Positions 1 to 64,000 of a DNA stretch of 64,000 nucleotides are shown here, piece by piece. A model generated the notes under the pieces. It was not told where the DNA came from. It saw only the letters and a list, made by a program, of their open reading frames with translations, and did not search any database. Position 1 is the first letter of the stretch; each line of letters starts with the position of its first letter. This DNA is from Bacteroidales bacterium (GTDB taxonomy: Bacteria; Bacteroidota; Bacteroidia; Bacteroidales; F082). The stretch is from positions 5,613 to 69,612 of the forward strand of contig JAFOBJ010000085.1 of the NCBI GenBank assembly GCA_017381865.1, written 5' to 3'. The translations under genes were made by a program, and so were the position numbers.

Positions 1-108
1 ATGGAAGCTGCCGCATTAGTAAATTCAAATGAGGCAAAGATCGCTCAACTTCAAGCTGATGTTGAATGCGCATCTGGTTGTGGAATATGTGGTTACGGTA
101 GTAACTAA
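1..108 (+). CDS. Small Cys-rich peptide, 35 aa as seen (candidate RiPP precursor; could be truncated by the window edge)
   Basis: ATG at 1 to TAA at 106-108 gives MEAAALVNSNEAKIAQLQADVECASGCGICGYGSN. Leader-like N-terminal part, then a Gly-rich CX3CX2C tail. Co-oriented with and directly upstream of a B12-binding radical SAM gene. Confidence 0.4.
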   Translation: MEAAALVNSNEAKIAQLQADVECASGCGICGYGSN

Positions 109-125
109 TATTCATTCAACACTTG

Positions 126-153
126 AGCCTGCTTAATTTGGGTTAAGCAGGCT
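126..153 (+). promoter_or_regulatory. Intercistronic stem-loop between the peptide ORF and the radical SAM gene
   Basis: Perfect 11-bp arms AGCCTGCTTAA / TTAAGCAGGCT with a 6-nt loop. Only a weak T tract follows, so an attenuator or RNA-stabilising hairpin is more likely than a full terminator. Confidence 0.4.
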
Positions 154-189
154 TCCATTTATCAAGACCTATTGAATTTTATAGACATT

Positions 190-1992
190 ATGCAATATAT
201 ATATAACCCACAAGAAAATACCAAAGCAGATGCGTTACTTGTTCAATTATCTGCTAATCCTTATTTTGACATGCTTTCTTCTTATAGCATTGGGCAATTA
301 GGATTATATTATTTAGCAGAATACGCAGATAGATTTGGTTACATTGCAAAGGTTAAATACTACAACTCATTTGATGAAGTATCTAAATTAATTCCTCAGA
401 TAACAGAAAAGATTTCTTGTCGTATACTTGGATTTTATGTAGATAGTGACAATATTTGGGCATTAAGGACATTGATACCTTTATTACAACAAAGTTGCCC
501 CAATATTAACATCATTTTAGGAGGTCCTCAAGTAACAGGTGATCCATATGGCACACTACGATTAATACCAAATGTTACCTGCGGTGTTATTGGAGAAGGC
601 GAAATTCCTTTTCTAAAATTATTACAAGCAAACTCATATAGCGATGACATATTAAGCAATATTAATGGTCTGATATATTACAATTCATATAATGAACTTA
701 TCATAACAAAATCTCAAGAACAAAATCCTAATATTGATGAATTTGGATATCCTAAGAGAGAGAAATACTGTTTAGATTCAGGAAAAGTTACTTTCTCCCA
801 ATTAATAACAGGAAGAGGATGCATGGGACGTTGTGCTTTCTGTTTTGAAGGTAGTATAGAACATACAAATTTACGGATACGCAATATAGATTCATGTCTA
901 GAAGAAATTGACTATTTAGTAGAAACCTACGGAGCTAAATACATTAATATAGTAGATGACACCTTCATTTTAAATAGGAAACGAACCGAGGAGTTCTGTA
1001 ATAGGCTTATAAATAAATATAACGGCAATATTAAATGGTATTGCGAAGCGAGAGCAGATATATTGTCTAAAAACATTGATATTCTGCCATTATTAAAGAA
1101 ATCTGGATTGGTCAAGATACAGTTAGGAGGTGAATCTGGATGCCAGGAAATTCTGGATGCATATAAAAAAGGGGTAACTATAAAACAGTTAGAGTTTGTT
1201 ACGAAAAAAATAATGGAGGCTGGCATTCCGTATGTCTATGCCAACTTCATAATAGGAGGAGCATTTGAGACAGAATCAACATTCAACAAAACATTAGACT
1301 TCGCTAAAAAGTTAATGCGTATCGCACCTGGTCATGTTGAAGTAAGTTCATCTGTTTTTACTCCAACACCAGGTTCTCCAATGTATAATAATCCAGAAGA
1401 GTATGGCTTGAAAATTATAGATAAGAAATGTATAAGAGGAGCAAGTTGTTCCTTTGTATTTGCAGAAACTGAGCAACTGAATCAATATAAGATTTGGCAA
1501 TTACGAAATAAGTTTAACAATGAAATAAAAAATGAATACACTTCATTATTGGATGAAATATCCATTGAGCAGTTAAAAAATATATTCTATCTATCAACAA
1601 AATTCTCTATAGATACCCCATGGTCAAATCTGTTAAAAAGTAAGGCTCATTACAGAAATTATTTTGAACCTTTAGTTAGAGGGGGGTTCTACTCTTTTAG
1701 CGAAATACCTATCGACGATATATTTTCTAGTATTCCTTTAAGAACCACACACCTGAGTTCTGATGGCGTTGCATTTTATAGGATTAAACGTTCTGGAGAA
1801 TATATAAAGAATAGTAATTTAGCAAATGCTTTAATTACATTATCAGCTGGAAAATTGACATTCCTAGATATTTTTAACATGATAAAATCAAATCCTACCT
1901 TTATTACAAAAAATAGCAATATTCTTGATGAATGCATATCAATATATAGAGAATTCGAACAAGAATTTTCAGTTATTTGGAAAAAGATCTAA
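190..1992 (+). CDS. B12-binding-domain radical SAM enzyme (class B rSAM-like)
   Basis: VIGEGEIPF (the GEGE motif of cobalamin-binding rSAM N-domains), then GRGCMGRCAFCFEG (CX3CX2C). The ORF opens at TTG 172; the first ATG is at 190. No SPASM-type C-terminal Cys cluster is visible. Confidence 0.85.
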   Translation: MQYIYNPQENTKADALLVQLSANPYFDMLSSYSIGQLGLYYLAEYADRFGYIAKVKYYNSFDEVSKLIPQITEKISCRILGFYVDSDNIWALRTLIPLLQQSCPNINIILGGPQVTGDPYGTLRLIPNVTCGVIGEGEIPFLKLLQANSYSDDILSNINGLIYYNSYNELIITKSQEQNPNIDEFGYPKREKYCLDSGKVTFSQLITGRGCMGRCAFCFEGSIEHTNLRIRNIDSCLEEIDYLVETYGAKYINIVDDTFILNRKRTEEFCNRLINKYNGNIKWYCEARADILSKNIDILPLLKKSGLVKIQLGGESGCQEILDAYKKGVTIKQLEFVTKKIMEAGIPYVYANFIIGGAFETESTFNKTLDFAKKLMRIAPGHVEVSSSVFTPTPGSPMYNNPEEYGLKIIDKKCIRGASCSFVFAETEQLNQYKIWQLRNKFNNEIKNEYTSLLDEISIEQLKNIFYLSTKFSIDTPWSNLLKSKAHYRNYFEPLVRGGFYSFSEIPIDDIFSSIPLRTTHLSSDGVAFYRIKRSGEYIKNSNLANALITLSAGKLTFLDIFNMIKSNPTFITKNSNILDECISIYREFEQEFSVIWKKI

Positions 1993-2016
1993 ATATTAAG
2001 ACATAGCATTAAACTT

Positions 2017-2937
2017 ATGCAATATACCGACACTTTACATATAGATAAAGATACTCTTTGGAATGAGGACATTCTCAGGATGATACAAGAATTTACGCAA
2101 AAAACAGCTTCTAATACTGCTTTTAGTTTTTGGCGTGAAGCAGATTTTTGGGAATATTTGGCAATCGGTCTATCATTTTTGGCGATTGTGTTAGCTGTTG
2201 TTACTGCAATTTTACAGTGGAAAACTGAAAGAAATACGAGAATGTCTTTAAGTATGAAAACCCAGGTTTATGAATCTATATTCAAGTCCTTACTCAATGA
2301 TCTTTACAGAATACAATGTGATATTATATCGTTACAAATTATTTTAATAGAAAATGATTTTCGGTCATACCCAACAGATCGGTTTTTAAAAAATATGATG
2401 ATTAGATTTGATGATTCTAATCTTGATTCATTTTTAGTTGTATTTAATAAAAAAAATAAAAGTAAGGTAGAAGAGCATTATCTTAAAATGCAAGAAATCA
2501 ATCGGCTAACTCAGAATTATAATGTTAGTCTTGAAATGTTAATGGAACATTTAAAAGATCCATCAATAGATAAAAACACTAAATTATTTGATTTTTCAGT
2601 CATAAATAATAACATAAGTTTTCTAAGTCAAAAAATACTTCAAACTGCCGTATTTATATACGGAAAGAATTCTGATGTTACTACTTCTCTATTGCATTAT
2701 GTTAAAAAAGCATTAGAATATTATCAGGAAGGTGAAATTAATACAACTTCTATGGATTGTTATATAAATCTTAAAAAATACGAAAAAATTATTATCCCAA
2801 TTCTTAATAACTATTTCGAACATACTAATATTAAATCCACAAAAGATATAATGTTATTGTCTTATAGACTAATATCAAACGAAATAGATATGAAAGATTC
2901 AGATGTAATAAACAGCTTAATAGATTTTAAGGTATAA
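2017..2937 (+). CDS. Hypothetical single-pass membrane protein
   Basis: 306-aa ORF starting 24 nt after the rSAM stop. One hydrophobic helix, FWEYLAIGLSFLAIVLAVVTAILQW. No family recognised. Confidence 0.55.
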   Translation: MQYTDTLHIDKDTLWNEDILRMIQEFTQKTASNTAFSFWREADFWEYLAIGLSFLAIVLAVVTAILQWKTERNTRMSLSMKTQVYESIFKSLLNDLYRIQCDIISLQIILIENDFRSYPTDRFLKNMMIRFDDSNLDSFLVVFNKKNKSKVEEHYLKMQEINRLTQNYNVSLEMLMEHLKDPSIDKNTKLFDFSVINNNISFLSQKILQTAVFIYGKNSDVTTSLLHYVKKALEYYQEGEINTTSMDCYINLKKYEKIIIPILNNYFEHTNIKSTKDIMLLSYRLISNEIDMKDSDVINSLIDFKV

Positions 2938-3066
2938 TGATAATCGAACTAAATGGAAAACAGATAGTAAAAATCATAGTTATTCTGTTTCAATATGTGT
3001 TTTTTAGCATTTCAATAATATAAAACTTTATAATGAAATTTCCATTTAGATGTGGAGAGAATTAAT

Positions 3067-4116
3067 ATGGACATAAATTTCTTAAATGCGATTTTGAACA
3101 CTCATAGCGTTTCTGGTTTTGAGAATAAAGCAGGAAAACTTTTTCTAGATTATATCGAACAATATGTTGATTCCACTGACACAGATATTATAGGAAACAG
3201 CTATGCTAATATTGGCAATATGTCAGAAGACAATTCAACTCTGAAAATTCTATTAGAAGCACATATAGATGAGATTGGATTTCAAGTTATATATATTGAT
3301 GACAGTGGTTTTATCTACATTCGTAAAAATGGAGGTATTGATATACAATGTATTCCCGGTTCACAAATAGTTATACAAACATCATCTGGTGAAGAATTAT
3401 TGGGAGTTATTGGAAAGAAGCCAATACATTTGACAGCTCCAGAAGAGAGAAACAAAAATATTGAATTGCATACTTTGTGGATTGATACTGGTTTATCTCC
3501 TGACGAAGTGAAGAAAAAGATTTCCATCGGAGATGTTGTCGCTTGGCAGTCTAATGTGATACATTTGTCAGATAAAAGAATCTCATCTAAAGGTTTAGAC
3601 GACAAAGTCGGTGTATATATAATAAGTCAAGTCTTAAAAAAATTATCGACAAATAAGGTTTCTCATGTTCAAGTATGCGGTATTGCATCTGTTCAAGAGG
3701 AAGTTGGTCATCGAGGAGCAATGGTTTGTTGTCACAAATTAAATCCAGATATAGCAATTAGTATAGATGTTGACTTTGCAACAGATGTTCCTGACTGTCC
3801 TAAAACTAAATTTGGTGATATATTATTAGGGAACGGTGTCGTGATTCATAGAAGTATTGATAATACCAGCTCAATAGCATTATTAGCCGAAAAAATAGCA
3901 CAGGAGAATAATATAAAATACCAGATTTCAGCACGACCAACCTCTGTAGGAGGAACTAATGCAATGGTACTTCAACAAACAAAAGGCGGTATAAGAACAA
4001 TTAGCTTAGGAATACCATGCAGATATATGCACACACCTGTTGAATTGTGTGATTTGGATGATATAAAATCTGCAATTGAATTGTTATATCACTTCATTAT
4101 AGAAATCAACAATTAA
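3067..4116 (+). CDS. M42 family aminopeptidase (FrvX/CelM-like)
   Basis: Motifs LEAHIDEIGF, KGLDDKVG and VQEEVGHRGA and about 350 aa fit the M42 glutamyl aminopeptidase family. GTG at 3052 is an alternative start. Confidence 0.8.
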   Translation: MDINFLNAILNTHSVSGFENKAGKLFLDYIEQYVDSTDTDIIGNSYANIGNMSEDNSTLKILLEAHIDEIGFQVIYIDDSGFIYIRKNGGIDIQCIPGSQIVIQTSSGEELLGVIGKKPIHLTAPEERNKNIELHTLWIDTGLSPDEVKKKISIGDVVAWQSNVIHLSDKRISSKGLDDKVGVYIISQVLKKLSTNKVSHVQVCGIASVQEEVGHRGAMVCCHKLNPDIAISIDVDFATDVPDCPKTKFGDILLGNGVVIHRSIDNTSSIALLAEKIAQENNIKYQISARPTSVGGTNAMVLQQTKGGIRTISLGIPCRYMHTPVELCDLDDIKSAIELLYHFIIEINN

Positions 4117-4334
4117 ATATTTATAAGTTTTTTTATGTCCAGGAAATGAAAAGACACAAAAACTTCCATAGTAACTTTTCCCTCAAAAATATTTTCATAA
4201 TCGAAAAATAATCTTTACGTTTGGCACGTTAAATTCACGTTTTGTTAACAATTTAAGCCGATATGGTATATAACAGAGACAATACAACCGAACTCCCTAT
4301 CAAATTAGAATAGGACAATGATAATGTTTCAAAA

Positions 4335-4625
4335 ATGTCTATGGATATAACAATAGATGGCTATTCTATAGGAATTATAATGGAATTCAAATATGATGAC
4401 AAGTTGAATCCATTCAAGAATTTATTGACATTATACCCAGAAGAATCTAGCTGCTTTGAATTCAGCAAAAACAATGTAACAGAAATAAAATATACAGAAT
4501 ATATTAAAGAAAGTTCTTATTACGAATCAGATACTGACGTAGATTATTTCACATATACATACGACGGCAAATACCCTGTTACTAGAGATGACGGCTGGAG
4601 CAAAGAATATTTTGAATACAAATAA
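4335..4625 (+). CDS. Hypothetical small acidic Tyr-rich protein
   Basis: 96-aa ORF followed by a hairpin terminator. No recognisable family and no clear promoter. Confidence 0.35.
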   Translation: MSMDITIDGYSIGIIMEFKYDDKLNPFKNLLTLYPEESSCFEFSKNNVTEIKYTEYIKESSYYESDTDVDYFTYTYDGKYPVTRDDGWSKEYFEYK

Positions 4626-4642
4626 TATTTTAATACGTAAAA

Positions 4643-4677
4643 ATAAAAGGTCATTTCGAACTGAAGTGACCTTTTAT
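4643..4677. terminator. Hairpin terminator between convergent genes
   Basis: ATAAAAGGTCA ... TGACCTTTTAT arms flanked by A and T runs, between the 4335..4625 ORF (+) and mnmA (-). Confidence 0.6.
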
Positions 4678-4690
4678 TTTCAATTTTCAA

Positions 4691-5752
4691 TTATCCAATC
4701 ACTCCACTTCCCAAAACAACCGGCTCCGTCTCGTGATAGATGATGCCGAATTGTCCGGCTGCTACTCCTGAAATAGCTTCGTCTGATATTATTGTCAAGC
4801 CGTTTTCTGTGAGTTTAAGATTTCCTAAGTTAAATCCTGGTTGATGGCGTATCTTATATCGTACTCTTTGTCCGTCAGCTAATGTAATAGCAGGATTCAT
4901 CGCCATGACATCAACCAAGTCGATGTTGTTTGTGTATTGAGCTATAGGATCGTAGCCTTTTGAAACATAGATAAGATTTCTTTCTGTGTCTTTCTTGACG
5001 ACGAACCAAGGACCTCCGCCTAAACCCAAACCTTTTCTCTGACCTATAGTATGGAACCAGAATCCCTTATGTTTTCCGAGTTTCTTGCCTGTTTCCATCT
5101 CTATGATGTCGCCTTCTTTTTCGCCTACATATTCTCTGATATAATCATTGTAGTTGATTTTACCCAAGAAACAAATACCTTGAGAGTCGTGGCGTTGTGC
5201 GCTTGGAAGCTTATGGAATTCCGCTAAACGACGCACCTCAGCCTTTGGCAAATCGCCGATAGGGAACATCGCCTTTGATAATTGATGATATGTTATTCTA
5301 GCGAGGAAATCGGTCTGGTCTTTAAAAGTATCGACTGCTGTTCCGAGCCATGAGATGCCGTTTTCGTCATACCACTGACGAGCGTAGTGACCGGTAGCTA
5401 TTCTGTCAAACTGGTAGCCCATCTTTTCCTCAAAGGCACCGAATTTAATCATTCTGTTACACATTACGTCAGGATTTGGCGTCAATCCTTTGCGTACCGA
5501 ATCCATGGTATAAGAAGCTACTCTGTCGTAATATTCTTTTTGTAAATCAACGATGTCGAATTTACATCCGTATTTTTTAGCGATGTATGTCGTTATTTCA
5601 ATATCTTCTTCTGAAGGACAATCCATCAAATCGTCTTTACCTTCGAGGCCAATTTTAATATAAAAGATATGAGGGTCGAAGCCTTGTTCTTTCAAAATTG
5701 GGACCATTACGGAGCTATCGACGCCACCAGACACCAAAGCAGCAATATTCAT
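4691..5752 (-). CDS. mnmA: tRNA-specific 2-thiouridylase
   Basis: N-terminal PP-loop ALVSGGVDSSV, 353 aa, conserved MnmA-like layout throughout. Confidence 0.93.
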   Translation of the reverse strand: MNIAALVSGGVDSSVMVPILKEQGFDPHIFYIKIGLEGKDDLMDCPSEEDIEITTYIAKKYGCKFDIVDLQKEYYDRVASYTMDSVRKGLTPNPDVMCNRMIKFGAFEEKMGYQFDRIATGHYARQWYDENGISWLGTAVDTFKDQTDFLARITYHQLSKAMFPIGDLPKAEVRRLAEFHKLPSAQRHDSQGICFLGKINYNDYIREYVGEKEGDIIEMETGKKLGKHKGFWFHTIGQRKGLGLGGGPWFVVKKDTERNLIYVSKGYDPIAQYTNNIDLVDVMAMNPAITLADGQRVRYKIRHQPGFNLGNLKLTENGLTIISDEAISGVAAGQFGIIYHETEPVVLGSGVIG

Positions 5753-5763
5753 CAGAGTCAGTT

Positions 5764-6594
5764 TTATTTAATGTTAACAGATTTTATTTCAGTCTTAACG
5801 ACTCTCACATAACCTATATTTTCAAACTCTTTTTCGACAGCGCCATAGAAAGCTCCGTTGCGTTTACATCTGTAGGCAGCCCAAGTTCTGTCGCCATAAG
5901 AGAAATGCCACCAACGATCTGGAGTATTGACGAATTTCTGAGATTTCATAAGATGTCTTAACATTTTACGGTTCTCTTTCTGTTCTTGTGTAAGATTTAC
6001 TTTTTGGTTTTTCTCTTGATATTTTGTTCCAAAATCAAAGTCGTTTTTATTTTCATCACAGAGAGCCAAGTCGATAGCAGCGCCTGTATCATGGCCGCCC
6101 ATATTTACGTTAGGGCTAGACACTTTTGCATTTACGAGTTCAAGAAGCGCAGCGCGGCTCATATTAGGATTTTCTTTTGTCAATCTTTCCTCTTCCTGTT
6201 TCCAAGTATTATAAACAGAAATACGAGAGCGGAACGTGCTATATATCTTCAAATAAACATTATCTGGAAGGCTATCAGCAATTTTATAGAGCTTCATAGC
6301 TACAGTCTTTCTTAAAAATACTGGATGTTCCAAAGTGTCGTCGTTATGGAAAATTTTAGGATGTTTAACAATTTCCACTAAAGGCTCATTACATTCCTTA
6401 ACGTGAGTTTTTGAAATGGAAGACCTTGACATTCTTCTAACTATACCAAATTTGTAGGCGAAATAGTTAACATAATAACTAAATCTCTGTCTGTTTTTTT
6501 TATTTTTAAAATGAAGTATTGTTGCTATGACAAATGCAAATACCAATACCCAAATTAACACTTCAACAAAATTATATTTAAGATATTCCACCAT
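5764..6594 (-). CDS. M15-family D-Ala-D-Ala dipeptidase-like protein (VanX/DdpX-like) with N-terminal membrane anchor
   Basis: GGHDTGAAIDLAL (SxHxxGxAxD-like zinc motif) and WWHFSYGD near the C-terminus. N-terminal hydrophobic helix. Confidence 0.7.
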   Translation of the reverse strand: MVEYLKYNFVEVLIWVLVFAFVIATILHFKNKKNRQRFSYYVNYFAYKFGIVRRMSRSSISKTHVKECNEPLVEIVKHPKIFHNDDTLEHPVFLRKTVAMKLYKIADSLPDNVYLKIYSTFRSRISVYNTWKQEEERLTKENPNMSRAALLELVNAKVSSPNVNMGGHDTGAAIDLALCDENKNDFDFGTKYQEKNQKVNLTQEQKENRKMLRHLMKSQKFVNTPDRWWHFSYGDRTWAAYRCKRNGAFYGAVEKEFENIGYVRVVKTEIKSVNIK

Positions 6595-6600
6595 AATTAA

Positions 6601-7368
6601 TTATTTATTTAATTCAACAACAATAGGACAATGGTCTGAAAAATTCACTTCAGGCATTATCGAAACATTTTTTAACATATCATTAAGATTTTCTGTCACG
6701 ATATGATAGTCAATGCGCCAGCCTTTATTATTTTGCTTTGCATTTGCGCGATAGCTCCACCAGCTATAATGATGAGGTTCTTTGTTGAGATGGCGGAAGC
6801 TGTCGATATAACCATCGCTGAGGAAATCCGTAAACCATTGTCTCTCTTCTGGCAAGAATCCTGATGATTTAGCGTTTCGTATCGGGTCGTGAATATCGAT
6901 GGCCTCGTGACAGATGTTATAATCGCCAGATATTACCAATTGAGGGCGTGATTTTCTAAGTTCGTTAACATAAGAACGGAAGAAATCGAGCCATTTCATT
7001 TTAAAATCCTGGCGTTCGTCGCCACTTGTTCCAGATGGATGATAGACGCTCACGACTGACAAATCGCCGAAATCAGCTCTAATGAAACGGCCTTCGTCAT
7101 CATATTCTGGATTATTCATTCCGTAGACGACATTATCTGGAGTTATTTTTGAAAGTATGGCCACTCCGCTGTAGCCTTTTTTCTTAGCTGGGAACCAGAA
7201 ATGCTGATAACCTAACATCTCTATTTCCATAAGAGGAATTTGGTCTTGAGTTGCCTTAATCTCTTGTAGACAAACGACATCTGGCGAATTAGCCTCCAGC
7301 CATTGAAGCAGCCCTTTTGAGATAGCAGCTCTTATTCCGTTAACGTTATAACTAAAAATCCTCATCAC
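6601..7368 (-). CDS. xth: Exodeoxyribonuclease III / AP endonuclease
   Basis: MRIFSYNVNGIRA N-terminus, CLQEIK, SDHCPIVVEL C-terminus, 255 aa. Confidence 0.9.
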   Translation of the reverse strand: MMRIFSYNVNGIRAAISKGLLQWLEANSPDVVCLQEIKATQDQIPLMEIEMLGYQHFWFPAKKKGYSGVAILSKITPDNVVYGMNNPEYDDEGRFIRADFGDLSVVSVYHPSGTSGDERQDFKMKWLDFFRSYVNELRKSRPQLVISGDYNICHEAIDIHDPIRNAKSSGFLPEERQWFTDFLSDGYIDSFRHLNKEPHHYSWWSYRANAKQNNKGWRIDYHIVTENLNDMLKNVSIMPEVNFSDHCPIVVELNK

Positions 7369-7467
7369 AATAATAGTTTCTGCAAATATAAAAAATATTT
7401 GTTCAAAAACGCCTATGTTACGAATTCATTTTTTATATTTGAAGACTTAAATTTTGAATATCATAAA

Positions 7468-9255
7468 ATGAAAATAAAAGCTCGTACTATATTATTGGCG
7501 CAGAAAATTAATAGGTGGCGTTATGCACACATGTCGGAGAAACAATTCATGTTGCTGTTGAGCATTCCTACAGGTTTTCTGGCAGGTCTTTCAGCTATCA
7601 TCATCAAGAAATTAGCTCACTTTATCAGAGATTTTTTCTATAACATCGCAACGACAGAAGACCATTACGGACTATTGTTTTTCATCCTTCCAGCCGTCGG
7701 TATTTTGTTCACAATCATATTCTGTCGCTACATTTTAAAGAGAGATGTCGGCCACGGCATTCCTGGAATTTTGTATGCCATACAGAAAAACAAAGGAGCT
7801 GTGAAGCCTTACAACACCTACGCTTCCATTATCACGAGTGCGCTGACTGTAGGTTTCGGTGGTTCTGTCGGACTTGAAGGCCCGTCGGTTTCAACGGGTT
7901 CCGCCATCGGCTCAAATGTCGGTCAACTTCTTCGTTTAAATCAGAAAAACATAGTCGTGCTCATCGGCATGGGTTGCGCTGCAGCTTTGGCGTCGATTTT
8001 CCAAGCTCCAATCACAGGCATCATATTCGCTATCGAAGTATTTATGATTGATATTTCCATGGCATCGTTGATACCAATTATTGTATCGTCATTCGTCGCA
8101 ATTTTGACATCATATTATTTTTTAGGAAGAGCTTTCGAATATACAATCACGACGAGTACAGCATTTATGCCTTCTAACTCATTGTTCTACGTTGGCTTAG
8201 GTCTTTTCGTAGGATTGATGTCGGCATATTTCATGTATATTTATTTCAAAGTCGACAAGAAATTCAAGAAGATAGAATCGCCATGGGTAAGATTCGGTTT
8301 CGGTGTGACTGGTCTGGGTATTTTGATTTTCATTTTCCCTGCTTTATACGGTGAAGGCTACGAAGCCATCAACGCTGCTCTCAACGGCGACACATCAATC
8401 TTATTCGAGAACGAATTATTCTCTAGTTTTCAGAATAACATCTGGATAATACTGATAATGCTTTTAGTAATAATATTGCTGAAGGCCATCGCCACTTCAT
8501 TCACATTCGCCGCTGGTGGAGTGGGAGGCACCTTTGCTCCAGCTTTGTTCATAGGCTCATTTTCAGGAATGTTATTTGCATTATTAATGAACACTTTAGG
8601 ATTAGGAAACCTCAATATTACCAACTTCGCACTCGTTGGAATGGGAGGCGTCATCGCAGGAATGCTGCATGCGCCACTGACCGGTATATTCCTCATCGCT
8701 GAAATCACAAACGGATACTCACTCATGGTGCCGATGATGATAGTCTCAGCGATGTCGTACGCCATCAACAGAGCTTTCTTCAAAGACTCAATTTATACTA
8801 AAGCCGTGAGCGACAAAGGCGTCCGCGTTTCTCATAACAAAGACATCAGTATCTTGAATATGATAACTGTCAACAAACTTATTGAAACCAACTTCAAGAC
8901 AATAAGGCCAGAACAAACACTGCGCGACTTACTTCCAATAATATCTTCTTCAACAAGAAACATTTACCCTGTCGTAGATGAAAACGGCAACTTCAAAGGA
9001 CACGTCCTTTTCGACTCAATCCGTAAAATCATCTTCGACCCAGAACAATACGACACTACAATAGAAGACATCATGCTTCTTCCTGATTATCTTGTCACTA
9101 CAGAAGATAGTGCAGAAGAAGTAGTGAAGAAATTTGAACGCTCAGGAAACTATAATATAGCCGTCGTCGATGGAAAAAAATACCTCGGTTATATCTCAAG
9201 AGCTTTGATATTCACAACATATCAAGCAACACTGAAAGAGATTTCGGATGATTGA
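7468..9255 (+). CDS. ClC family chloride channel/transporter with C-terminal CBS pair
   Basis: ClC selectivity-filter-like motifs GHGIPG, GLEGPS and GGTFAPALFIG; many TM helices; C-terminal CBS-like region. ATG 7468 is preferred over the TTG 7399 ORF opening. Confidence 0.85.
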   Translation: MKIKARTILLAQKINRWRYAHMSEKQFMLLLSIPTGFLAGLSAIIIKKLAHFIRDFFYNIATTEDHYGLLFFILPAVGILFTIIFCRYILKRDVGHGIPGILYAIQKNKGAVKPYNTYASIITSALTVGFGGSVGLEGPSVSTGSAIGSNVGQLLRLNQKNIVVLIGMGCAAALASIFQAPITGIIFAIEVFMIDISMASLIPIIVSSFVAILTSYYFLGRAFEYTITTSTAFMPSNSLFYVGLGLFVGLMSAYFMYIYFKVDKKFKKIESPWVRFGFGVTGLGILIFIFPALYGEGYEAINAALNGDTSILFENELFSSFQNNIWIILIMLLVIILLKAIATSFTFAAGGVGGTFAPALFIGSFSGMLFALLMNTLGLGNLNITNFALVGMGGVIAGMLHAPLTGIFLIAEITNGYSLMVPMMIVSAMSYAINRAFFKDSIYTKAVSDKGVRVSHNKDISILNMITVNKLIETNFKTIRPEQTLRDLLPIISSSTRNIYPVVDENGNFKGHVLFDSIRKIIFDPEQYDTTIEDIMLLPDYLVTTEDSAEEVVKKFERSGNYNIAVVDGKKYLGYISRALIFTTYQATLKEISDD

Positions 9256-9261
9256 TTTTTT

Positions 9262-9300
9262 GAACTAAGAACTAATAACTAAGAGCTAAGAACTTTAAAC
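9262..9300 (+). repeat. 7-nt-period degenerate array (GAACTAA GAACTAA TAACTAA GAGCTAA GAACTTT)
   Basis: Read directly. Lies between the ClC stop and the next ATG. 9277-9300 is identical to the reverse complement of 60921-60944. Confidence 0.9.
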
Positions 9301-9309
9301 TTAAAAAAA

Positions 9310-9894
9310 ATGTCTATTCAAAAAATAAAAGAATTATATAAAGATCCGAAATACACTTCAACGATTGATGTTGGAATGTTTATCGCGTTGATATTCAGCT
9401 TCCATTTCTTGTATTTAGGATGGCAAGCTGTTGGTTATTTCCCTATTGGAAATCTTATCGCCAAGCTTTTTGATTCAGCATCAACATTATTATTCAATCA
9501 AAGTTGTTGGGTATTGGAACATATTTTCAATGTCGACATTGTAACTCACAATCATGTCATCGGCGTGATAAACTGCAACGACAAATATTCTTTAATCAAC
9601 GTTGCTCCTGAATGCACGAGCTTGAAACAATGGCTTCACTGGCTTTTCCTCATGTTGATTTTCCCTGGTCCTTGGAAACATAAAGCTTGGTATATTCCAC
9701 TCGGACTCGTCATCATTGAATTTATCAATGTAGTGAGAGTCGTAGGAATAACATTATGTATGATACCTTTTCCTGACAAATTTGACTTCTTCCACGATTA
9801 TTTCTTTAAAACATTATTCTACTTTTTCATATTTATAATGTGGGTAGTCTGGGTAGAGAAGTTTTTACATAAAAAAGAAAAAATTAAAAAATAA
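9310..9894 (+). CDS. Polytopic membrane protein, possibly exosortase/archaeosortase family (XrtF-like)
   Basis: 194 aa with about 5 TM helices. Spaced Cys (APECTSL), Arg (NVVRVVG) and His (FFHDYF) resemble the exosortase catalytic triad layout. No partner gene or obvious substrates nearby. Confidence 0.35.
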   Translation: MSIQKIKELYKDPKYTSTIDVGMFIALIFSFHFLYLGWQAVGYFPIGNLIAKLFDSASTLLFNQSCWVLEHIFNVDIVTHNHVIGVINCNDKYSLINVAPECTSLKQWLHWLFLMLIFPGPWKHKAWYIPLGLVIIEFINVVRVVGITLCMIPFPDKFDFFHDYFFKTLFYFFIFIMWVVWVEKFLHKKEKIKK

Positions 9895-9899
9895 ATACT

Positions 9900-10985
9900 A
9901 TGGATTCAAACAGCATCATTTTTGTCCTCGATGCCGGCGGCACAGGATTCAAATTTTCAGCAGTACAAAACTATAAAGAAATAATAGAAGCTTTCACTAT
10001 CAAGACAGCTTCCGACACTTTAGAAGAACAACTTAACAAGATTATCGAAGGATTCCGTCACACTGAAGAATTATGCGGCAGCAAGCCAGCAGCTATCAGT
10101 TTCTGTTTCCCTGGTCCAGCCGACTATCCAAATGGCATCATCTGCGACCTCGCCAACCTTCCACTTTTCAGAGGTGGCGTAGCACTTAAAGACATGCTTG
10201 AAAACGAATTCAAGGTTCCAGTTTATATCAACAACGACGGTGACTTATTCGCATACGGCGAGGCATTGGGCGGCGTGCTTCCAGAAATCAACGCTATGCT
10301 TGAAAAGGCTGGCAATCCTAAGAGATATAAAAACCTCGTCGGTTTGACACTCGGCACAGGTTTCGGCGGCGGCGTGGTACTCAACGGCCACTTGTTACAA
10401 GGCGACAACTCAGCAGGCGCAGAAGTTTGGTGCATGAGAAACATACTTTATCCACAGACAAGCGCAGAAGACTCAATCAGTATCAGAGGCGTACGACGCG
10501 TTTACGCTCGCGAGGCTGGCATCGAATTCAACGAAGCTCCACAGCCTTTCGACATCTACGAAATAGCTTTAGGAAATAAAGAAGGTAACAAAGAAGCAGC
10601 ACTCAAAGCTTGGGACGAATTCGCAACAGTATTAGCCGACATCATCGCTAACATCGCTACAGTGATAGACGGCATCGTGGTTCTCGGTGGAGGTCTCTCA
10701 GGGGCATCAAAGATTTTCATGCCTAAAGTAGTGGAATTGCTCAACACAGCATATCCTGGCTTAGACGGAAACAAAATCCCAAGAATGGAGATTTCTGCAT
10801 TCAACCTCGATGATGAAGAAGGTCAAAAGGCATTCACAGCAACATCAGGCAAGATGATAAAAGTTCCATTCTCCGATAAAGAAGTATGGTACGACCCATC
10901 AAAGAAAATCGGTATCACAGCAACAAAACTCGGAACATCGTCGGCAGTCTGCATCGGAGCGTATGCTTTTGCGATGAATCAATAA
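9900..10985 (+). CDS. ROK/BadF-type sugar kinase (glucokinase-like)
   Basis: LDAGGTGFKF phosphate-1 motif and LTLGTGFGGGVVLNG; 361 aa. Confidence 0.7.
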   Translation: MDSNSIIFVLDAGGTGFKFSAVQNYKEIIEAFTIKTASDTLEEQLNKIIEGFRHTEELCGSKPAAISFCFPGPADYPNGIICDLANLPLFRGGVALKDMLENEFKVPVYINNDGDLFAYGEALGGVLPEINAMLEKAGNPKRYKNLVGLTLGTGFGGGVVLNGHLLQGDNSAGAEVWCMRNILYPQTSAEDSISIRGVRRVYAREAGIEFNEAPQPFDIYEIALGNKEGNKEAALKAWDEFATVLADIIANIATVIDGIVVLGGGLSGASKIFMPKVVELLNTAYPGLDGNKIPRMEISAFNLDDEEGQKAFTATSGKMIKVPFSDKEVWYDPSKKIGITATKLGTSSAVCIGAYAFAMNQ

Positions 10986-10986
10986 A

Positions 10987-11026
10987 GTCTATGAGTCTAT
11001 AAGCCTATGAGTAAATAAGCTATAAA
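10987..11026 (+). repeat. 8-nt-period degenerate array (GTCTATGA GTCTATAA GCCTATGA GTAAATAA GCTATAAA)
   Basis: Read directly. Intergenic, between the ROK kinase stop and the next ATG. Confidence 0.85.
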
Positions 11027-11041
11027 TAAAGAAAGAGTAAT

Positions 11042-11923
11042 ATGAGGAAGATAATTTTTGTTATGACATTGTTTTTATTAAGTCATTGCGGCATTATGGC
11101 GCAAGGATTTAGTCCATATCATACAAATGTTATCAAATATAATGGTTATTCTTATCCTTATTTCCCAGGTTGTGTCGAATGGGAAGACATGAATTATTCG
11201 CAACGTTTAGAATCTCTTCAGATTCCATTCGACACATTGGAAAATATCTCTACATCAAGACTGTTAGAAACTTGTCTTTATTATCCTTTCAACATAAACA
11301 TCTCGCTTTCCGATGATTATCTTACAGGTTTTGAAAAAGTAAGAAATAATTTTAACGGATACGCAGAATTGTTCCTGCGCAGCAATTTCATTCAAGAATT
11401 GATTGATTTATACGATTCAAGAGATGTATTTTTTATTGAAGAAATTAATGACGATTATGACTGCGGTCAGTACTCTTTTGATTTTATGTTTTTGGAACTA
11501 TTTATACTTGAAAATATAGACCATGCGACTGAGACGCAGCTTAATCAAATTGTTACATTAGTCAAAACAAAAAAAGCTCAACAAGAATCTCTTGAAGAAT
11601 ATTATAGCAACAAAGGAATAGCTGATAAAATCTTAAACAAAGCAGAAACATTAGGAATTGAAAGCAAAACTATCGAATTCGACATCAAGCTATCGCCAAA
11701 TCCTTTGACAAACAATCTTACTGTCAGTTATTCGTTACCGCTTGAACAACAAGCCATTCTAACAATCTACGATTTTAATGGAAAAATAATAAAAAGAGAA
11801 AGACTTTATAGCGAAGAAAAAACATTGACTTTAAATCTTGAGAATCTCCATTTTGGGACTTATATCTACACCATCAATTGCGGAGATTTTTCAAAAACAG
11901 GAAAGCTGATAAAAAAATTATGA
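11042..11923 (+). CDS. Secreted protein with T9SS C-terminal sorting domain
   Basis: Signal peptide MRKIIFVMTLFLLSHCGIMAQ. C-terminus LSPNPLTNNLTVSY...GTYIYTINCGDFSKTGKLIKK is typical of type A T9SS CTDs. Confidence 0.7.
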   Translation: MRKIIFVMTLFLLSHCGIMAQGFSPYHTNVIKYNGYSYPYFPGCVEWEDMNYSQRLESLQIPFDTLENISTSRLLETCLYYPFNINISLSDDYLTGFEKVRNNFNGYAELFLRSNFIQELIDLYDSRDVFFIEEINDDYDCGQYSFDFMFLELFILENIDHATETQLNQIVTLVKTKKAQQESLEEYYSNKGIADKILNKAETLGIESKTIEFDIKLSPNPLTNNLTVSYSLPLEQQAILTIYDFNGKIIKRERLYSEEKTLTLNLENLHFGTYIYTINCGDFSKTGKLIKKL

Positions 11924-12759
11924 CACTAAAAATAGCTTGCGTGCAGAGCGACATCATTGCACGAAATCCTTCAGAAAACTTCAAACATCTTGATGAACTT
12001 TTTACAAGAATTCAAGATGACAGAGACATTATAATTTTACCAGAGACATTTACTACAGGATTTCCTGCTGAGCCAGAGTTATTTGCAGAAGATGAAAACG
12101 GCGCAACCATGACATGGCTTCGTAAAAAAGCAAAAGAACGGAACTGCGCTATCGTCGGAAGTTTTATAACTTCGTTTGGTCAACAGACTTCATCCACAAC
12201 TCAGCAACTCAGTAACTCAGCAACTCAGTGTCTTAAAAGCCACAACACTCTCGTGTGGATGAATCCTGACGGCACATATCACACTTACGACAAGCGTCAT
12301 ACCTTCATGGGAGGCGAGAAGGAGCAATTATGTTGCGGTCAGAATCTTATAACAATAGAATACAAAGGATGGAAGATTCGTCCTTTCATTTGTTACGACT
12401 TACGTTTCCCTGCATGGCTACGCAACACTTACAAAGACGGCGAATTTGGCTACGATTTGGCGATAGTGATAGCCAACTGGCCTGTGCAGAAATCATATAT
12501 CTGGAACACACTTCTTTCCGCAAGAGCGATAGAAAACCAGGCTTATTTCATTGGCGTAAACCGCGTTGGCATCGACCATAACAACATCAATTATATCGGT
12601 GAAACCAAGGTCGTAAACGGAAAAGGCAGACTCGTTGCAGAACTCACAGACAACAAAGAAGATATTCTTGAAACAGAAGTAGATATGGAGTCGCTGACAA
12701 GTTTCAGAAATTATTTTACAGTACATCGTGACTGGGATAGTTTTGCTATTGAAAAATAA
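11920..12759 (+). CDS. Carbon-nitrogen hydrolase (nitrilase superfamily, YafV/omega-amidase-like) with low-complexity insertion
   Basis: IACVQSDI, LPETF and FICYDLRFP (catalytic Cys region). ATG 11920 overlaps the upstream stop (ATGA). Contains the insert QQTSSTTQQLSNSATQ, encoded by an 8-nt tandem repeat. Confidence 0.8.
   Translation: MTLKIACVQSDIIARNPSENFKHLDELFTRIQDDRDIIILPETFTTGFPAEPELFAEDENGATMTWLRKKAKERNCAIVGSFITSFGQQTSSTTQQLSNSATQCLKSHNTLVWMNPDGTYHTYDKRHTFMGGEKEQLCCGQNLITIEYKGWKIRPFICYDLRFPAWLRNTYKDGEFGYDLAIVIANWPVQKSYIWNTLLSARAIENQAYFIGVNRVGIDHNNINYIGETKVVNGKGRLVAELTDNKEDILETEVDMESLTSFRNYFTVHRDWDSFAIEK
12197..12228 (+). repeat. 8-nt tandem repeat x4 inside a CDS (CAACTCAG CAACTCAG TAACTCAG CAACTCAG)
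   Basis: Read directly from the sequence. The unit length is not a multiple of 3. Confidence 0.9.
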
Positions 12760-12792
12760 AGTTTTTTTATTAAATTTGCCTAAAAATAAATT

Positions 12793-14133
12793 ATGAATAT
12801 TATTATAGCGGGAGACGGCGAAGTTGGAATGCATCTGGCGCAGGCATTGGAACATGGAGATCATAACATTACCATTGTCGACCCTCATGAAGAACTTCTT
12901 AAAATGATTGAATCTCAAGCAGATTTAATGACAATCATTGGCGACTCGACATCAATCAAGGTCTTGCAACAAGCCAATGTGAAGAAAGCCGACTTAGTCA
13001 TTGCCGTACTTCACGACGAACATATCAACCTTTTGACAGGTATTCTTGCAAAGAAGTTAGGCGCAAAAAAAGTCATCGTCCGCGTCAACACCATGGAAAA
13101 TCTCAGCAAGGAGTCATGGCGTATTTATCAAGACTTAGGCATCGACGGCATCGTATCTCCAGAAGACATCGCGGCGCAGGAAATCATCAACTTATTGAAA
13201 CAGAATGTCGCTACTGAAGCGCACGATTTCGCTGGCGGCAAATTGGAGCTGCTGATGATAAAGCTAGAACCTAACGCACCTTCCAACAACAAGACTCTGG
13301 AAGAACTCATCGAAAACTATAAACACATCGACTTTAAGGCTTTGGCGATACATCGTCGTCAGAACACTTTCATTCCTAAAGCCGACGACGTGTTCCTCGA
13401 AGGCGACCTCGTTTACGTCATCACCAAGCCACACGCCATCAAAGAACTGATGCAGCTTAGTGGCAAGACGAAATTCAACATCAACAATGTGATGATTGTA
13501 GGTGGCGGACGCATCGGCAAATTAACAGCAAAACGTCTCGAAAACGACTTAAATATCAAGATTTTCGAGATGGATAAAAATCGTAGTTTCGAACTCACCA
13601 ATGCACTTTCCGAAACTTTGGTCGTCAACGCCGACGCTCGCAATGTCGACCTCCTCGAAGACGAAGGCATCAAAGACATGGACGCTTTTATCGCTGTTAC
13701 AGACAATACCGAGACTAATATCCTAACATGTTTGCAAGCGAAGTCATTCGGCGTAAAACGTACCATCGCTATGGTTGAAAACATCGACTATATCGACATA
13801 TCACAAAACATCGGAATCGACACCATTATCAACAAGAAACTCATCGCTGCCAGTTACATGGTACGCTACACCCTCGGTGGCAATGTATCTTCACTCAAAT
13901 GTCTCAGTGGCATTGATGCCGACATCGTCGAGTTCGTGGTGCGCGACGGCGCTGCTGTCACAGAAAAACCTATCAACAGACTCAGCATGCCAGAAGGCGC
14001 AATCATTGGAGGCATCATAAGAGGCGAAGACAGCTATATCGCTACAGGAAACTTCCAAATACAAGCTGAAGATAGAGTGGTGGTTCTCGTACTGCCTAAA
14101 ACAATTCAAGCGGTGGAAAAATTATTCCGTTAA
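12793..14133 (+). CDS. trkA: Trk potassium uptake system NAD-binding protein
   Basis: Two RCK-N Rossmann motifs (IIIAGDGEVG and VMIVGGGRIG); 446 aa with a duplicated domain layout. Confidence 0.9.
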   Translation: MNIIIAGDGEVGMHLAQALEHGDHNITIVDPHEELLKMIESQADLMTIIGDSTSIKVLQQANVKKADLVIAVLHDEHINLLTGILAKKLGAKKVIVRVNTMENLSKESWRIYQDLGIDGIVSPEDIAAQEIINLLKQNVATEAHDFAGGKLELLMIKLEPNAPSNNKTLEELIENYKHIDFKALAIHRRQNTFIPKADDVFLEGDLVYVITKPHAIKELMQLSGKTKFNINNVMIVGGGRIGKLTAKRLENDLNIKIFEMDKNRSFELTNALSETLVVNADARNVDLLEDEGIKDMDAFIAVTDNTETNILTCLQAKSFGVKRTIAMVENIDYIDISQNIGIDTIINKKLIAASYMVRYTLGGNVSSLKCLSGIDADIVEFVVRDGAAVTEKPINRLSMPEGAIIGGIIRGEDSYIATGNFQIQAEDRVVVLVLPKTIQAVEKLFR

Positions 14134-14181
14134 CATTTTTTAACATAATAAATATCAAGATCACTAAAATATATAACGACA

Positions 14182-15429
14182 ATGAAAAACATCGAACAAA
14201 CTAATTTTAACGGAAAACGCGTCATCGTTCGCGTCGACTTCAACGTCCCATTGGACGAGAACTTCAATATCACTGACGACACACGCATCCGCGCAGCAAT
14301 GCCTACTATCAACAAGGTCATCAACGACGGCGGAAAGCTTATTTTAATGTCACACCTCGGTCGTCCAAAGAAAAACCCAGATCCAAAATATTCTCTTAAA
14401 CATATCGTGGCTTATTTAAGTCAAGTCATAGGCAAAGAAGTAGCTTTCGCAGACGACTGCATGAAGGCTGCCGACAAAGTCGCTGCTATGCAAAACGGCG
14501 ATGTCCTCTTGCTCGAAAACCTCCGTTTCTACGCTGAAGAAGAAGGAAAAGTTCGCGGCATAGAAAAAGGCGAAGAAGGCTACGACGAAGCTAAAAAAGC
14601 TCTCAAAGAAAGCCAAAAAGAATTCACAAAAACATTGGCATCTTACGCCGACTATTACATCAACGACGCTTTCGGAACAGCTCACCGCGCCCACGCTTCA
14701 ACAGCACTCATCGCCGATTACTTCGACGCCGACCATAAAATGTACGGCTTCCTCATGGCTAAAGAAGTAGAAGCTATCGACAAAGTCATGAAAGACATCA
14801 AACGTCCTTTCACTGCTATCATGGGCGGCTCAAAAATCTCAACAAAAATCGAAATAATCGAAAATCTTTTAACAAAAGTCGACAACCTCATCCTCTGCGG
14901 CGGCATGACTTTCACATTCAAAAAAGCCCTCGGCGGTAACATCGGCAACTCAATATGTGAAAACGACAAACTCGATTTAGCTTTGTCATTATTAGAAAAA
15001 GCTAAAGAAAAAGGCGTTAATTTGGTTTTGGCGATAGATGAAGTCGTGTCTGACAAATTCAGCAACGATGCTAATACTTTAGTCGTCGACCCAATGGATA
15101 TTCCAGAAGGTTACGAAGGCATGGACATCGGTCCAAAGACAAGAGAAATGTTCGGTGAAATAATTAAAAATTCAAAGACAATATTATGGAACGGACCATG
15201 CGGCGTGTTTGAATTCGAGAACTTCTCAAATGGTTCACGCGCTATAGCTGAGTCAATCGTAGAAGCCACTAAAACTGGAGCTTTCTCATTGATTGGCGGC
15301 GGCGATTCTGTAGCATGTATCAACAAATTCGGAATGAGCAACGACGTTTCTTATGTATCGACTGGCGGTGGAGCATTACTCGAAGCCATTGAAGGAAAAG
15401 AGCTCCCTGGCATAGCAGCGATTAAGTAA
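14182..15429 (+). CDS. pgk: Phosphoglycerate kinase
   Basis: [15 protein letters not shown] and STGGGA motifs; 415 aa. Confidence 0.95.
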
Positions 15430-15461
15430 GAAACTGAATTTCATAGAATAATATTCATCTG

Positions 15462-16607
15462 ATGAAAGATTCAATGATTATTGGTTTTGACGCAAAACGT
15501 ATCGTTCGCAATAGCACTGGATTAGGCAATTATTGCAGAACATTGATAAACGATATGATTCGTTGCAATACAAACAATAGATTATTGTTATATACTCCCG
15601 ACAAAGGACGCGACGAGTTAAGAAACCAAATCATTGAATCTGACAAATCAGAATTTGTCTTTCCTAAAAAAAAATTAGGAAAAATATATAAAAGCCTTTG
15701 GCGTACAAAAAATATCGTCAAGCAACTTATAGACGATAAAATTCAAATCTATCACGGCCTCAGCGGCGAACTTCCTTTAGGATTAAAAAATAGCGACATC
15801 AAAAGCGTCGTTACCATTCACGACCTCATTTTTTTACGTCATCCTGAATATTATCATTGGCTTGATAGAAAAATTTATACTTGGAAATTTCATCAAACCA
15901 TAAAACAGGCTGACAAAATAATAGCTGTGTCAGAATGCACAAAACGCGACATTGTGGAATTCGGCAAAATAAATCCTGAAAAAATAGAAGTCATTTATCA
16001 AAGCTGTAATCCTAAGTTTACGACGACTCCTTCTGAAAAAAATACTGAAATCGTAACAAAAAAATACAACTTGCCGAAAAGATATTTGCTTTGTGTTGGA
16101 ACGATAGAAGAACGGAAAAACCTGATGCTTGCCGTTAGATCTTTAAAGTTTTTACCAGAAGACATTCATCTCGTTGCTGTTGGAAAGAAGACAAAATATG
16201 CCGATAAGGTAAAAAAACAAGCCGACAAAATTGGCGTATCGCCTCGATTACATTTGTTAAGCGGCGTTAACGACGACGAACTGAACGTCATCTATAAAAA
16301 TGCGGAAGTCTTTGTATATCCATCGCGTTATGAAGGATTCGGCATTCCTATCATAGAAGCCATTTTCTGCGGATTGCCAGTCGTTGCCTGCACCGGTTCG
16401 TGTCTTGAGGAAGCTGGCGGTCCCGACTGTTCCTACGTCAATCCCGACGATGAAGAAGAAATGTCAACAGCGATAATACATCTGCTTAACAATGAAGAAG
16501 AACGTAAAAGACGCATCACATCAAGCCATAAATACGTTCAAAAGTATAAAGGAACAAATATAGCAGAACAAGTCTTTGAACTTTATAAGACAATTCATAA
16601 TGCATAA
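15462..16607 (+). CDS. Glycosyltransferase family 4 (GT-B)
   Basis: C-terminal YPSRYEGFGIPIIEA motif and 381 aa, typical of GT4. Confidence 0.8.
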   Translation: MKDSMIIGFDAKRIVRNSTGLGNYCRTLINDMIRCNTNNRLLLYTPDKGRDELRNQIIESDKSEFVFPKKKLGKIYKSLWRTKNIVKQLIDDKIQIYHGLSGELPLGLKNSDIKSVVTIHDLIFLRHPEYYHWLDRKIYTWKFHQTIKQADKIIAVSECTKRDIVEFGKINPEKIEVIYQSCNPKFTTTPSEKNTEIVTKKYNLPKRYLLCVGTIEERKNLMLAVRSLKFLPEDIHLVAVGKKTKYADKVKKQADKIGVSPRLHLLSGVNDDELNVIYKNAEVFVYPSRYEGFGIPIIEAIFCGLPVVACTGSCLEEAGGPDCSYVNPDDEEEMSTAIIHLLNNEEERKRRITSSHKYVQKYKGTNIAEQVFELYKTIHNA

Positions 16608-16643
16608 TTTTTTACATTAAGCTTTGACTATTGACAAAAAAAG

Positions 16644-16667
16644 AGAGACGCATAATTATGCGTCTCT
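16644..16667. terminator. Palindromic hairpin terminator
   Basis: AGAGACGCATAATTATGCGTCTCT is a perfect palindrome preceded by A7. This gives a U tract for the minus-strand gene ending at 16697. Confidence 0.6.
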
Positions 16668-16707
16668 ACTTATTGACTTGTAGACTTGTAGTCTTATTAT
16701 TGTCTTA
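16668..16707 (+). repeat. 8-nt-period array (ACTTATTG ACTTGTAG ACTTGTAG TCTTATTA TTGTCTTA)
   Basis: Read directly. 16684-16697 equals the reverse complement of 32037-32050. Confidence 0.9.
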
Positions 16708-19273
16708 CAACTTTAACCATTGTTCCATTAACGTTGATGAAATACATTCCTGCGTTAAGATTTGAAAGGTCGATTGTGTTAATGCCTTCGCTGATATTTT
16801 GTTGTAAAAGCATTTGGCCATTTACTGAATAAATTTTAACATCAGCAGCTTTAGCACTTTCAATTGTTACATAGTTTTTAGCAGGATTTGGATATACCAT
16901 GAAAGCTACTTCATTATTTTCTGCGATAGAAACTGTGAAGTTAACAGCAGCAGCAGTTGTTTTTTCTGATTCGCCTTCTTCGTAAACTGCTGATACAGCG
17001 TAGTTGTATGTTCCTGATTCCAAACCTTCGTCAACGTATGTTGTTTGTGTTGTATTTCCAATCAAAGCATCATTTCTATAAACATTATATTTTAAAACTT
17101 CTGATTCGAAAGGAGCTTGCCATGTTAATTCGATATCATTGTTGCTGATAACTTTAGCTGCAGCAGCTACTGGAGGATATAAGTAGTTTTCAAGTCTGTA
17201 ATATTTAGCAGAAGCCTTGTTGCCCATTGCCATGTCAGTATAAACAACACATGGTGAGTCATTGTGTAATGTCATTGCCATGTAAGAATCTGTCTTTGAT
17301 TCTGTGAAGCCTCTTGCGCCGACATAACTCCATTCTGTTCCGTCGTATTTAATTACAGAAACTTTATCGCCTTGATTTCCGTCAGCATATGCTACATAGA
17401 AATTTTGGTCGCTGTCAATAGCAACGTCAATGCCTTTGACTGTACCGTCAGCGATATTGTCGCCTAAGAATTGCCATTCAGCGCCATTATGACGGAAGAC
17501 TGCTAATTGTTCAGTACCGTTTACGCAATATGCGAGGTAAACATTACCATTAGCGTCAACTGCAACATCCTGGCAGTTTTTATTTGCTAATAAGATAGAA
17601 TCTGATACTGCTTCATCGCCGCCGATTTGTAACCATAATTCACCAACGAGTTTAGATACATACATTTTACGTCCAGCGTAGAAGTCAACCCAAGAAACGT
17701 ATGGAACATCTTTGCTATCGAGGGTTAATCTTGCCCATGAGCCACCACCTTGTGTGATGTATGTTTCGCCCATTGTTTCCCAGTTGCCGTTTTTATATCT
17801 GTTCAAGTAATAGCAATTTCCTTCGCCAGCATCGTTGAATGCTACATAAATGCTATTGTCTGAACCTACAGCTATTTTTGGATTTGAACCAATCTTACCA
17901 ATTTGACCGACTTCTGACCACTCGTTATTAGCGAATTTCATAACTTTAATCAAGCTATTTGATTTGATAGTATATGTTACATATACACCATCTTTACCAG
18001 CTGCGATAGAACCATCGTATCCCATTTCATCTGCAAGAGTTGGTGATTTCATCCAGCTTTTATCTCTTGTATTGTATTTGTAAATTGAAGGATAACCTGA
18101 TTCATATAAGAATGTGTAAATATCGCCATCATATGAACATGTTCCGAAGATAAAGCCATAACCTACTTGTGAGAAAGCGCGTTCGCCCAATGTTTCCCAG
18201 CTTGCGTTCAATGATTCCAAAACAGTTATTTCATATTCTTGTAATGTTTCATCTTCACCGTCTGTGACTTTCAAAACGACAGTGTATACGCCTGGTTCAG
18301 AAGCTTTACCTGAAAGTGTAGCTGATTTATAGTCGTTTTGTGTAAATGTCAACCATTCTGGTTTTTCTTCTGCAGTAACAACAAGTTGCTTATCATCTGT
18401 ATCGTGAACATAAATATTATAAGTATAATTTATACCTGCTGGAATGCTAAGTGATGGCACTGATGTGAATTTTGGAGCTGCGTTAGATTTTCCATTAAGA
18501 TAAGCACTGATACCAGCATTGTCTACTGTACCATTTCCATTCAAAAGGATACCGACAACTCTCATGTAGTTTTTGTCATAACCTTCAGGAATTGAGTATG
18601 TGAATGTATGAACATATGTTTGATCTTTAGCGAGTACTGTTGGGAAACCGCCTTCACCTTCATAGCCGCCGAGCATTTGGCGAGCGACGTGGTCGTAAGC
18701 AATCATATATGATGGTATTGGGTCTGGCATGTTTTCAAAACCGCCCATATATCCCCATATGTTTGCATAAATATTTGATTGGTCATATAAAGCTGATGTT
18801 CCAGAAACAGCGTCTTCTGTAACAACGCCAGCTACTGTATATGTGCCTTCCATATTTTCAAGAGCTGTAACTGTAACGGTTGCTGTCAATATGCGTGTAG
18901 CTTCATCAAATTGAGTTGTTACATCAACACTTGCTTTTGGAGTTTGGTTCATTTCTTCTTGAACTGATGCAAACCATTCATCTGTATTTTTCTTTGTATA
19001 ACGACGACCAATATTTGCTGATGGTGCGTTGTCTAATCCAGACTTCTCGACATATTCTTGATATGACATTGGGTCTTTTTGTGTTGGCCAATTGGCGTGA
19101 ATTGCTATAGTGATGACATTGTCATATGCATTTTGCAATGAATCAAGGTAATACATACCTGAAGGACAATAAGTACACCATGTTCCTGTTACTTCTTCAA
19201 CAAGCACATTTTTTTGCGCCATTGCTATATTTAATGATAACATTGCGCAGATAACAAGTAATAATTTCTTCAT
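16697..19273 (-). CDS. Large secreted multidomain protein (Omp28-related N-domain, Ig/FN3-like and beta-propeller-like repeats) with T9SS CTD
   Basis: Signal peptide MKKLLLVICAMLSLNIAMAQ (ATG 19273). VEEVTGTWCTYCPSG is thioredoxin-like/Omp28-related. C-terminus VYPNPAKNYVTIE...GMYFINVNGTMVKVVRQ is a T9SS CTD. Confidence 0.75.
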   Translation of the reverse strand: MKKLLLVICAMLSLNIAMAQKNVLVEEVTGTWCTYCPSGMYYLDSLQNAYDNVITIAIHANWPTQKDPMSYQEYVEKSGLDNAPSANIGRRYTKKNTDEWFASVQEEMNQTPKASVDVTTQFDEATRILTATVTVTALENMEGTYTVAGVVTEDAVSGTSALYDQSNIYANIWGYMGGFENMPDPIPSYMIAYDHVARQMLGGYEGEGGFPTVLAKDQTYVHTFTYSIPEGYDKNYMRVVGILLNGNGTVDNAGISAYLNGKSNAAPKFTSVPSLSIPAGINYTYNIYVHDTDDKQLVVTAEEKPEWLTFTQNDYKSATLSGKASEPGVYTVVLKVTDGEDETLQEYEITVLESLNASWETLGERAFSQVGYGFIFGTCSYDGDIYTFLYESGYPSIYKYNTRDKSWMKSPTLADEMGYDGSIAAGKDGVYVTYTIKSNSLIKVMKFANNEWSEVGQIGKIGSNPKIAVGSDNSIYVAFNDAGEGNCYYLNRYKNGNWETMGETYITQGGGSWARLTLDSKDVPYVSWVDFYAGRKMYVSKLVGELWLQIGGDEAVSDSILLANKNCQDVAVDANGNVYLAYCVNGTEQLAVFRHNGAEWQFLGDNIADGTVKGIDVAIDSDQNFYVAYADGNQGDKVSVIKYDGTEWSYVGARGFTESKTDSYMAMTLHNDSPCVVYTDMAMGNKASAKYYRLENYLYPPVAAAAKVISNNDIELTWQAPFESEVLKYNVYRNDALIGNTTQTTYVDEGLESGTYNYAVSAVYEEGESEKTTAAAVNFTVSIAENNEVAFMVYPNPAKNYVTIESAKAADVKIYSVNGQMLLQQNISEGINTIDLSNLNAGMYFINVNGTMVKVVRQ

Positions 19274-19365
19274 AACTGTTGTAGATTTAATTAAACCGCA
19301 AAGATATAAAAAAGACAAAGACTAAGGAGCAAAGATTAAAGTTTTTTTTGACTATGAACCAACAC

Positions 19366-19391
19366 AAAAGGGACACGATAAATCGCATCCC
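19366..19391 (-). terminator. Strand-specific hairpin terminator after the C69 peptidase gene
   Basis: On the minus strand GGGATGCGA / TCGTGTCCC pair (two G-U wobbles) and are followed by a TTTT tract. Confidence 0.45.
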
Positions 19392-19392
19392 T

Positions 19393-19424
19393 ACTTGTTG
19401 TCTTATAGTCTTGTTGTCTTAATA
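19393..19424 (+). repeat. 8-nt-period array (ACTTGTTG TCTTATAG TCTTGTTG TCTTAATA)
   Basis: Read directly. Same word family as 16668-16707. Abuts the C69 stop codon. Confidence 0.85.
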
Positions 19425-21161
19425 AACTTTAAGCTTATCGCCTGTTTGTTCAATGATTGCTCTATAGAATTCTTCAGTGAATTTAGGTTGTTCAACTTTT
19501 GGAGCGTAGAATTTATAGCTCTTTGGTGTTGCTTGAGCAGTCTTGATGTTAAAGTCCATGTATTTTACAAATAAATATTTATAAAATTCTCTCCAGTCGG
19601 CAACTAATTTTTCTGCTTCTGTACTTGAGAATGTTGTGAGGAATCTGACAGCTTCTTTAGGATTTGACTCATACAATGAAGTTGCATGATTGTCAATGTG
19701 TCCTATCATTTCAACCCAAGCTTTTTCATAAGCTGCTTGACGTTCAGCTATTTCTGGATGGATGTAGTTGTATTTTGTATAAGCCCAGTTTGTAACTTGG
19801 TTGAATGCCCAGAATGCTGCTGTTTCTGAATATTCCATGATACTGCCATTGCCTACTCTGAAACAGTTTGGAATTTCTGTCATACATGTATACATTGGGC
19901 AATATACTGTGCTTGCTGCATCGTCGACGCCAAACCAAATGATACCGCCAATTTCAGCAATTGTGTTAGGACGACATTGTGCTACAAATGAGAATGCTGT
20001 TTGTTGTGTTGCTGTTGCACGTTCGTGAACATATTCTACGCCGTCAACTTCCCAGCCCATTGGACGTGGTCTGTATGGACATTGGAATGGACCTGCACCA
20101 ATGTCTTGAGTCATATCGAGTTCTGTTCCTTCAAGATGGTCACGCATATAAGCCATAACGTCTAAAACACTTACTTTTTCAGTAGGTTTAACCCAAAGAG
20201 GCATTCTGTTTGTTGGGAAATTCTCTGGTGTTTGTGGCTGACCGCTTACATAAGGCTTTGCACGGTTTATGTTTCTGCCTGTTGCATAGTCCCAATATTG
20301 GTCCATGCCGTCAACAATTTGGTTAAACATAGCCCAAACACGAATCTCACAAGCGCGTGCGCCACTGAAATCTACTGGTGCATAAACATCTGAGAATGAG
20401 AATTGTCCGTCAGGACCTGCATATAAATTATTTTTCTTTGCGAAAGAAATAACGTCTTCTGCGTAAACACAATCGATGTTAGGATTCTTCAAAAGTTTGT
20501 CAATATTTTTTGAAGTGATACTGTTTTTGTTTTGCTTGTTTGCCAATGGGAATGTAGTGATACGAGCTTGATTAGCGTGAGCTGAAACGTAACCATCTGG
20601 AATGCGGCGTGCTACCCAAACTGCACCTTTTTCTTTACCCTTACCGATAAGTTCCATAATCCATACTTCGTTAGGGTCTGCAATAGAAAATGACTCACCA
20701 TCGCTGATATAACCATAGTTAGCAACCAATTCTGCCATTGTCTTGATAGCTTCACGAGCTGTTTTTGCACGTTGTAATGTAATGTAAATCAAGCTACCAT
20801 AGTCGATTAAACCATTAGGATTGCCCAAATTTGGAAGACCGCCGTAAGTTGTTTCAGCAATAGCAAGCTGCCATTCGTTCATATTACCTACAACGTTATA
20901 AGTATGAGCTACTTCTGGAATGCGACCGAGATATCTTCCTGAATCCCAATCAACAACTTCTCTCATTGCGCCTTCTGGATGGTCAGCTGCAGGGAAATGG
21001 TACAATTCACCATAAAGTACATGTGAATCAGCTGCATAAGAAACAATCGATGAGCCGTCTGCTGATGCTCCCGGAGTGATTAAGAAATTTGTACATGCCA
21101 AAGCTGGCTTCACAAACGAAACCAAGCACATAACGATTAATAATGTTAATGTTTTTTTCAT
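19419..21161 (-). CDS. C69 family dipeptidase (secreted)
   Basis: Signal peptide, then ACTNFLITPGASADGS (nucleophile Cys at the mature N-terminus as in C69 peptidases); 580 aa. Confidence 0.8.
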   Translation of the reverse strand: MKKTLTLLIVMCLVSFVKPALACTNFLITPGASADGSSIVSYAADSHVLYGELYHFPAADHPEGAMREVVDWDSGRYLGRIPEVAHTYNVVGNMNEWQLAIAETTYGGLPNLGNPNGLIDYGSLIYITLQRAKTAREAIKTMAELVANYGYISDGESFSIADPNEVWIMELIGKGKEKGAVWVARRIPDGYVSAHANQARITTFPLANKQNKNSITSKNIDKLLKNPNIDCVYAEDVISFAKKNNLYAGPDGQFSFSDVYAPVDFSGARACEIRVWAMFNQIVDGMDQYWDYATGRNINRAKPYVSGQPQTPENFPTNRMPLWVKPTEKVSVLDVMAYMRDHLEGTELDMTQDIGAGPFQCPYRPRPMGWEVDGVEYVHERATATQQTAFSFVAQCRPNTIAEIGGIIWFGVDDAASTVYCPMYTCMTEIPNCFRVGNGSIMEYSETAAFWAFNQVTNWAYTKYNYIHPEIAERQAAYEKAWVEMIGHIDNHATSLYESNPKEAVRFLTTFSSTEAEKLVADWREFYKYLFVKYMDFNIKTAQATPKSYKFYAPKVEQPKFTEEFYRAIIEQTGDKLKVY

Positions 21162-21190
21162 ATCAAATAATTTAAAGTGTTAATAATCAT

Positions 21191-22117
21191 TTATAATAAT
21201 TCTCTAATCTGCTTTTCGTCAATCATGATTTGTTGTTTCAACTCTTCAAGACTATCAAATTTACGTTCGTCTCTTATCCTTTTTACAAAACGTATTTTAA
21301 CATCTTTTTCGTATATATCTCCATCAAAATCAAAGATATGCACTTCTATATTTTCATCATTGCCAGCATTGATAGTCGGTTTTTTTCCAATATAAGTCAT
21401 TGATTTATAAACCTTATCTTCAAAATCAACGTAAGTAGCATAAACACCTGGCATTTCTATCAAACGATATTCTCTGCTAACATCAAGATTTGCAGTACGA
21501 TAACCCAACTCACGGCCTATCTTGTTTCCAGAAATAACTTTTCCGATATATGAATATTGATAACCTAGAAGCATATTGGCATGTTCAACATCGCCATGTT
21601 GCAAAGCAAGACGAATCTTGGTAGAACTTACCGCAATATTTTCAACATCATGAGCTTCAATACGTTGAACTTCAAAATTATAATGCGAAGCTAATTCTTG
21701 CAACTGACTGAAATCGCCAGTTCTATTTTTTCCGAAGTGATGATCATAACCGATGAAAATCTTCGCTGGATTTATTTTTTCAATAACATAATCGCGGATA
21801 AAAACATCTGAAGGTAAAAGTGAAAATTCTTTTGTAAAATTCACAACAATAAGATTATCAACGCCAATTTTTTCAAGATGTTTTATCTTTTCCTCTTGAC
21901 TTGTAATGAAACGAAGATTAGAACTGTCGATATTAAGAACTTGTCGAGGATGCGGATAGAAAGTAATCACAACCGTCTCACCGTCAATCTCTTTCGCGGC
22001 ATTCACCATATCTTCCAATATGGCACGATGTCCTTGATGAACGCCATCGAAAGTACCAATTGTGACTATTGCGTTTGGCACTTTTACAAAATCGGTGAAA
22101 TTGTGATAGATTTTCAT
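21191..22117 (-). CDS. ribF: Bifunctional riboflavin kinase / FMN adenylyltransferase
   Basis: TIGTFDGVHQGH nucleotidyltransferase motif and a C-terminal riboflavin kinase region; 308 aa. Confidence 0.9.
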   Translation of the reverse strand: MKIYHNFTDFVKVPNAIVTIGTFDGVHQGHRAILEDMVNAAKEIDGETVVITFYPHPRQVLNIDSSNLRFITSQEEKIKHLEKIGVDNLIVVNFTKEFSLLPSDVFIRDYVIEKINPAKIFIGYDHHFGKNRTGDFSQLQELASHYNFEVQRIEAHDVENIAVSSTKIRLALQHGDVEHANMLLGYQYSYIGKVISGNKIGRELGYRTANLDVSREYRLIEMPGVYATYVDFEDKVYKSMTYIGKKPTINAGNDENIEVHIFDFDGDIYEKDVKIRFVKRIRDERKFDSLEELKQQIMIDEKQIRELL

Positions 22118-23103
22118 ATCTTAAAATTCTCGATGATATATTTCGCAATCTGCACAGCGTTTGTTGCAGCACCTTTTCTGATATTATCCGATACTAGCCA
22201 GATATTCAAACCTTTATCTATGCTAAAGTCACGACGTATTCTTCCCACGAAAACATCGTCTTTGTCGTAAGCCATCACTGGAGTAGGATAGACGTTCTCA
22301 CTTGGATTGTCGTAAAGAACTACGCCAGGAGCATTCGACAAAATATTTCTAACTTCTTCTAAATCAAAATCTTGTTCAAACTCAATATTAACACTTTCAG
22401 AATGTCCGCCGTAGACAGGCACACGCACTACGGTAGCAGTAACGGCGATGTCGGAATGCAGAATTTTGTTTGTTTCAAAGACGAGTTTTTCCTCTTCAGC
22501 AGTATATCCATTTTCCAAAAAATTGCCGCCGTGAGGAATCACATTCTCGTGAATCTTAGTAGGATACACCGGATTATCGCAACGTTCGCCTTTCTGTTCC
22601 AAAGCTAATTGATTAAGACCTTTTTGGCCGCTTCCGCTTACCGACTGATAAGTTGAAATCACCAAACGCTTGGCATTGTATTTTCTATGTAATGGAGCTA
22701 AAGCCATCAACATACATATCGTGGTACAATTTGGATTTGCGATGATGTGATTGTCGATTTTTATATCTGAAGCGTTGATTTCTGGCACTACGAGCGGCAC
22801 GTTTTTATCTTTACGCCAGGCAGAACTGTTATCGATGACGTAAGTTCCGACAGCTGCGAATTTTTCGGCATATTGTAGCGAGACTTCCGCCCCTGCTGAA
22901 AAAATCGCAATGTGTGGTCGAGCTTCAACAGCTTGATCCATCGAAATCAATGTCAATTCCTTATCTTTATATGTTACTTTTTTTCCTATCGATCTATCTG
23001 ATGCTGCCACAATGATTTCGTCAATCTGCAAATTTTGTTCAGCCAAAACCTGCAACATCTTCTGACCGACTAAACCTGTAGCTCCTATAACAGCGACTTT
23101 CAT
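22114..23103 (-). CDS. asd: Aspartate-semialdehyde dehydrogenase
   Basis: VAVIGATGLVG Rossmann motif and IANPNCTTI catalytic Cys motif. 4-nt overlap with ribF. Confidence 0.9.
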   Translation of the reverse strand: MKVAVIGATGLVGQKMLQVLAEQNLQIDEIIVAASDRSIGKKVTYKDKELTLISMDQAVEARPHIAIFSAGAEVSLQYAEKFAAVGTYVIDNSSAWRKDKNVPLVVPEINASDIKIDNHIIANPNCTTICMLMALAPLHRKYNAKRLVISTYQSVSGSGQKGLNQLALEQKGERCDNPVYPTKIHENVIPHGGNFLENGYTAEEEKLVFETNKILHSDIAVTATVVRVPVYGGHSESVNIEFEQDFDLEEVRNILSNAPGVVLYDNPSENVYPTPVMAYDKDDVFVGRIRRDFSIDKGLNIWLVSDNIRKGAATNAVQIAKYIIENFKI

Positions 23104-23287
23104 AATAAATATTAATAAATAATGGTACTTTTTAACTCATTTCGACTACATTTTTAACACTTTTTAACACAAAAGTTAAAGTTAGTTAAAAATCAGCATC
23201 TTATTAAAAAAAAGTTATACTTTTACACGCAAAAATACGAATTTATTAGAGACCTTAAACGTATAAAAAAAGAAAAAACATAAAAGT

Positions 23288-25015
23288 ATGAAACTTAAAT
23301 TTGCATCCTTATTAATTGTGTGGTGCACCTTATTGAATTACACACTATGCGCACACGAAAACGACATCGTCATTAACGAAATTATGTCAGACCCAAGTCC
23401 AAGCATCGGACTTCCAGAATGGGAATTTGTCGAATTATACAATACTTCCGATTCTACAATAAATATCAAAAATTGGAAACTTATACTCGGAAAAAAAGAA
23501 TTTCTATTTAATGAAAATATTGAAATTCAATCAGATGAATATCTAATTTTATGTCACAACGACGCTATTGATAATTTGTCATTGTTTGGAAAATGTCACG
23601 GATTTTCTTCTTTTCAGATAACAAATTCTGGAACTAACATATCCCTGATTGATGAAAATGAAATATTAATTTCTTCTGTAAACTTTAACACTTCTTGGCA
23701 TTCAACGACTTACAAAAAAGACGGAGGCTGGTCGCTGGAACAAATCGACGCCTTTAATCCTTGTGTCGGCAAAACTAATTGGAATAGTTCCATCGATAAA
23801 AAAGGCGGCACGCCTGGAAAAATAAATTCTATCGCAAACGAAAATGTCGTTTCTCCAAAATTAGACCATATCAATCCAATTTCTCATAATGAAATAGAAG
23901 TATTCTTTAATCAAAATATGGATTTACAGTCATTACAAAATATTGATAATTATATTGTTAAAGAATTAAATTTACTTCCTCAGAAAATAGAAACAATAAA
24001 ATACAAAAACGATTATGTAAAATTAACATTTGATTACAATTTCGAAGAAAATAAATTATACACTATTAATATTAATAATGTATCGAATTGCAAAGGCATT
24101 CCGCCCGAAAATGAAATAAACGCCAGATTCGGAATTCCGTCAGAGGTAAATCGCAACGACATAATTATTAATGAAATATTATTTAACCCAATATCTCCTG
24201 GCGTCGAATATCTGGAACTTTACAATCGTTCTGATAAAGTTATTGATTTAAAAGAAATTATGTTCGGAACCATTAAGAAAAGTTTTCCGAATCCGCCAGA
24301 TACTACACTGAAAGAAATTTGTTCCGAAAGCAGAATCTTACTCCCGCAATCCTACGTCCTGCTTTCAACAAATAAAGAAATCGTCATTGAACAATATCTG
24401 GATGCTGACACAGACACTGACACTGACTTCCTTGACGTGGAGTCGTTTCCGAGTTTGTCAAACGAAGAAGGACATATAATTATATGCGACAAAGGCAGAG
24501 TTGTAGTTGATGAAATGAAATATTCCGATAAGATGCATTATCCTTTATTGTATATAACACAAGGAGTTGCATTAGAACGTATTTCTTTTGAAAATTCATC
24601 TCTCGATGAAAACAATTGGCATTCTGCTTCTTTTAATTACAACTACGGAACTCCAGGATATGAAAATTCGATGGCAAAAAACGTTAATATCAATATTAAC
24701 AAAAATAAAATTAACATTATCCCTGAAATATTCTCTCCAGACGGTGATGCTTATAATGATATTTGCAGTATTTACTATAACTTAGACGATAATGGCTACA
24801 GCTTGAATATCAAGATTTTCAATTCTGACGGAATTTTAGTCAGAAACCTATTTAATAACAACCTTGTAAATTGTGAAGGTACAATCTATTGGGACGGCTG
24901 CGACAACAATAAACGTCGCGTTTCTCATGGAATCTATATCGTACAAACAGAAATCTTCGACACAAATGGAAATGTGGAAAGAACACGAAACGTGGTGGTG
25001 GTAGCACTACATTAA
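23288..25015 (+). CDS. Lamin-tail-domain (LTD) protein with T9SS type B (CHU_C-like) C-terminal domain
   Basis: Two INEI(M/L)..P....E(F/Y)(V/L)ELYN LTD signatures. C-terminus IFSPDGDAYND...GIYIVQTEIFD resembles the gliding-motility-associated C-terminal domain. Confidence 0.7.
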   Translation: MKLKFASLLIVWCTLLNYTLCAHENDIVINEIMSDPSPSIGLPEWEFVELYNTSDSTINIKNWKLILGKKEFLFNENIEIQSDEYLILCHNDAIDNLSLFGKCHGFSSFQITNSGTNISLIDENEILISSVNFNTSWHSTTYKKDGGWSLEQIDAFNPCVGKTNWNSSIDKKGGTPGKINSIANENVVSPKLDHINPISHNEIEVFFNQNMDLQSLQNIDNYIVKELNLLPQKIETIKYKNDYVKLTFDYNFEENKLYTININNVSNCKGIPPENEINARFGIPSEVNRNDIIINEILFNPISPGVEYLELYNRSDKVIDLKEIMFGTIKKSFPNPPDTTLKEICSESRILLPQSYVLLSTNKEIVIEQYLDADTDTDTDFLDVESFPSLSNEEGHIIICDKGRVVVDEMKYSDKMHYPLLYITQGVALERISFENSSLDENNWHSASFNYNYGTPGYENSMAKNVNININKNKINIIPEIFSPDGDAYNDICSIYYNLDDNGYSLNIKIFNSDGILVRNLFNNNLVNCEGTIYWDGCDNNKRRVSHGIYIVQTEIFDTNGNVERTRNVVVVALH

Positions 25016-26182
25016 TTTCTGATAAAATTGCCACCATTTATCTGGCAATTCATTTTCCATCGCCAAATCGTAATCTTCTCTCGAACATGGAATATAGTGA
25101 TGGCGCTCATATTTTTCTCTGTCTTTGCTCTTGAATGACAAATCAATCCACCATTTTCCACTTACTTTATGACAAAGGAAAATTATATCTTCGTCAAAAC
25201 CTTCCAAATTAACAATATAACGTTTGAAATTCTTATTGTTATTTGTTGGAAAATCATTCATTCGCAAACTGAATCCTTCTATAAAATACCAAATCATCTG
25301 CGATAAAGTATTGGCAGTCACATTGTTAATATCATATGTCGGATTATATTCAAAAAATCCTATTGATGTAAGTTTTGGATTCATGCCAGCATAACGAGTC
25401 ATTTTGCAACCGTCTTCAGAAGAAAATCCGTTTGGTGAATTGTGTTTCACTCCTGGCGCATCAGCTGCACGAAATGCCGAAGTGTCAATTGTAATAATAT
25501 CAGCATTGCGCAACAATGGTTCTGTAACTTCAATGTTAGCCTTTATATTTCCAATCCTATGAACATCAAAAAGAAGATTTTTCATAAGTTCAACATTATG
25601 GTTATCAACATAATAACTCTGATAACCAATATTTGTATAATTAAAAAGGAAACTAGGCTGATGTAAAATTATATGACTTAAATATGAATTTGAATTTAAT
25701 TCCTCGTCATCTTGACCAATATCAAAACGTGAATCTATTGATGTGATATTCACTAATTTACCTGTATTTTCATAAACCTGATACATCGGATATGTCAAAT
25801 CCTGACTGCCACCTAATATAATAGGTACAATGCGATATCTCATCAATGTTGAGAAAACCTTATTGAGAGCAAAATATGTATCCTCAATTTCAAAGCCTGT
25901 TTTTATATTACCTAAATCAATGATTTTCAAATCATCCCAATGGTAAAAAAGTTGATACAATGCTTTTCTTATTATATTCGGTGCGTTTTTACAACCTTTA
26001 TTGTCGAAAGAATTGCGTTCTTCTTCAACACCAACAATCGCAAGTTGAAAACCATCTAAGTCTGGAAATTCTTCACCTTCCTTGTATATAGTTATCGAAT
26101 TTCCAATCTGATTGCTGTGATACAAATTACAACTTTCAATAAAATCTTGCTTTATTGTATTAAGAAAAACATTGATTTCCAT
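25007..26182 (-). CDS. Arginase-fold family protein (formimidoylglutamase-like)
   Basis: About 390 aa with the ureohydrolase-like pattern ILGGSQDLTYP ... ITIDTSAFRAADAPG. The metal-ligand motifs look degenerate. ATG 26182 is preferred over TTG 26212. Confidence 0.5.
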   Translation of the reverse strand: MEINVFLNTIKQDFIESCNLYHSNQIGNSITIYKEGEEFPDLDGFQLAIVGVEEERNSFDNKGCKNAPNIIRKALYQLFYHWDDLKIIDLGNIKTGFEIEDTYFALNKVFSTLMRYRIVPIILGGSQDLTYPMYQVYENTGKLVNITSIDSRFDIGQDDEELNSNSYLSHIILHQPSFLFNYTNIGYQSYYVDNHNVELMKNLLFDVHRIGNIKANIEVTEPLLRNADIITIDTSAFRAADAPGVKHNSPNGFSSEDGCKMTRYAGMNPKLTSIGFFEYNPTYDINNVTANTLSQMIWYFIEGFSLRMNDFPTNNNKNFKRYIVNLEGFDEDIIFLCHKVSGKWWIDLSFKSKDREKYERHHYIPCSREDYDLAMENELPDKWWQFYQKLM

Positions 26183-26296
26183 TATATTAGACTTTATATT
26201 ATTTTTCTTCAAAATTAAAAAATATTTGTTATTAAAATTATTGATTTAAAAAAATTGGACTTGATAAATCAATATGTTCTTTGTTAATTCTTTTTT

Positions 26297-26304
26297 TACC
26301 TTTG
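26297..26304 (+). promoter_or_regulatory. Bacteroidetes -7 promoter box TACCTTTG upstream of rlmH
   Basis: Matches TAnnTTTG, 5 nt before ATG 26309 (near-leaderless). Confidence 0.45.
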
Positions 26305-26308
26305 CAAT

Positions 26309-26782
26309 ATGAAAATATTATTCTTAGTCATAGGCAAAACCGACGAAAGTTATTTAGAAACAGGTATCGGTAAATATATCAAAAGGTTAGAGCATTACAT
26401 TCCTTTTGAAATGAAAGTCATTCCTGATATTAAAAATAGGAAAACTTTAACAGAAGAACAACAGAAAAAAGCTGAAGGCGACTTGATATTGTCGCAATTG
26501 AATCCGGGCGACGATTTGATTTTATTGGATGAAAAAGGAAAGACTTTCACTTCGGTAATGTTTTCACAATGGATTGAAAAACAGATGAATGCAGGAAGCA
26601 AAAGAATAGTTTTTGTTGTTGGAGGACCTTATGGTTTTTCTAAAGAAGTTTATGACAAATGTAAATTCAAAATAAGTCTTTCTGAAATGACATTTTCTCA
26701 CCAAATGATAAGGTTGATTTTTGTAGAGCAACTTTACCGCGCCTTCACAATTATAAAAGGTGAACCTTATCATCATGTATAA
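26309..26782 (+). CDS. rlmH: 23S rRNA (pseudouridine1915-N3)-methyltransferase
   Basis: 157-aa SPOUT protein with FVVGGPYGFS and LSEMTFSHQM motifs. Confidence 0.9.
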   Translation: MKILFLVIGKTDESYLETGIGKYIKRLEHYIPFEMKVIPDIKNRKTLTEEQQKKAEGDLILSQLNPGDDLILLDEKGKTFTSVMFSQWIEKQMNAGSKRIVFVVGGPYGFSKEVYDKCKFKISLSEMTFSHQMIRLIFVEQLYRAFTIIKGEPYHHV

Positions 26783-26783
26783 A

Positions 26784-26811
26784 GACAACTGACAATTGTC
26801 AACGGACAACA
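26784..26811 (+). repeat. 7-nt-period array (GACAACT GACAATT GTCAACG GACAACA)
   Basis: Read directly, immediately after the rlmH stop. Confidence 0.75.
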
Positions 26812-26938
26812 GTTTCTGTTAATTTTATTTAACAATACGAACTAAAAAAAACAGAAAAAAAGTATTGACTTTAAAAATCAAATTTCGTATATTTGTTGTC
26901 TATAAAAAAATAATTATTAACTCTTAAAATATAAGACT

Positions 26939-27169
26939 ATGGAAAACTTAATTGAATTACTGAAGCAACAGCAAGAAGGATACGATGATATCAAAGCTGA
27001 AAAAAAATTAAGTTTGTTTTATCACAAAGCCAACGGTGCTGGCATTGAATCTTTTTTAGATGAATTTTTTGAATGGTTATTGTTGACAAAACAAATGGAC
27101 TACAAAGACATCATGAAAATGACAGATCATGATTTACATGATTTATACGAATTAGAATACAAGAAATAA
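26939..27169 (+). CDS. Hypothetical small protein
   Basis: 76-aa ORF with its own TATATTTG -7 box at 26888-26895 and a downstream hairpin terminator. Confidence 0.45.
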   Translation: MENLIELLKQQQEGYDDIKAEKKLSLFYHKANGAGIESFLDEFFEWLLLTKQMDYKDIMKMTDHDLHDLYELEYKK

Positions 27170-27183
27170 AAATTATCTTATTA

Positions 27184-27223
27184 AAAAAAAAGACCGATTT
27201 CGTTATGAAACCGGTCTTTTTTT
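27184..27223. terminator. Bidirectional hairpin terminator
   Basis: A8-AGACCG...CGGTCT-T7 between convergent genes. Confidence 0.65.
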
Positions 27224-27236
27224 ATGGTTATGTTTC

Positions 27237-27701
27237 TTAGAATTTCATTGAAACACCGATTGAACCGCCAAATGTTGTACCACCACCGAGTTCGAGGTTA
27301 AGACCCCAATTACCGAAGTAGTAACGTGCGCCTAAGTGACCACCAATAGCCAAGCTTCTACCTAAAATACCGAGGTTTAAACCAACGTATGTATCCAAGT
27401 TGTCAACAAATTCATAGTGGAAATTACCTCTAGCTGCTGCTGATAAGTGAAGACCTAAACCAGCGTCAACTCTATTGTACATGAAAAGACCAACTTCACC
27501 TCCAACAGAAACAGCTGCATTGCCGTTGATGAAACCACTAACTACGCCATAGTCAACAGCTACAGCTACAGGGAAACCACCACTGTTTAAACCTAAACGT
27601 GCGCTACCAACTAATTGACCTTTGCTCATTGTTTCTTGAGCTTGAACACCAATACCTAAAAAGCAGAATACTGCTATTAAAAATAAAAGTTTTTTCTTCA
27701 T
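27237..27701 (-). CDS. Small Gly-rich outer-membrane beta-barrel-like protein
   Basis: Signal peptide MKKKLLFLIAVFCFLGIGVQAQ, alternating Gly/aromatic strands, C-terminal F. Minus-strand -7 box TATTTTTG (CAAAAATA at 27742-27749 on the plus strand). Confidence 0.6.
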   Translation of the reverse strand: MKKKLLFLIAVFCFLGIGVQAQETMSKGQLVGSARLGLNSGGFPVAVAVDYGVVSGFINGNAAVSVGGEVGLFMYNRVDAGLGLHLSAAARGNFHYEFVDNLDTYVGLNLGILGRSLAIGGHLGARYYFGNWGLNLELGGGTTFGGSIGVSMKF

Positions 27702-27779
27702 AACTTAAAATTTTTATTAGTTATACATTTTTTTGTTACCACAAAAATAACATTTTTTTCAAAAAAAAAAGTTTTTTTT

Positions 27780-27787
27780 TATTTTTG
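27780..27787 (+). promoter_or_regulatory. -7 promoter box TATTTTTG upstream of the GH3-family gene
   Basis: Matches TAnnTTTG. The spacer upstream consists of A10-G-T9 homopolymers. Confidence 0.45.
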
Positions 27788-27811
27788 CAGGGAAAAATAT
27801 AATATAAGAAA

Positions 27812-29359
27812 ATGTCGAAGATTTTTGGAACATTAATGAAGACTGTTTATTCAATAGGAAATATTCCTATTGATATGAAAAAGAAGAGATTAGATCCTGT
27901 TAAAGCTCAAGAGAAAGAGTTAAAGAAGTTACTTAAAAAAGCTGCCAACACAGCTTTTGGTAAATATTATAACTTTGAAGAGATACTAAAATCTGACAAC
28001 ATTCTTAAAAATTATAAAGAAAATGTTCCTATTTTCGACTATAATTCCATGTATAAGAATTGGTGGTTCCGCGCATTGAATGGAGAAGAGTTCGTTACAT
28101 GGCCTGGAAAAGTGAAATATTTTGCTTTGAGTTCTGGCACTTCTGAAGCTTCAAGCAAATTTATCCCTATTACCAGCAATATGTTAAGATCTATTAAGAA
28201 AGCTAGTATTCAACAGATTTTAGCAGCCACTAAATACGATTTTCCATTAGATTTCTACGACAAAGGTTTCTTGATGATTGGCGGAAGCACTCATCTTCAA
28301 TATAATGGAACTTACTATTCTGGAGATTTGTCTGGCATTACCGCTGCACAATTACCTTTCTGGTTTGAATATTTTTATAAACCAGGTAGAAAAATTTCAA
28401 GAACAACAGACTGGAACACAAAATTAGATGAGATGGTGAAGAAAGCTCCATCTTGGGATATTGGAGTTCTTGTTGGCGTGCCATCATGGGTGCAAATTCT
28501 TTTGGAAAGAATCATAAAAGAATATAACTTAAACACTATCCACGACTTATGGCCATCATTGTCGGCTTACGTTCATAGCGGCGTCGCTTTCGCTCCTTAC
28601 GAAAAAAGTTTTGAAAAATTATTCGGAAAACCTGTTGTTTATAGCGAAAGTTACTTAGCATCAGAAGGTTATATCGCTTATCAAGTTGACCTTAACAAAC
28701 GTATTATGCAGCTTATCGTTGACAATGGAATATATTATGAATTCGTTCCTTTCAACGAAAATAACTTTGATGAAGACGGCAACATAAAACAAAATTGCAC
28801 TTCTCTTAACATTACAGAGGTTGAAGAAAATGTAGATTACGCAATTTTGTTATCAACAAACGCTGGTTCTTGGAGATACCTTATCGGTGATGTCATAAAA
28901 TTTGTTAACAAAGAAAAATGTGAAATCACAATTAGCGGAAGAACAAAACAATTTTTAAGCTTAGTTGGTGAACATCTTTCACAAGACAATATGAATCAGG
29001 CTGTTAACAATATAGCTAATGAATTGAAAGTCGACATCAATGAGTTTACTGTCGCTGGTTTCCGTGAAGAAAAGACTTTCGCTCATCATTGGTATTTAGC
29101 TTGTGATTCTGAAATAGATAAAGAATTAGCTATCAAGAAGATAGATGAACATTTGAAAGTGTTAAATGACGACTATCGCGTTGAACGTGAAGAAGCTCTA
29201 AGTCATTTATACATAGATATTTTGCCAACTCATGTCTTTTATGACTTTATGCAAAAAACTGGAAAAATCGGTGGCGCAACAAAGTTCCCTCGTGTTTTGA
29301 AAGGCAAGAGATATGAAGATTGGAAACAGTTTCTAACATCTTTAAAATCAGAACAATGA
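27812..29359 (+). CDS. GH3 family (auxin-responsive-promoter family) acyl-acid amido synthetase-like protein
   Basis: 515 aa. LSSGTSEASSKFIP adenylation-type motif and KFPRVLK near the C-terminus are typical of bacterial GH3 proteins. Confidence 0.75.
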   Translation: MSKIFGTLMKTVYSIGNIPIDMKKKRLDPVKAQEKELKKLLKKAANTAFGKYYNFEEILKSDNILKNYKENVPIFDYNSMYKNWWFRALNGEEFVTWPGKVKYFALSSGTSEASSKFIPITSNMLRSIKKASIQQILAATKYDFPLDFYDKGFLMIGGSTHLQYNGTYYSGDLSGITAAQLPFWFEYFYKPGRKISRTTDWNTKLDEMVKKAPSWDIGVLVGVPSWVQILLERIIKEYNLNTIHDLWPSLSAYVHSGVAFAPYEKSFEKLFGKPVVYSESYLASEGYIAYQVDLNKRIMQLIVDNGIYYEFVPFNENNFDEDGNIKQNCTSLNITEVEENVDYAILLSTNAGSWRYLIGDVIKFVNKEKCEITISGRTKQFLSLVGEHLSQDNMNQAVNNIANELKVDINEFTVAGFREEKTFAHHWYLACDSEIDKELAIKKIDEHLKVLNDDYRVEREEALSHLYIDILPTHVFYDFMQKTGKIGGATKFPRVLKGKRYEDWKQFLTSLKSEQ

Positions 29360-30027
29360 TATTTTTAGAAGGTGTAATCGTCGGCCTTACCTTAGCTCTG
29401 ATAATGGGATTTGGCCCCGCCTTTTTTACATTGATACAGACGAGCATAAGCAGAGGTTTCAAGTCTGCTATGTTTCTCGATTTGGGAATTATTCTCAATG
29501 ACATCTTCATCGTAGCTTTGATGATGATGACGAATGTTCATTTCAACATCAATGACAGAGAAAATATAATTTATGGTGGTATTGCCGCTGGTATTATATT
29601 GATTATCTTTGGAATATACACTTTTCTTTTATCACCAGAGAAAGTTATGCATATCAGTGAGAATAATAATCAGAAGATTGATAAGATGAATGATAAGTTC
29701 GTTGACAAGCCAAAATGGTATGTTTACATCACTAAAGGTTTCATTATCAATATTTTCAATCCTTTTGTTTGGATTTTCTGGGTTACTTGCGTTGCTACAG
29801 CTTCAAGTAATTTTAACAGTCATAAATATTCAATGATTATTTTCTTTGCAGGTGTTTTTGCTACTGTCTTGTTTTTTGACATTTTAAAGGCAGCAGGCGC
29901 ATACTCTCTTAAGAGATTCTTCACTGAAAAAATGATGAAACTTTTGAATCAAATTACTGGTGTGATTCTGATGATCTTCGGATTGTTTATTGCTGTAAGA
30001 GTAATATTTTTCCCAATCACATTATAA
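29356..30027 (+). CDS. LysE/RhtB family translocator
   Basis: N-terminal GFGPAFFTLIQTSISRG motif, 6 TM segments. ATG 29356 overlaps the GH3 stop (ATGA). Confidence 0.65.
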   Translation: MIFLEGVIVGLTLALIMGFGPAFFTLIQTSISRGFKSAMFLDLGIILNDIFIVALMMMTNVHFNINDRENIIYGGIAAGIILIIFGIYTFLLSPEKVMHISENNNQKIDKMNDKFVDKPKWYVYITKGFIINIFNPFVWIFWVTCVATASSNFNSHKYSMIIFFAGVFATVLFFDILKAAGAYSLKRFFTEKMMKLLNQITGVILMIFGLFIAVRVIFFPITL

Positions 30028-30096
30028 AAAAAACATAAAAAACGCCATAATACAGAATACGCAAATTGGCGACAAAAGTATTAGGCGTTTATCTAT

Positions 30097-31908
30097 TTAT
30101 TTTTCAATAATATCGGTGTTGTTATCTTCATCATCTTCAAATTTAATGTCCTTAACATTAAGTTGAAGATTTGTCTTTCCTTGCCAGAAGTTTTTCTCTA
30201 TGCAATAACATATTGAGAAAGGTTCTTTAGAATTAACTCTTTGGTAGTCAGCTCCTTTTTGGAAAGCAATACCTGGCATGACTATATCATTGTCATTTTT
30301 TTGCGTCATTGACAATTTGAGATGTTTTTTATCTTGTCCGCCTACAGGACGTGAAGAACCAGTGTCGATTACATTTTTAGAAAGGAACACTGGAGCCATA
30401 TTTCCAGGGCCGAAAGGAGCGAATTGTTTTAAAATTCTTACGAATTTAGGTGTGATATCGGAGAAATCTATTTCGAGGTCGACATTAAGTTCTGGAATAA
30501 GTTCTTCGTTATCAATATTATTTGCCACATATTCTTCAAAGCGGCGAGCGAATTCATCAAGGTTTTCTGGTTTTAATGACAAACCAGCCGCATATTTATG
30601 ACCTCCGAAGTGTTCTAACAAGTCGGAACAATTATCGATAGCATCATAAATATCAAAACTTTTTATAGAACGAGCCGAACCTGTTATAAGGTTGTTCGAT
30701 CTTGTCAAAACGATAGTTGGTCTATAGTAACTATCTGTAAGTCTTGACGCTACGATACCGATAACGCCTTTATGCCAGTTTTCGTTAAAGATAACAGTAC
30801 TTTTAGCGTTACGCAATTTTTCATTTTGCTGAATCATCAATAGAGCTTCAGCAGTTATGTTATTGTCGAATTCGCGACGTCTGACATTCAAGTCGTTTAT
30901 TGAAGATGCTAATTTTTCAGCGTGTTCTTTTCTTTCAGCGATGAGCAATCTCACCGAGTCGCTAGCTTTTTCAAGTCGACCAGCAGCATTGATACGAGGT
31001 CCTATCATGAAAACCAAATCGCTGATAGTTACTTCTTTATTAAGAACGTTTTGAGGTTGTTCTGAAGTTGCTGGAGCTTCTTCCTCAACTCTATGTACAT
31101 TAGCGTGACCGAGCACTGCTTCGAGACCTGGTCGAGGATTTTTATTTATAAGAAGAAGTCCGTAATAAGCCAGGACTCTATTTTCTCCAGTTATAGGAAC
31201 AATATCCGCAGCGATACTAACAGCAACTAAATCAAGGAGTTCATATACTTCTTCGATAGGACGATTCAAACTCATCGACAATGCTGTTATGAGTTTAAAT
31301 CCTACGCCACAGCCAGACAATTCCTTATAAGGGTATTCACAATCAGAGCGTTTTGAGTCCAAAACTGCTACTGCATTCGGGATTTCGTCGCCTGGACGAT
31401 GGTGGTCGCAAATGATAAAATCAATATTGCGGCTATTAGCATATTCTATTTTATCGACAGCTTTGATGCCGCAGTCCAAAACAATCACGAGGCTAAATCC
31501 GTTTTCGGCAGCATAATCAATACCTTTGTAAGATATGCCATAACCTTCATCGTATCTGTCTGGAATATAAAACTCTATTTTTTTCTTGCCAATGAAATTC
31601 TTTAGATAAGTGTAAATCAATGCAACAGCTGTCGTTCCATCAACATCATAGTCGCCGTAAATCAAAATCTTTTCCCCAGATTCATAAGCCTTTTTGATAC
31701 GTTCAACGGCTTTATCCATATCTTTCATCAAGAATGGGTCGTGAAGATGGTCTAATGAAGGGCGGAAAAAATCTTTTGCTTCGTCATAATTTGTAATACC
31801 ACGTTGAACAAGCAAAGTAGCGAGATTTTCATCTATGCTCAAAGCATTAGATAAATCGCTAACAACTTGTTTGTCAATATTTTTATTTATAATCCAACGT
31901 GTATTCAC
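30097..31908 (-). CDS. recJ: Single-stranded-DNA-specific exonuclease
   Basis: DHH family motifs GDYDVDGTT, VLDCG and ICDHH, and DHHA1 GGHKYAAG. Confidence 0.9.
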   Translation of the reverse strand: MNTRWIINKNIDKQVVSDLSNALSIDENLATLLVQRGITNYDEAKDFFRPSLDHLHDPFLMKDMDKAVERIKKAYESGEKILIYGDYDVDGTTAVALIYTYLKNFIGKKKIEFYIPDRYDEGYGISYKGIDYAAENGFSLVIVLDCGIKAVDKIEYANSRNIDFIICDHHRPGDEIPNAVAVLDSKRSDCEYPYKELSGCGVGFKLITALSMSLNRPIEEVYELLDLVAVSIAADIVPITGENRVLAYYGLLLINKNPRPGLEAVLGHANVHRVEEEAPATSEQPQNVLNKEVTISDLVFMIGPRINAAGRLEKASDSVRLLIAERKEHAEKLASSINDLNVRRREFDNNITAEALLMIQQNEKLRNAKSTVIFNENWHKGVIGIVASRLTDSYYRPTIVLTRSNNLITGSARSIKSFDIYDAIDNCSDLLEHFGGHKYAAGLSLKPENLDEFARRFEEYVANNIDNEELIPELNVDLEIDFSDITPKFVRILKQFAPFGPGNMAPVFLSKNVIDTGSSRPVGGQDKKHLKLSMTQKNDNDIVMPGIAFQKGADYQRVNSKEPFSICYCIEKNFWQGKTNLQLNVKDIKFEDDEDNNTDIIEK

Positions 31909-32012
31909 TTCAAAAGAATTTGACTTGTAAAATTACAACAAATAAATCCTTTACACAAGTTTTTTTGTTAAAAAAATAAAAAAAAATAATCGTTTAATAT
32001 TCAGGATTTTAT

Positions 32013-32101
32013 ACAAGACAACACGTCAACAAGACTATAAGACTACAAGTTTTTGTTAAAAAATTTAAACATAAGCTCATTGCTCACGGCTCACAGCTCA
32101 T
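32013..32101 (+). repeat. Two adjacent short-period arrays (ACAAGACA-type 8-mers at 32013-32050; AGCTCAT/GGCTCAC 7-mers at 32074-32101)
   Basis: Read directly, in the recJ/purH divergent intergenic region. Confidence 0.85.
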
Positions 32102-32178
32102 GACAAAAAAAAACTTCAGAAAACGCTTTTATAAATGATATATATTTCTTAATATTGCAATATGTTTAACTTTAAATT

Positions 32179-33705
32179 TTGAGTACCTTGAAAAAGATTA
32201 AAACTTGCTTAATATCAGTCTTTTACAAGACTAATTTAGATAAAATAGTTGCTTTGTTGAAAGAGCAAGATGTTCAAATTTATGCTACTGGCGGAACATA
32301 CGATTTCATTAAAGAACTTGACGATTCTGTCAAGACAATAGAATCTCTCACTTCATATCCTTCAATTCTCGGCGGTCGTGTGAAGACATTGCACCCAAAA
32401 GTATTCGGCGGTATCTTAGGCCGTTTGCAAAACGAGAAAGACGTTGAAGAAATGAAACAATATGAAATCCCTGCTTTCGACCTCGTCATCGTTGACCTTT
32501 ATCCTTTTGAAGAAACAGTGAAGTCGACAGACGATCCAGCTAAGATTATCGAAAAGATTGACATAGGCGGTATTTCTTTGATTCGCGCTGGCGGCAAGAA
32601 CTTCAACGAAGTTGTCATCGTTCCTGATTCAAAATATTATGTCGAATTTATGGAACTTTACAAAGCTCAAAATGGTTGCACAAGCCTCGAAGATCGTAAA
32701 CGCTTCGCAAAATATGCTTTCGCAACAAGTTCACACTATGATGGCATGATTTACGACTGGTTCGCAAAAGATGACGCTACTTCAGATTTGAATATTCATA
32801 TCGACAATCGCAGCGAATTACGCTACGGCGAAAATCCTCACCAAAAAGCTGTTTTCTACGGAAAACTCGACGAAGTTTTTGAAAAACTTCATGGTAAAGA
32901 TTTGTCATACAATAACTTATTAGACTTAGAAGCAGGTCTTAACCTTATCCGCGAATTCGACGAACCAACATTCGCAATCTTGAAACACAACAATCCTTGC
33001 GGCATCGCATCACGTCCAACAATAGCAGAAGCTTATCAAGCAGCGTTGGCAGGCGACCCAGTTTCAGCATTCGGCGGCGTTTTCGTAAGTAATAAAGCTA
33101 TTGATGTTGAAACAGCTAACGAAATAAACAAGATGTTCTTCGAAGTTATCGTTGCTCCAGAATATAACGAAGGCGTTTTGGATATCCTCTTCGCAAAGAA
33201 AAATAGAATCGTCTTAAAACTTAAATCAAACGATTTTTCAAAAACAGTTTATAAATCAGCACTTAACGGTATCTTGGCACAAGACCGCGACCTTCATACA
33301 GAAACATTAGAAGATTTTAAAGCTGTTACAAATAAAAACATTGAAGCACAAGAAGTTGAAGATTTAATCTTTGCAAATAAAATAGTTAAACATAGCCGTT
33401 CAAATGCTATCGTCTTAGCGAAGAACAAACAATTATATGCTTCAGGTATCGGTCAGACTTCACGCGTTGACGCTTTGAGACAAGCTATCGAAAAAGCTAA
33501 GTCATTCGAATTTGACCTCAACGGCGCAGTTATGGCTTCTGACGCTTTCTTCCCATTCGCTGACTGCGTGGAAATAGCTCATAATGCAGGCGTTACAACA
33601 GTTATCCAACCAGGAGGTTCTATTAAAGACCAAGATTCTATCGACTATTGCAATGCACACGATATGGCAATGGTATTCACAGGATATCGTCACTTTAAAC
33701 ATTAA
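32179..33705 (+). CDS. purH: Bifunctional AICAR transformylase / IMP cyclohydrolase
   Basis: MGS-like N-domain (SVFYKTNL, GRVKTLHP) and AICARFT C-domain ending TGYRHFKH. TTG start in the ORF track. Confidence 0.93.
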   Translation: MSTLKKIKTCLISVFYKTNLDKIVALLKEQDVQIYATGGTYDFIKELDDSVKTIESLTSYPSILGGRVKTLHPKVFGGILGRLQNEKDVEEMKQYEIPAFDLVIVDLYPFEETVKSTDDPAKIIEKIDIGGISLIRAGGKNFNEVVIVPDSKYYVEFMELYKAQNGCTSLEDRKRFAKYAFATSSHYDGMIYDWFAKDDATSDLNIHIDNRSELRYGENPHQKAVFYGKLDEVFEKLHGKDLSYNNLLDLEAGLNLIREFDEPTFAILKHNNPCGIASRPTIAEAYQAALAGDPVSAFGGVFVSNKAIDVETANEINKMFFEVIVAPEYNEGVLDILFAKKNRIVLKLKSNDFSKTVYKSALNGILAQDRDLHTETLEDFKAVTNKNIEAQEVEDLIFANKIVKHSRSNAIVLAKNKQLYASGIGQTSRVDALRQAIEKAKSFEFDLNGAVMASDAFFPFADCVEIAHNAGVTTVIQPGGSIKDQDSIDYCNAHDMAMVFTGYRHFKH

Positions 33706-33716
33706 AAATTCTCAAA

Positions 33717-34739
33717 ATGGGATTATTTTCATTTTTCAATAAAGAATTAGCAATAGACTTAGGCACAGCCAACACCGTCATTATCTATAACGATAAGGTG
33801 GTTGTTGACGAGCCTTCTATTGTCGCGATAGAAAGAGACACCCAAAAAATCATGGCTGTCGGTAAACGCGCTATGATGATGCATGGTAAGACACACGAGA
33901 ACATCAAGACTGTCAGACCATTGCGTGACGGTGTTATCGCTGACTTCCAAGCAGCAGAGTGTATGCTTAGAGATTTAATCAAAATGATTAATTTCCATAA
34001 TAGCATTTTCCCTCCTGCATTAAAAATGGATATCTGTATTCCTTCAGGTATCACTGAAGTTGAAGAAAGAGCTGTTAAAGATTCAGCAGAACAAGCTGGC
34101 GCAAAAGAAGTTCGTCTTATCCATGAACCAATGGTTGCTGCTATCGGTATCGGCATCGACGTTCTTGAACCAATGGGTAATATGATCGTTGACATAGGCG
34201 GCGGTACAAGTGAAATCGCTGTCATCGCTCTCGGCGGTATCGTTAATAATAAGTCAATCCGTACTGCAGGTGACGACTTTACAGCTGAAATCGTTGAGTA
34301 TATGCGTAAGCAACATAATATGTATATTGGTGAAAGAACAGCTGAAATGATTAAGATTGAAGTAGGTTCAGCATTGACAGAACTCGACAATCCACCAGAC
34401 GAATATGCAGTTCATGGTAGAGACCTTCTCACTGGTATTCCAAAAGAAATAATGGTAAACTATTCAGAAATAGCATATTGCTTGGATAAAAGCATCTCTA
34501 AGATTGAGACAGCTGTGCTTAACGCTTTGGAACAAACACCTCCAGAATTGGCAGCAGATATCTATCGTACAGGTATCTATCTCACAGGCGGTGGTGCGTT
34601 GTTGCGTGGCCTCGACAAACGTTTGCATGCTAAGACAAAATTGCCAATCCATGTCGCCGACGACCCATTGAAAGCTGTCGCCCGTGGTACAGGTATCGCT
34701 CTTAAAAACTTTGACAAATTCCCATTCCTGATTAAATAA
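33717..34739 (+). CDS. mreB: Rod shape-determining actin homolog
   Basis: IDLGTANT and DIGGGTSE motifs; 340 aa. Confidence 0.95.
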   Translation: MGLFSFFNKELAIDLGTANTVIIYNDKVVVDEPSIVAIERDTQKIMAVGKRAMMMHGKTHENIKTVRPLRDGVIADFQAAECMLRDLIKMINFHNSIFPPALKMDICIPSGITEVEERAVKDSAEQAGAKEVRLIHEPMVAAIGIGIDVLEPMGNMIVDIGGGTSEIAVIALGGIVNNKSIRTAGDDFTAEIVEYMRKQHNMYIGERTAEMIKIEVGSALTELDNPPDEYAVHGRDLLTGIPKEIMVNYSEIAYCLDKSISKIETAVLNALEQTPPELAADIYRTGIYLTGGGALLRGLDKRLHAKTKLPIHVADDPLKAVARGTGIALKNFDKFPFLIK

Positions 34740-34754
34740 TCTGGATTGATAGTC

Positions 34755-35564
34755 ATGTATAACTTATTAATTTTTTTAAAAAAATATAATAATATCCTAC
34801 TGTTTTTGATATTGGAAGTATTGTGTATCATAATGTTGATGAACAATCTTCCATATCAGAAACGTAAATTGACAAATGTAGGTAATGCCATATCTGGCAA
34901 ATTATTCAAGACAAAAACCAATTTTACCAACTACTTTTCATTAAAAGAAGAAAATCAATTGATAGTAGAGCATAATGCTTTGCTAATGAGTCATCTGTAT
35001 AAAATAAATACAGATACTTCAGAATTGATGAATTCCCAGTCTTTCGATTTTAATTTTATTCCAGCTAATGTTATTAACAATAGTATTAATAATGTTAATA
35101 ATTATTTGCTTATCGACAAAGGAAGAAAAAACGGCATAAAGAAAGATATGGGCGTTATTTGTGAAAATGGCGTTGTCGGAAAAGTCGTCAATGTGACAGA
35201 AAATTACGCATCTGTGATAAGCATGTTGCATCCATATACTATTATTAGTGCTAGATTTACTGATAATCAACATATTGCTAATGTAAGTTGGGATAATTTG
35301 GATTATCGTTTTGGAACTGTTAACGATATTCCTTTACATTTAGTTCTTGAAAAAGGCGACACTTTGGTAACAAGCGGATTCTCTAACATTTATCCAGCCG
35401 GCATCATGATTGGAACCATAGAAGAAATGATAGAGTCAAAATCTAAAGATTTTAGCACAGCAAAAATTCGATTCTCAACAAATTTTAGTGCCTTACGTCA
35501 CGTTTTTGTTATAGAAAATTTAAATCAAACAGAAATAGATTCACTCACCTTAACCCAAAGATAA
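34755..35564 (+). CDS. mreC: Rod shape-determining protein MreC
   Basis: Position after mreB, N-terminal TM helix, GVVGKV and TSG...YPAGI motifs. Confidence 0.75.
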   Translation: MYNLLIFLKKYNNILLFLILEVLCIIMLMNNLPYQKRKLTNVGNAISGKLFKTKTNFTNYFSLKEENQLIVEHNALLMSHLYKINTDTSELMNSQSFDFNFIPANVINNSINNVNNYLLIDKGRKNGIKKDMGVICENGVVGKVVNVTENYASVISMLHPYTIISARFTDNQHIANVSWDNLDYRFGTVNDIPLHLVLEKGDTLVTSGFSNIYPAGIMIGTIEEMIESKSKDFSTAKIRFSTNFSALRHVFVIENLNQTEIDSLTLTQR

Positions 35565-35565
35565 A

Positions 35566-36087
35566 ATGAATAATAGACTGATTTTAAATTCTTTACGATT
35601 CATTGGCTTGCTTTTTCTGCAGGTTTTGGTGATAGATAATATTCGTCTCGGCTTATACATTCATCCTCACATTTATGTCCTGTTTATCTTTCTGTTGCCT
35701 TTTAACATTCCTAATTGGCAATTACTTTTTGCAGGATTTTTTATGGGATTGGCCGTCGATTTATTCAACGGAACACCAGGACTGAATGCAGCAGCATGCG
35801 TGTTTATGGCATTTATCCGTCCTTTAGTTATAAATGGAATGATGAGAAGAAATGATATTAACGAAAATGACGAACCTTCACTTAACACTATGGGAACCAG
35901 TAGGTTTATTGTCTATTCGTTATTATTGTTGCTAGCACATAATCTAATATTATTTATGCTTGAAGCCTTTAGTTTTAAACTTATCGGCGTTGTATTCCTC
36001 CAAACATTATTGAGCGTATTCAGCTCGTTATTGTTAATATTTATTATACTTTTATTATTTAAGAAAACTAAAAAGAAATTATTATAA
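35566..36087 (+). CDS. mreD: Rod shape-determining protein MreD
   Basis: Polytopic 173-aa membrane protein directly after mreC. Confidence 0.6.
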   Translation: MNNRLILNSLRFIGLLFLQVLVIDNIRLGLYIHPHIYVLFIFLLPFNIPNWQLLFAGFFMGLAVDLFNGTPGLNAAACVFMAFIRPLVINGMMRRNDINENDEPSLNTMGTSRFIVYSLLLLLAHNLILFMLEAFSFKLIGVVFLQTLLSVFSSLLLIFIILLLFKKTKKKLL

Positions 36088-36099
36088 AATTATATCATT

Positions 36100-37197
36100 A
36101 TGAAAATCAGATTATTAACATTAGTTATCGCATTATTCGCTTTAGTATCATGTAATAAATCTACATTTAATGTTAAAGTAGAATTACAAAATGCAGAAGG
36201 AAAGATGATTTATTTACAAAAATTCGTTAACAAAACTTCAACAATCATCGATTCTGTTGAAATGCAAAATAATATTGTGAATTTTACTGTTGAAGAAGAA
36301 AATCCTGCAACATATTATTCAATTAGAATAGAAAAAGTAAGATATCCAATAGGTTTCTTCAGTGAAAATAATGATGTTACAATTGTTGGTGACATTGAAG
36401 ATCATTCAAATATTCAAGTAACAGCTTCATACGCACAACAACTTGTTAATGAATATGATAAAGAAAATAAAAAATTCTACGACCAACTTAGAGAATTAGG
36501 AAAAAATTATGAAATAGCAGCACAAGCTAAAGATGAAGCTGCAATGGAAAAAATATACAATGAATACGATCAAGTTGAAAAAAATCAAACTTCATACAGA
36601 AACCTTTTCATTGCTAAAAATTATAGCAGCTTCGTATCTTCTTACATATTGTATAACAATCGTTTAAACTATGAACTTAACGAACTTGAAGATTTTGTTA
36701 ACCATTTTAACATTTCTCAAGACAATGAATTTTCAAAACTTTTGAATGAATATATTTTAAAATTGAAACGCGTTAATGTCGGCGAACCTTATCTCGATTT
36801 CACACAAGAAACTCCAGAAGGCGACTTGTTGTCATTATCAGAACTCGTTGGAAAATCTAAACTTTTATTAGTAGATTTCTGGGCTTCATGGTGTGGACCT
36901 TGCCGCGCTGAAAATCCAAATGTCGTTGCTGTTTATAAAGAATATCACGAAAAAGGCTTCGATGTACTCGGCGTTTCTTTGGATATGAAAAAAGAAAACT
37001 GGATTAAAGCTATTGAAGATGACGGTCTTATCTGGCATAACGTTTCTGACCTCAAATATTGGAACAACGCAGCCTCTAAAGATTACGCAATATCTTCAAT
37101 TCCAAGTAATATCCTTATAGATGAAAATGGTACAATCATCGCTAAAAATTTAAGAGGCGAAGATTTAAGAAAAAAAGTTGAGGAAATACTCAAGTAA
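36100..37197 (+). CDS. TlpA-like thiol:disulfide oxidoreductase lipoprotein (DUF4369-like N-domain plus thioredoxin fold)
   Basis: Lipoprotein signal LFALVSC; FWASWCGPCRAENP active site. Confidence 0.75.
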   Translation: MKIRLLTLVIALFALVSCNKSTFNVKVELQNAEGKMIYLQKFVNKTSTIIDSVEMQNNIVNFTVEEENPATYYSIRIEKVRYPIGFFSENNDVTIVGDIEDHSNIQVTASYAQQLVNEYDKENKKFYDQLRELGKNYEIAAQAKDEAAMEKIYNEYDQVEKNQTSYRNLFIAKNYSSFVSSYILYNNRLNYELNELEDFVNHFNISQDNEFSKLLNEYILKLKRVNVGEPYLDFTQETPEGDLLSLSELVGKSKLLLVDFWASWCGPCRAENPNVVAVYKEYHEKGFDVLGVSLDMKKENWIKAIEDDGLIWHNVSDLKYWNNAASKDYAISSIPSNILIDENGTIIAKNLRGEDLRKKVEEILK

Positions 37198-37223
37198 TTT
37201 TGTTTATCTGAAAAAATATTAAC

Positions 37224-38231
37224 ATGAAAAAACTTATTATTTCTTCAGTAATGATTTTGACATTATTCGCTTGTGCTAAAAACACATTCAAGATTGATGT
37301 CGAAATGACTAATGCAAACGGAAAACTCGTTTATCTCCAAAAGATAATAGACAACGAATTTGTTAATATTGATTCAGTATTGATAACAGATAATAAGGCG
37401 CACTTTGATGTCAAAAAAGAAGATAACAGCGATGTTTATCATATCTTTATTAAAGGATGGCGTCGCGCCTTACCTTTCTTCCCTGATAATGAAGATATTA
37501 TAATAAACGGCGACTTTAATAACTATAATAAAATAGCGATAAGTGCTGCAACAACACAGCAATATTTGGATAGCATAATAAAGGTACTTAATAATTCCAA
37601 CGATATTAAGAAAAATGAGATAATAACATCTTTAACCAAAGACGACAATCTAGGTCCTCATAGAAATGTTGCTCCTTATTTGATTTATCGCTATAAATGG
37701 CTTTTTACTTTAGATGAATTACGAGAATTTGTGACGTATTTTGACAACGAACAAACATCTTATTTAGGTGAAATTAAAGAATATATAAACCTCATGGAAC
37801 GCACTGAAGTAGGTCAGCCTTATATTGATTTTACAATGGATAATGTTGAAGGAGAAATTATTACATTGTCAGATTTGATAGGTAATAATAAACTTCTGAT
37901 GATAGATTTTTGGGCTGCATGGTGCCCTGACTGTCGCGCGGAAAATCCTAATATCGTAGCGGTTTATAATGATTTTAAAGACAAAGGTCTTGATATCATA
38001 AGCGTGTCGTTAGATACAGATAAAAATGCTTGGACGAAAGCAATCGCCGATGATGATTTGTCATGGAAAAATCATGTCTCTGAGTTGAAAGGCTGGGATT
38101 GTAGCGCTGCTACAGAATATGGCGTGGCTTGGATTCCTCAAAATTTTTTAATCGACATTGATGGAAATATTGTTGCTAAAAGCTTGAATGGCAATGATTT
38201 AAGAATATTTGTTGAAAATTATTTAAAGTGA
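37224..38231 (+). CDS. TlpA-like thiol:disulfide oxidoreductase lipoprotein (paralog)
   Basis: Lipoprotein signal LTLFAC; FWAAWCPDCRAENP active site. Same architecture as the upstream gene. Confidence 0.75.
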   Translation: MKKLIISSVMILTLFACAKNTFKIDVEMTNANGKLVYLQKIIDNEFVNIDSVLITDNKAHFDVKKEDNSDVYHIFIKGWRRALPFFPDNEDIIINGDFNNYNKIAISAATTQQYLDSIIKVLNNSNDIKKNEIITSLTKDDNLGPHRNVAPYLIYRYKWLFTLDELREFVTYFDNEQTSYLGEIKEYINLMERTEVGQPYIDFTMDNVEGEIITLSDLIGNNKLLMIDFWAAWCPDCRAENPNIVAVYNDFKDKGLDIISVSLDTDKNAWTKAIADDDLSWKNHVSELKGWDCSAATEYGVAWIPQNFLIDIDGNIVAKSLNGNDLRIFVENYLK

Positions 38232-38232
38232 T

Positions 38233-38739
38233 ATGGAAAAAGAAATAAAAATTTATAACTACGGATTAAACGAATTAAAGACTTATCTGTTTGTCTTACT
38301 GTTTGTTGCAGGTAATATCATTTTACCACAATTATGTCATTTGATTCCTGATGGCGGCAAAATGTTTTTACCGATTTACTTTTTCACTTTGGTTGCATCA
38401 TATAAATACGGTGTCAAAGTCGGATTGATAACAGCAGTTTTATCTCCAATAATTAATTCATTATTATTCGGAATGCCAGCTCTTGCTTTGCTTCCTGCAA
38501 TATTAACAAAATCTGTGGTTTTAGCATTGGTAGCATCTTTCGTTGCAAATAAAACTCATAAAATTTCAATTGTTAATTTGTTGATTGTTATTTTAACATA
38601 TCAATTCGTCGGAACATTAGCAGAATGGGCTATGACATCATCATTCTATGTAGCAATACAAGACTTCAGATTAGGAATTCCAGGAATGGTACTTCAAATA
38701 GTATTGACTTATTTTTTATTAACATCTAACAATTCATAA
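38233..38739 (+). CDS. Small polytopic membrane protein, ECF-transporter S-component-like
   Basis: 168 aa, 5-6 TM helices, no ATPase or T component adjacent. Confidence 0.4.
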   Translation: MEKEIKIYNYGLNELKTYLFVLLFVAGNIILPQLCHLIPDGGKMFLPIYFFTLVASYKYGVKVGLITAVLSPIINSLLFGMPALALLPAILTKSVVLALVASFVANKTHKISIVNLLIVILTYQFVGTLAEWAMTSSFYVAIQDFRLGIPGMVLQIVLTYFLLTSNNS

Positions 38740-38741
38740 GA

Positions 38742-39158
38742 ATGAATATCTATGAATTAAAAGATATTTTGTTAAAAGAAAATCACACTATTGTGATATA
38801 TAAAAGTGACGCTTCTGTTGTTGTTTCTGACGACAGGGGCGTTGCTCCATTAATGAAACTTTTAAAAGAAAATAAAGAACAACTTCGTGATTCAATGATA
38901 GCAGACAAAGTCATTGGAAAAGCTGCTGCTTTGCTTATGGTTTATGGTAAAGTTAAAGAAGTTTTCACTCCAACAATCAGTGTTCCTGCTATAGAAGTGT
39001 TTAAAAATCATAATGTTAAAATAACATATGATAAAATTGTTGAAAGAATTATCAACAGAAAAGGCGATGGTTTATGTCCGATGGAAACACTTTGTTTAAA
39101 TACTGATAATCCAGAAGAAGCATTTTTTAAAGTCAATGAGTTTATAAAAAAGACTTAA
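38742..39158 (+). CDS. DUF1893 (TM1506-like) domain protein
   Basis: 138 aa. GVAPLMKLL, DKVIGKAAALL and GDGLCPME resemble DUF1893 as I recall it. Confidence 0.4.
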   Translation: MNIYELKDILLKENHTIVIYKSDASVVVSDDRGVAPLMKLLKENKEQLRDSMIADKVIGKAAALLMVYGKVKEVFTPTISVPAIEVFKNHNVKITYDKIVERIINRKGDGLCPMETLCLNTDNPEEAFFKVNEFIKKT

Positions 39159-39181
39159 AAATATTTTTCAAAATTTCTAAA

Positions 39182-39778
39182 TTACAATTTTCTATCAGGA
39201 TTATTATTAATAAAGGTAAGCCAACTTGAACTAGCCGATTTTTTTTGTTTAGGAATTTTAACAGTTTTTGTTTCATCAACATTTCCAATTACATTTAAAG
39301 AACGTTGGAAATAATGACATACAGCAGCTGCTGTTGCATCTGTAGCATCAAGAAAATCAGGGAGATGATCAAACTTAATGATTTTCTGTAACATAATAGC
39401 CACCTGTTCTTTTGACGCTGCTCCATTACCAGTTATCGACTGTTTAATTTTACGAGGCGAATATTCAAAAATTGGAATATCTCTATATAAAGCTGCAGCC
39501 ATCGCAACACCTTGAGCTCTACCAAGTTTTAACATAGACTGCACGTTTTTACCAAAAAAAGGAGCTTCGATAGCCAATTCGTCAGGATGATATTCATCTA
39601 TTATTTCAAGAACTCTTTCAAAAATTTTCTTTAACTTTAAAGCTTGATTATCATATTGTTTCAACTTTAAAACACCCATTCTCAATAAAGAAAGCTGCTT
39701 GTCTTTCTGCAAAATCAAACTATAACCCATAATTAAAGTTCCAGGGTCGATGCCTAATATTATCCTTTCCTTCACCAA
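39182..39778 (-). CDS. ruvC: Crossover junction endodeoxyribonuclease
   Basis: ILGIDPGT N-terminus and [12 protein letters not shown] near the C-terminus. Confidence 0.9.
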
Positions 39779-39800
39779 TTTTTTTTATTTTTGTAGAGTT

Positions 39801-40784
39801 ATGATTAGTAAAGCAAAAATAAGAAAATTCACAGAAATATCAGTCAAAATAGTGATTGTACTATTAGGAGTGTGGATTTTATATAAAAAACTATTTCATA
39901 ATCAAAATATTACACAACTTTGGACTGACTTAAAATCGTCAGTTGTAACGACAAACAATATTATTCTAACATTACTTGCTTTACTTTTAGTTCCTGTTAA
40001 TATTTATTTAGAAGGTATTAAATGGAAATTTCAACTTAAACCTATTGAAAATATAAGTAATTGGAAATCATTCCTTTCTATTTTTACAGGAATTACAGCA
40101 GGAATGTTTTTTCCAAATAGAATGGGAAATTTTCTCGGGAGAATTTTCATGTTGGAAAAAGGCGATAGAATTAAAGCGGCGATGGTGACAATTGTCGGCG
40201 GAATGGGACAAATGATAGCTACAGTAAGCATTGGTTTAATTGCAGCTATATTTTTTGTTAAAAAACATTTAGTTTTATTAACAATCTCTGTCATTTTAAT
40301 AGTTGTGTTATTATTAATAATGTATTTCAACATACAATTCTTAAAATATTTTCAGTTTCTGATTCCTAAAAAATTTAAAGAAAAAACAAAAGAATATTTT
40401 GAAATATTCTCGCTTTACAGCAAAGTAGAATTGTTAAAAATTTTAGCAATTTCATTTTTAAGATATTTTATTTACACATTCCAATTCGTGATTTTGATAT
40501 GGGCTTTTAACATTCCATTAACATATTTTAAAGCGATGATACCAATTTCGTTAACATATATATTAATGATGATAATACCATTTATCACAATCACAGAAAT
40601 TGCAGTAAGAGGTTCTGTAAGTATTTTAGTTTTTGAAAAATGGTTAATTATCAATAACATAAGTACTTCATACGGAGTTATGGTATTTTCAGCTAGTTCG
40701 TTATTATGGATTTTTAACATTGCAATTCCATCTATTATCGGATTATTTTTAACATATCGCTTAAAATTTTTTAGGAAAAAATGA
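39801..40784 (+). CDS. Flippase-like (UPF0104 / lysylphosphatidylglycerol-synthase TM region) membrane protein
   Basis: Polytopic membrane protein. TATTTTTG -7 box at 39786-39793. 4-nt overlap with the downstream GT2 gene. Confidence 0.5.
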   Translation: MISKAKIRKFTEISVKIVIVLLGVWILYKKLFHNQNITQLWTDLKSSVVTTNNIILTLLALLLVPVNIYLEGIKWKFQLKPIENISNWKSFLSIFTGITAGMFFPNRMGNFLGRIFMLEKGDRIKAAMVTIVGGMGQMIATVSIGLIAAIFFVKKHLVLLTISVILIVVLLLIMYFNIQFLKYFQFLIPKKFKEKTKEYFEIFSLYSKVELLKILAISFLRYFIYTFQFVILIWAFNIPLTYFKAMIPISLTYILMMIIPFITITEIAVRGSVSILVFEKWLIINNISTSYGVMVFSASSLLWIFNIAIPSIIGLFLTYRLKFFRKK

Positions 40785-41914
40785 ATTTTGAATTATATCA
40801 TATGTTATTAAATATAATATTGATAATAAGTGCTTTATATCTTATTTTCATTATTGCATTTACATTTGGTTTATATAATTTAAAAGAAGTATTTTTCACG
40901 TTTAAAAATAAAAACAATGTTAAAGTATCTGTTTTGATTGCAGCTCGCAATGAAGGTAAAAATATTGATAAATTATTACAATCTCTTTATAATCAATCGT
41001 TTTCAAAAGAGTTATTTGAAGTCATAATTATTGATGATCATTCAGAAGATAATACGAAGTTAATAATTGAAGATTTCATAAAAGAACATAAAGACTTTAA
41101 CTTAAAAATTTTTAACGCAGAAAAAGAAGGTAAAAAACTTGCCATTTCACAAGCGTTACATTTATCTAAAAACGAATTTATTATAGTAACAGATGCCGAT
41201 TGTTCTTTAAACGAAACCTGGATAGAAAGCATTGTTAATTTTTATAAAGAAAAAGGCTGCAAAATGATTTTAGCACCAGTTTTACTGTCGCCAGCTGAAA
41301 CATTTTTTGAAAAGATTCAAGTTTTAGAACATTTGAGTTTGATTGGCAGCACTGCAGGATCAGCAGCGATTGGTTTTCCTGTGATGTGTAACGGAGCAAA
41401 TATGGCTTACGAAAAAGAAGCAGCTCTAGAAATCGAAAAAAAACGAAAAGATTTTAACATTCCATCTGGCGACGATATGTTCTTAATGGAACAATTTGTT
41501 AAAAAATATGGTGCTAAAAATGTTAAATTCTTATTAAGCAAATCTGCTATTGTTAAGACAAAAACATGCAAAACCATTTCAGAATTTTTCCGTCAAAGAA
41601 GAAGATGGGTTTCTAAAACCAAATCATATACTAGTTGGAAGATTATCTCTACAGCTTTGGTAGTTTTATTTTTCAATTTAAGCATAATTTCAGTGCTTAT
41701 AAGCGCATTTTTTAATCCAGCCTTATGGATTTATTATTTTTTATTAACATTCCTTAAATTCTTTATAGATTTACCTCTTTTAAAAAACATAACAACATTC
41801 ATGAATCAGGAAAGTCTTTTAAAATGGACTTTACTTCTTGAATTCATTTATCCTTTTTATGCTGTATTCACAGCTGTCAGTGGAATGTTAATAAATGTTA
41901 AGTGGAAACGTTAA
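40781..41914 (+). CDS. Glycosyltransferase family 2 (membrane-bound)
   Basis: VSVLIAARNE, IIIDDHSEDNT, VTDADC and QRRRW motifs; C-terminal TM helices. Confidence 0.8.
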   Translation: MNFELYHMLLNIILIISALYLIFIIAFTFGLYNLKEVFFTFKNKNNVKVSVLIAARNEGKNIDKLLQSLYNQSFSKELFEVIIIDDHSEDNTKLIIEDFIKEHKDFNLKIFNAEKEGKKLAISQALHLSKNEFIIVTDADCSLNETWIESIVNFYKEKGCKMILAPVLLSPAETFFEKIQVLEHLSLIGSTAGSAAIGFPVMCNGANMAYEKEAALEIEKKRKDFNIPSGDDMFLMEQFVKKYGAKNVKFLLSKSAIVKTKTCKTISEFFRQRRRWVSKTKSYTSWKIISTALVVLFFNLSIISVLISAFFNPALWIYYFLLTFLKFFIDLPLLKNITTFMNQESLLKWTLLLEFIYPFYAVFTAVSGMLINVKWKR

Positions 41915-42013
41915 AGTTATTCATTCAACAAATTCAAATACGCTTCAACTTACTTTATTCTTTTTAAATATTTTTAAAATTAAAATTAATATGAAAAAAT
42001 GAATGAATGAGTA

Positions 42014-42340
42014 ATTGTTGATAACTCTTTAATTTATTAAAAACCAATAAAGTATATATAGTTTTTATTGTTGATAACTTTGTTTAAACATGTTAACAAA
42101 CAAGGATAAAAATTGTTCAAAAGTCAAAAATGTTGATTTGTTAAAAAGTTTTAAAATAAATTTAACAGTTTTTTAAGTTATTAACAATAAAAATGTTGAT
42201 AACTTTTATAATATTGATTAGTAATAAGATACGAATTAAACGAATATTAGATTTTTTTTTGTAAAATATTCATAATTAGTGAGAAAAATAATATTTAATC
42301 ACAAAAATATTTTTTAATTTTGTAGAAATTTATCAACAAT
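42014..42340. repeat. Cluster of TGTTGATAA(C) boxes in a 432-bp AT-rich intergenic region
   Basis: Direct copies at 42016-42025, 42069-42078 and 42194-42203; a partial copy at 42131-42139; an inverted copy TTATCAACA at 42330-42338. Confidence 0.85.
42315..42322 (+). promoter_or_regulatory. -7 promoter box TAATTTTG upstream of rpiB
   Basis: Matches TAnnTTTG, 25 nt before ATG 42347. Confidence 0.45.
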
Positions 42341-42346
42341 TGTAAT

Positions 42347-42784
42347 ATGAAAAGATTAATTCCTATAGCTTGCGATCATGGTGGATTTGCCATGAAGCAA
42401 TATATCATTGAAAGACTGATAGAAAGCGGTTATGAAGTTAAAGATTATGGTACATTTTCAGAAGAAAGTGTAGATTATCCTGATTACATTCATCCATTGG
42501 CACAAGACATTCAAGACGACGTTTATCCACTTGGAATTATTTTGTGTGGAAGCGGCAACGGCGCACAGATGACAGCTAACAAACATCCAAACGTAAGAGC
42601 AGCTCTTTGTTGGAATGTTGAATTAGGAAGATTGGCTCGTCAACATAATGATGCTAATATTTTAACACTTCCAGGTCGTTTTATCGAAAACGAATTAGGC
42701 TGGGAAATAGTTCAAGCTTATTTAACAACTGATTTTGAAGGTGGCAGACACGCTAACAGAGTAGCAAAAATCAATCTTAAATAA
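42347..42784 (+). CDS. rpiB: Ribose-5-phosphate isomerase B
   Basis: IACDHGG, ILCGSGNG and RQHNDANIL motifs; 145 aa. Confidence 0.9.
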   Translation: MKRLIPIACDHGGFAMKQYIIERLIESGYEVKDYGTFSEESVDYPDYIHPLAQDIQDDVYPLGIILCGSGNGAQMTANKHPNVRAALCWNVELGRLARQHNDANILTLPGRFIENELGWEIVQAYLTTDFEGGRHANRVAKINLK

Positions 42785-42789
42785 AAAAT

Positions 42790-44166
42790 ATGAATGATAA
42801 AGGAATAGTTTTTAACAATAATGCAAAAAAAATTGCCTTCGATGACGAACATTATGAAATGATGATGTCTCGTTACGATTTTTTTATGCAAAATGTTAAA
42901 AACCGTTCCAATTATTATGCAAATATTGATTTAGAAAAGCAAAGAGCTTTTAACATAAGAAGCAAGGCTTTCAAAAAATTAGATAAGTTATTAGTCGATT
43001 TCGACACTAATTTTACTCAAAATGGTGGTAATTTATTGTGGGCCAACGATTCTGACGAAGCTAAAAAAATGATTTATGACATATTAAATCAGAATAAAGC
43101 AAAAAAAATCGTCAAGACAAAAAGTTTTACGATAGAAGAAATTGGACTAATATCTTATCTAGAAATGAAAAAAATCAAAGTCGTTGATACAAATATCGGC
43201 GATTTTGTTTGTAGTGTTTCAAATGAAACTCCGTACAATTTCAAATCGTCGGCAGCTCATAAAACAACAGAGCAAATAGCTGATTTATATACTAATAAAT
43301 TTGGTATAAAAGAAAATTGCAATGCAAAGCAACTTACTGCATTTACAAAAAATGTATTAAGAAACGACATTTACAATCCGGAAGTCATTATAACAGGCGC
43401 TAATTTTTTGGTTTCAAATACAGGCACTATTGTTTTGACTGAAAATGAAGGTAATATTCTGAAATCCAGTACTTTCGCTCCTATTCATATAGTGATTGCT
43501 GGTATCGATAAGATGATTACCTCAATGGACGAATTAGGCGTTTTGTTGCCTTTGTCGTCATTATACGATTCTAACAATAACATTTCTTCTTTATATACCT
43601 TCATTAATAAACCTTTAACACAAGATGATAAGGTTCAAAAGTTATATTTAATTTTACTTAACAATAACAGAACCAATATTTTATCAAAAGATAAACAAAG
43701 AAATATCTTATCTTGTGTTCAATGTGGAGCTTGTTTGGAAGTATGTCCTATTTATAATACTGTCGGTGGTCATACTTACGAAGAATACAATCCTGGACCA
43801 GTTGGTTCAATTTCTTTACCTTTATTAAAAAATATAGAAGAAACATCGCATTTCTGTTCTTTATGCACGCTATGTGGCAGATGCTCAGAGATTTGTCCTG
43901 TTAATATCCCTTTGAAAGATTTATTTTTAGAAAATAGAAAAGACCTTATTAAATTAGATAAATCGTTGGTAGGGGAGAGAAATTTTTTAAGCAATATAAT
44001 GAAAAAAATGATTAACAGAAAAAATCTTGACAAATATGGAGCTGGCTTTAAAGATATGGAATTAAGTTATTTCATAAAGAAAAAATGGGGCTCGAAAAGA
44101 GAGTTGCCAAAGTTTGCAAAAGAATCATTTTCAGAGTATTGGAAAAATATTAATAATATTAAATAA
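42790..44166 (+). CDS. LutB/LldF-like iron-sulfur protein (LUD domain plus 2x 4Fe-4S)
   Basis: CVQCGACLEVCP and CSLCTLCGRCSEICP ferredoxin motifs after a LUD-like domain. Confidence 0.65.
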   Translation: MNDKGIVFNNNAKKIAFDDEHYEMMMSRYDFFMQNVKNRSNYYANIDLEKQRAFNIRSKAFKKLDKLLVDFDTNFTQNGGNLLWANDSDEAKKMIYDILNQNKAKKIVKTKSFTIEEIGLISYLEMKKIKVVDTNIGDFVCSVSNETPYNFKSSAAHKTTEQIADLYTNKFGIKENCNAKQLTAFTKNVLRNDIYNPEVIITGANFLVSNTGTIVLTENEGNILKSSTFAPIHIVIAGIDKMITSMDELGVLLPLSSLYDSNNNISSLYTFINKPLTQDDKVQKLYLILLNNNRTNILSKDKQRNILSCVQCGACLEVCPIYNTVGGHTYEEYNPGPVGSISLPLLKNIEETSHFCSLCTLCGRCSEICPVNIPLKDLFLENRKDLIKLDKSLVGERNFLSNIMKKMINRKNLDKYGAGFKDMELSYFIKKKWGSKRELPKFAKESFSEYWKNINNIK

Positions 44167-44167
44167 G

Positions 44168-45697
44168 ATGAAGAAAACTATTTTACTTTTATTAGCTTTA
44201 TGCATTACATCAATGATGTTTGCAGATAATTTTGTGATGATTAAAGTTAAAGATCAACAAAATTTAAGAGAATTGTTTAACAAAAATGATGTAAACATTC
44301 ATTATTACAATGATAATTTCGTACTTGCTACATCAGAAAATTTGACTGACAACATGATTTTGTTAGATGAAAAATCTTTTGAAGACAATGAATTATATTA
44401 TATAGTTTATTGTGAAAAAGAAAATCAACAAAATTATATTGAAAGAGAAAATGTTGATGTTTTATTCAGCGATGATAATTTGTTAATTGTCAAATCTTTA
44501 AATAAAGAAGTCAAACCTGCTAAAAATGACGGTATGATTGTCGTTGATAAAAAATTAGCAAGATTGGCACAAGCACGTCGTGATTTTCCTTCAATTACAG
44601 AAGAAGACGAAATGACAAGAACTTTGATGGATGAAGTCAGCATTGAAAATTTAACAGCAACAGTTCAACATTTGCAAGATTACGGAAGAAGACAATATAA
44701 TACAGCACAAGCATACGAAGCTGGACAATGGATTTATGAACAATTTGAAAACTTAGGTTTGGATGTTGAACAATTTGAATTCAAACATGGAGTTAACGAA
44801 TCTTCACCAAATATCATTGCTACACAATGGGGAACAAAATATCCAGACAAATATGTTATTTGCGGAAGTCACTATGATTCAGAGAGATCTGGTCATGGCG
44901 GACAAGAAGCTCCAGGTGCTGATGACAATGCCACAGGTGTTGCAACAGTTTTAGAAACAGCTAGAATTTTATCAGAATATAGTTTTGAATATTCTATTAT
45001 TTATTGTTCGTTTTCAGCTGAAGAAATAGGTTTGGTTGGCAGTAAAGCTTACGCAGAATTCTGTGTAGATATGGGTTATGACATTGTTGCTTATTTCAAC
45101 AACGATATGAACGGATATTTACATCCAGGCAATGAAATTCACGTTGACTTGATTTATCCTGAAAATGTTGAAGTTCTTGGAGAATATTACAAAAACGTAG
45201 CTGGCGTTTATTTCCCAGAAATGGAAGTTCGTCATATAGAATTTACAAAAGGCACCAGCGACCATGAATCTTTCAACAACAACGGATTTATGGGAATTTA
45301 TCCTTTCGAAGACAAAGACAATTTTAGTCCTTACATTCACACATTAGAAGATGTTATAGGAACAAGTGTTAATTCTTTTGAACAATCACAACGTTTCACA
45401 CAAATGAACATAGCTTGTGTTGCAACATTAGCTACTTTATCAACAGAAAATATTATTGAAAATGAATATGATAATGTAACAGTTTTCCCAAATCCTGCTA
45501 AAAATATATTAACATTGACAGCAGATACAGAAGGAATGAAAAATGTTAAAATTGTTAATTCATTAGGACAAATTGTTAAAGAATTTTCATTTGAAACAAA
45601 AACTACTGTTGACATTAAAGATTTAAACAATGGTGTTTATTTTGTTAAAATATTAGGTGAAAATTCATTAACAAAGAAAATAGTTATTAGAGATTAA
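44168..45697 (+). CDS. M28 family aminopeptidase with T9SS CTD
   Basis: Signal peptide MKKTILLLLALCITSMMFA. GSHYDS, GADDNATG and SAEEIGLVGS zinc-site motifs. C-terminus VFPNPAKNILTL...GVYFVKI. Confidence 0.75.
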   Translation: MKKTILLLLALCITSMMFADNFVMIKVKDQQNLRELFNKNDVNIHYYNDNFVLATSENLTDNMILLDEKSFEDNELYYIVYCEKENQQNYIERENVDVLFSDDNLLIVKSLNKEVKPAKNDGMIVVDKKLARLAQARRDFPSITEEDEMTRTLMDEVSIENLTATVQHLQDYGRRQYNTAQAYEAGQWIYEQFENLGLDVEQFEFKHGVNESSPNIIATQWGTKYPDKYVICGSHYDSERSGHGGQEAPGADDNATGVATVLETARILSEYSFEYSIIYCSFSAEEIGLVGSKAYAEFCVDMGYDIVAYFNNDMNGYLHPGNEIHVDLIYPENVEVLGEYYKNVAGVYFPEMEVRHIEFTKGTSDHESFNNNGFMGIYPFEDKDNFSPYIHTLEDVIGTSVNSFEQSQRFTQMNIACVATLATLSTENIIENEYDNVTVFPNPAKNILTLTADTEGMKNVKIVNSLGQIVKEFSFETKTTVDIKDLNNGVYFVKILGENSLTKKIVIRD

Positions 45698-45717
45698 TAA
45701 TTAAAAACATAAAAGCT

Positions 45718-48309
45718 ATGAAGAAGTTAGTATTTTTATTTCTCTCTTTATTTATGATTGTTTCTGTTCAGGCGCAGACAGTCATAGAAAAAGATTTTAA
45801 TGATTATCAAGAAGATGCTATCTTAAATGGTCAAGATAATTGGGTTGCCAAGGCACATAGCGCAGGCGGCGGACAATTTAAGGTAGAATATTTAGGTGCT
45901 GGCGGACAAACTTCACCAGACGAGTCGTTAGCTGTTTTCTTTGATAATGCTAACACAAACTATGGTGAAGTTGCAACACACAAATCGACACCTGATTTTC
46001 AATTTGATTTTTCAGAAGGCGGAACTATAGAAATTGAGTTAGACATTTTGCGTAACCACTGGGGAACTGTTTTCGGAGTTGGTTATGATGCTGACGGCGA
46101 CGGCGTTGTTTTGCCACCAATGAATTATGAAACAACAGAGCCAAATCCAAATTTGTCGAGCAAAGACGGCGGTATTTATTTTACTACAACAGGTTTTGAT
46201 GAAAGACCTAAATTTGTGAATGGTATTGTATTGCCTAACAATAAGTTAGCTGTCGACTTCGATTATGAACAAAAAGGATGGTCACGTTGGAAAATCATGA
46301 TTGACCTTGAAGCTAATGATGGAGCAGGTAGCGTTACTTTATTCGCTGACTATGGCTGTACAGGTGAATTCCAGCCAGTTCCAGAAGTTCAAGGTATCAA
46401 TGCAGGCTTAAAGCCAGGTTCAGGCGACCGTTTCGACCCTGCTATGTGGGATGGAATATTCTTCTTGAACAGTTCTCATGCAGGATACGATAACTTATTG
46501 GTTCGTCATATTCCAGCAGGTTTGTCATCACAATTCATCGATTTCCCTCATATTTCTGACCAACTTATTTCAGCAGAACCTATAAAATTGAACGCTACTG
46601 CAACATCAAATCTTCCTGTTTCTTTTGAACTTATCAGCGGACCAGCTACATTAGAAGATAATGTGTTGACACTCACAGGTGAAGAAGGTATTGTTAAAGT
46701 TAAAGCTGTTCAAAACGGCGATGCGACACAATGGCAAGCAGCTCCTTCAGTGACTCGTACATTTGAAGTTATTGATCCTAGCAAATATACTCCAGAAATC
46801 ACAATTCGTCGTCCTTACGACGGAACAATGGTTTATGTCAGCGACCTCGAATCACCTATTATCATATCTTTAAGCGCATACATCGAACACGGCGACGCTA
46901 TCAAATTCGAGTCAGTGACATGCGACATCGACGGCGAAACTGTTGAATTAATGACATCTTATCCTAATAATCCAGAAAACGGTTATTGGTATACACAATG
47001 GACTCCTTCTAAATACGGAGTATACAATATGACCGCAACTATCGAACAATCAGGAGGAAAAGTTACAAGCGTTTCAAATACTTTTGAAGTTACAAACGAA
47101 TTCGATAATATCAGCGTTACAGCTTTCGATGGCGACTTTGCAGTGACACCAAGCATGCAATACAATTACAAAGAATATGTATTTCCAACACACGTCAATG
47201 CTTTCAACAAAATTGATTTGATATATCAACACAATTGTGTTAATGGCAATTGCGATCCATACGACAGAGTAGGCCATTGCCGTATCAAAAACTATCGCGG
47301 TGAATGGATTGAACTTTATCGTTATGTGACACCATTCGGCGGAGAATGCGACGATAAAATGGACGTAACTGATTATACATCATTGCTTCAAGGTTTGGTT
47401 GAATTTGAACTTTATTTCCAAACATGGGACGGACAAGGTTACACTCCAACAGCGATATTTGATATGACAAAAGGAAAGCCAGAATATAAATATATCAATA
47501 TGAATGAGATATGGAATGGTATATATGATTTCGGCGATTACAGAAACAGACAGCCTGTTCCAGTTCAAATATACACTTTCTCAGAAGAAGTTGAAAAAGC
47601 TAACTTGAAGATTACCACAACCGGACACAATTGGAGCAGCGGCAATAACGGAGCTTACAACACAAATAATGCAGCCGAATTCTACGAAGGTACTCATAAC
47701 ATCCTCATCAATGATGAAAAAGCTTATGAACAACATTTGTGGAGAAAATGTAATCCTAATCCAGCTGGATGTCAGCCACAAAACGGAACTTGGACTTACG
47801 ATCGTTCAGGATGGTGCCCAGGTTCATTGGCTATGGTATGGGATTACAGCCTCGATCAATATATTGCAGACAGCACAATCAAATTGTTCTATCAATTAGA
47901 TCCATCATACATAGATGAATGCCATCCAAATTATCCTGATTGTGTTAATGGACAAAATTTCTGTCCTAACTGTTTGGCTGCCGACAATCCTATTTTAAGA
48001 GTGTCAGCTAAAGTTGTTACATACAGCAACGACATTGATGCTATTTATGTTACAGCTGGTGTAGAAGAAAACAAAGCTCCATTTGAAGTAGGTTTGTTCC
48101 CAAATCCAGCTACCGATGCTTTAAGATTGACAACAGATTACGACAAAGGATACGTTTGCGTACATATTGTAAATATGCAAGGACAAGAAGTTCGTAACTT
48201 TGTTTTTGAAGGAAGCACGATATTAGATATTTCAGATTTAGCTCCTGGAATGTATTTCGTTAACGTAATCGGAGGACAAGTCGTTACAAAGAAACTTGTT
48301 GTTAGATAA
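45718..48309 (+). CDS. Large secreted T9SS cargo protein, possibly with a PNGase F-like region
   Basis: Signal peptide. The Cys-rich region YDRSGWCPGSLAM resembles peptide-N-glycosidase F-related proteins (from memory only). C-terminus LFPNPATDALRL...GMYFVNV is a T9SS CTD. Confidence 0.45.
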   Translation: MKKLVFLFLSLFMIVSVQAQTVIEKDFNDYQEDAILNGQDNWVAKAHSAGGGQFKVEYLGAGGQTSPDESLAVFFDNANTNYGEVATHKSTPDFQFDFSEGGTIEIELDILRNHWGTVFGVGYDADGDGVVLPPMNYETTEPNPNLSSKDGGIYFTTTGFDERPKFVNGIVLPNNKLAVDFDYEQKGWSRWKIMIDLEANDGAGSVTLFADYGCTGEFQPVPEVQGINAGLKPGSGDRFDPAMWDGIFFLNSSHAGYDNLLVRHIPAGLSSQFIDFPHISDQLISAEPIKLNATATSNLPVSFELISGPATLEDNVLTLTGEEGIVKVKAVQNGDATQWQAAPSVTRTFEVIDPSKYTPEITIRRPYDGTMVYVSDLESPIIISLSAYIEHGDAIKFESVTCDIDGETVELMTSYPNNPENGYWYTQWTPSKYGVYNMTATIEQSGGKVTSVSNTFEVTNEFDNISVTAFDGDFAVTPSMQYNYKEYVFPTHVNAFNKIDLIYQHNCVNGNCDPYDRVGHCRIKNYRGEWIELYRYVTPFGGECDDKMDVTDYTSLLQGLVEFELYFQTWDGQGYTPTAIFDMTKGKPEYKYINMNEIWNGIYDFGDYRNRQPVPVQIYTFSEEVEKANLKITTTGHNWSSGNNGAYNTNNAAEFYEGTHNILINDEKAYEQHLWRKCNPNPAGCQPQNGTWTYDRSGWCPGSLAMVWDYSLDQYIADSTIKLFYQLDPSYIDECHPNYPDCVNGQNFCPNCLAADNPILRVSAKVVTYSNDIDAIYVTAGVEENKAPFEVGLFPNPATDALRLTTDYDKGYVCVHIVNMQGQEVRNFVFEGSTILDISDLAPGMYFVNVIGGQVVTKKLVVR

Positions 48310-48335
48310 TGCATAATTCATAATGCATAATTAAA
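48308..48335 (+). repeat. 7-nt-period array (TAATGCA TAATTCA TAATGCA TAATTAA)
   Basis: Read directly. Contains AATTCATAATGCATAATT, which also occurs at 63847-63864 and, as a 17-mer, at 16593-16609. Confidence 0.9.
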
Positions 48336-48367
48336 GCCGCTATTTTTTAAGTAGCGGCTTTTTTTTG
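48333..48367. terminator. Hairpin terminator
   Basis: AAAGCCGCTA ... TAGCGGCTTT followed by T8, between convergent genes. Confidence 0.7.
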
Positions 48368-48390
48368 AACAAAAAATTATGAAATGGTTA

Positions 48391-48993
48391 TTAATTTATT
48401 TTAAGAACTTCAGGTTTTTCAACGTTCAAGATTTCAAATAATTGTTGAATATCAGTATTTGATACGCCAGCTGAAAAAGCCATTTCCTGTAATTCATTAT
48501 AATTAGGACTTACGCCATAACATTTTCTATAATGATAGTCGTACCTTATGTAAGCTTTGAAATAATAAAATATACCGCGAGGTTCTATCATTAATGCAGC
48601 ATCAATATATTCTTCAATTTTGTTTATTTCTGGACGTTGCAGTAAAAAAGCTTTCCTGCCTTTTAAAATGCAAATCGCAGCATAAAAATATACTTCAGCA
48701 TTGTCAAAATTATCTTCAATAGCTTTTTCAAATGCAAGCAAAGCCTTGTCGTATAATTTTAATCGTAGATAACACATAGCAATAGATGTATTCAAATTGT
48801 AATCATCTGGATGTTCATCTAAAGCTTTTCTGTAACTATTCGCATATTTATTGATTTCAGGTAATGGCATGGAAGCGACACTGTTGAATGTTGTTATGAC
48901 AACAGGTCTGTTGCACCATTCGCAAATATTTTGTCCTGTAGATACTGGCATTCCGCATCCTGGACATTTGATATCTAAAACATCTACACTCAT
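48391..48993 (-). CDS. Zinc-ribbon plus TPR-like repeat protein
   Basis: CPGCGMPV...CEWCNRPV (CxxC-x13-CxxC) followed by helical repeats (YRKALDEHPDDYN, YDKALLAFEKAIE). The ATG shares one nt with the upstream stop (TAATG). Confidence 0.55.
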   Translation of the reverse strand: MSVDVLDIKCPGCGMPVSTGQNICEWCNRPVVITTFNSVASMPLPEINKYANSYRKALDEHPDDYNLNTSIAMCYLRLKLYDKALLAFEKAIEDNFDNAEVYFYAAICILKGRKAFLLQRPEINKIEEYIDAALMIEPRGIFYYFKAYIRYDYHYRKCYGVSPNYNELQEMAFSAGVSNTDIQQLFEILNVEKPEVLKIN

Positions 48994-49673
48994 TATTGTT
49001 GATTTTTAAGCTTTATATTTCTTTCTGTAACTATTTTTAAAAGATTAGCAGAAATCGTTTTTATTGATTCTTTATTGTCTGCAGCAACAGCATTTTCTAA
49101 TTCAGATATTGTGTTGAGAATTTTTATCTCAATATCATAAACATTTTTATTACTTTTTGATGGAGAAGAACTGACAGCGTCATAGCATTTGTCTATGATT
49201 TTTCTTGTTGATAAATCAGTCGAATTTTGTGACAATAATCTGAGTTTGTAAGAACAGTCTTTTATATATGATATTTCTTGATCTTGTCTTGCCATTGAAT
49301 CTGCTGTATGTTCATTGGCAAGGAGGTTTGACAGCCATAATATGACAAAGATAGCTGCTAGAATTGATTGCGAGCTGAGAGCTATAGCAATACCTTCTAA
49401 ATTGAGAAATATGAAAACACAGCCGACGATGAGTTCTATAACAAAGTATTTCCATGTTATAAATACTGTCGATGCTTCATATCCATTTTTGCCGCTTCCT
49501 TTTTTGTTGGTAAATATTGACAAAACAAATATCAGATATGAAAAATGTATGAAACCATACGATATCCACACCGAATTGTGATTATTTGCAATGTCTCCAA
49601 ATAGGAAAAACAAAAGATTGAATATTATTAAAAATATTGATAATATTGTAAATAATAAGAAATTCTTTTTCAT
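48993..49673 (-). CDS. Four-TM membrane protein with cytoplasmic helical tail
   Basis: Four hydrophobic helices in the first 120 aa, then a coiled-coil-like region. Tightly packed between the SPFH and zinc-ribbon genes. Confidence 0.5.
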   Translation of the reverse strand: MKKNFLLFTILSIFLIIFNLLFFLFGDIANNHNSVWISYGFIHFSYLIFVLSIFTNKKGSGKNGYEASTVFITWKYFVIELIVGCVFIFLNLEGIAIALSSQSILAAIFVILWLSNLLANEHTADSMARQDQEISYIKDCSYKLRLLSQNSTDLSTRKIIDKCYDAVSSSPSKSNKNVYDIEIKILNTISELENAVAADNKESIKTISANLLKIVTERNIKLKNQQ

Positions 49674-49677
49674 AGCT

Positions 49678-50952
49678 TTATATATTTGGTGTTACAGGAG
49701 GTGGAGGAGGTGTTGGCCTTCCTTGATTGAACAAATTCTGGATTTCAGTATTTTTTGCAGGAATCCATTCTGCAAGACCTTCTTTCCAAACAAGTGTGTC
49801 AGGTGTTAACTGACCTGATTGTATGAATTGTTTAACTATTTGTAAATCAAAAGGTCCCATTTGCATATTATTTATGTACAAATAATATTTTGTTTCATTT
49901 TGATTTATTGGTGGCGGTGTCACTGTATTTGTTTGCTGAGGTGTTATTATCTGATTTGCCATGTTGCCAAATGCATTTCCTGCTCCCAAACCCATGCCTA
50001 AACCTGCTCCTGCAGAAGCAATGCCGCCGGCACCTGGATTGACAGATATGTTTTTGAGAATTTCAACAGTTTGTTGTTTGCCCCAGTTTTCACCCAAAGT
50101 TTGCATAACACCCAAATCACCTTGTGCAATATTAATTTTTGCCTTGGCTTCAGCTTGTGATTCAATGTCTCTAGCCATACCTTGTAAAGTGGCGTCACGG
50201 GTTATGTCTTTATTTGCTCTAACTCTTTCAATAAAGTCGTCAAGTATGTTAATGGCTACTATTGAAAATTTCACTAACTGGATACCATATTCCGATATGC
50301 TTTCATCAACTTCTGGCTGAATGTTTTTGGAAATGGATCTTGTCTGGTTTATGGCATCCAACATAGTATTTGGATATGCACGAAGAATATTATATGTGAC
50401 TTCTCTTATTATAGAAGACAATTCTCCACCCCAATATTCATTCATTTCTGCTTCGCTCTTGAAATAAATATTGTTTCCAAGTAGCTTTTTTAAACATAAT
50501 GTAGGGTTGGATATCTTAATCTTATAGACTGCCGCTATACCTAATTTCGCTTCCTGATTATAAATTCTGTCTTCTATTTCAATTGGTGTTTCTGTACCCC
50601 ATTTTATTTCTTTTGAATCTCCTTCTCTGAACCAGTGTACTCTACAATTGAATGAACTTACACCTCCAGAGAGCATATTTCTTAACCTGCTTATGAACGG
50701 ATAATTTTCTGTTGACAAGACATATCTTCCGTTAGTGAATTCTTCTTGTATTACTCCGTTTTTTTCAAATAAGGCAACTTCTCCAGGATGTACTATCAAT
50801 GTACTGCCTGTGTTAAAGTCTTCACGAGGATCAATTGAATAGAGAAGCTCTCCATCCGATTGATTCTCAATAACATCTTGAAAACTTTTTTCTCCGCGAT
50901 TGTATGCGGCTTCTTTGGGATCTTTGTCCCTTGTTATACCTAACCAACCCAT
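49678..50952 (-). CDS. SPFH (stomatin/prohibitin/flotillin-like, COG4260/YdjI-like) protein with Gly-rich linker and C-terminal GYF_2-like domain
   Basis: The N-terminal 270 aa resemble the so-called virion core protein / SPFH family. GAGGIASAGAGLGMGLGAGNAFG linker. C-terminus YYLYINNMQMGPFDLQIVKQFIQSGQLTPDTLVWKEGLAEWIPA is GYF_2-like; Pro-rich tail. Confidence 0.65.
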   Translation of the reverse strand: MGWLGITRDKDPKEAAYNRGEKSFQDVIENQSDGELLYSIDPREDFNTGSTLIVHPGEVALFEKNGVIQEEFTNGRYVLSTENYPFISRLRNMLSGGVSSFNCRVHWFREGDSKEIKWGTETPIEIEDRIYNQEAKLGIAAVYKIKISNPTLCLKKLLGNNIYFKSEAEMNEYWGGELSSIIREVTYNILRAYPNTMLDAINQTRSISKNIQPEVDESISEYGIQLVKFSIVAINILDDFIERVRANKDITRDATLQGMARDIESQAEAKAKINIAQGDLGVMQTLGENWGKQQTVEILKNISVNPGAGGIASAGAGLGMGLGAGNAFGNMANQIITPQQTNTVTPPPINQNETKYYLYINNMQMGPFDLQIVKQFIQSGQLTPDTLVWKEGLAEWIPAKNTEIQNLFNQGRPTPPPPPVTPNI

Positions 50953-51043
50953 AATAATTGTTTTTAAATTCTTATTAATTGATTCTTTAGTAAATGATTT
51001 CTATTGGCTTTGTATTGTCAATAAAAGGACTTTGGATAAAAAA

Positions 51044-51073
51044 AACTTTGTTGAAAATAATCCCAACAAAGTT
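51044..51073 (-). terminator. Strong hairpin terminator between the switch-proximal unit and the SPFH operon
   Basis: AACTTTGTTG / CAACAAAGTT 10-bp stem with a 10-nt loop. On the minus strand it is followed by a run of 7 T (complement of the A run at 51037-51043). Confidence 0.6.
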
Positions 51074-51082
51074 CTTTTTGAG

Positions 51083-51208
51083 TTATTGAAAAATGACATT
51101 TACAATAAATGTAATACAATTTAATTGCAACAAAGACCTTAGCAAATCTTTGGATCTGTGTAATGTTCTTTCTTTACAATAATTTTGTATCAATTCATCT
51201 TCTGTCAT
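51083..51208 (-). CDS. Possible 41-aa ORF translationally coupled to the upstream gene
   Basis: ATG (51206-51208) immediately follows the TAA of the 223-aa gene. Encodes MTEDELIQNYCKERTLHRSKDLLRSLLQLNCITFIVNVIFQ. Below the ORF-track cutoff, so found by hand translation. Confidence 0.2.
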   Translation of the reverse strand: MTEDELIQNYCKERTLHRSKDLLRSLLQLNCITFIVNVIFQ

Positions 51209-51880
51209 TTAGCTTTTCTTTTCGCGTAATTTGTTCTTCATGGCTTTGATAGTTCTTTCTATTTCTTCATCATTTCTGTCTAAAGCACATGAAACCTTAT
51301 CACCTGGTACAACCATTTGGAATCTTGTTGTATTGATATTTTCAACTTTTTCTTTATTACCTTTGTTGTCGTAAATTGGAACTTCTTCTGTTTCAGATGT
51401 TGTAGAGAAGTTTACGATGTCTTTGTAGAAGTATTCGTCTGTACTTTCTTTTTTGCTAACATCATCTAAATTAAATGTATATTGATAGAAATATACTTGA
51501 GTATCAGAAAATAAAATACAAGAAACTTGATAACGTGAACTTCTCCATAATTGATCTTTTCCTTTTTTTGACCAAGATTTATCGTAAACGTAACCTTCAA
51601 AAATTACTGGAGGTACTTCACTTACTTGACTGAGATCCAATCCGTGTTTGTCTAATGCTTTTTGTTGAACATTCAATGCTGCAACTTTCTTTGCAACCAT
51701 TTCATCGTATTCTTCGTCTTTCATAATACGAGCAAGGAGACCTTGACGTAAGAAATAACGGATAACTTTTTTCTGTTCATCGTTTTTACCTTTGTAAGTT
51801 TCTTTTAACCACTTTGGGTCGCTGCTAAGATAAAGATAACCGATAGCACCCAAAACTAATAAAGCAATAATGCCGCCCAT
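51209..51880 (-). CDS. Hypothetical N-terminally membrane-anchored protein (223 aa), first gene downstream of the putative invertible promoter
   Basis: TM helix GGIIALLVLGAIGYLYL, then a soluble domain with beta-rich (PH-like?) character and a basic C-terminal helix. No family recognised. Confidence 0.55.
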   Translation of the reverse strand: MGGIIALLVLGAIGYLYLSSDPKWLKETYKGKNDEQKKVIRYFLRQGLLARIMKDEEYDEMVAKKVAALNVQQKALDKHGLDLSQVSEVPPVIFEGYVYDKSWSKKGKDQLWRSSRYQVSCILFSDTQVYFYQYTFNLDDVSKKESTDEYFYKDIVNFSTTSETEEVPIYDNKGNKEKVENINTTRFQMVVPGDKVSCALDRNDEEIERTIKAMKNKLREKKS

Positions 51881-51975
51881 AATTTGTTTGTTTTTTATTT
51901 GTTACTGATGCCAATTATACATATCAATATACTGTGGCATCAATTAACAGAATACTGACATATTAAACTTATTTA

Positions 51976-51995
51976 ATCTCTGTGTAAGAGATTTG
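51976..51995. repeat. Left arm of a perfect 20-bp inverted repeat (ATCTCTGTGTAAGAGATTTG)
   Basis: Exact reverse complement of 52133-52152. Confidence 0.95.
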
Positions 51996-52132
51996 CCAGC
52001 TCAAATAGAAAAAAATGTATAATTTATGGGAATAAAAAATTAGTGTTAATCTAAAGTTATCAACTTTTAAAAAAAAAATCATGTATTCTTTGTTGTAAAA
52101 CAAAAAAAAGTGTTATGTTTGCAACATAAACT

Positions 52133-52152
52133 CAAATCTCTTACACAGAGAT
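52133..52152. repeat. Right arm of the 20-bp inverted repeat (CAAATCTCTTACACAGAGAT)
   Basis: Exact reverse complement of 51976-51995. Confidence 0.95.
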
Positions 52153-52156
52153 ATTA

Positions 52157-53104
52157 TCATAATAATTTGATTATCATACTATTAGTATTATCTATAACAT
52201 TATTGTCTATTGTTGACAAATATATCTGTGTAGTGAGTTCTGAGTTATGTCCCAGGCTGTCGCTAATCACTGAAATCGGTATGTTTTTTCCTTTTGCGAT
52301 GCTTGCCCAAGAATGGCGGGCTACATACATCGTCAATGAATTTTGCAAGGAAATATTCTCACCTAACTTTTTCAAATGATAGTTTACCTTCTGACTGGCT
52401 CGCAGATATTGTTTCCTTTCGTCAACATTACAGTGCGAATCTATAATCGGCAATAAATACTGCGAATTACTGGTGTCATATTTGTCTACAATATCTTGCA
52501 TACATTTTTCCCACCTTATAAATAATTGTTGTTTCGTTTTGCGCCGATGGTACGATAAGATGCCTTGTTTTAAATCTTTTTTCTGCAAATATGCCATATC
52601 TACGAAAGACATACCTCTGGTGTAGAACGAAAATAAAAACATATTACGAGCAAAATCTAATGACGAATCTGACGATAAATCAATGGATTTGATAACTCTG
52701 ATGGTATTTAATGACACAGAACGTTTGATGGTTTTGTCAATGCCGGTATAAACTTTTTTGAATGGAAATTGTTGTTTTGTAAGATTATAGTTTACAGCTT
52801 TATTGTAAATGGCTCTGAAAGTTCTCATGTAAAAAGAAGAACTGTTGAGGCAGATGCCGTTGTCTTTCAGGTAAGATTCGTACGACATTATCATTTGCGC
52901 ATTTAGTTCTGCAAATGTTAAATCTTTGTCATTTCTGAAACGCTTGAAACTGTTTGATGTTGATTGGTATGTTTCTGATGTACGGTTTTTTCCCGATTTT
53001 TTTAAATCGAAAATGATATTGTCCATAAATTCAAATACTGAAATCTGATTGTCTGGATAATTTTCATTTTCATGACATACATTTTGTTTTTTAGAAATTT
53101 TCAA
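52157..53104 (-). CDS. Tyrosine-type site-specific recombinase (integrase family), candidate invertase
   Basis: SAM-like N-domain (YESYLKDNGICLNSSSFYMRTFRAIYNKAV). Catalytic region ARHSWAS...LGHNSELTTQIYL (R, HxxR, H, Y). The ORF opens at TTG 53104; the first ATG is at 53026. Confidence 0.85.
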   Translation of the reverse strand: MKISKKQNVCHENENYPDNQISVFEFMDNIIFDLKKSGKNRTSETYQSTSNSFKRFRNDKDLTFAELNAQMIMSYESYLKDNGICLNSSSFYMRTFRAIYNKAVNYNLTKQQFPFKKVYTGIDKTIKRSVSLNTIRVIKSIDLSSDSSLDFARNMFLFSFYTRGMSFVDMAYLQKKDLKQGILSYHRRKTKQQLFIRWEKCMQDIVDKYDTSNSQYLLPIIDSHCNVDERKQYLRASQKVNYHLKKLGENISLQNSLTMYVARHSWASIAKGKNIPISVISDSLGHNSELTTQIYLSTIDNNVIDNTNSMIIKLL

Positions 53105-53221
53105 AAAATCTCTTAACGCATAAATGATTTTTTTTTCATGATAGTTGATTTTTATTATGGGAATAAAAAGATAGAATACAAAGATGTACTCTATCGTGTT
53201 AATAAATCTTATTTAGGATTT

Positions 53222-53743
53222 TTATCCTCTATCAAAGAAAATGCTCTTTCTGCTTACGGAAAGTGGCAATGCAAGAACCATGCTGCATTCTGGCAATAAG
53301 TTGAGAGCCAGTACAGCTTGACCTACGGAGAACATGATGCGGCTGTCGATTCTGAAGTCGGCGGCTAATGATGCAGCAGAGCCGATTGCTATTCCGAGGT
53401 CGTTGGCGTTGAAGAAACAAGGCACGTTTTTAGGTTTGTCGCCACACGCTTTGAAACCGCATGCGCCACAGTTCAAGCCGAGCGGACTTATTTTCATTCC
53501 GAATAAAATGACAGCGTCGCAGTTCAAGATGTTTTCTGCATCGCGGTTGAGGAATGCCATGTCGCGTTCGGCGGCGAGTTGTTTCATTTTTTCAGCGATT
53601 TTCACGATGGTGTCGTCGGTTGCGACGGCGAGCACGAGATTGTCGATGCCTCTTGCCTTCGGTGCGGTGCGAGCAGCACACATTAATTTATTAGCGATGT
53701 CTTTGATATTTTCGTTACGGATTTGTTCTTCAAAAGTTATCAT
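53222..53743 (-). CDS. DUF2148-like protein (ferredoxin-domain-containing, COG4739-like)
   Basis: 173 aa with a CGACGFKACG motif. Minus-strand -7 box TAATTTTG (CAAAATTA at 53775-53782). Confidence 0.5.
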   Translation of the reverse strand: MITFEEQIRNENIKDIANKLMCAARTAPKARGIDNLVLAVATDDTIVKIAEKMKQLAAERDMAFLNRDAENILNCDAVILFGMKISPLGLNCGACGFKACGDKPKNVPCFFNANDLGIAIGSAASLAADFRIDSRIMFSVGQAVLALNLLPECSMVLALPLSVSRKSIFFDRG

Positions 53744-53837
53744 GATGATTTGTTTTTAATGTTTAATGAAAGACAAAATTAAGGAAAAAATGTTTAGAAA
53801 AAATTATCAACAAAACATATTTAAATATAAAAAATAG

Positions 53838-53845
53838 TATCTTTG
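53838..53845 (+). promoter_or_regulatory. -7 promoter box TATCTTTG upstream of the Fic gene
   Basis: Matches TAnnTTTG. Followed by the hairpin GGTGGCTGTACAGCCACC at 53856-53873. Confidence 0.45.
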
Positions 53846-53908
53846 TAGGTGAATTGGTGGCTGTACAGCCACCTTTTAAGCAAATTATAATCTTAAATCA
53901 AAAAAATT

Positions 53909-54985
53909 ATGAAGTACTTAACTTTAGAAAAAGCCATTGGGGCTTGGAAAAAAATTCAGCCGTTATCAGAAAACGACAGACAAAAATTAAGTCGTAGATT
54001 TACCGTTGATTTTAACTATAACTCTAACCATATTGAAGGTAATACATTGACGTATGGTCAAACTGAAATTTTGTTGCTTTTTGGAAAGGTTATAGGAGAA
54101 GCTGACATTAAAGATGTGCAGGACATGGCTGCAAGTAATGTTGCATTAAAAATGATGAATGAAGAGTCTTTAATACAAAATTCATCTCTCACTCAAAATT
54201 TCATTCGTACATTACATAAAATCATGTTGCGTGAAGATTACACTGTACATAAAAATCTTCCTGGAGGTTTTACCACAAGCTATGTGATTCATGCAGGTCA
54301 ATACAAAACACGTCCGAATAGTGTCATCACACGTTATGGTGACCGTTTTGATTATGCATCTCCAGAAGAAACACCAGCATTGATGACAGACCTTGTTGAT
54401 TGGTATAATCAAGCTGAAAAAGAAGGAAAGCTTTCTCCGGTTGAATTAGCAGCTTTATTTCATTATCGTTATATAAGGATTCACCCTTTTGAAGATGGAA
54501 ATGGACGTATCGCTCGTTTGCTTGTTAATTACATACTATCAAAGCATGGCTATCCGATGATAGTTGTTAGAAGTCGTAACAAGTGGGAATATCTTGAGGC
54601 TTTGCATCAAACAGATTTGCAGGTTGGCTTAGGCCCGAATGTAGGAGCGCAAGCTTCACTTCAATCAATAAAACCATTTATGCAATATTTTACGGGATTG
54701 GTGGCTCGAGAGATTTACAACGATGTTTGTTTTTTAACAGAACAAGACGAACTTCTTTGGTGGTATGATGGCGAGAAGGTGGAGTTTCGTTCGGCAAATT
54801 ATACTAAGATATTAAAACTAATGATGTCGGAACCAGTTGTTACACTTGATTACATTCAAAAAGAATTAGGTGTCAATATGTCGGCAGTAAAAAAATTGGT
54901 CAATCATTTAATGAAAAATAATTATATCGAGCGAGGAGAAAAAGAAGGCTCCTGGCGTGTCTTTATAACTCCTTCTATTTACTAA
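53909..54985 (+). CDS. Fic family protein (class II, intramolecular inhibitory helix) with C-terminal wHTH-like region
   Basis: Fic motif HPFEDGNGRIARLL. Upstream SNHIEG matches the inhibitory [S/T]xxxE[G/N] motif. Confidence 0.88.
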   Translation: MKYLTLEKAIGAWKKIQPLSENDRQKLSRRFTVDFNYNSNHIEGNTLTYGQTEILLLFGKVIGEADIKDVQDMAASNVALKMMNEESLIQNSSLTQNFIRTLHKIMLREDYTVHKNLPGGFTTSYVIHAGQYKTRPNSVITRYGDRFDYASPEETPALMTDLVDWYNQAEKEGKLSPVELAALFHYRYIRIHPFEDGNGRIARLLVNYILSKHGYPMIVVRSRNKWEYLEALHQTDLQVGLGPNVGAQASLQSIKPFMQYFTGLVAREIYNDVCFLTEQDELLWWYDGEKVEFRSANYTKILKLMMSEPVVTLDYIQKELGVNMSAVKKLVNHLMKNNYIERGEKEGSWRVFITPSIY

Positions 54986-54996
54986 CAATATATAAT

Positions 54997-57366
54997 ATGA
55001 ATAAAATCACAATTACTACAAAGCACTTTTTAATTCTATGTTTGTTCTTTATTTTTAATCTGAATGTCTTTGCGCAGAATAATATCTCATCGATTAAAGG
55101 TAAAGTCATTGATGAGAATGAAGCTCCTCTTCCTTATGTTTCTGTCGCTGTTTATCATGATGATAAAATAATAACAGGAACCATTACCAATGACGAAGGT
55201 ATTTTCACATTGAAAGTTCAGCAGTCTGAAGAAGAACTGCGTCTCACTTTTGATTTCATAGGTTATGTAAAAGAAGAGATAAAAATAATTCCAAACAAAG
55301 CTAAGATTGAAGTTAATGATGTCGTTTTGAAAGAGAATGTAGTAATGCTCGATGATGTTGTAGTCAGTTCTACAGCTGTCTCGCATAAATCGACGGTAGA
55401 ACATACAAGCATCAATGCGTCAGCTAATATTGCTTCTTCAAAAGGCAGCGCTCTTGATATACTCAGCGCTTCTTCTTCCGTGTCAATACAAAATGAAGAA
55501 ATTTCAATTCGTGGCAACAAAAACATCCTCGTCCTTATGGATGGCGTTCCTACAACAATAACAGATTTGTCAACAATACCGGCAGCTAATATTAAAAGCA
55601 TCGATGTCATTACCAATCCCGATGCGTCTTACGATTCTGAAGGAACAGGTGGAATCATCAATATCATCATGAAGAAAGAGAGTGCAAAAGGATTCAGCGG
55701 AGTGCTTGCTTCTAACTACGGATTCAACCATTTTGTGACGGGCAACGCTGGTTTTTCATATAATAGCAAAAAGGCTTCTTATCGTTTCAATTACAATACA
55801 AAATACGAAGACGACATCATAAACAGTTCGCTCACTCGTCTTATGAAAGAGTCGGGAAGTCTCATAAAACAGCAGATGATTTCTGACAGATATACATTCA
55901 ATAATAATGTAAGTCTCGGCGCTGATTTCAGAATCAACAAGAAAAACACTCTGATAGTCGATTTGAAATATATGTCGCCAAAATTGAATGTGAAACAGGA
56001 TTTACATAACATCATCGAGAATGGCAATATTATCAATGAAGAAAACCGTCATAACGATATGACATGGAACAGAGATAATATTGAAGCAGTTGTGATGTAT
56101 CGTCATATCATAAAACCAGAAATTTCTGATATTTCTTTCAGAGGTTCTGTGTCGAAGATTTGGGGAAAGAGACCTTCATATTATTATGTAGGTGGCGAGC
56201 TTTTAAATTATTCCAACTCAGGAGGCAGTCCTTTCATATCCAACTTTCAGACCGATTATAAACAAAAGTTAAACAAAGGAACCTTGAGTGCAGGAACCAA
56301 AGTGACATATCGCAGCAACGACATCTACCACGAATTCTATTCATGGGAAAATGAAGATTGGATTTATTCGCAATCCTTCAGCAATGATCTTTTACATACG
56401 GAATTGATACCAGCGGCATACGTGATGTTTTCTTCAAAAAATATAGGAAAATTCAACTTTAAATTAGGTTTGAGAGGTGAGTATAGCATAGTAACATTAG
56501 ATAGCAAACACGAAAATATTGATACTAGAAATGAAGATATTTTCATTGCGCCGAGTTTTTCTGGTACATATAAAGTATCCGACAAACAAGATTTGTCGCT
56601 TGCTTTCTCTCGCAGAATAGGACGTCCTACTTATCCACAGCTAAATCCTTATATGAGCATGGTCGATGCCATGACATACGAACAAGGCAATATGAATCTG
56701 CATCCGGAGAAGACATCTAAACTCGATTTGACATATAACATAAAAGGTGATAAATTCAATCTTTTTGCTGACGCTTATTTCAACTACACCACCGATTATA
56801 TTTCACAAGTCACAGAGATCGTTGATAGTCTGTTAATCACGACTTACATCAATGCTACTTACGATATGAAGAGCGGTCTTGATTTATCATTGAAGATTTT
56901 TCCTTTGGAATGGATGACAGCTACATTGAGTGCCAACACTTTCTATGTTATGACTAAAGGCGTTTTTGACGGAGCCGACATCGACAATGAAGGCTGGTCG
57001 AACAATTCCAATATCATGCTCGATTTTATTCCAAGAAAGACTACAAGCCTGCAGCTGCAATATTTCATCATGACTCCGCAATATTATCCGCAGCTCACCA
57101 CTTCTTTCACACATAAGATGAATGTGGGTGTCAAGCAGAAACTTATGAAAGGAGCCTTGACATTATCGCTGCTTGTCACCGATGTCTTCAACACTTACGA
57201 ATGGGAAGTTCATTCATACAACAGGATTTATGACCTCGCTAATATCAGCAAGCAGAAAAGCAGAATGTTGTGGATTGGAATTTCATATAACTTCAATTCA
57301 TACAAACAGAACAAAGTCGATAAGGCAGGAGAACTGGATAGAAACTTGATAAAGTTTGGATTGTAA
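54997..57366 (+). CDS. Outer-membrane beta-barrel receptor-like protein (CarboxypepD_reg N-domain plus plug plus barrel)
   Basis: Signal peptide. IKGKVIDENEAPLPYVSVAV carboxypeptidase-regulatory-like domain, plug-like region, long beta-strand-rich C-terminus. Confidence 0.7.
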   Translation: MNKITITTKHFLILCLFFIFNLNVFAQNNISSIKGKVIDENEAPLPYVSVAVYHDDKIITGTITNDEGIFTLKVQQSEEELRLTFDFIGYVKEEIKIIPNKAKIEVNDVVLKENVVMLDDVVVSSTAVSHKSTVEHTSINASANIASSKGSALDILSASSSVSIQNEEISIRGNKNILVLMDGVPTTITDLSTIPAANIKSIDVITNPDASYDSEGTGGIINIIMKKESAKGFSGVLASNYGFNHFVTGNAGFSYNSKKASYRFNYNTKYEDDIINSSLTRLMKESGSLIKQQMISDRYTFNNNVSLGADFRINKKNTLIVDLKYMSPKLNVKQDLHNIIENGNIINEENRHNDMTWNRDNIEAVVMYRHIIKPEISDISFRGSVSKIWGKRPSYYYVGGELLNYSNSGGSPFISNFQTDYKQKLNKGTLSAGTKVTYRSNDIYHEFYSWENEDWIYSQSFSNDLLHTELIPAAYVMFSSKNIGKFNFKLGLRGEYSIVTLDSKHENIDTRNEDIFIAPSFSGTYKVSDKQDLSLAFSRRIGRPTYPQLNPYMSMVDAMTYEQGNMNLHPEKTSKLDLTYNIKGDKFNLFADAYFNYTTDYISQVTEIVDSLLITTYINATYDMKSGLDLSLKIFPLEWMTATLSANTFYVMTKGVFDGADIDNEGWSNNSNIMLDFIPRKTTSLQLQYFIMTPQYYPQLTTSFTHKMNVGVKQKLMKGALTLSLLVTDVFNTYEWEVHSYNRIYDLANISKQKSRMLWIGISYNFNSYKQNKVDKAGELDRNLIKFGL

Positions 57367-57406
57367 GAAGACAATTCTTATTAACATTTCTCAGAAAAAT
57401 ATTTAT

Positions 57407-57414
57407 TATCTTTG
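57407..57414 (+). promoter_or_regulatory. -7 promoter box TATCTTTG upstream of metG
   Basis: Matches TAnnTTTG, 34 nt before ATG 57448. Confidence 0.5.
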
Positions 57415-57447
57415 CACCTTAATTAATATATTATAAAACTACAGACA

Positions 57448-59508
57448 ATGGAAAATAACGACAAACATTTCAAACGTTACACGGTAACGACAGCATTACC
57501 TTACGCTAATGGTCCAGTGCATATCGGTCACTTGGCAGGCGTTTATATCCCAGCAGATACTTACGTCCGTTACCTCCGAATGAAGGGTGAAGAGGTTTTG
57601 TTTGTCGGCGGCTCAGATGAACACGGCGTGCCTATCACTATCAAAGCTGAAAAAGAAGGCTGCACTCCTCAAGATATCGTCGATAGATACCATAATATAA
57701 TCAAAGACTCTTTCGAAAAATTGGGCATCAGCTACGACATTTATTCTCGTACAAGCTCAAAGACTCACCATGAGACAGCAGCTGCTTTCTTCAAGAAACT
57801 CTACGAAGAAGGCAAATTCATCGAAAGAGAATCAGAACAATTCTTCGACCCTGAACGTAACAAATTCTTATCAGACCGTTACATCATCGGTACTTGTCCT
57901 AAATGCGGCAACGACCATGCTTATGGCGACCAATGCGAGAAATGCGGTTCTTCAATGAGCCCTGATGAACTCATCAATCCTCACTCAGCTCTCAGCGGCG
58001 CACAACTCGTTAAGAAAGCTACAAAACACTGGTATCTTCCTTTAGACCAATACGAACAATGGCTCCGCGAATGGATTATTGAAGGTCATAAAGAATGGAA
58101 ACCTAATGTTTATGGTCAAGTCAAGAGCTGGCTCGACAATGGTCTCCAGCCACGCGCTGTTACCCGCGACCTCGACTGGGGCGTGCCTGTCCCTGTTGAA
58201 GAAGCCGACGGTAAAGTGCTTTACGTCTGGTTCGACGCTCCTATCGGTTACATCTCTAACACAATAGAACACTGCGCTGAAAATGGTACAGACTGGAAAA
58301 AATGGTGGAAAGACGAAGAAACAAAACTCGTTCACTTCATCGGTAAAGACAACATCGTTTTCCACTGCATCATCTTCCCTTGCATGTTGAAAGCTTACGG
58401 TGATTATATCGTTCCAGAAAACGTTCCTGCAAACGAATTCCTCAACCTCGAAAACGACAAGATTTCAACATCTCGTAACTGGGCTGTTTGGTTGCATGAA
58501 TATCTTGAAGAATTCCCTGGAAAACAAGACGTCCTTCGTTATGTTTTGACAGCTAACGCTCCTGAAACAAAAGACAATAACTTCACTTGGAAAGATTATC
58601 AAGATAGAAATAACAACGAATTGCTCGCTATCTTCGGCAACTTCGTAAACCGTACTTTGGTTCTTACACATAAATATTTCGAAGGTAAGGTTCCAGCTAT
58701 GATTAACCTTAACGAAAAAGACGAAGCCGCTATCGAAGAAATGAATCAATATCCTGATAAGATTGCTAACCTTCTTGACACTTATAAATTCCGTGAAGCA
58801 TTGTCAGAATTGATGAACCTTGCTCGTCTCGGTAACCGTTACCTTACAGAAAACGAACCTTGGAAACAATTCAAGACAGATCCTGAAAGAGTCAAGACAG
58901 TTCTCGCAGTTTCATTGCAAATCGTCGCTAAACTCGCTATCTTGTCAGAACCATTCTTGCCATTCTCAGCTAAGAAATTACAATCAATGATTGGCTTGGA
59001 AGTAAGCGGCTGGAATCAAGCTAAGGAAACAGTTTTATTGAACGAAAACGCTACTATCGGCGAAGTTGAATTGTTATTCACAAAAGTTGAAGACGAGACA
59101 GTGGTAGCACAAGTCAATAAATTGGAAGAGACAAAGAAACAAAACGAACTCAACGCATGGGCTCCAAATCCAATCAAACCTAACACCAACATCGATGAAT
59201 TTGGCAAGATGGATATCAGAGTCGGTACTGTTTTAGAATGCGTTAAAGTTCCAAAAGCAGACAAGTTATTACAATTCTTGATTGACGACGGTATGAACAA
59301 ACGTACTATCGTTTCAGGAATCGCTAAATATTATCCAAATCCTGAAGAATTAGTCGGCAAGCAAGTATGCTTCATCGCTAACTTCGAGCCTCGTAAGTTG
59401 AAAGGCATCGTCAGCGAAGGCATGATTTTATCAGCTGAAGACAAAGACGGAAGATTGGTTGTCATGTCACCAAGTCAGCCTGTTGCTCCAGGAAGTTCAG
59501 TAGGATAA
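57448..59508 (+). CDS. metG: Methionine--tRNA ligase (with C-terminal tRNA-binding domain)
   Basis: [11 protein letters not shown] (HIGH), KISTSRN (KMSKS-like), CPKCG...CEKCG zinc knuckles, and a C-terminal EMAP/Trbp111-like domain. Confidence 0.96.
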
Positions 59509-59529
59509 TTGACCAAAGTCTATTTAAGA

Positions 59530-59569
59530 GAAGGATAGAATGCATCTTCAATGTGTTCTATCCTTTTTT
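59530..59569 (+). repeat. 40-bp direct repeat copy A (also the metG terminator hairpin and a relic yraN 3' end)
   Basis: GAAGGATAGAATGCATCTTCAATGTGTTCTATCCTTTTTT is identical to 60550-60589. AAGGATAGAA / TTCTATCCTT stem plus a T run. Confidence 0.95.
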
Positions 59570-60521
59570 ATTTTAATGTCAAAATAGGATTGTTTAATAA
59601 AGTATCTATTATTTGATGGTAAACGTGATTTTCATTAACTTTAGAAATGCTCATAATTTTATTGCCAGCATCTTTTGAAGAAGCACCGCAATGGTATATT
59701 TGTTCATTTTTATCATTATAATCAAGAACAATATATCTATCATGAAAAATACCACAAGTTTTGCGAAAGGTAATAGATATTTTAGGATATTGCTTGCAAA
59801 AATCTATAAATTCTTTTTGATGTAAACCATAACTGATATTATCACTAAAGATAGTAATAGTAATGTTTGGATTTACATTTTTTAGCATCACGAGAGTTTT
59901 TAATCCTATGTAATTATCTATCACATATATTTTATTTTTGGCAGTTTTATATATACTATCATAAGCTAAGTTTGCTTCAACTGTTTCCCCATTCAAAATC
60001 AGATATTCTTTTTTAATGTGAATATCTGTAAAATCTTTAATTATTTTCAACACATCATCTTTATTAATCATTGTGTTTTTTATGTGTGCAATATCAGATG
60101 TATTTTGAGATGTTTGAATTGCTATTTGAAGTAACTCCCTGTTTTCAATAAAATTATTGTTTCCTATTATAAAATCTTTCATTTCCTTGAAAGCCTTAAT
60201 TAGAATTTTACTTTGTTTTATAGCGAGTTCTCCTTTTAAAACAGTCATAAGCATATAAACACCTTGTTCTGTAAATGCGAAAGGTAACTTTCTGGTTCCT
60301 CCCCAGTTTGATGTCAAATTTTTTGACATCAAGATTTTTTCATATTCTTCTTTTGTAAGTTGGAAACGAAAGTCTTCATCAAATTTTTCAATATTGTTTT
60401 TTACCTGCTGGTTAAAACTTCTTGTTTGATAACCATATATTTTTGCGAGATCAGAATCGAGCATTACTTTTATACCTCGAATAGTATAAATAAGATTTTT
60501 AATATCAAGTACTATTTCCAT
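59568..60521 (-). CDS. ORF6N (KilA-N-related) DNA-binding domain protein with PLD-like C-terminal region
   Basis: N-terminus IRGIKVMLDSDLAKIYGYQTRSFNQQVKNNIEKFDEDFRFQLT...NWGGTRKLPFAFTEQGVYMLMTVL is ORF6N-like. The C-terminus has FHDRYIVLD...CGASSKDAGNK (HxRx4D...GxSxK). Confidence 0.7.
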   Translation of the reverse strand: MEIVLDIKNLIYTIRGIKVMLDSDLAKIYGYQTRSFNQQVKNNIEKFDEDFRFQLTKEEYEKILMSKNLTSNWGGTRKLPFAFTEQGVYMLMTVLKGELAIKQSKILIKAFKEMKDFIIGNNNFIENRELLQIAIQTSQNTSDIAHIKNTMINKDDVLKIIKDFTDIHIKKEYLILNGETVEANLAYDSIYKTAKNKIYVIDNYIGLKTLVMLKNVNPNITITIFSDNISYGLHQKEFIDFCKQYPKISITFRKTCGIFHDRYIVLDYNDKNEQIYHCGASSKDAGNKIMSISKVNENHVYHQIIDTLLNNPILTLK

Positions 60522-60530
60522 AACAATTTC

Positions 60531-60908
60531 TTATTTATAACTTCTGACTGAAGGATAGAATGCATCTTCAATGTGTTCTATCCTTTTTTCGTTGTTTTTG
60601 TCGATGACGATAGCGATGATATCGAATCGAACGTCGTTGTCGTATTGATAACGATTGACGAAAGAATTTGCAGCCCAGATGAGATGTCGCTGCTTATAAA
60701 CATCGACAGTCGCTTCCGGTTCGACGAGGCAGGTGCTGTGACGTGTCTTCACTTCGACAAAGACGATAGTGTCGCCGTCTTTTGCGATGATGTCGACTTC
60801 TTTGTGTCCGCACACCCAATTCTTTTCTAAAATCTGATACTTACGCTCGAGAAGATACTCCAGAGCGATTTGTTCGCCTAAGGCGCCAATTTCATTGTGA
60901 GTTGCCAT
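60531..60908 (-). CDS. yraN: YraN family (UPF0102) endonuclease-like protein
   Basis: 125 aa. GEQIALEYL, EVDIIA and VFVEVKTR motifs of the PD-(D/E)xK YraN family. Confidence 0.85.
   Translation of the reverse strand: MATHNEIGALGEQIALEYLLERKYQILEKNWVCGHKEVDIIAKDGDTIVFVEVKTRHSTCLVEPEATVDVYKQRHLIWAANSFVNRYQYDNDVRFDIIAIVIDKNNEKRIEHIEDAFYPSVRSYK
60550..60589 (+). repeat. 40-bp direct repeat copy B (inside the yraN 3' coding end)
   Basis: Identical to 59530-59569. Encodes KRIEHIEDAFYPS of YraN on the minus strand. Confidence 0.95.
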
Positions 60909-60931
60909 AAATTTTGTTTGGTTTAAAGTTC

Positions 60932-61504
60932 TTAGCTCTTAGTTCTACGTTCAACAAGTTCGCATATAATGTGTCCTATCATGATGTGGCTTTCTTGTAT
61001 GCGAGGCGTGTCGGTAGATGGTACATTAATTAATATGCCGCCGAAGTCTTTCATCGCGCCGCCTGTTGCGCCTGTGAGAGAAATGATTTTTATATCTTTT
61101 TCTTTACATACTTTATATGCTTCAATTATGTTACGGCTATTGCCGCTTGTCGAGATTCCCACGAGCACATCGCCTTTTCTTCCCGATGCTGTGAGAAGTC
61201 TGCTATACACGAAGTCGTAGCCGTAGTCGTTGCTGACTGCCGTCATATAAGAGGTGTTGCAATGCAGAGCTTCTGCGTTGAGAGGCTGACGATCCAGATA
61301 AAAGCGTCCGCTGAGTTCCGAGGCGAGATGCTGTGCGTCGGCAGCGCTACCTCCATTGCCGCAGAAATGAATCTTGCCGCCATTACGCAGACTTTCTACA
61401 ATGACATCAACCGCAGCTTCAATGGATTGCAACAAATTCTCATCAGATAAAATCTTGCTTTTTACCTCGATGCTTTGCTCAATAGACTCTTTTATTCTGT
61501 TCAT
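60932..61504 (-). CDS. gmhA: Phosphoheptose isomerase (SIS domain; GmhA/DiaA family)
   Basis: GNGGSAADAQHLASEL and ISTSGNS motifs; 190 aa. Minus-strand -7 box TAACTTTG (61525-61532). Confidence 0.8.
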   Translation of the reverse strand: MNRIKESIEQSIEVKSKILSDENLLQSIEAAVDVIVESLRNGGKIHFCGNGGSAADAQHLASELSGRFYLDRQPLNAEALHCNTSYMTAVSNDYGYDFVYSRLLTASGRKGDVLVGISTSGNSRNIIEAYKVCKEKDIKIISLTGATGGAMKDFGGILINVPSTDTPRIQESHIMIGHIICELVERRTKS

Positions 61505-61580
61505 AACTTAATTTTTGCTTATTGCAAAGTTACAGATAATTTGTTGAAATAGGGGAGGATTTTACAGGATTTTTTTAGTA

Positions 61581-61628
61581 TTCCTATTTCCTCAATTCCT
61601 TAAATCCTCAAATCCTCAATTCCTAAAA
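61581..61628 (+). repeat. 8-nt-period G-free array (TTCCTATT TCCTCAAT TCCTTAAA TCCTCAAA TCCTCAAT TCCTAAAA)
   Basis: Read directly. The same word family recurs at 63965-64000. Confidence 0.9.
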
Positions 61629-61634
61629 TTTCAC

Positions 61635-61642
61635 TATCTTTG
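61635..61642 (+). promoter_or_regulatory. -7 promoter box TATCTTTG upstream of the S46 peptidase gene
   Basis: Matches TAnnTTTG, 33 nt before ATG 61675. Confidence 0.5.
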
Positions 61643-61674
61643 CACAAATTGAAATCAATCAAAATTTTATCAAT

Positions 61675-63834
61675 ATGAAAAAAATCTTTTTATCATTATT
61701 TATCGTGATGTCGGTTTTTATGAATGTAAGAGCCGATGAAGGAATGTGGATTCCTATGTTGTTGCAAAACAACGAAAAAGAGATGCAAGAAATGGGTATG
61801 AACATCACAGTTGAAGACATCTATTCTATCAATAACAGCAGTATGAAAGACGCTGTCGTCTTATTCGGCGGCGGTTGCACCGGTGAAATCGTCAGCGACA
61901 AAGGTCTCCTTTTCACTAATCATCACTGCGGTTTCGACTGGATTCAACATCACAGCACAGTAGAACACGATTACCTCACCGACGGTTTCTGGGCGATGAG
62001 CTTCGAAGAAGAACTTCCTTGTCCTGGCTTGACAGCTGTTATGTTAAAGAAAATGGAAGACGTCACAGACCGCGTCCTCGCTGGCGTTGAAAAAAGCACA
62101 ACAACAGAAGAAAGAGCTGAAATCGTTAAAAATAACATCGCAAAAATTATAGAAGAGACTTCTGCTACAACAGACTACGAACTTGAAATCAAGTCTTTCT
62201 ATCACGGAAATAAATATTATATGATTTATAACGAGGTATTTAAAGACGTCCGTATGGTCGGTACTCCTCCTTCAAATATCGGTAAGTTCGGCGGCGACAC
62301 CGACAACTGGGTTTGGCCTCGTCACACTGGCGACTTCTCAATCTTCCGTATCTACGTCTCTCCAGAAGGCAAAGCCGTTGAATATAACGAAGATAACGTT
62401 CCTTACAAACCAGCTTATCATTTCCCAATCTCATTGAAAGGCGTTGAAGAAGGCGACTTCACTTTCGTATTCGGTTATCCAGCTCGTACTAACGAATATC
62501 TTCCTTCAGTGGCTGTAAATCAAGAAGCTAACGTCATTTATCCTGTCAGCGTTGACCTTCGCGGCAAGATTCTCGACATCTATAATAAATATCAAGAAAA
62601 AGACCCTAAAGTTAGAATTCAATATGCTTCAAAACATGCTCACCTCGGCAACGGCTGGAAAAAATGGATGGGCGTGATAGAAGGTATCAACAACTTCAAA
62701 GGCGTTGAAAAGAAACACGCTTTCGATAAGGCTTTCACAAAATGGGCTAACTACAGCCGTTCAAGAGGCGCATACCTCGAACTCATCAAAGACTTCAACA
62801 GAGTTTATGCTGAATACGAACCTTATCGCTTGGCAACGACTTACCTCTCAGAGACAGCTCTTCAAATTGAAGTCTTGACATTCGCTGCTAACTTCAACGC
62901 ACTCGCTCAGGTGACAAAAGACACTCCTCAAGAACAAATCGACGCTCTCGTCGCTGAAGCAAGAGAAGCTGCAAAAGTATTTTTTAAAGATTATTATCAA
63001 CCAATAGACCAAGAAGTTGCAGCTATGGTTCTTCAAGAATATATCAACAACCAGCCTGCCGACTTCCGTCCAGAGCTTCTCAACACTATCGTTGAAAAAT
63101 ATGATAACGTTCAAGCTTATGTTGATGAATTGTTTGCAAAGACAATGTTCGCTTCAGAAGAAAATGTTAATAATTTATTAGATAATTTCAAGGCTTCAAA
63201 AGCAAAGAAAATCGCTAAAGACCCAGCATTGATGGCATATAAGAACGTGATGGATTTCTATTTTACAAACGTAAGACCTAATGTTGCTAAGATTAGCAAT
63301 GAAATATCTGAGTTACAAAGAATCTTCATGCGCGGACAAATGGAGTTCCATGCAGAACAAAATCCTGATAAGATGATGTATCCAGATGCTAACTTCTCAT
63401 TACGCGTCACTTACGGTAAGGTAGGCGGTTTCTCACCAAGAGATGCTGTTCATTACAAACACTACACAACATTAGACGGCATCATGCAAAAGGAAAATCC
63501 AGAGATTTACGATTATGTTGTTACAGACCGTTTGCGCGAGCTTTACGAAACAAAAGATTACGGTCGTTATGCTGATAAAGACGGCAGCATGCACGTTGCT
63601 TTCATCGCTGGCAACCACACAACAGGCGGTAACTCAGGCAGTCCAATTTTAAATGCCGACGGTCATCTTCTCGGTCTCAACTTCGACCGCACATGGGAAG
63701 GAACAATGAGCGACTTGATTTATGACCCATCAATCTGTAAAAATATCTCTGTCGACGTTCGTTACGTTTTGTTCATCATCGACAAATACGCTGGCGCAAC
63801 ATGCTTGATTGACGAAATGACAATCGTTGAATAA
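61675..63834 (+). CDS. S46 family dipeptidyl-peptidase (DPP7/DPP11-like)
   Basis: Signal peptide, then ADEGMWIP; TNHHCG (His); GGNSGSP (Ser); 719 aa. Confidence 0.9.
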   Translation: MKKIFLSLFIVMSVFMNVRADEGMWIPMLLQNNEKEMQEMGMNITVEDIYSINNSSMKDAVVLFGGGCTGEIVSDKGLLFTNHHCGFDWIQHHSTVEHDYLTDGFWAMSFEEELPCPGLTAVMLKKMEDVTDRVLAGVEKSTTTEERAEIVKNNIAKIIEETSATTDYELEIKSFYHGNKYYMIYNEVFKDVRMVGTPPSNIGKFGGDTDNWVWPRHTGDFSIFRIYVSPEGKAVEYNEDNVPYKPAYHFPISLKGVEEGDFTFVFGYPARTNEYLPSVAVNQEANVIYPVSVDLRGKILDIYNKYQEKDPKVRIQYASKHAHLGNGWKKWMGVIEGINNFKGVEKKHAFDKAFTKWANYSRSRGAYLELIKDFNRVYAEYEPYRLATTYLSETALQIEVLTFAANFNALAQVTKDTPQEQIDALVAEAREAAKVFFKDYYQPIDQEVAAMVLQEYINNQPADFRPELLNTIVEKYDNVQAYVDELFAKTMFASEENVNNLLDNFKASKAKKIAKDPALMAYKNVMDFYFTNVRPNVAKISNEISELQRIFMRGQMEFHAEQNPDKMMYPDANFSLRVTYGKVGGFSPRDAVHYKHYTTLDGIMQKENPEIYDYVVTDRLRELYETKDYGRYADKDGSMHVAFIAGNHTTGGNSGSPILNADGHLLGLNFDRTWEGTMSDLIYDPSICKNISVDVRYVLFIIDKYAGATCLIDEMTIVE

Positions 63835-63866
63835 TTCATAATTCACAATTCATAATGCATAATTAG
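63832..63866 (+). repeat. 7-nt-period array (TAATTCA TAATTCA CAATTCA TAATGCA TAATTAG)
   Basis: Read directly. Begins at the S46 stop codon and ends at the terminator stem. Confidence 0.9.
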
Positions 63867-63896
63867 GATGTCACTGATGGTGGCATCCTTTTTTTT
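63865..63896 (+). terminator. Rho-independent terminator after the S46 peptidase gene
   Basis: AGGATGTCAC / GTGGCATCCT stem (one G-U pair) followed by T7. Confidence 0.7.
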
Positions 63897-63898
63897 AT

Positions 63899-64000
63899 GA
63901 ACTAAGAACTCTGACTTGTAGTCTCGGAATTTCTTAGACGCCATAGGAGTGACGTCTCTACAAATCCTCATACCCTTAATTCCTCAATTCCAGAATTCCA
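63899..64000 (+). repeat. Composite of short-period words (GAACTAA GAACTCT GACTTGTAG ... TCCTCATA CCCTTAAT TCCTCAAT TCCAGAAT)
   Basis: Read directly. Three of the word families seen elsewhere occur together here. Truncated by the window end. Confidence 0.8.

Follow-up and report, generated by a model that had tools for sequence, protein, structure and literature searches.

A Bacteroidales operon pairing two radical SAM enzymes with a short Cys-rich precursor, probably for a new family of modified ribosomal peptide

Ranthipeptide and sactipeptide systems, such as CteB-SCIFF, PapB-freyrasin and TIGR04115, place a short Cys-rich precursor beside a radical SAM enzyme with a seven-Cys SPASM domain, and in class B RiPP methyltransferase pathways (polytheonamide PoyB/C, bottromycin, aminopyruvatide ApyD and TIGR03975) the enzyme encoded beside the precursor gene carries a B12-binding domain and a radical SAM core. 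Within the Bacteroidales, radical SAM and YcaO enzymes occur together in the Itf cluster and BGC6-8, which have GG leaders and PCAT transporters (PMC10352776). The chryseobasin cluster of Chryseobacterium encodes ChrA, the MNIO ChrH with ChrI, ChrE and the M42 peptidase ChrP; ChrA ends in CPACG[M/L]G, which corresponds to CxxCGxG, and the product contains thioaminals (S-C-alpha links) and an S-methyl group (PMC10214503). Judged by its peptide motif (CxxCGxG) and its M42 peptidase, this oxygen-dependent pathway is the closest described analogue of the operon reported here, in which the gene pairings of the ranthi-/sactipeptide and class B systems are also recognizable.

The sequence analyzed is a 64,000-nt stretch of DNA from a Bacteroidales bacterium (the window), the start of which probably falls within an operon of four to five genes for a ribosomally synthesized, post-translationally modified peptide. 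[quoted passage not shown] The missing 5′ DNA was recovered from identical metagenome contigs, which placed the SPASM gene outside the window and everything else inside it, the precursor gene in part. The same block was found at about 15 separate loci, 10 of them in genomes and a further 5 in metagenomes, and its hosts include Alistipes, Bacteroides hominis, Paludibacteraceae, Lentimicrobiaceae and Dysgonomonas. Its order is kept across Bacteroidales families and the genes outside it are unlike from locus to locus; it is sited in variable, integrase-associated regions and its distribution is patchy. The cultured, fully sequenced strain Bacteroides hominis Tbg-374 has one copy, and locus L036, with enzymes 49-51% identical, retains the SPASM enzyme, the peptide, the B12 enzyme and the M42 peptidase. 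Since the same order recurs in about 15 distinct loci and the small ORF varies in the manner of a coding sequence, the arrangement of ORF, hairpin and enzyme is far beyond chance. The initial annotation had proposed that the window edge truncates a candidate RiPP locus, which is borne out by the upstream contigs and the conserved block, and the features that it described (ORF 1-108, the hairpin at 126-153, the GEGE/CMGRCAFC enzyme, the 306-aa protein and the M42 aminopeptidase) were all confirmed. The further precursor copies, transporter and leader peptidase that it suggested seeking upstream did not materialize: among the loci compared, no additional precursor, transporter or endoprotease is conserved 5′ of the SPASM gene, and the block itself has no conserved transporter, endoprotease or clear immunity gene. 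What lies 5′ of the SPASM gene varies by locus (genes for Sel1, SH3, ThiF-like, lipoprotein and small membrane proteins), and in many loci the 5′ flank of the block includes small membrane proteins whose size resembles that of immunity proteins.

The precursor gene is represented in the window by its last 35 codons and stop codon (positions 1..108, + strand). Identical contigs, orthologues and codon-position variation define a complete ORF (L001 9791-9919) with its true ATG 21 nt 5′ of the window, encoding 42 aa (MLNNEMLMEAAALVNSNEAKIAQLQADVECASGCGICGYGSN) rather than the 35 aa (MEAAALVNSNEAKIAQLQADVECASGCGICGYGSN) previously assigned to ORF 1-108. The ATG with which the window opens (position 1) encodes Met8 of this ORF and is not the start codon, as several orthologues have Leu there; the first ATG of the 42-aa ORF is conserved among orthologues and Met8 is not. 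The variable sites of the orthologue alignment number 9/2/32 at codon positions 1/2/3, and this preponderance of third positions indicates that the ORF is coding and under purifying selection as a protein. The concern that the ORF might be the tail of a long protein was dispelled by the upstream DNA, which shows a conserved 42-aa coding gene. Peptide identity is 81-98% among the 42-aa orthologues and about 60% in Dysgonomonas, and that of the enzymes is 68-93%. From its sequence, we infer that the peptide has an approximately 29-aa leader followed by a 13-residue core ending in the invariant GCxxCGYGx[N/D]; all tier-1 peptides carry C[G/S][I/M]CGYG. The leader is acidic and helical (LxxEAxALVNSNEAxIAQL) and is conserved to the same degree as the core. 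The core of the window peptide has three Cys in CX3CX2C spacing, two of them invariant across orthologues; the first core Cys is missing in Dysgonomonas, so that CX3CX2C is not conserved. Related clusters have Ala or Leu in place of the core Tyr, and more distant peptide relatives have CxxC[T/A]NC instead. No family was matched in NCBIfam and Pfam scans of the peptide, and the exact peptide strings had no match in the searchable literature.

A hairpin with a stem of 11-12 bp (positions 126..153, + strand) lies 18 nt 3′ of the peptide stop codon and consists of an 11-bp Watson-Crick stem with a weak T tract. Folding of positions 100-200 gave a dG of -22.5 kcal/mol (z -2.8), and the 70 nt 3′ of the peptide stop gave a z of -4.2. 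A hairpin occupies the equivalent position in all loci tested (21/21) with unrelated stem sequences, making the separation of precursor and maturase genes by a hairpin, first noticed in the window, a general feature. It is likely a partial terminator or 3′ stabilizer setting the precursor-to-enzyme ratio; with its weak T tract, it is not called as a canonical terminator in this lineage. The interval from the SPASM stop to the peptide ATG contains a 12-codon mini-ORF (MEKPIAIKWRHN) that was discounted, since most loci have ACG, CCG or TCG in place of its ATG. A conserved 30-nt element had no Rfam match, and RNAalifold gave no convincing structure for it, with only one possibly covarying pair that may be a single clade event.

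The radical SAM/SPASM enzyme (376 aa) is encoded 54 nt 5′ of the peptide gene, just beyond the window edge. It contains the radical SAM motif CX3CX2C (C13, C17 and C20) and a complete SPASM domain with seven invariant C-terminal Cys (C239, C257, C290, C293, C299, C302 and C321). Its best PDB match is CteB (E 2e-23, aligned to CteB residues 100-438), the N-terminal RRE of which is absent. Its best NCBIfam match is PapB NF047865 (137 bits, cut-off 340), and it also matches the CXXX-repeat maturase TIGR04115 (106 bits, cut-off 350) and the SCIFF maturase TIGR03974 (89 bits, cut-off 425); none of the curated specific maturase families of NCBIfam was reached. These matches put the enzyme nearest to CteB and PapB, both thioether-forming maturases, and its relatives at 27-37% identity serve CXXX-repeat peptides. 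The earlier argument that a sacti- or ranthipeptide synthase was less likely because no SPASM cluster was seen is thus reversed. Compared with the ranthi- and sactipeptide systems, however, CX3D and CXXX repeats are missing from the short core, in which two Cys are invariant, the SPASM enzyme has no N-terminal RRE, a B12 radical SAM enzyme is additionally present, and an M42 peptidase takes the place of PCAT or another known leader protease. Also comparable are radical SAM and YcaO clusters of Bacteroidales with SPASM homologues 34-48% identical, peptides of 44-46 aa, a related leader and the core GCxxCGLGCxGIVG. The cores of the published Itf/BGC6-8 clusters differ from those described here, and the paper describing them mentions no B12 enzyme and no M42 peptidase (PMC10352776).

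The B12-binding (class B) radical SAM enzyme is a 600-aa protein encoded at positions 190..1992 (+ strand), with ATG 190 called on all contigs and TTG at 172 as an alternative start (606-aa reading). Its cobalamin-binding domain with the GEGE motif (295..621, +; PF02310, residues 42-150 of the 606-aa reading) and its radical SAM core with CMGRCAFC, again CX3CX2C (805..1305, +; PF04055, residues 212-378), both scored above the Pfam cut-offs in the HMM check that had been proposed (36.1 bits vs 32.1 and 65.9 bits vs 29.5, respectively). A total of 403 homologues were found, and C211, C215 and C218 are invariant in the homologue alignment. The best fold matches of the structure model (pLDDT 84.7) are MgmA, OxsB, CysS, AprD4 and TokK, with a Foldseek E of about 1e-16 for MgmA, OxsB, CysS and TokK. 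Its structural relatives include the non-methylases OxsB, AprD4, BchE and ThnL. The top whole-protein NCBIfam matches are non-peptide enzymes (HpnJ, BchE, PhpK and the ladderane lipid enzyme), and the RiPP C-methyltransferase TIGR03975 (67.6 bits, cut-off 281.85) and ApyD NF050148 (88.2 bits, cut-off 750) are only among the weaker matches; no specific NCBIfam family was reached, RiPP C-methyltransferases included. With scores this far below the curated cut-offs, the reactions of both radical SAM enzymes may differ from those of their named relatives. The analogy to proteusin and bottromycin pathways drawn in the initial annotation finds no specific footing, since the RiPP C-methyltransferase families were not reached and the block has no NHLP/Nif11-type leader, no bottromycin-type follower peptide and no YcaO, epimerase or other genes of those pathways. 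Unlike in the class B RiPP pathways, the B12 enzyme is paired with a SPASM enzyme, and its methylation activity is a prediction. A literature search for a RiPP with a cobalamin radical SAM enzyme in Bacteroidota returned no match.

The C-terminal domain of the B12 enzyme (about 100 aa; 1687..1989, +) consists in the model of three strands followed by three helices (pLDDT 89.6) and is conserved in the family. As modelled, it appears to have the fold of a RiPP leader-recognition element (RRE), a feature that class B RiPP pathways would share. Its top Foldseek matches include TbiB1, a FusB1-type B1 protein, TbtB, NisB, MibB, ThcOx and TglI at non-significant E-values (0.6-2), with TM 0.6-0.7 to the stand-alone RREs (TbiB1 and the 6jx3 B1 protein); no PqqD/RRE protein was found by Pfam (E up to 10, C-terminal 110-161 aa) or by PDB-sequence profile search. 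Such an RRE-like domain would fit the 42-aa peptide as substrate of the B12 enzyme, as the initial annotation had suggested, and the suggestion gains from strict adjacency, the peptide gene always adjoining the B12-radical SAM gene in homologues at least 49% identical. It does not extend to the homologues at 39-46% identity, which are without a SPASM enzyme and without a Cys-rich peptide and lie directly 3′ of a small conserved ORF of about 85 aa unrelated to the precursor.

Present in about 60% of the loci, the 306-aa ORF (2017..2937, +) begins 24 nt after the B12 enzyme gene and encodes a protein of no known family with one hydrophobic segment as a single membrane anchor. Only 56 homologues were found, all at least 59% identical, confined to this cluster and without Pfam domains, and a profile search added about 130 remote uncharacterized relatives in other contexts, likewise without Pfam domains. 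One remote relative adjoins an acyl-carrier-like gene. Immunity, export aid or regulation are guesses at the role of this protein. The gene for the M42 (TET-type) aminopeptidase (3067..4116, +; Pfam E 5e-77) starts 129 nt after the 306-aa ORF, and the metal ligand motifs AHIDE, DDK, QEEVG, IDVD and YMHTP are all present. An M42 gene follows the B12 enzyme in 13 of the 14 tier-1 loci extending far enough and in L036; L045 has none downstream. M42 genes also adjoin other SPASM/Cys-rich peptide clusters (L058, L089 and L092). The enzyme is therefore a candidate leader-trimming peptidase. That it is a resident housekeeping neighbour, a reading to which the partial incongruence of M42 sub-clades with the enzyme trees (identity matrices) lends something, is unlikely because the flanks beyond M42 differ and the gene persists at 49% enzyme identity.

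The reading that we favour, at a probability of roughly 0.65, is that the product of the operon is a ribosomal peptide of a new radical-SAM-modified family, cross-linked by thioethers, probably methylated and trimmed of its leader by the M42 peptidase, a chemistry predicted from family resemblance. In the proposed pathway, the acidic helical leader would dock on the enzymes, the RRE-like domain included, and the SPASM enzyme would abstract hydrogen and link at least one core Cys of GCxxCGYG to a carbon atom in a nearby residue, forming a thioether of the sacti- or ranthipeptide type, with the conserved C-terminal Asn/Asp as a candidate acceptor. The B12 enzyme would act next, methylating an unactivated carbon or, less likely, carrying out other cobalamin-dependent radical chemistry, and the cytoplasmic M42 aminopeptidase would digest the leader from its N-terminus until halted by the modified core. 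The hairpin 3′ of the precursor gene would hold precursor mRNA above enzyme mRNA. The product may act as an antimicrobial, a signal or a metal ligand.

Alternatively, as for mycofactocin or PQQ, the peptide could be sacrificed as the scaffold on which a small molecule or cofactor is built: the radical SAM enzymes would alter the C-terminal CGYGxN, the aminopeptidase would digest the rest, and a small intracellular product would be released in place of a secreted peptide. The mycofactocin and PQQ pathways begin with SPASM radical SAM enzymes acting on C-terminal Tyr-containing motifs, and the block likewise has a short, C-terminal invariant core part, and a cytoplasmic exopeptidase as sole protease; it carries neither an exporter nor a GG-type leader, and no endoprotease or conserved immunity gene. 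We nevertheless consider this unlikely: further tailoring or redox genes of the kind found in cofactor pathways are not conserved, the variable integrase-associated location and patchy spread fit an accessory trait better than a cofactor, the immunity-like-size membrane proteins recur upstream in many loci, and related clusters do without the Tyr, having Ala or Leu at its position.

It is also improbable that the SPASM enzyme alone modifies the peptide and that the B12 enzyme is merely co-transcribed, with a lipid, a sugar or another protein as its substrate. The non-peptide enzymes among its best whole-protein matches would agree with such a role, as would the 39-46% homologues lacking both partners and the related SPASM/peptide pairs that are without a B12 enzyme and are paired with YcaO; set against these are the strict synteny of B12 enzyme and peptide at 49% identity and above, the modelled RRE-like domain kept across the B12 family, and MgmA, its best structural match, which methylates a protein residue. 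The small conserved ORF ahead of the distant homologues, too, suggests peptide or protein substrates throughout. Very unlikely is a small metal-binding peptide that stays unmodified and lies near the enzymes without functional meaning: the three core Cys of the window's peptide would suit it, but the CX3CX2C spacing breaks down in Dysgonomonas, conservation of the leader matches that of the core, the gene order holds across families despite different flanks, and the enzymes belong to peptide-maturase families.

A more specific but unlikely version of the modified-peptide reading, drawn from analogy, is that the operon would be an oxygen-independent counterpart of the chryseobasin pathway in strictly anaerobic gut Bacteroidales, with the same CxxCGxG motif, the same M42 type and two radical SAM enzymes replacing the O2-dependent MNIO ChrHI. 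The SPASM enzyme would then make S-C-alpha (thioaminal) cross-links and the B12 enzyme would supply the methyl group; bonds of the types found in chryseobasin could be formed in the absence of oxygen by an enzyme of sactisynthase type and a radical SAM methylase. Aerobic/anaerobic enzyme pairs are known from AcsF/BchE and HemF/HemN. Both clusters are from Bacteroidota and include an M42 peptidase (ChrP being likened by family only), and CPACG[M/L]G and GC[G/S]xCG[Y/L/A]G follow the same CxxCGxG pattern, which amounts to four fixed residues only. However, the motif is followed here by two extra residues whereas ChrA ends with it, and ChrA has about 72 aa and a signal or lipoprotein-type N-terminus in contrast to the 29-aa acidic leader. 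Pfam scans of the called genes of L001-L010 found no MNIO (DUF692), DUF1772 or epimerase genes.

Bacteroidales dominate the human and animal gut, and to our knowledge very few modified peptides from gut Bacteroidales have been characterized. A compact, widely spread four- to five-gene operon is now defined as a target, and new chemistry on the 13-residue core is likely since both radical SAM enzymes fall outside every curated family. TET-type M42 aminopeptidases are missing from a 2023 review of RiPP leader proteases, and their recurrence beside clusters of Cys-rich peptides and SPASM enzymes makes them a testable candidate for leader removal. The likeness to chryseobasin in motif and peptidase offers a concrete and cheap product hypothesis; if true, the counterpart reading would provide an aerobic/anaerobic enzyme pair for one peptide scaffold and the first assigned role of an M42 peptidase in peptide maturation.

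The DNA preceding the window was read from public metagenome contigs, 12 of which encode the exact 600-aa cobalamin-binding class B radical SAM protein (the B12 enzyme); those examined, L001-L010, match the window collinearly and continue past its edge. The window opens with an ATG, and its small ORF reads MEAAALVNSNEAKIAQLQADVECASGCGICGYGSN with the stop codon at 106-108. On the collinear contigs the full ORF encodes 42 aa, MLNNEMLMEAAALVNSNEAKIAQLQADVECASGCGICGYGSN (L001 9791-9919), and an in-frame stop lies four codons 5' of its ATG; the small ORF is therefore a complete gene and not the tail of a long protein, the point set beforehand as the main test of the initial annotation. The 35-aa length and start proposed there had to be revised, as the window ATG is Met8 of the 42-aa peptide and is not the true start, because several orthologues carry Leu at that residue. 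The 42-aa orthologues are 81-98% identical across loci (about 60% for that of Dysgonomonas), with leader and core conserved to an equal degree. The first Cys is absent in the Dysgonomonas peptide, leaving GCxxCGYGx[N/D] as the invariant core. Variable sites in 11 orthologous genes are distributed 9/2/32 by codon position, indicating that the ORF is translated and under purifying selection. The exact peptide strings did not occur in searchable papers.

A thioether synthase had been played down at first, no SPASM-type C-terminal Cys cluster being visible, and this doubt proved to be an artefact of the window edge: a 376-aa radical SAM/SPASM protein (the SPASM enzyme, L001 8606-9736) is encoded just upstream of the window, its stop codon 54 nt from the peptide gene. 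It carries CNLNCIYC at residues 13-20 and the full SPASM signature (CX12GX4C ... CX2CX5CX2C ... C). The seven SPASM cysteines are invariant in 19 homologues, and seven is the count given for CteB, Tte1186 and QhpD (PMC10352776). The top NCBIfam matches were the PapB ranthipeptide maturase (137 bits) and a Nif11-like peptide maturase, with the CXXX-repeat maturase (106 bits) and the SCIFF maturase (89 bits) among the others; all scores fell well under the curated cut-offs, which places the enzyme outside each of these families. Among solved structures CteB (5WGG, E 2e-23) is its best match, aligned over CteB residues 100-438, indicating that the SPASM enzyme lacks the N-terminal leader-binding domain of CteB.

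The B12 enzyme ORF runs from ATG 190 (or TTG 172) to 1992. Pfam recognises a B12-binding domain in its product at 36.1 bits (cut-off 32.1) and a Radical_SAM domain at 65.9 bits, and the GEGE and CMGRCAFC motifs are both present. It reached no specific NCBIfam family when curated membership was tested; the best matches were HpnJ (115 bits), BchE, PhpK and a ladderane lipid enzyme, and ApyD (88 bits) and TIGR03975 (68 bits) also appeared. Foldseek comparison of its AlphaFold model (pLDDT 84.7) returned MgmA, OxsB, CysS, AprD4 and TokK at about 1e-16, and the predicted fold is the general class B fold. MgmA, the closest fold match, methylates a residue in a protein. The C-terminal 100 residues are conserved across the whole family and, modelled alone (pLDDT 89.6), form three strands followed by three helices. 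Foldseek matches of this domain were mostly RiPP leader-recognition domains at non-significant E-values of 0.6-2, including TbiB1, a lasso B1 protein, TbtB, NisB, MibB, ThcOx and TglI; TM reached 0.6-0.7 over about 85 residues against TbiB1 and the lasso B1 protein, with E again not significant. Sequence searches with the domain gave no match. We take this as moderate support for leader-peptide binding by the B12 enzyme.

The 306-aa ORF (2017-2937) follows after 24 nt and encodes one membrane anchor, with no known domain found. Its close homologues are confined to this cluster type and its remote relatives are uncharacterised; it is absent from about 40% of loci and so is an accessory part. 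The M42 peptidase gene (3067-4116) lies 129 nt further on, and no ligand motif of the family is missing from its product (Pfam E 5e-77). M42 enzymes of the TET type act as exopeptidases in the cytoplasm, and stepwise leader trimming is the natural proposal: the peptidase would shorten the leader progressively and halt at the modified core. An M42 gene lies 3' of the B12 enzyme in 13 of the 14 loci that share the gene block and extend far enough, and also at the intermediate locus L036. M42 pairwise identities correlate with the enzyme identities (r = 0.81 and 0.74), and two M42 sub-clades are incompletely congruent with the enzyme trees. M42 genes (34-36% identical) also adjoin SPASM enzymes that are more distant and have different Cys-rich peptides (L058 532-1539, L089 4803-5813 and L092 6629-7639), pointing to a general association of M42 peptidases with Cys-rich radical-SAM peptides. 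The peptides at these three loci are of the CXXX-repeat or the ..SCGCTGDCGSNWM[Q/R]S type. The M42 family goes unmentioned in a 2023 review of RiPP leader proteases.

Scanning one genome per species yielded 25 loci. Wherever the B12 enzyme was at least 68% identical, the order was SPASM enzyme, 42-aa peptide, B12 enzyme, optional 306-aa protein and M42 peptidase, the sole exception being one contig that ends early. The hosts are an Alistipes MAG, two uncultured Bacteroides MAGs, Bacteroides hominis Tbg-374 (complete genome), two Paludibacteraceae MAGs, Lentimicrobiaceae SIG104 (closest to the window's locus, 86%), a Bacteroidales MAG, Dysgonomonas and a MAG labelled Oscillospiraceae. A metagenome scan with the SPASM profile added five block loci, four of them with M42 and one (L045) without. 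At L036, where the enzymes are 49-51% identical, the SPASM enzyme, a 48-aa peptide, the B12 enzyme and M42 are retained and a second SPASM enzyme is added. This second enzyme is encoded directly upstream (3898-4998), and directly 3' of M42 are genes for a MiaB-family methylthiotransferase and a YcaO protein (9370-11161); these two could be either additional tailoring genes or unconnected neighbours.

Outside the block the genes vary between loci. A tyrosine recombinase gene lies 5' of the operon in L001 (3267-4172), L003, L014/15 and L018, and a paralogue 63% identical to it is found in the window at 52160-53041 on the minus strand; between integrase and operon, a four-gene indel distinguishes L001 from L003. 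The operon seems to be located in variable, possibly mobile DNA. Two small membrane protein families recur immediately 5' of the SPASM or peptide genes in B12-type and YcaO-type clusters alike, one with 2-3 transmembrane helices and a C-terminal CxxC..CxxC zinc ribbon, the other multi-pass and about 105-115 aa long (L011 779-1135, L018 4161-4556, L016 4114-4443 and L039 3561-3923; L013 4170-4517 and L036 3536-3856). They are immunity-like in size. The window's own lineage lacks them and has a Sel1-repeat protein and a lipoprotein in that place. At two loci a ThiF/E1-like protein (411-477 aa) is paired with an unknown 213-237-aa protein upstream of the operon (L012 2372-4332; L018 2049-4125).

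The peptide gene is flanked by two non-coding features. The hairpin at 126-153 has an 11-bp Watson-Crick stem (folding dG -22.5 kcal/mol, z -2.8; z -4.2 for the 70 nt 3' of the peptide stop). A hairpin follows the peptide stop in 21/21 loci tested, with dG of -15 to -30 and unrelated stem sequences; in the window's lineage its T tract is weak and the scanner called no canonical terminator. An invariant 30-nt element, GGAGAAGCCGATAGCCRTAAAGTGGAGGC (L001 9739-9768), occupies part of the gap from the SPASM stop codon to the peptide ATG, about 45-75 nt 5' of window position 1, and ends some 23 nt before that ATG. It occupies the same site in L011-L019 and L024, and is identical even in Dysgonomonas, whose proteins show only about 60% identity. 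Two Shine-Dalgarno-like GGAG(G) boxes lie within it. It matched nothing in Rfam, folding gave no convincing structure, and it may act as a site of processing or binding or as a translation signal.

SPASM homologues 34-48% identical are paired with 43-46-aa peptides whose leader is similar and whose core reads [G/H]CxxC[G/T/A]x[G/N]CxGIVG[D/G]; they often have a YcaO partner, and neither B12 enzyme nor M42 is present. Further out, at 27-35% identity, the SPASM family grades into systems with CXXX-repeat peptides and into a type that is abundant in the human gut (..NSCGCSGDCGSNWMQS). The window's operon thus forms one branch of a large Cys-rich peptide/SPASM set; what sets it apart is its truncated core, in which two Cys are invariant, together with the B12 enzyme and the M42 peptidase. 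Homologues of the B12 enzyme at 39-46% identity (L020-L030) belong to a different conserved trio, in whose loci no SPASM enzyme was found: the enzyme gene immediately follows, and abuts, a conserved ORF encoding about 85 aa (..DGHFMPLVFADL.., ..KDGHFMPLVFADL.., C-terminus DDIxF), and a PF03692 CxxCxxCC protein of about 105 aa is encoded beside them (for example at L020 5744-6001, 6004-7770 and 5404-5754). The trio probably forms a distinct uncharacterised system for modifying peptides or proteins.

In enzyme family, the operon comes closest to the ranthipeptide/sactipeptide systems and the B12-dependent RiPP methylases, its enzymes falling outside the curated families of either. Judged by peptide motif and peptidase, the nearest known system is chryseobasin, whose precursor ChrA ends in CPACG[M/L]G, i.e. 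CxxCGxG, a short match to the window's peptide; its cluster encodes the M42 peptidase ChrP (PMC10214503). In that pathway an MNIO that depends on O2 and SAM installs thioaminals and a thiomethyl group in the product (PMC10214503); the window's operon has no MNIO gene, and its leader is unrelated. By analogy, the operon might be an anaerobic, radical-SAM route to a chryseobasin-like scaffold, an improbable reading that we keep as a lead. We favour a RiPP locus, at a probability of roughly 0.85; the initial annotation had proposed a candidate one, with small ORF, hairpin, B12 enzyme, 306-aa ORF and M42 gene all lying where it placed them, and is well supported in this. The fuller statement, in which thioether formation would be followed by methylation and then M42 trimming, is somewhat less secure and still the likelier account. 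A survey of Bacteroidales RiPPs (PMC10352776) mentions neither a B12 enzyme nor an M42 peptidase, and no description of this operon was found in the searchable RiPP, cobalamin, SPASM or Bacteroidota literature; an earlier bioinformatic listing may still exist. The locus holds a conserved RiPP-type operon that encodes two radical SAM enzymes and a candidate new leader peptidase and that occurs in a cultured carrier. It does not amount to a new system category, and it is a good target for genome mining.

Follow-up and report, generated by a model that had tools for sequence, protein, structure and literature searches.

A promoter segment flanked by inverted repeats and lying beside a tyrosine recombinase gene is, with a probability of roughly 85%, an inversion switch (inverton) of the Bacteroidales tyrosine-recombinase type. 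It was found in the 64-kb stretch of DNA analysed here (the window). An invertible promoter switch had been proposed for this locus by the initial annotation, and the proposal is supported by paired sites, a conserved promoter, the recombinase family and a switch-less relative (L185). The features are listed in Table 1. In the mechanism that we propose, the recombinase would bind each 17-nt arm (ATCTCT-N5-AGAGAT) as a dimer, pair the two oppositely oriented arms, exchange strands within their identical cores and so invert the 137-bp segment. The segment would hold one outward-facing sigma-A promoter near one of its ends. In the current orientation, this promoter is predicted to fire through the right arm into the 3'-terminal part of the recombinase gene, in antisense, and so to leave the operon OFF. 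In the inverted orientation, it would lie beside the left arm, and a minus-strand transcript starting near 52000 would cross the arm and the structured 95-nt leader into the gene of a 223-aa membrane protein (p223). The same transcript would reach the SPFH, 226-aa and TPR genes if a terminator-like hairpin is read through. Catalysis by this recombinase is inferred, and so are the start and the extent of the transcript and the ON phenotype.

Table 1. Features of the putative switch and of its neighbourhood, in window coordinates
Feature	Position	Strand	Description
Downstream module genes	48391..50952	-	three genes behind p223
200-aa TPR protein	48391-48993	-	Pfam
226-aa protein	48993-49673	-	no family match (Pfam, NCBIfam, PADLOC)
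SPFH/Band_7_1 + GYF_2 protein	49678-50952	-	Pfam
Intrinsic-terminator-like hairpin and U8	51038..51079	-	between p223 and SPFH gene
p223, first gene under predicted control	51209..51880	-	223 aa; predicted N-terminal membrane helix, helical region, PH-like beta-sandwich, C-terminal helix
Fixed leader, distal arm to first-gene ATG	51881..51975	-	95 nt; nearly invariant among lineages
Distal (left) arm	51976..51995	none	ATCTCT-GTGTA-AGAGAT, 17-nt imperfect palindrome; TTG on inner side
Predicted invertible segment	51996..52132	none	137 bp, 21% GC
Putative Bacteroidota-type promoter	52089..52121	+	TTTG-N21-TATGTTTG; outward through right arm into recombinase 3' end
Recombinase-proximal (right) arm	52133..52152	none	17-nt ATCTCT-TACAC-AGAGAT; CAA on inner side
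Tyrosine recombinase	52157..53104	-	Pfam PF13102 (Phage_int_SAM_5) and PF00589 (Phage_integrase)

Architecture and evolution of the repeat arms

Re-reading of the sequence agreed with the annotated repeat: the distal arm, ATCTCTGTGTAAGAGATTTG, matches the reverse complement of the proximal arm at every position. Each 20-bp arm is also internally palindromic, with half-sites placed around an asymmetric 5-nt core, a detail absent from the initial annotation. loxP and FRT sites are built likewise, with an asymmetric core between two inverted binding elements, and the cores of partner sites must be identical for tyrosine recombinases to exchange strands. The inverted repeat is unique in the window and far beyond chance. 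With 3 mismatches allowed, the arm pattern gave only two matches in the window, both at this locus, and shuffles predict 0. The 20-nt arms are the longest perfect inverted repeat of the window at spacers of 20-600 nt (the runner-up has 14 nt), and in first-order Markov simulations (n=200) the longest inverted repeat was never above 17 nt.

We compared the p223-linked switch in six lineages (window/L001, L003, L013, L027, L028 and L187). The TCTCT and AGAGA half-sites are unchanged in all six, while five cores occur among them (GTGTA, ATGTA, GTATA, ACATA and TTATA). The distal and proximal arms are nevertheless exact reverse complements in every lineage, with 0 mismatches in 15 nt. Because the half-sites are frozen and the core changes are mirrored across the six lineages, the comparison supports the view of the two arms as a pair of recombination sites. 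The spacer between them has diverged: its identity is 73-85%, as against 87-88% in the adjacent 3' end of the recombinase gene (92% for the recombinase protein), and it falls to 46% in a lineage whose recombinase is 76% identical. The order DUF2148 - recombinase - switch - p223 is kept across lineages. Extra tandem copies of the arm are present in L027 and L179. The lineage series can be regarded as a natural experiment on site evolution, in which frozen half-sites and co-varying 5-nt cores show which parts of a site of the TCTCT-N5-AGAGA class serve for recognition and which for crossover.

The promoter inside the segment

The Bacteroides primary-sigma consensus consists of TTTG at -33 and TAnnTTTG at -7 with a spacing of 19-21 nt. 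TTTG at 52089-52092 and TATGTTTG at 52114-52121, separated by 21 nt on the plus strand of the spacer, were found as annotated, and the coordinates agree that in the present orientation the predicted promoter reads into the recombinase gene from its 3' end, in antisense, that is, OFF. The full pattern, TTTG-N19-21-TAnnTTTG, has a single match on both strands of the window, which is located in this segment, and it arises in 0.4% of spacer shuffles. A -7 box appears in 24% of these shuffles, so by itself it is not significant. TAnnTTTG alone is common in AT-rich DNA. It is about three-fold enriched in the non-coding DNA of the window and occurs upstream of genes 17 times in sense and 14 times in antisense, a sense preference too weak for calibrating promoter use.

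A promoter-like box is found at the same end of the segment and in the same outward direction in all six lineages. In the window, L013, L028 and L187, its -7 sequence is TAnnTTTG; L003 and L027 have TATTTTCG, with one mismatch. A motif scan of 51881-52132 gave no minus-strand TAnnTTTG, so the gene starting at 51880 has no visible fixed promoter there, as had been noted. In L185, which has neither the recombinase nor the repeats, a fixed TATATTTG lies about 75 nt upstream of the same p223 gene. Taken together, these two observations lend indirect support to a p223 transcription that would depend on the orientation of the segment. It is conceivable that the OFF-state promoter, by transcribing antisense into the recombinase gene, holds the switch OFF.

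The recombinase and its relatives

A gap of 4 nt separates the right arm from the stop codon of the recombinase ORF, and the Pfam domains agree with the annotation of this ORF as a tyrosine recombinase. Counted from a TTG at 53104, the protein would have 315 aa; with the ATG at 53026 as its start, it would have 289 aa. It is devoid of an N-terminal domain of about 95 aa that is present in its 60%-identical, 402-aa relatives. The family alignment shows no variation at R163, R263, H264, H286 and Y295, and the catalytic region can be aligned to XerA. Judged from these alignments, the catalytic motifs are intact.

Recombinases that are 45-62% identical to this one also adjoin TCTCT-N5-AGAGA sites, ahead of capsule (UpxY) and fimbrial operons. 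In six loci (L162, L093, L071, L113, L135 and L101), a 45-50%-identical recombinase is followed by ATCTCT-N5-AGAGAT arms spaced by 160-162 bp, and NusG/UpxY-like genes lie downstream of the arms. These capsule-type relatives are also short, about 310-330 aa, and lack the N-terminal domain. A 60%-identical recombinase of Bacteroides uniformis (L179) has TCTCT-TTGCA-AGAGA arms upstream of a fimbrial operon; this relative neighbours mobilisation genes. L086 and L162 have their arms and downstream flank in common, and their spacers are in opposite orientations. A metagenome scan with the degenerate arm ATCTCTRTRTAAGAGAT yielded at least seven informative loci; most of the matches listed were single and attributable to chance, and no copy of this exact locus was among the matches listed.

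Orientation of the segment in assemblies

Exact-protein look-ups, in which loci with identical neighbouring genes are collapsed so that variants may be hidden, gave the ON orientation in 0 of 24 complete copies from the six lineages. This count would also fit a relic, in which a recombinase that has lost its N-terminal domain no longer inverts the segment and the promoter is permanently OFF or serves antisense transcription only. The shortness of the protein (289-315 aa, as against 402 aa in the 60%-identical relatives) and the loss of the recombinase start codon in the L013 lineage, where ATG is mutated to ACG, are likewise in favour of a relic. However, the arms are perfect and their cores are mirrored (GTGTA vs ATGTA) within the lineages that have a short recombinase, which decaying sites would not be, and the capsule-type relatives also do without the domain. 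A strong OFF bias is, moreover, usual in this class of switch: for published Bacteroides switches, the OFF fraction was 99.992% in vitro and about 92% in vivo (PMC4611039).

Contig break points bear on the same question. Logan contigs are assembled from de Bruijn graphs with k=31 (PMC12424806). When we simulated a k=31 graph with both orientations, breaks appeared at four exact positions; with one orientation, no break appeared at the locus. The simulation rules out that the repeat by itself breaks k=31 assemblies. Eight Logan contigs end in the region; six of these ends lie exactly on the predicted positions (L008, L009, L012, L183, L184 and L190, from five samples), and the other two (L011 and L022) lie off them. 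The break position shifts by lineage, tracking whether the repeat is 19 nt or 21 nt long, and breaks occur at both arms. These break points are indirect signs of mixed orientation at this locus in natural samples, and the six matching ends, which indicate mixed junctions, argue against a relic. Overall, we consider a locked switch unlikely. Exact break points in public k=31 assemblies could serve as a read-free indicator of mixed orientation.

Other possible roles of the repeats

The arms might instead act as RNA or DNA structure, that is, as a long-range stem, a cruciform or hairpins serving as terminator, insulator or processing site, with no inversion at all. Mirrored changes in the arms would keep a 20-bp RNA stem just as they would keep paired sites, there are several T-runs on the sense strand of the spacer, and a small hairpin is possible in each arm. 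A long-range stem, however, leaves the internal palindromes and the invariant half-sites unexplained, and the half-sites recur beside related recombinases before unrelated operons. A homologous element is known in both orientations (L086/L162), and no Rfam family was found at the locus. The contig break points, furthermore, require recombinant junctions, for which structure is insufficient. A purely structural role is thus very improbable.

Two further explanations deserve hardly any weight. A MITE or insertion-sequence remnant whose terminal repeats came by chance to lie between recombinase and operon would account for an AT-rich 177-bp unit with perfect terminal repeats, but no second copy was found in the window, the flanks (...GATAAT and TAAATA...) show no target-site duplication, and the element stays in place across six lineages while its interior drifts and its ends co-vary, and is steadily coupled to one recombinase family. 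The arms might also serve another recombination, for example the entry or exit of a mobile element or an exchange that involves a third genomic site, given that the recombinase belongs to the phage-integrase superfamily, that the B. uniformis relative lies beside mobilisation genes, that L027 and L179 have extra tandem arms and that the break points show recombinant junctions and do not identify the partner; yet the sites are inverted and 137 bp apart, break points occur at each of the two arms, the surroundings of the locus in the window are free of mobile-element genes, and the gene order from DUF2148 to p223 is stable across lineages.

Leader and genes under predicted control

Under the inversion switch, the ON transcript would begin with the leader, whose identity is 85-100% in comparisons where that of the spacer drops to 46%. 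It contains a hairpin at about 51905-51943 (GATGCCA-N21-TGGCATC; RNA fold z = -3.6). L028, L187, L185 and L029 have a hairpin at the same leader position with different stem sequences. RNAalifold gave weak support for this hairpin, on an alignment that is partly out of register. An Rfam search of 51700-52300 gave only sub-threshold matches to miRNA-like hairpins and no known RNA family.

The first gene, p223, has no match in Pfam, NCBIfam or PADLOC. Its AlphaFold2 model has a mean pLDDT of 91; compared with PDB folds, the model gave nothing significant, and only weak PH-domain matches (E >= 0.07) were obtained. The model, with this weak resemblance, suggests a membrane-anchored protein with a PH-like fold. 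Behind p223 lies the terminator-like hairpin, which folds with -19 kcal/mol (z = -5.65) and whose stem and U-run are invariant in four lineages. Because this hairpin is strong and conserved, control of the whole operon is uncertain; the SPFH, 226-aa and TPR genes are possibly under control of the switch, too.

The same four-gene cluster is found in Prevotella, Paenibacillus, Gorillibacterium, Actinobacteria and others, so that its range extends from Bacteroidota to Firmicutes and Actinobacteria. In sister lineages such as L028, the same switch and first gene are coupled to a HerA-like ATPase instead. PADLOC HerA defence models matched the ATPase of L028 weakly (best E about 1e-12), which fits shared ATPase homology, and we do not count these matches in favour of a defence role. 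PADLOC gave no match for the four operon proteins. An unrelated Fic gene at 53909-54985 matches PADLOC SoFic/PDC-S04.

The initial annotation placed the locus among the invertible promoters by which Bacteroidales phase-vary surface structures. The invertible switch is supported, with the caveat that the genes under predicted control encode no recognised surface structure. On-off control is typical of phage-related or surface functions in Bacteroidales, and the four-gene membrane module under phase variation could therefore be a new envelope-level phage-resistance or conflict system, a reading that we put forward as speculative and rather doubtful. If it is true, the natural ON/OFF switch would provide a handle for finding the phenotype of the module. 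In the literature searched, no paper joined 'SPFH' with 'invertible promoter', and the module is not known to have been described as phase-variable.

Comparison with known systems

In gut Bacteroidales, invertible promoters that are flipped by neighbouring tyrosine recombinases are a well-documented means of varying capsules, S-layers, fimbriae, restriction systems and resistance genes. This type of switch is already well known in these bacteria; the locus is a further example and adds no new principle. It is the cargo that is unusual, namely an uncharacterised membrane module that is conserved across phyla and that has a fixed promoter in the switch-less relative L185.

In E. coli, FimB and FimE invert fimS, a 314-bp segment with 9-bp repeats and a sigma-70 promoter, and the inversion needs IHF and Lrp. 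A promoter segment inverted by a tyrosine recombinase is also what we propose here, although FimB and FimE are not closely related to the present recombinase and the promoters are of different types. Mpi, the serine invertase of B. fragilis capsule switches, acts on repeats with the consensus ARACGTWCGT. The outcome, a phase-variable promoter orientation, is the same in Mpi switches, but enzyme class and sites differ. The initial annotation had named Mpi among the enzymes that flip such promoters in Bacteroidales; it is not relevant here because the arms have the features of tyrosine-recombinase sites and lack ARACGTWCGT, and the neighbouring enzyme belongs to the tyrosine-recombinase family.

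Closer counterparts are found in Bacteroides, where switches have 17-nt imperfect palindromes that differ only in mid-site, an adjacent tyrosine recombinase and a near-consensus promoter, and are OFF in the assembled genome (Porter et al., bioRxiv 10.1101/521070; Taketani 2015, PMC4611039). In the BT1927-type S-layer, BT4014 restriction and capsule loci of B. thetaiotaomicron, the recombinase is immediately upstream, as it is here. The promoter segment between the palindromes is about 150-300 bp long in these switches and 137 bp here; the near-consensus -7 box faces outward and the assembled genomes are OFF in both cases. The half-sites of BT1927 are GTTAC-N7-GTAAC (PMC4611039) and those of the present locus TCTCT-N5-AGAGA, so the same architecture is built from another sequence class. 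The B. thetaiotaomicron switches control a capsule, an S-layer and a restriction system, whereas the cargo here is a membrane protein with a predicted PH-like fold and an SPFH/TPR module; the host here is an uncultured rumen Bacteroidales, in which inversion is predicted. B. fragilis has Tsr-family tyrosine invertases, for example Tsr26, which flips a promoter immediately downstream of its own gene (Weinacht et al. 2004, as cited in PMC4611039). A locally encoded recombinase with a promoter immediately downstream is common to the Tsr family and to this locus, a likeness of arrangement. The supplements of PMC11892184 contained no arm sequences for comparison with TCTCT-N5-AGAGA.

Also close are the metagenomic capsule-type (UpxY) and fimbrial TCTCT-N5-AGAGA switches described above (L113, L135, L101, L093, L071, L162/L086 and L179), which have the half-sites and the 17-nt architecture in common with this locus. 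Their recombinases, at 45-62% identity, carry the same invariant motifs, and their OFF-state promoter is at the recombinase-proximal end, as it is here. They differ in detail. In the L162 type, 60-70 nt with TGAACCAA direct repeats separate the stop codon from the proximal arm, compared with 4 nt here, and in the L179 type the recombinase has the N-terminal domain that is missing here. The related switches also precede other operons than does the present one.

Inverted repeat and promoter of the locus

The initial annotation had described an exact inverted repeat, a plus-strand promoter between its arms, an adjacent tyrosine recombinase gene and a downstream gene without a visible fixed promoter, and all of these observations were confirmed. 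The two arms are perfect reverse complements and enclose 137 bp with 21% GC. They form the longest perfect inverted repeat of the window at spacers of 20-600 nt, the runner-up being 14 nt, and 200 simulated windows (first-order Markov) held no repeat longer than 17 nt. The arm sequence has no third match in the window at up to three mismatches, and shuffles predict 0 matches. Chance can be dismissed as the source of the repeat. The arms also have an internal symmetry: each is an imperfect palindrome of 17 nt, ATCTCT-GTGTA-AGAGAT, in which two inverted 6-nt half-sites surround an asymmetric 5-nt core; this detail is absent from the initial annotation.

The pattern TTTG-N19-21-TAnnTTTG has a single match in the 64 kb, both strands searched, and it lies inside the spacer. 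The full pattern appears in 0.4% of spacer shuffles, and the -7 box alone in 24%, so that the box has little meaning by itself. The spacer and the 95 nt that lead from the left arm to the ATG at 51880 hold no minus-strand TAnnTTTG; this ATG begins p223, a gene for a 223-aa protein.

Features of the locus in the window
Feature	Coordinates	Strand	Remark
TPR protein gene	48391-48993	-	200 aa
p226	48993-49673	-	226 aa, no family match
SPFH/Band_7_1 + GYF_2 protein gene	49678-50952	-
Terminator-like hairpin + U8	51038-51079	-	-19 kcal/mol, z = -5.65; between p223 and SPFH gene
p223	51209-51880	-	223 aa, no family match; after the switch
Leader hairpin GATGCCA-N21-TGGCATC	51905-51943	-	~22 nt before p223 ATG; z = -3.6
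Left (distal) arm	51976-51995		ATCTCTGTGTAAGAGATTTG
TTTG element	52089-52092	+	21 nt before -7 box
-7 box	52114-52121	+	TATGTTTG
Right (proximal) arm	52133-52152		perfect reverse complement of left arm
Tyrosine recombinase gene	52157-53104	-	Phage_int_SAM_5 + Phage_integrase; stop codon 4 nt from right arm
Half-arm copy	53106-53115	-	TAAGAGATTT
DUF2148 gene	53222-53743	-	upstream of recombinase
Fic/DOC-family and receptor genes	53909-57366	+	between DUF2148 and metG

Recombinase and co-evolution of the arms

In an alignment of ten family members, the SFYTRGMSFVD, YVARHSWA and LGHxSExTTQIY motifs of the recombinase are essentially invariant, and R163, R263, H264, H286 and Y295 are among the invariant residues. 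Its C-terminal region aligns to XerA with the Arg, His and nucleophilic Tyr in register. The window recombinase does not have the ~95-aa N-terminal domain of 402-aa family members, and neither do the members at capsule-type loci. Just upstream of the recombinase TTG, TAAGAGATTT is a copy of the inner half of the arm (AGAGAT plus TTT). The window, L001 and L013 lineages all have it, and L003 has part of it. Possible explanations are an autoregulatory recombinase half-site, a leftover of the coding sequence for the lost N-terminal part, or chance.

Exact-protein look-ups yielded L001-L027 and L183-L190, which are independent assemblies of the window's own lineage or of sister lineages, and a p223-alignment scan of species-representative genomes yielded L028-L058. 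Six lineages have the p223-linked switch. All six have the half-sites TCTCT and AGAGA without change, and in each of them the proximal arm, once reverse-complemented, matches the distal arm with 0 mismatches over 15 nt. Seven core positions have changed relative to the window, and all seven changes are mirrored in the partner arm. Strand exchange by Cre, Flp, Xer and lambda Int needs an identical overlap region; because of this requirement, constant half-sites together with partner-identical cores are the pattern that paired tyrosine-recombinase sites should show, and at the sequence level the arms fit such a reading. The promoter-like element also stays at the same end of the spacer in all six lineages, facing outward, 11-20 nt from the recombinase-proximal arm.

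Recombinase, arm core and promoter in the six lineages (arm, spacer and leader identities are to the window)
Lineage	Recombinase identity to window's	Core	Promoter-like element	Arms	Spacer	Leader
Window / L001 type	99-100%	GTGTA	TTTG-N21-TATGTTTG
L003 type	92%	GTGTA	TTTG-N21-TATTTTCG	95-100%	73%	93%
L013 type	92%	ATGTA	TTTG-N21-TATGTTTG	90-95%	85%	94%
L027	76%	GTATA	-7 box TATTTTCG	80-90%	46%	85%
L028 (Candidatus Caccoplasma sp.)	62%	ACATA	-7 box TAAATTTG
L187	contig has C-terminal end of upstream gene only	TTATA	-7 box TAATTTTG

In the L013 lineage (L013-L017), the ATG of the 289-aa recombinase is ACG and the upstream TTG is TTT; thus gene callers give a 245-aa product in which part of the core-binding domain is missing. 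Despite this altered start, the ATGTA core is still mirrored in both arms. Taken together, the lineage series is a clean evolutionary dissection of a recombination site.

Some copies carry extra arms. L027 (1285-1320) has two distal arms 2 nt apart, and in L179, a B. uniformis fimbrial switch (5239-5274), the proximal arm is doubled, with 6 nt between the copies. Such tandem arms could be alternative inversion end points or accessory binding sites. L023 (1-120; ENA ERZ28019313 k141_2191642) is chimeric in the spacer, with GC-rich, non-bacterial-looking sequence joined ~50 nt from the distal arm, probably by misassembly. The window itself derives from an uncultured Bacteroidales, and an NCBI MAG labelled "Bacteroidales bacterium" has an identical annotated recombinase. 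The sample names of related ENA contigs, XIEF21 and TONG22, presumably denote ruminant gut metagenomes.

Related loci at capsule and fimbrial operons

Most matches listed by a metagenome scan with a degenerate arm were chance matches, and at least seven loci were informative. At six of them (L162, L093, L071, L113, L135 and L101), a recombinase 45-50% identical to that of the window is followed by a pair of arms of the same class, separated by 160-162 bp, and at the proximal end lies a TATTTTTG box that points toward the recombinase. One half-site is TCTTT in L093, L071, L113 and L101. The first downstream gene at all six is NusG/UpxY-like; UpxY genes characteristically open the capsule loci of Bacteroides (PMC4611039). 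In these six loci, the recombinase gene ends 60-70 nt before the proximal arm, and this interval holds direct repeats, TGAACCAAA(A/T)TGAACCAA, which may be accessory protein-binding sites.

L086 shares its arms and downstream flank with L162, and its spacer is reverse-complemented, with the promoter toward the downstream gene (global alignment score 52.5 for the reverse complement vs 22.5 forward). This indicates that switches of this arm class occur in both orientations in nature. Recombinases of 402 aa with 60% identity include P0104 from Bacteroides uniformis. Downstream of P0104, TCTCT-TTGCA-AGAGA arms, two proximal in tandem and one distal, surround a TACTTTTG box, and a fimbrial operon (DUF3575, DUF3868, Fimbrillin_C) follows.

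Indirect evidence for inversion

The ON orientation, with the promoter toward p223, was found in none of 24 complete copies (the window and 23 others from six lineages); the promoter points toward the recombinase in all. This is not evidence against a switch, because an assembly shows whichever orientation is in the majority, and a strong OFF bias is published for switches of this class. The OFF fraction of the BT1927 orthologue is 99.992% in culture and about 92% in a human sample (PMC4611039).

Contig ends give indirect evidence in favour of inversion. Logan builds its contigs from de Bruijn graphs at k=31 (PMC12424806), and the repeat, at 19-21 nt, is shorter than k. In a simulated assembly graph, the reference orientation alone gave no branch, and both orientations together broke it at exactly four places: the final base of the proximal repeat, a point 30 nt from where the proximal arm starts, the mirror position ahead of the distal repeat, and the first base of the distal repeat. 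Six of eight Logan contig ends, within a region of ~200 nt, fall on these positions, and the break follows the lineage-specific repeat length. L008 (SRR24653626, ...GAGATTT) and L190 (ERR3393568, ...GATTTGC) end on the last base of the 19-nt and 21-nt repeats of their lineages, respectively; L009 (SRR17418354) and L012 (SRR35083114) end 11 nt beyond the 19-nt repeat; L183 (SRR24653626) starts 11 nt ahead of the distal repeat and L184 (SRR24653781) on its first base. Two matched no predicted position: L011 (SRR24653747) ends 5 nt into the arm and L022 (SRR12529092) starts 7 nt ahead of it. Such agreement is very unlikely to arise by chance. The break points require sequences in which the flank continues, exactly at the repeat boundary, into something that is not the reference spacer, and inversion would be the simplest way to obtain such junctions. 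This signature is taken from contig ends and needs no reads.

The reading of the locus as an invertible promoter switch is supported by co-evolution of the sites, conservation of the promoter and the family link of the recombinase. That the locus is a relic locked in one orientation is unlikely, since core changes are mirrored even within lineages with the short recombinase, and the contig break points also speak against it. Still less probable is a long-range RNA stem or insulator, for which no Rfam family was found. It would leave unexplained the palindromic arms with frozen half-sites that are common to unrelated operons beside related recombinases, and would not account for the orientation difference between L086 and L162. 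The break-point data do not name the joined partner, as would suit arms used for another kind of recombination, but the breaks occur at both arms and the two sites face each other in inverted orientation across 137 bp, so we give this very little credence. A MITE is just as implausible, given no other copy in the window, no target duplication and a position stable across lineages.

Genes under the predicted switch

p223 is certainly the predicted target of the switch. Its AlphaFold2 model, built with 40 homologues, is confident (mean pLDDT 91) and begins with a membrane helix at the N-terminus, continues with a helical region and ends in a PH-like beta-sandwich that a C-terminal helix caps. 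A comparison of this model with the PDB gave no significant match, the best being PH domains (E about 0.07). From the distal arm to the p223 ATG runs a leader of 95 nt (51881-51975), which is nearly invariant among lineages and contains a hairpin. Hairpins with other stems (GATACC/GGTGTC, GGACGC/GCGTCC, GACGC/GCGTC and GGCGC/GCGCC) occupy this position in L028, L187, L185 and L029, whether or not the lineage has the switch. The leader hairpin may be a cis-regulatory RNA element; RNAalifold support for it is weak, and it has no Rfam match.

After p223, the terminator-like hairpin is invariant in four lineages and looks like an intrinsic terminator or attenuator within an apparent single operon. 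Because of this conserved hairpin, the SPFH, p226 and TPR genes would be reached by the switch only if there is read-through.

The four genes, in varying order, cluster in Prevotella, Paenibacillus, Gorillibacterium, Sporosarcina, Actinobacteria, Chloroflexota, Pseudomonadota and others, almost always without a recombinase (L029-L058). Bacteroidales and Firmicutes versions of the TPR protein share 40-60% identity. The four proteins matched no PADLOC defence model and no NCBIfam family above the cut-off, and no family, defence-model or PDB match explained what the cluster does. The cargo of the switch is unusual, uncharacterised and widely conserved. In L185, SecDF lies upstream, there is no recombinase and no repeat, and a fixed TATATTTG is located ~75 nt upstream of the p223 ATG. 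This would fit a history in which the promoter of the switch-bearing lineages was relocated onto the invertible segment. In L028 (4660-7750) and L187 (1343-4343), the switch and p223 lead not into SPFH genes but into a YidD-like gene and one for a HerA/DUF87 ATPase of 887 aa, whose matches to HerA defence models are no more than weak (best E about 1e-12).

On the other side of the locus, the window contains a Fic/DOC-family gene (PADLOC SoFic / PDC-S04) and an OMP_b-brl_3/TonB-type receptor gene. Both are absent from L004, where metG directly adjoins DUF2148, and this segment is, judged from this comparison, a strain-variable insertion beside the switch locus.

Proposed mechanism and comparison with known switches

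We propose that a recombinase dimer would bind each 17-nt arm, the two inverted arms would be paired, and strands would be exchanged in the identical 5-nt cores, inverting the 137-bp segment. We infer that the adjacent recombinase catalyses this reaction. In the present OFF orientation, transcription would start at about 52127 (+), pass the right arm and run antisense into the recombinase 3' end, where the antisense transcript might have an effect. In the ON orientation, the -7 box would lie at 52014-52007 (-), and the transcript would start near 52000 (-), cross the left arm and the structured leader, and enter p223, with a predicted 5' UTR of ~120 nt.

The capsule-type relatives have direct repeats before the proximal arm, whereas the window has none, its recombinase stop codon being 4 nt from the arm. 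Mpi switches are those of a serine invertase, and the window switch is not of this type. The BT1927 class has half-sites GTTAC-N7-GTAAC, in contrast to the TCTCT-N5-AGAGA arms of the window, which is hence not of that class. Its arms place the putative window switch among the TCTCT-N5-AGAGA switches that were found at capsule and fimbrial loci.

What the first reader, a model, noticed from the sequence alone, without database searches (positions are those of the whole stretch)
59530..60589. 1020-bp single-gene insertion flanked by perfect 40-bp direct repeats that duplicate the yraN 3' end
Seen: GAAGGATAGAATGCATCTTCAATGTGTTCTATCCTTTTTT occurs at 59530-59569 and at 60550-60589. Copy B is inside yraN and encodes KRIEHIEDAFYPS, after which the gene ends in VRSYK-stop. 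Copy A sits next to the metG stop. Read on the minus strand in the same frame, copy A continues as ...AFYPSLK-stop, which looks like a displaced original yraN 3' end. The repeat also forms the hairpin plus T run that serves as the metG terminator. Between the copies lies one gene (ORF6N family), 9 nt downstream of and co-oriented with yraN, in DNA visibly more AT-rich than either flank. Established knowledge: integrative elements that target gene 3' ends duplicate the att core and supply a replacement 3' end. Inference: this is an integrated element or its minimal remnant. It is unusual in carrying no recombinase, so it either relies on a recombinase supplied in trans or is a decayed island.
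Basis: partly seen in the sequence, partly recalled or inferred. Interest (0 to 1): 0.7.

Follow-up and report, generated by a model that had tools for sequence, protein, structure and literature searches.

The report
Defence gene cassette inserted after yraN
A 1-kb piece of foreign DNA carrying one candidate anti-phage nuclease gene sits between two housekeeping genes of a gut Bacteroidales bacterium, bracketed by a duplicated 40-base terminator hairpin; related strains either carry it or lack it cleanly, yet it encodes no enzyme for moving itself.

Summary
A perfect 40-bp direct repeat (59530-59569 and 60550-60589) brackets 980 AT-rich bases that hold one gene. In the window's own species-level group, four different downstream spacer haplotypes each occur both occupied and empty. 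So gain or loss exactly at the 40-mer has happened repeatedly.

The gene is intact and under purifying selection (dN/dS about 0.1). It is a full-length member of PADLOC candidate defence family PDC-S05, with an ORF6N DNA-binding domain and a C-terminal domain of phospholipase-D-nuclease fold. It has no promoter motif of its own and is probably co-transcribed with gmhA-yraN. The downstream repeat copy is a strong intrinsic terminator for metG.

The 19 nt after the upstream repeat are a genuine yraN-type tail, homologous to cassette-free yraN genes of other genera. The repeat is therefore shared homology used for recombination, not a transposase footprint.

No recombinase lies within 6 kb. I found no conserved termini and no hopping of identical alleles. 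This is a recombinase-less single-gene defence islet and a variant of a known kind. How it first inserted is unresolved.

The parts
59530..59569 (.). Repeat copy A. It is the original chromosomal yraN 3' end, now non-coding. On the + strand it is the intrinsic terminator of metG, and it is also the only hairpin after the cassette gene.
   Evidence: Exact 40/40 match to copy B. 19-bp stem plus T6, -23.3 kcal/mol, z -5.9. Terminator scan hit. In empty sites the single copy has this copy's right flank.
59520..59529 (-). Displaced original end of yraN (TCT CTT AAA TAG, i.e. ..S L K stop), directly after copy A.
   Evidence: Sequence. Identical to the live yraN end in empty sites L124-L127 and in YraN proteins P0143 and P0148.
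59568..60521 (-). Cassette gene, 317 aa. Member of PADLOC candidate defence family PDC-S05. ORF6N DNA-binding domain, a variable helical middle part, and a PLD-like C-terminal domain.
   Evidence: ORF. Pfam ORF6N E 7.9e-33. PADLOC PDLC04869 E 6.3e-106 over residues 6-310. dN/dS 0.09-0.14.
60240..60494 (-). ORF6N (KilA-N/Rha-like) DNA-binding domain, residues 10-94.
   Evidence: Pfam PF10543, 113 bits against a cut-off of 27.8. PHROG anti-repressor families match.
59847..60245 (-). Middle segment, residues 93-225. It is swapped by recombination between alleles: 16-24% nt divergence and dS 0.94 in L011, while both gene ends are like the flanks.
   Evidence: Mismatch profile. Segment-wise dS and dN.
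59571..59969 (-). C-terminal domain of phospholipase-D-nuclease fold, residues about 185-317. It holds the invariant motif H260-D-R-Y-I-x-x-D ... C-G-x-S-S-K-D (nt 59670-59744).
   Evidence: AlphaFold2 pLDDT 80-90 over this part. Foldseek hits to PLD 7e0m, Zucchini 4h4a, NucT 6ehi, Nuc 1byr, BfiI 2c1l and Tdp1. Invariant columns.
60522..60549 (-). Left end of the inserted DNA: a 19-nt yraN-type tail (AGTCAGAAGTTATAAATAA, giving ..S VRSYK stop; 60531-60549) plus a 9-nt gap before the cassette ATG.
   Evidence: Sequence. The tail is homologous to native tails of cassette-free yraN in L114 and L111. All 8 contexts of RSYK-type YraN P0124 carry the cassette.
60550..60589 (.). Repeat copy B, inside yraN. 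It encodes (E)KRIEHIEDAFYPS.
   Evidence: No synonymous change between window and L005 in these 13 codons, although pS is 0.68 in the rest of yraN.
60531..60908 (-). yraN (UPF0102), 125 aa in the occupied form. Empty-site alleles are 122 or 127 aa.
   Evidence: Pfam and NCBIfam. Tail classes.
60932..61504 (-). gmhA-like SIS-domain gene, first gene of the inferred gmhA-yraN-cassette operon.
   Evidence: Pfam SIS_2 E 2.1e-29. Same order in relatives.
61525..61532 (-). The only Bacteroidetes-type -7 promoter motif (TAACTTTG) on this strand in 59500-61700. It lies 21 nt upstream of the gmhA ATG.
   Evidence: Motif scan. Use as a promoter is an inference.
57448..59508 (+). metG, convergent with yraN. 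Its terminator is repeat copy A.
   Evidence: Pfam tRNA-synt_1g E 4e-160..

Best explanation
What it is. This is a recombinase-less, single-gene anti-phage defence islet. One foreign, promoterless gene has been recombined into the 3' end of yraN. The gene encodes an ORF6N DNA-binding domain joined to a PLD-fold nuclease-like domain (PADLOC family PDC-S05).

How it entered (inferred). The incoming DNA carried its own short yraN 3' fragment: the 40-46-nt hairpin segment plus a ...RSYK-stop tail. This implies that in a donor the gene lay just downstream of a yraN. Recombination through the hairpin segment placed the cassette in the chromosome. That segment is the only part of yraN conserved at the DNA level, because it doubles as the terminator of the convergent metG. 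The recombination was either Campbell-type integration of a circle or homology-anchored illegitimate recombination. The other junction is at an A-run. The result is one repeat copy on each side. The upstream copy keeps yraN whole with the imported tail. The downstream copy is the displaced original yraN end and still terminates metG, and now the cassette gene too.

How it is expressed (inferred). It rides on the gmhA-yraN transcript.

What it has done since (shown from comparisons). It has been inherited, and shuffled by homologous recombination, in several related species. It is repeatedly lost precisely, or regained, by recombination between or at the 40-mers. This gives a common presence/absence polymorphism.

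What the protein does (inferred from family and fold). It binds DNA through ORF6N and cuts nucleic acid with a dimeric PLD-type active site during phage infection.
For: - Insertion and polymorphism: empty sites have one 40-mer, the SLK/SLR/SLNKSPRR/SYR ends and metG adjacent (L008, L010, L120-L127).
- Within the group of YraN at least 94% identical to the window's, cluster representatives split 23 occupied-type tails to 17 empty-type tails.
- Four spacer haplotypes downstream of copy A each occur occupied and empty (the fourth inferred empty only from SYR-type YraN tails, with no empty locus read), which requires several events exactly at the 40-mer.
- Foreign origin: GC 0.25-0.29 against 0.39-0.49 in the flanks.
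- Imported yraN tail: 15/19 nt identity, same frame and same stop position as cassette-free yraN of other genera. RSYK-type YraN always comes with the cassette.
- Age and function: the same junctions occur in lineages with yraN 80-90% identical. dN/dS is 0.09-0.14.
- Recombination within the gene: L011 is a mosaic.
- No mobility gene: the neighbours are S46 peptidase, gmhA, yraN, metG and a TonB receptor.
- No hopping: the exact proteins P0013, P0085 and P0124 each sit in one context only.
- Terminator and operon.
- Protein: PDC-S05 E 6e-106, PLD fold, invariant H..R..D..GxSSKD motif.
- One PDC-S05 representative lowered plating of T7 and T5 about 1000-fold in E. coli (preprint 10.1101/2024.09.26.614923).
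Against: - No donor arrangement (yraN followed by the cassette, without copy A) was found. No other family member among the 80 genome loci lies next to a yraN.
- Recombination confined to 40 bp is inefficient for RecA, yet it must have happened several times.
- Both repeat copies share the same G/A state within each lineage (GG/GG in the window, AG/AG in L005). This needs gene conversion or re-integration.
- The perfect identity of the copies could instead reflect an active site-specific system.
- The PLD assignment rests on fold only. No Pfam or PDB sequence match exists. Lys of the HxK motif is Arg here.
- The experimentally tested PDC-S05 protein has a RhuM domain and is not a close homologue.
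Confidence: 0.55

Rival explanations
1. Ancestral operon with deletion scars. yraN with the 125-aa RSYK-type tail followed by the ORF6N gene is the old state of this clade, and copy A is a partial yraN and terminator duplicate made when the gene first arrived. All 122/127-aa 'empty' sites are products of deletion between the two copies, not naive targets. The cassette has only ever been lost, never re-gained.
For: The tail is yraN-like and varies between occupied lineages like a normal gene end: SVRSYK, SLRSYK, SCRIFK. L117 in the same synteny group has a ..SYK.. tail without the cassette. Cassette divergence roughly tracks host divergence. Deletion between direct repeats in cis needs no competition with long homology arms, and it explains four spacer haplotypes in both states.
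Against: To make copy A next to a full-length tail, the first event would have had to copy a 46-nt stretch that ends 21 nt before the insertion point. That takes three template switches rather than one crossover. Forms of 122 aa (SLK/SLR) dominate among YraN less than 86% identical to the window's (41 of 72 representatives). This looks like a widespread native form.
Confidence: 0.2
2. Active minimal integrative element mobilised in trans. The 1020-bp unit excises as a circle and re-integrates at the yraN hairpin through a tyrosine recombinase (Xer-like or an integrase of another element) encoded elsewhere in the genome. That enzyme would recognise the imperfect palindrome GGATAGAATGCA-TCTTCAA-TGTGTTCTATCC.
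For: The repeat has the 12-7-12 layout of a recombinase core site. The copies stay identical (40/40, 39/39, 45/46) and change in concert. Repeated gain or loss occurs exactly at the 40-mer. The element carries a gene-end mimic, as attP sites of 3'-end-targeting islands do.
Against: The palindrome is fully explained as the metG terminator. It is equally conserved in empty sites. No recombinase lies within 6 kb. No larger integrase-bearing element was seen at this site in any relative. Other repeat-bracketed family members have unrelated repeats, many without hairpins.
Confidence: 0.15
3. Self-mobilising gene. The ORF6N-PLD protein itself nicks and joins DNA through a covalent phospho-histidine intermediate and inserts its own gene, producing long and variable target duplications.
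For: Exact repeats of 30 bp or more bracket 7 of 69 family genes at unrelated sites and in different phyla, against 3 of 161 control ORFs (p = 0.009). Examples are 63 bp perfect at uvrA in L086 and 105-108 bp in L017 and L029. The protein has a PLD fold. My own knowledge, not tested here: PLD enzymes use a covalent intermediate, and BfiI can catalyse transesterification.
Against: The enrichment largely disappears with an inexact-repeat test: 15/76 against 8/95, p = 0.04, and p = 0.31 when counting independent sites only. Neighbouring unrelated genes are bracketed too. There are no conserved cassette ends, and the boundaries range from inside the ORF to 545 nt beyond it. Identical proteins never occur at two sites. 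In the window the 'duplication' contains an imported yraN tail, so it is not a staggered-cut footprint.
Confidence: 0.06
4. Footprint of an ordinary transposon or IS whose transposase was lost. The 40 bp would be a target-site duplication.
For: Direct repeats immediately flank a discrete AT-rich insert.
Against: There are no terminal inverted repeats. A duplication of 40-46 bp is longer than the 2-29 bp I know of for prokaryotic transposons (my own knowledge). There is no room for a second gene. The DNA after the upstream repeat is yraN-derived.
Confidence: 0.03

Closest known systems
PADLOC 'phage defence candidate' PDC-S05 (single-gene system; ORF6N/RhuM-type proteins)
   Same: Full-length HMM match (PDLC04869, E 6.3e-106). 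Single gene with an ORF6N N-terminus. One representative of the class protected E. coli against T7, T5 and T4.
   Different: The tested representative carries a Virulence_RhuM domain. The window protein instead has a PLD-fold C-terminus that no Pfam model covers. No experiment exists for this sub-family.
Genomic islands integrated at gene 3' ends by tyrosine recombinases (attL/attR direct repeats, element-borne replacement 3' end)
   Same: The direct repeat equals the target gene's 3' end. The element supplies a substitute gene end. Empty sites have one copy. Loss is precise.
   Different: No integrase. Only 980 bp with one promoterless gene. No sign of movement to new cells or sites. The repeat is fully explained as coding sequence plus terminator.
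Minimal mobile elements / defence 'hotspots' between conserved core genes (my own knowledge, e.g. Neisseria MMEs: variable genes exchanged by homologous recombination in conserved flanks)
   Same: A variable accessory gene sits between conserved housekeeping genes. There is a presence/absence polymorphism within the species. Alleles are mosaics made by recombination.
   Different: Those need no flanking repeats. Here the events map to a 40-bp repeat rather than to the long flanks.
Integron gene cassettes
   Same: A promoterless single ORF with minimal non-coding DNA next to an imperfect palindrome, expressed from an upstream promoter.
   Different: No IntI. The palindrome is host coding sequence and lacks the RYYYAAC/GTTRRRY core sites (sequence). 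There is no array.
PLD-superfamily nucleases (Nuc, NucT, BfiI, Zucchini)
   Same: The predicted fold of residues about 185-317 matches them (Foldseek probability 0.97-1.00). There is a single H-x-[KR]-x4-D motif per chain, which implies a dimeric active site.
   Different: Arg replaces the motif Lys, and G-x-S-S-K-D replaces GSxN. No sequence-level match. Activity is untested.

Membership tests
PADLOC PDC-S05 | Match to a PDC-S05 profile over most of its length | tested here: met
   PDLC04869: E 6.3e-106, residues 6-310 of 317 against profile positions 16-302 of 306.
PADLOC PDC-S05 | Confers phage resistance | not testable with these tools
   Only a different representative (with a RhuM domain) was tested, in a preprint.
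Pfam ORF6N (PF10543) | Score above the gathering cut-off | tested here: met
   113.1 bits against 27.8, residues 10-94. All 24 aligned homologues match.
Phospholipase D superfamily nucleases | PLD fold | tested here: met
   Model pLDDT 80-90 for residues 185-317. Foldseek hits: 7e0m E 4e-4; Zucchini, NucT, Nuc and BfiI with probability 0.97-1.00.
Phospholipase D superfamily nucleases | HxK(x)4D(x)6GSxN catalytic motif | tested here: inconclusive
   The invariant motif is H260-D-R262-x4-D267 ... G279-x-S-S-K283-D. His and Asp are present, Lys is replaced by Arg, and the spacing is longer. Superposition on a catalytic His was not available.
Phospholipase D superfamily nucleases | Sequence-profile membership (Pfam PLDc families) | tested here: not met
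   No PLD family at E up to 1 in any of 24 members. No PDB sequence hit with the profile.
Tyrosine-recombinase integrative element | Integrase gene inside or next to the element | tested here: not met
   One ORF between the repeats. The neighbours within 6 kb are housekeeping genes.
Tyrosine-recombinase integrative element | Direct repeats at both ends that match a single copy in empty sites | tested here: met
Tyrosine-recombinase integrative element | Excised circular form / demonstrated site-specific recombination | not testable with these tools
   The short contigs L003 and L004 (1058 and 1040 bp) are what a k-mer graph gives for a 40-bp repeat, so they say nothing about circles.
Integron cassette | attC with RYYYAAC / GTTRRRY core sites and a nearby IntI | tested here: not met
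   The 40-mer has neither core on either strand (read). No integrase lies within 6 kb.
Insertion sequence / transposon | Terminal inverted repeats and a transposase | tested here: not met
   No inverted repeat joins the two ends of 59570-60549. The only gene is ORF6N-PLD.
Dispersed REP-like terminator element | Many copies across the genome | tested here: not met
   Two copies in 64 kb. The metagenome scan found the core only at yraN. The rest of the genome was not available.

The most novel reading that the evidence does not exclude
The 1020-bp unit (one gene plus a 40-46-nt mimic of the yraN end) is a minimal integrative element that still cycles between a circle and the yraN terminator hairpin. 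The recombinase would be either an unlinked host enzyme or the cassette's own ORF6N-PLD protein acting through a phospho-histidine intermediate. More broadly, long-repeat-bracketed insertion of promoterless single defence genes next to housekeeping genes, seen at about 10 unrelated sites in several phyla, would reflect a so-far undescribed gene-capture mechanism.
Probability: 0.12. Interest if true: 0.85.

Novelty: new variant of a known kind. Interest (0 to 1): 0.45.

Why it matters
It is a clean, natural example of how a single defence gene can be added to a housekeeping operon without breaking anything. The duplication of a 40-base segment preserves both the end of yraN and the terminator of metG, and it gives the newcomer a promoter and a terminator for free. 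The same repeat later allows scar-free loss, so the gene behaves as a switchable accessory within one species. It also assigns a PLD-nuclease fold to a very large (thousands of members), multi-phylum and experimentally unstudied branch of a candidate anti-phage family. If the recurrent repeat-bracketed arrangement turned out to reflect a dedicated mechanism, it would be a new route of gene capture. On present evidence that is a minority reading.

Tried and rejected
- Independent integration in L011. Its cassette is only 90% identical while its flanks are 97-98% identical. Rejected: the divergence is confined to the middle 400 bp (dS 0.94 against 0.13-0.17), so this is a recombination mosaic.
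- L029 and L031 as the same cassette at two different sites. Rejected: they share the left flank at 87%, so it is one site with a later rearrangement.
- Hairpins as a general insertion target. Rejected: 5 of the 10 repeat stretches folded (repeats bracketing family members and three control genes) do not fold better than shuffles.
- Conserved cassette termini. None found.
- yraN's 3' end as a general att site for other elements. L111-L116 are a different synteny. L117 has a CsgG operon without a repeat. No integrase-bearing island was seen.
- Donor search. The closest relatives outside the yraN site are at most 71% identical. The L086 cassette has no close relative elsewhere. Few full-length copies lie on plasmids (7 of 75 records) and one lies in a phage contig.
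- Sequence-level link to PLD families or to solved structures. None.
- Family-wide enrichment of bracketing repeats. Significant with exact repeats (p = 0.009) but not robust with inexact repeats and independent sites (p = 0.31).
- The downstream side of the L012/L138 lineage, which has the most native-like tail. It could not be read because both contigs end in the cassette.
Full report
**Observation.** The 40-mer GAAGGATAGAATGCATCTTCAATGTGTTCTATCCTTTTTT occurs at 59530-59569 and 60550-60589 with no mismatch. It occurs nowhere else in the window even at 3 mismatches, and 0.00 matches are expected by chance. The identity stops on both sides.
- metG, plus strand, 57448-59508;
- a 317-aa ORF6N gene, minus strand, 59568-60521;
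- yraN/UPF0102, minus strand, 60531-60908, 9 nt upstream of the ORF6N gene;
- a gmhA-like SIS gene, minus strand, 60932-61504.

GC falls to 0.25-0.29 between the repeats, against 0.39-0.49 outside them. On the metG strand the repeat is a 19-bp stem followed by T6. Its energy is -23.3 kcal/mol with z = -5.9, so it is an intrinsic terminator. On the yraN strand it encodes (E)KRIEHIEDAFYPS.

**Empty sites exist.** A metagenome scan with a 33-nt core of the repeat returned one occupied contig and two contigs with a single copy. In both single-copy contigs yraN ends ...AFYPSLK-stop or ...AFYPSLR-stop and abuts metG. YraN homologues fall into tail classes. All 125-aa ...S[VL]RSYK forms carry the cassette, in 8 of 8 contexts of P0124. 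The 122-aa SLK/SLR/SYR forms and the 127-aa SLNKSPRR forms are empty. L124-L127 are the exact empty counterpart of the window. They consist of the left flank of copy B, one 40-mer, and the right flank of copy A, and their flanks are 96.3-97.4% identical to the window. Among YraN cluster representatives at least 94% identical to the window's, 23 have occupied-type tails and 17 have empty-type tails. This is a common within-species polymorphism.

**Events map to the 40-mer.** Downstream of copy A there are at least four unrelated spacer haplotypes:
- a short spacer, in the window and L009;
- an 'SLNKSPRR' spacer, in L001, L002, L130, L131, L136 and L137;
- a hairpin spacer, in L011 and L005-7;
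- a fourth type, in L132.

Each haplotype also exists in the empty state: L124-127; L120-123; L008 and L010; and the SYR-type YraN proteins. Exchange through the long yraN and metG flanks would carry the spacer along with the cassette. All eight combinations therefore require several crossovers within, or between, the 40-mers. Deletion between the two copies in cis is the simplest way to get this.

**Age and selection.** The same unit with the same junctions occurs in lineages whose yraN is only 80-90% identical to the window's (L005-7, L012). The cassette gene is under purifying selection, with dN/dS 0.09-0.14, so it is not a remnant. One allele (L011) has window-like ends but a middle 400 bp with dS 0.94. 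It is a recombination mosaic, not a separate insertion.

The 13 yraN codons inside the 40-mer show no synonymous change between the window and L005, although pS is 0.68 in the rest of yraN. The single copy in empty sites is just as conserved. The segment is therefore constrained at the nucleotide level, as expected for a terminator embedded in a coding end. This also accounts for much of the near-identity of the two copies (40/40, 39/39, 45/46). One concerted difference remains unexplained: both copies are GG in the window and both are AG in L005.

**The replacement end is a real yraN tail.** The 19 nt after copy B are AGTCAGAAGTTATAAATAA in the window, TCTTAGAAGTTATAAATAA in L005 and TTGTAGAATTTTTAAATAA in L012. 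They match the native ends of cassette-free yraN genes in other genera at about 15 of 19 positions, in the same frame and with the same stop position (L114 TTGTAGAGGTTATAAATGA; L111 TGCTAGAATTTGTAGATAA). So the inserted DNA brought a yraN 3' fragment with it. The repeat is then homology shared by donor and recipient, not a footprint of staggered cleavage. The right junction joins the cassette stop codon (..TTAAAATAA) to the A-run that starts the 40-mer, and this A-run varies from 5 to 8 A between genomes.

I infer one of two routes. One is single-crossover integration of a circle made of the 40-46-mer, the tail and the gene. The other is homology-anchored illegitimate recombination. The alternative order of events, in which yraN(125 aa)-cassette is ancestral and every empty site is a deletion scar, cannot be excluded. 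It is listed as the main rival.

**No mobility machinery, no hopping.** Within 6 kb there are only housekeeping genes. The insert has no terminal inverted repeats. Proteins identical to given family members always sit in one context.

**The protein.** Pfam sees only ORF6N, at residues 10-94, and PHROGs call it anti-repressor-like. PADLOC matches candidate defence system PDC-S05 over the full length, E 6.3e-106. An AlphaFold2 model is confident for residues about 185-317. That part matches PLD-superfamily structures: phospholipase D 7e0m, Zucchini, NucT, Nuc, BfiI and Tdp1. The family-invariant residues are H260-D-R-Y-I-x-x-D ... C-G-x-S-S-K-D. This resembles one HKD-type half-site with Arg in place of Lys, so membership by motif is inconclusive and membership by sequence profile is not met. 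A preprint reports that one PDC-S05 representative, which carries a RhuM domain, reduced plating of T7 and T5 about 1000-fold. The family is very large. Nearly all of the 8000 scored candidates matched. There are 597 loci among species representatives from Bacteroidales, Treponema, Lachnospiraceae, Peptoniphilus, Streptococcus, Sneathia and others. Occasional copies lie on plasmids and one lies in a phage contig.

**Expression (inferred).** The only Bacteroidetes-type -7 motif on this strand between 59500 and 61700 lies 21 nt before gmhA. The cassette ATG is 9 nt after the yraN stop. The only hairpin after the gene is copy A.

**Is repeat-bracketing a property of the family?** Exact repeats of 30 bp or more bracket 7 of 69 family genes, against 3 of 161 control ORFs (p = 0.009). 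Examples at unrelated sites:
- L086: 63 bp, perfect, duplicating the uvrA promoter and its first 7 codons, which are fused in frame to the cassette gene;
- L017: 105 bp;
- L029: 108 bp;
- L033 and L022: 78 bp each.

With inexact repeats the contrast weakens to 15/76 against 8/95 (p = 0.04), and to p = 0.31 when only independent sites are counted. Unrelated neighbouring genes are bracketed as well: a YhcG nuclease in L091 and an AAA_14/DUF4143 ATPase in L014. The repeats share no motif, and half of them are not hairpins. The cassette boundaries also vary. I read this as a general signature of how accessory single genes enter these genomes, not as evidence for a mechanism encoded by the gene. 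The more novel reading keeps a low probability.

**Verdict.** The best description is a recombinase-less, promoterless, single-gene defence islet that was recombined in through a terminator and gene-end mimic and is kept as a presence/absence polymorphism. It is a new variant of a known kind and of moderate interest.

Noticed in passing
L047 3276-5171 (Lachnospiraceae oral taxon 107, GL890591.1): A family member (3947-4975) sits inside a CRISPR-like array of 30-36-nt repeats with a period of about 65. There are nine copies upstream, the last truncated after 20 nt. Three copies downstream begin with a second copy of the leader-proximal degenerate repeat.
   Followed up: partly
L091 2582-3979: The neighbouring DUF1016/YhcG nuclease gene is itself bracketed by direct repeats of about 135-157 bp at 93-94% identity. 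A third partial copy lies upstream of a paralogous ABC-transporter operon.
   Followed up: no
L014 1656-3235: An AAA_14/DUF4143 ATPase gene is bracketed by a perfect 38-bp repeat that forms an 11-bp-stem hairpin.
   Followed up: no
window 59509-59529 and the equivalent spacer in L001, L005, L008, L010, L120, L132: The short stretch between the 40-mer and the metG stop is hypervariable. At least four unrelated haplotypes occur within one species-level group, several of them built of small palindromes such as GTCACCGAGAC...GTCTCGGTGAC.
   Followed up: partly
window 61589-61629: Five tandem copies of an 8-bp unit (TCCTCAAT/TCCTTAAA) lie just upstream of the gmhA promoter motif. The gmhA-yraN intergenic region (about 60896-60968) also carries insertions and deletions between relatives.
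   Followed up: no
protein P0235 (YraN homologue, 129 aa): It ends ...AFYPSYKSFYPSVR, an internal FYPS duplication that looks like an imprecise scar at the same site.
   Followed up: no
L117 77-3287 and L118: In a related lineage a 23S_rRNA_IVP gene lies between gmhA and yraN. A four-gene CsgG/DUF4810/GNA1162-like operon lies between yraN and metG, without any repeat of the 40-mer.
   Followed up: partly
L001 2740-4806 compared with window 61675-63834: The S46 peptidase of L001 is 96% identical in DNA to the window's over the first 683 nt and only 57% identical in protein overall. Part of the allele has been replaced.
   Followed up: no
window 60307-60333 (+): A 12-bp-stem hairpin with a T-run lies on the antisense strand inside the cassette gene (terminator-like scan).
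   Followed up: no
L033 5088-5474 (-): A fragment of a Virulence_RhuM gene lies inside the repeat-bracketed segment next to the ORF6N gene.
   Followed up: no
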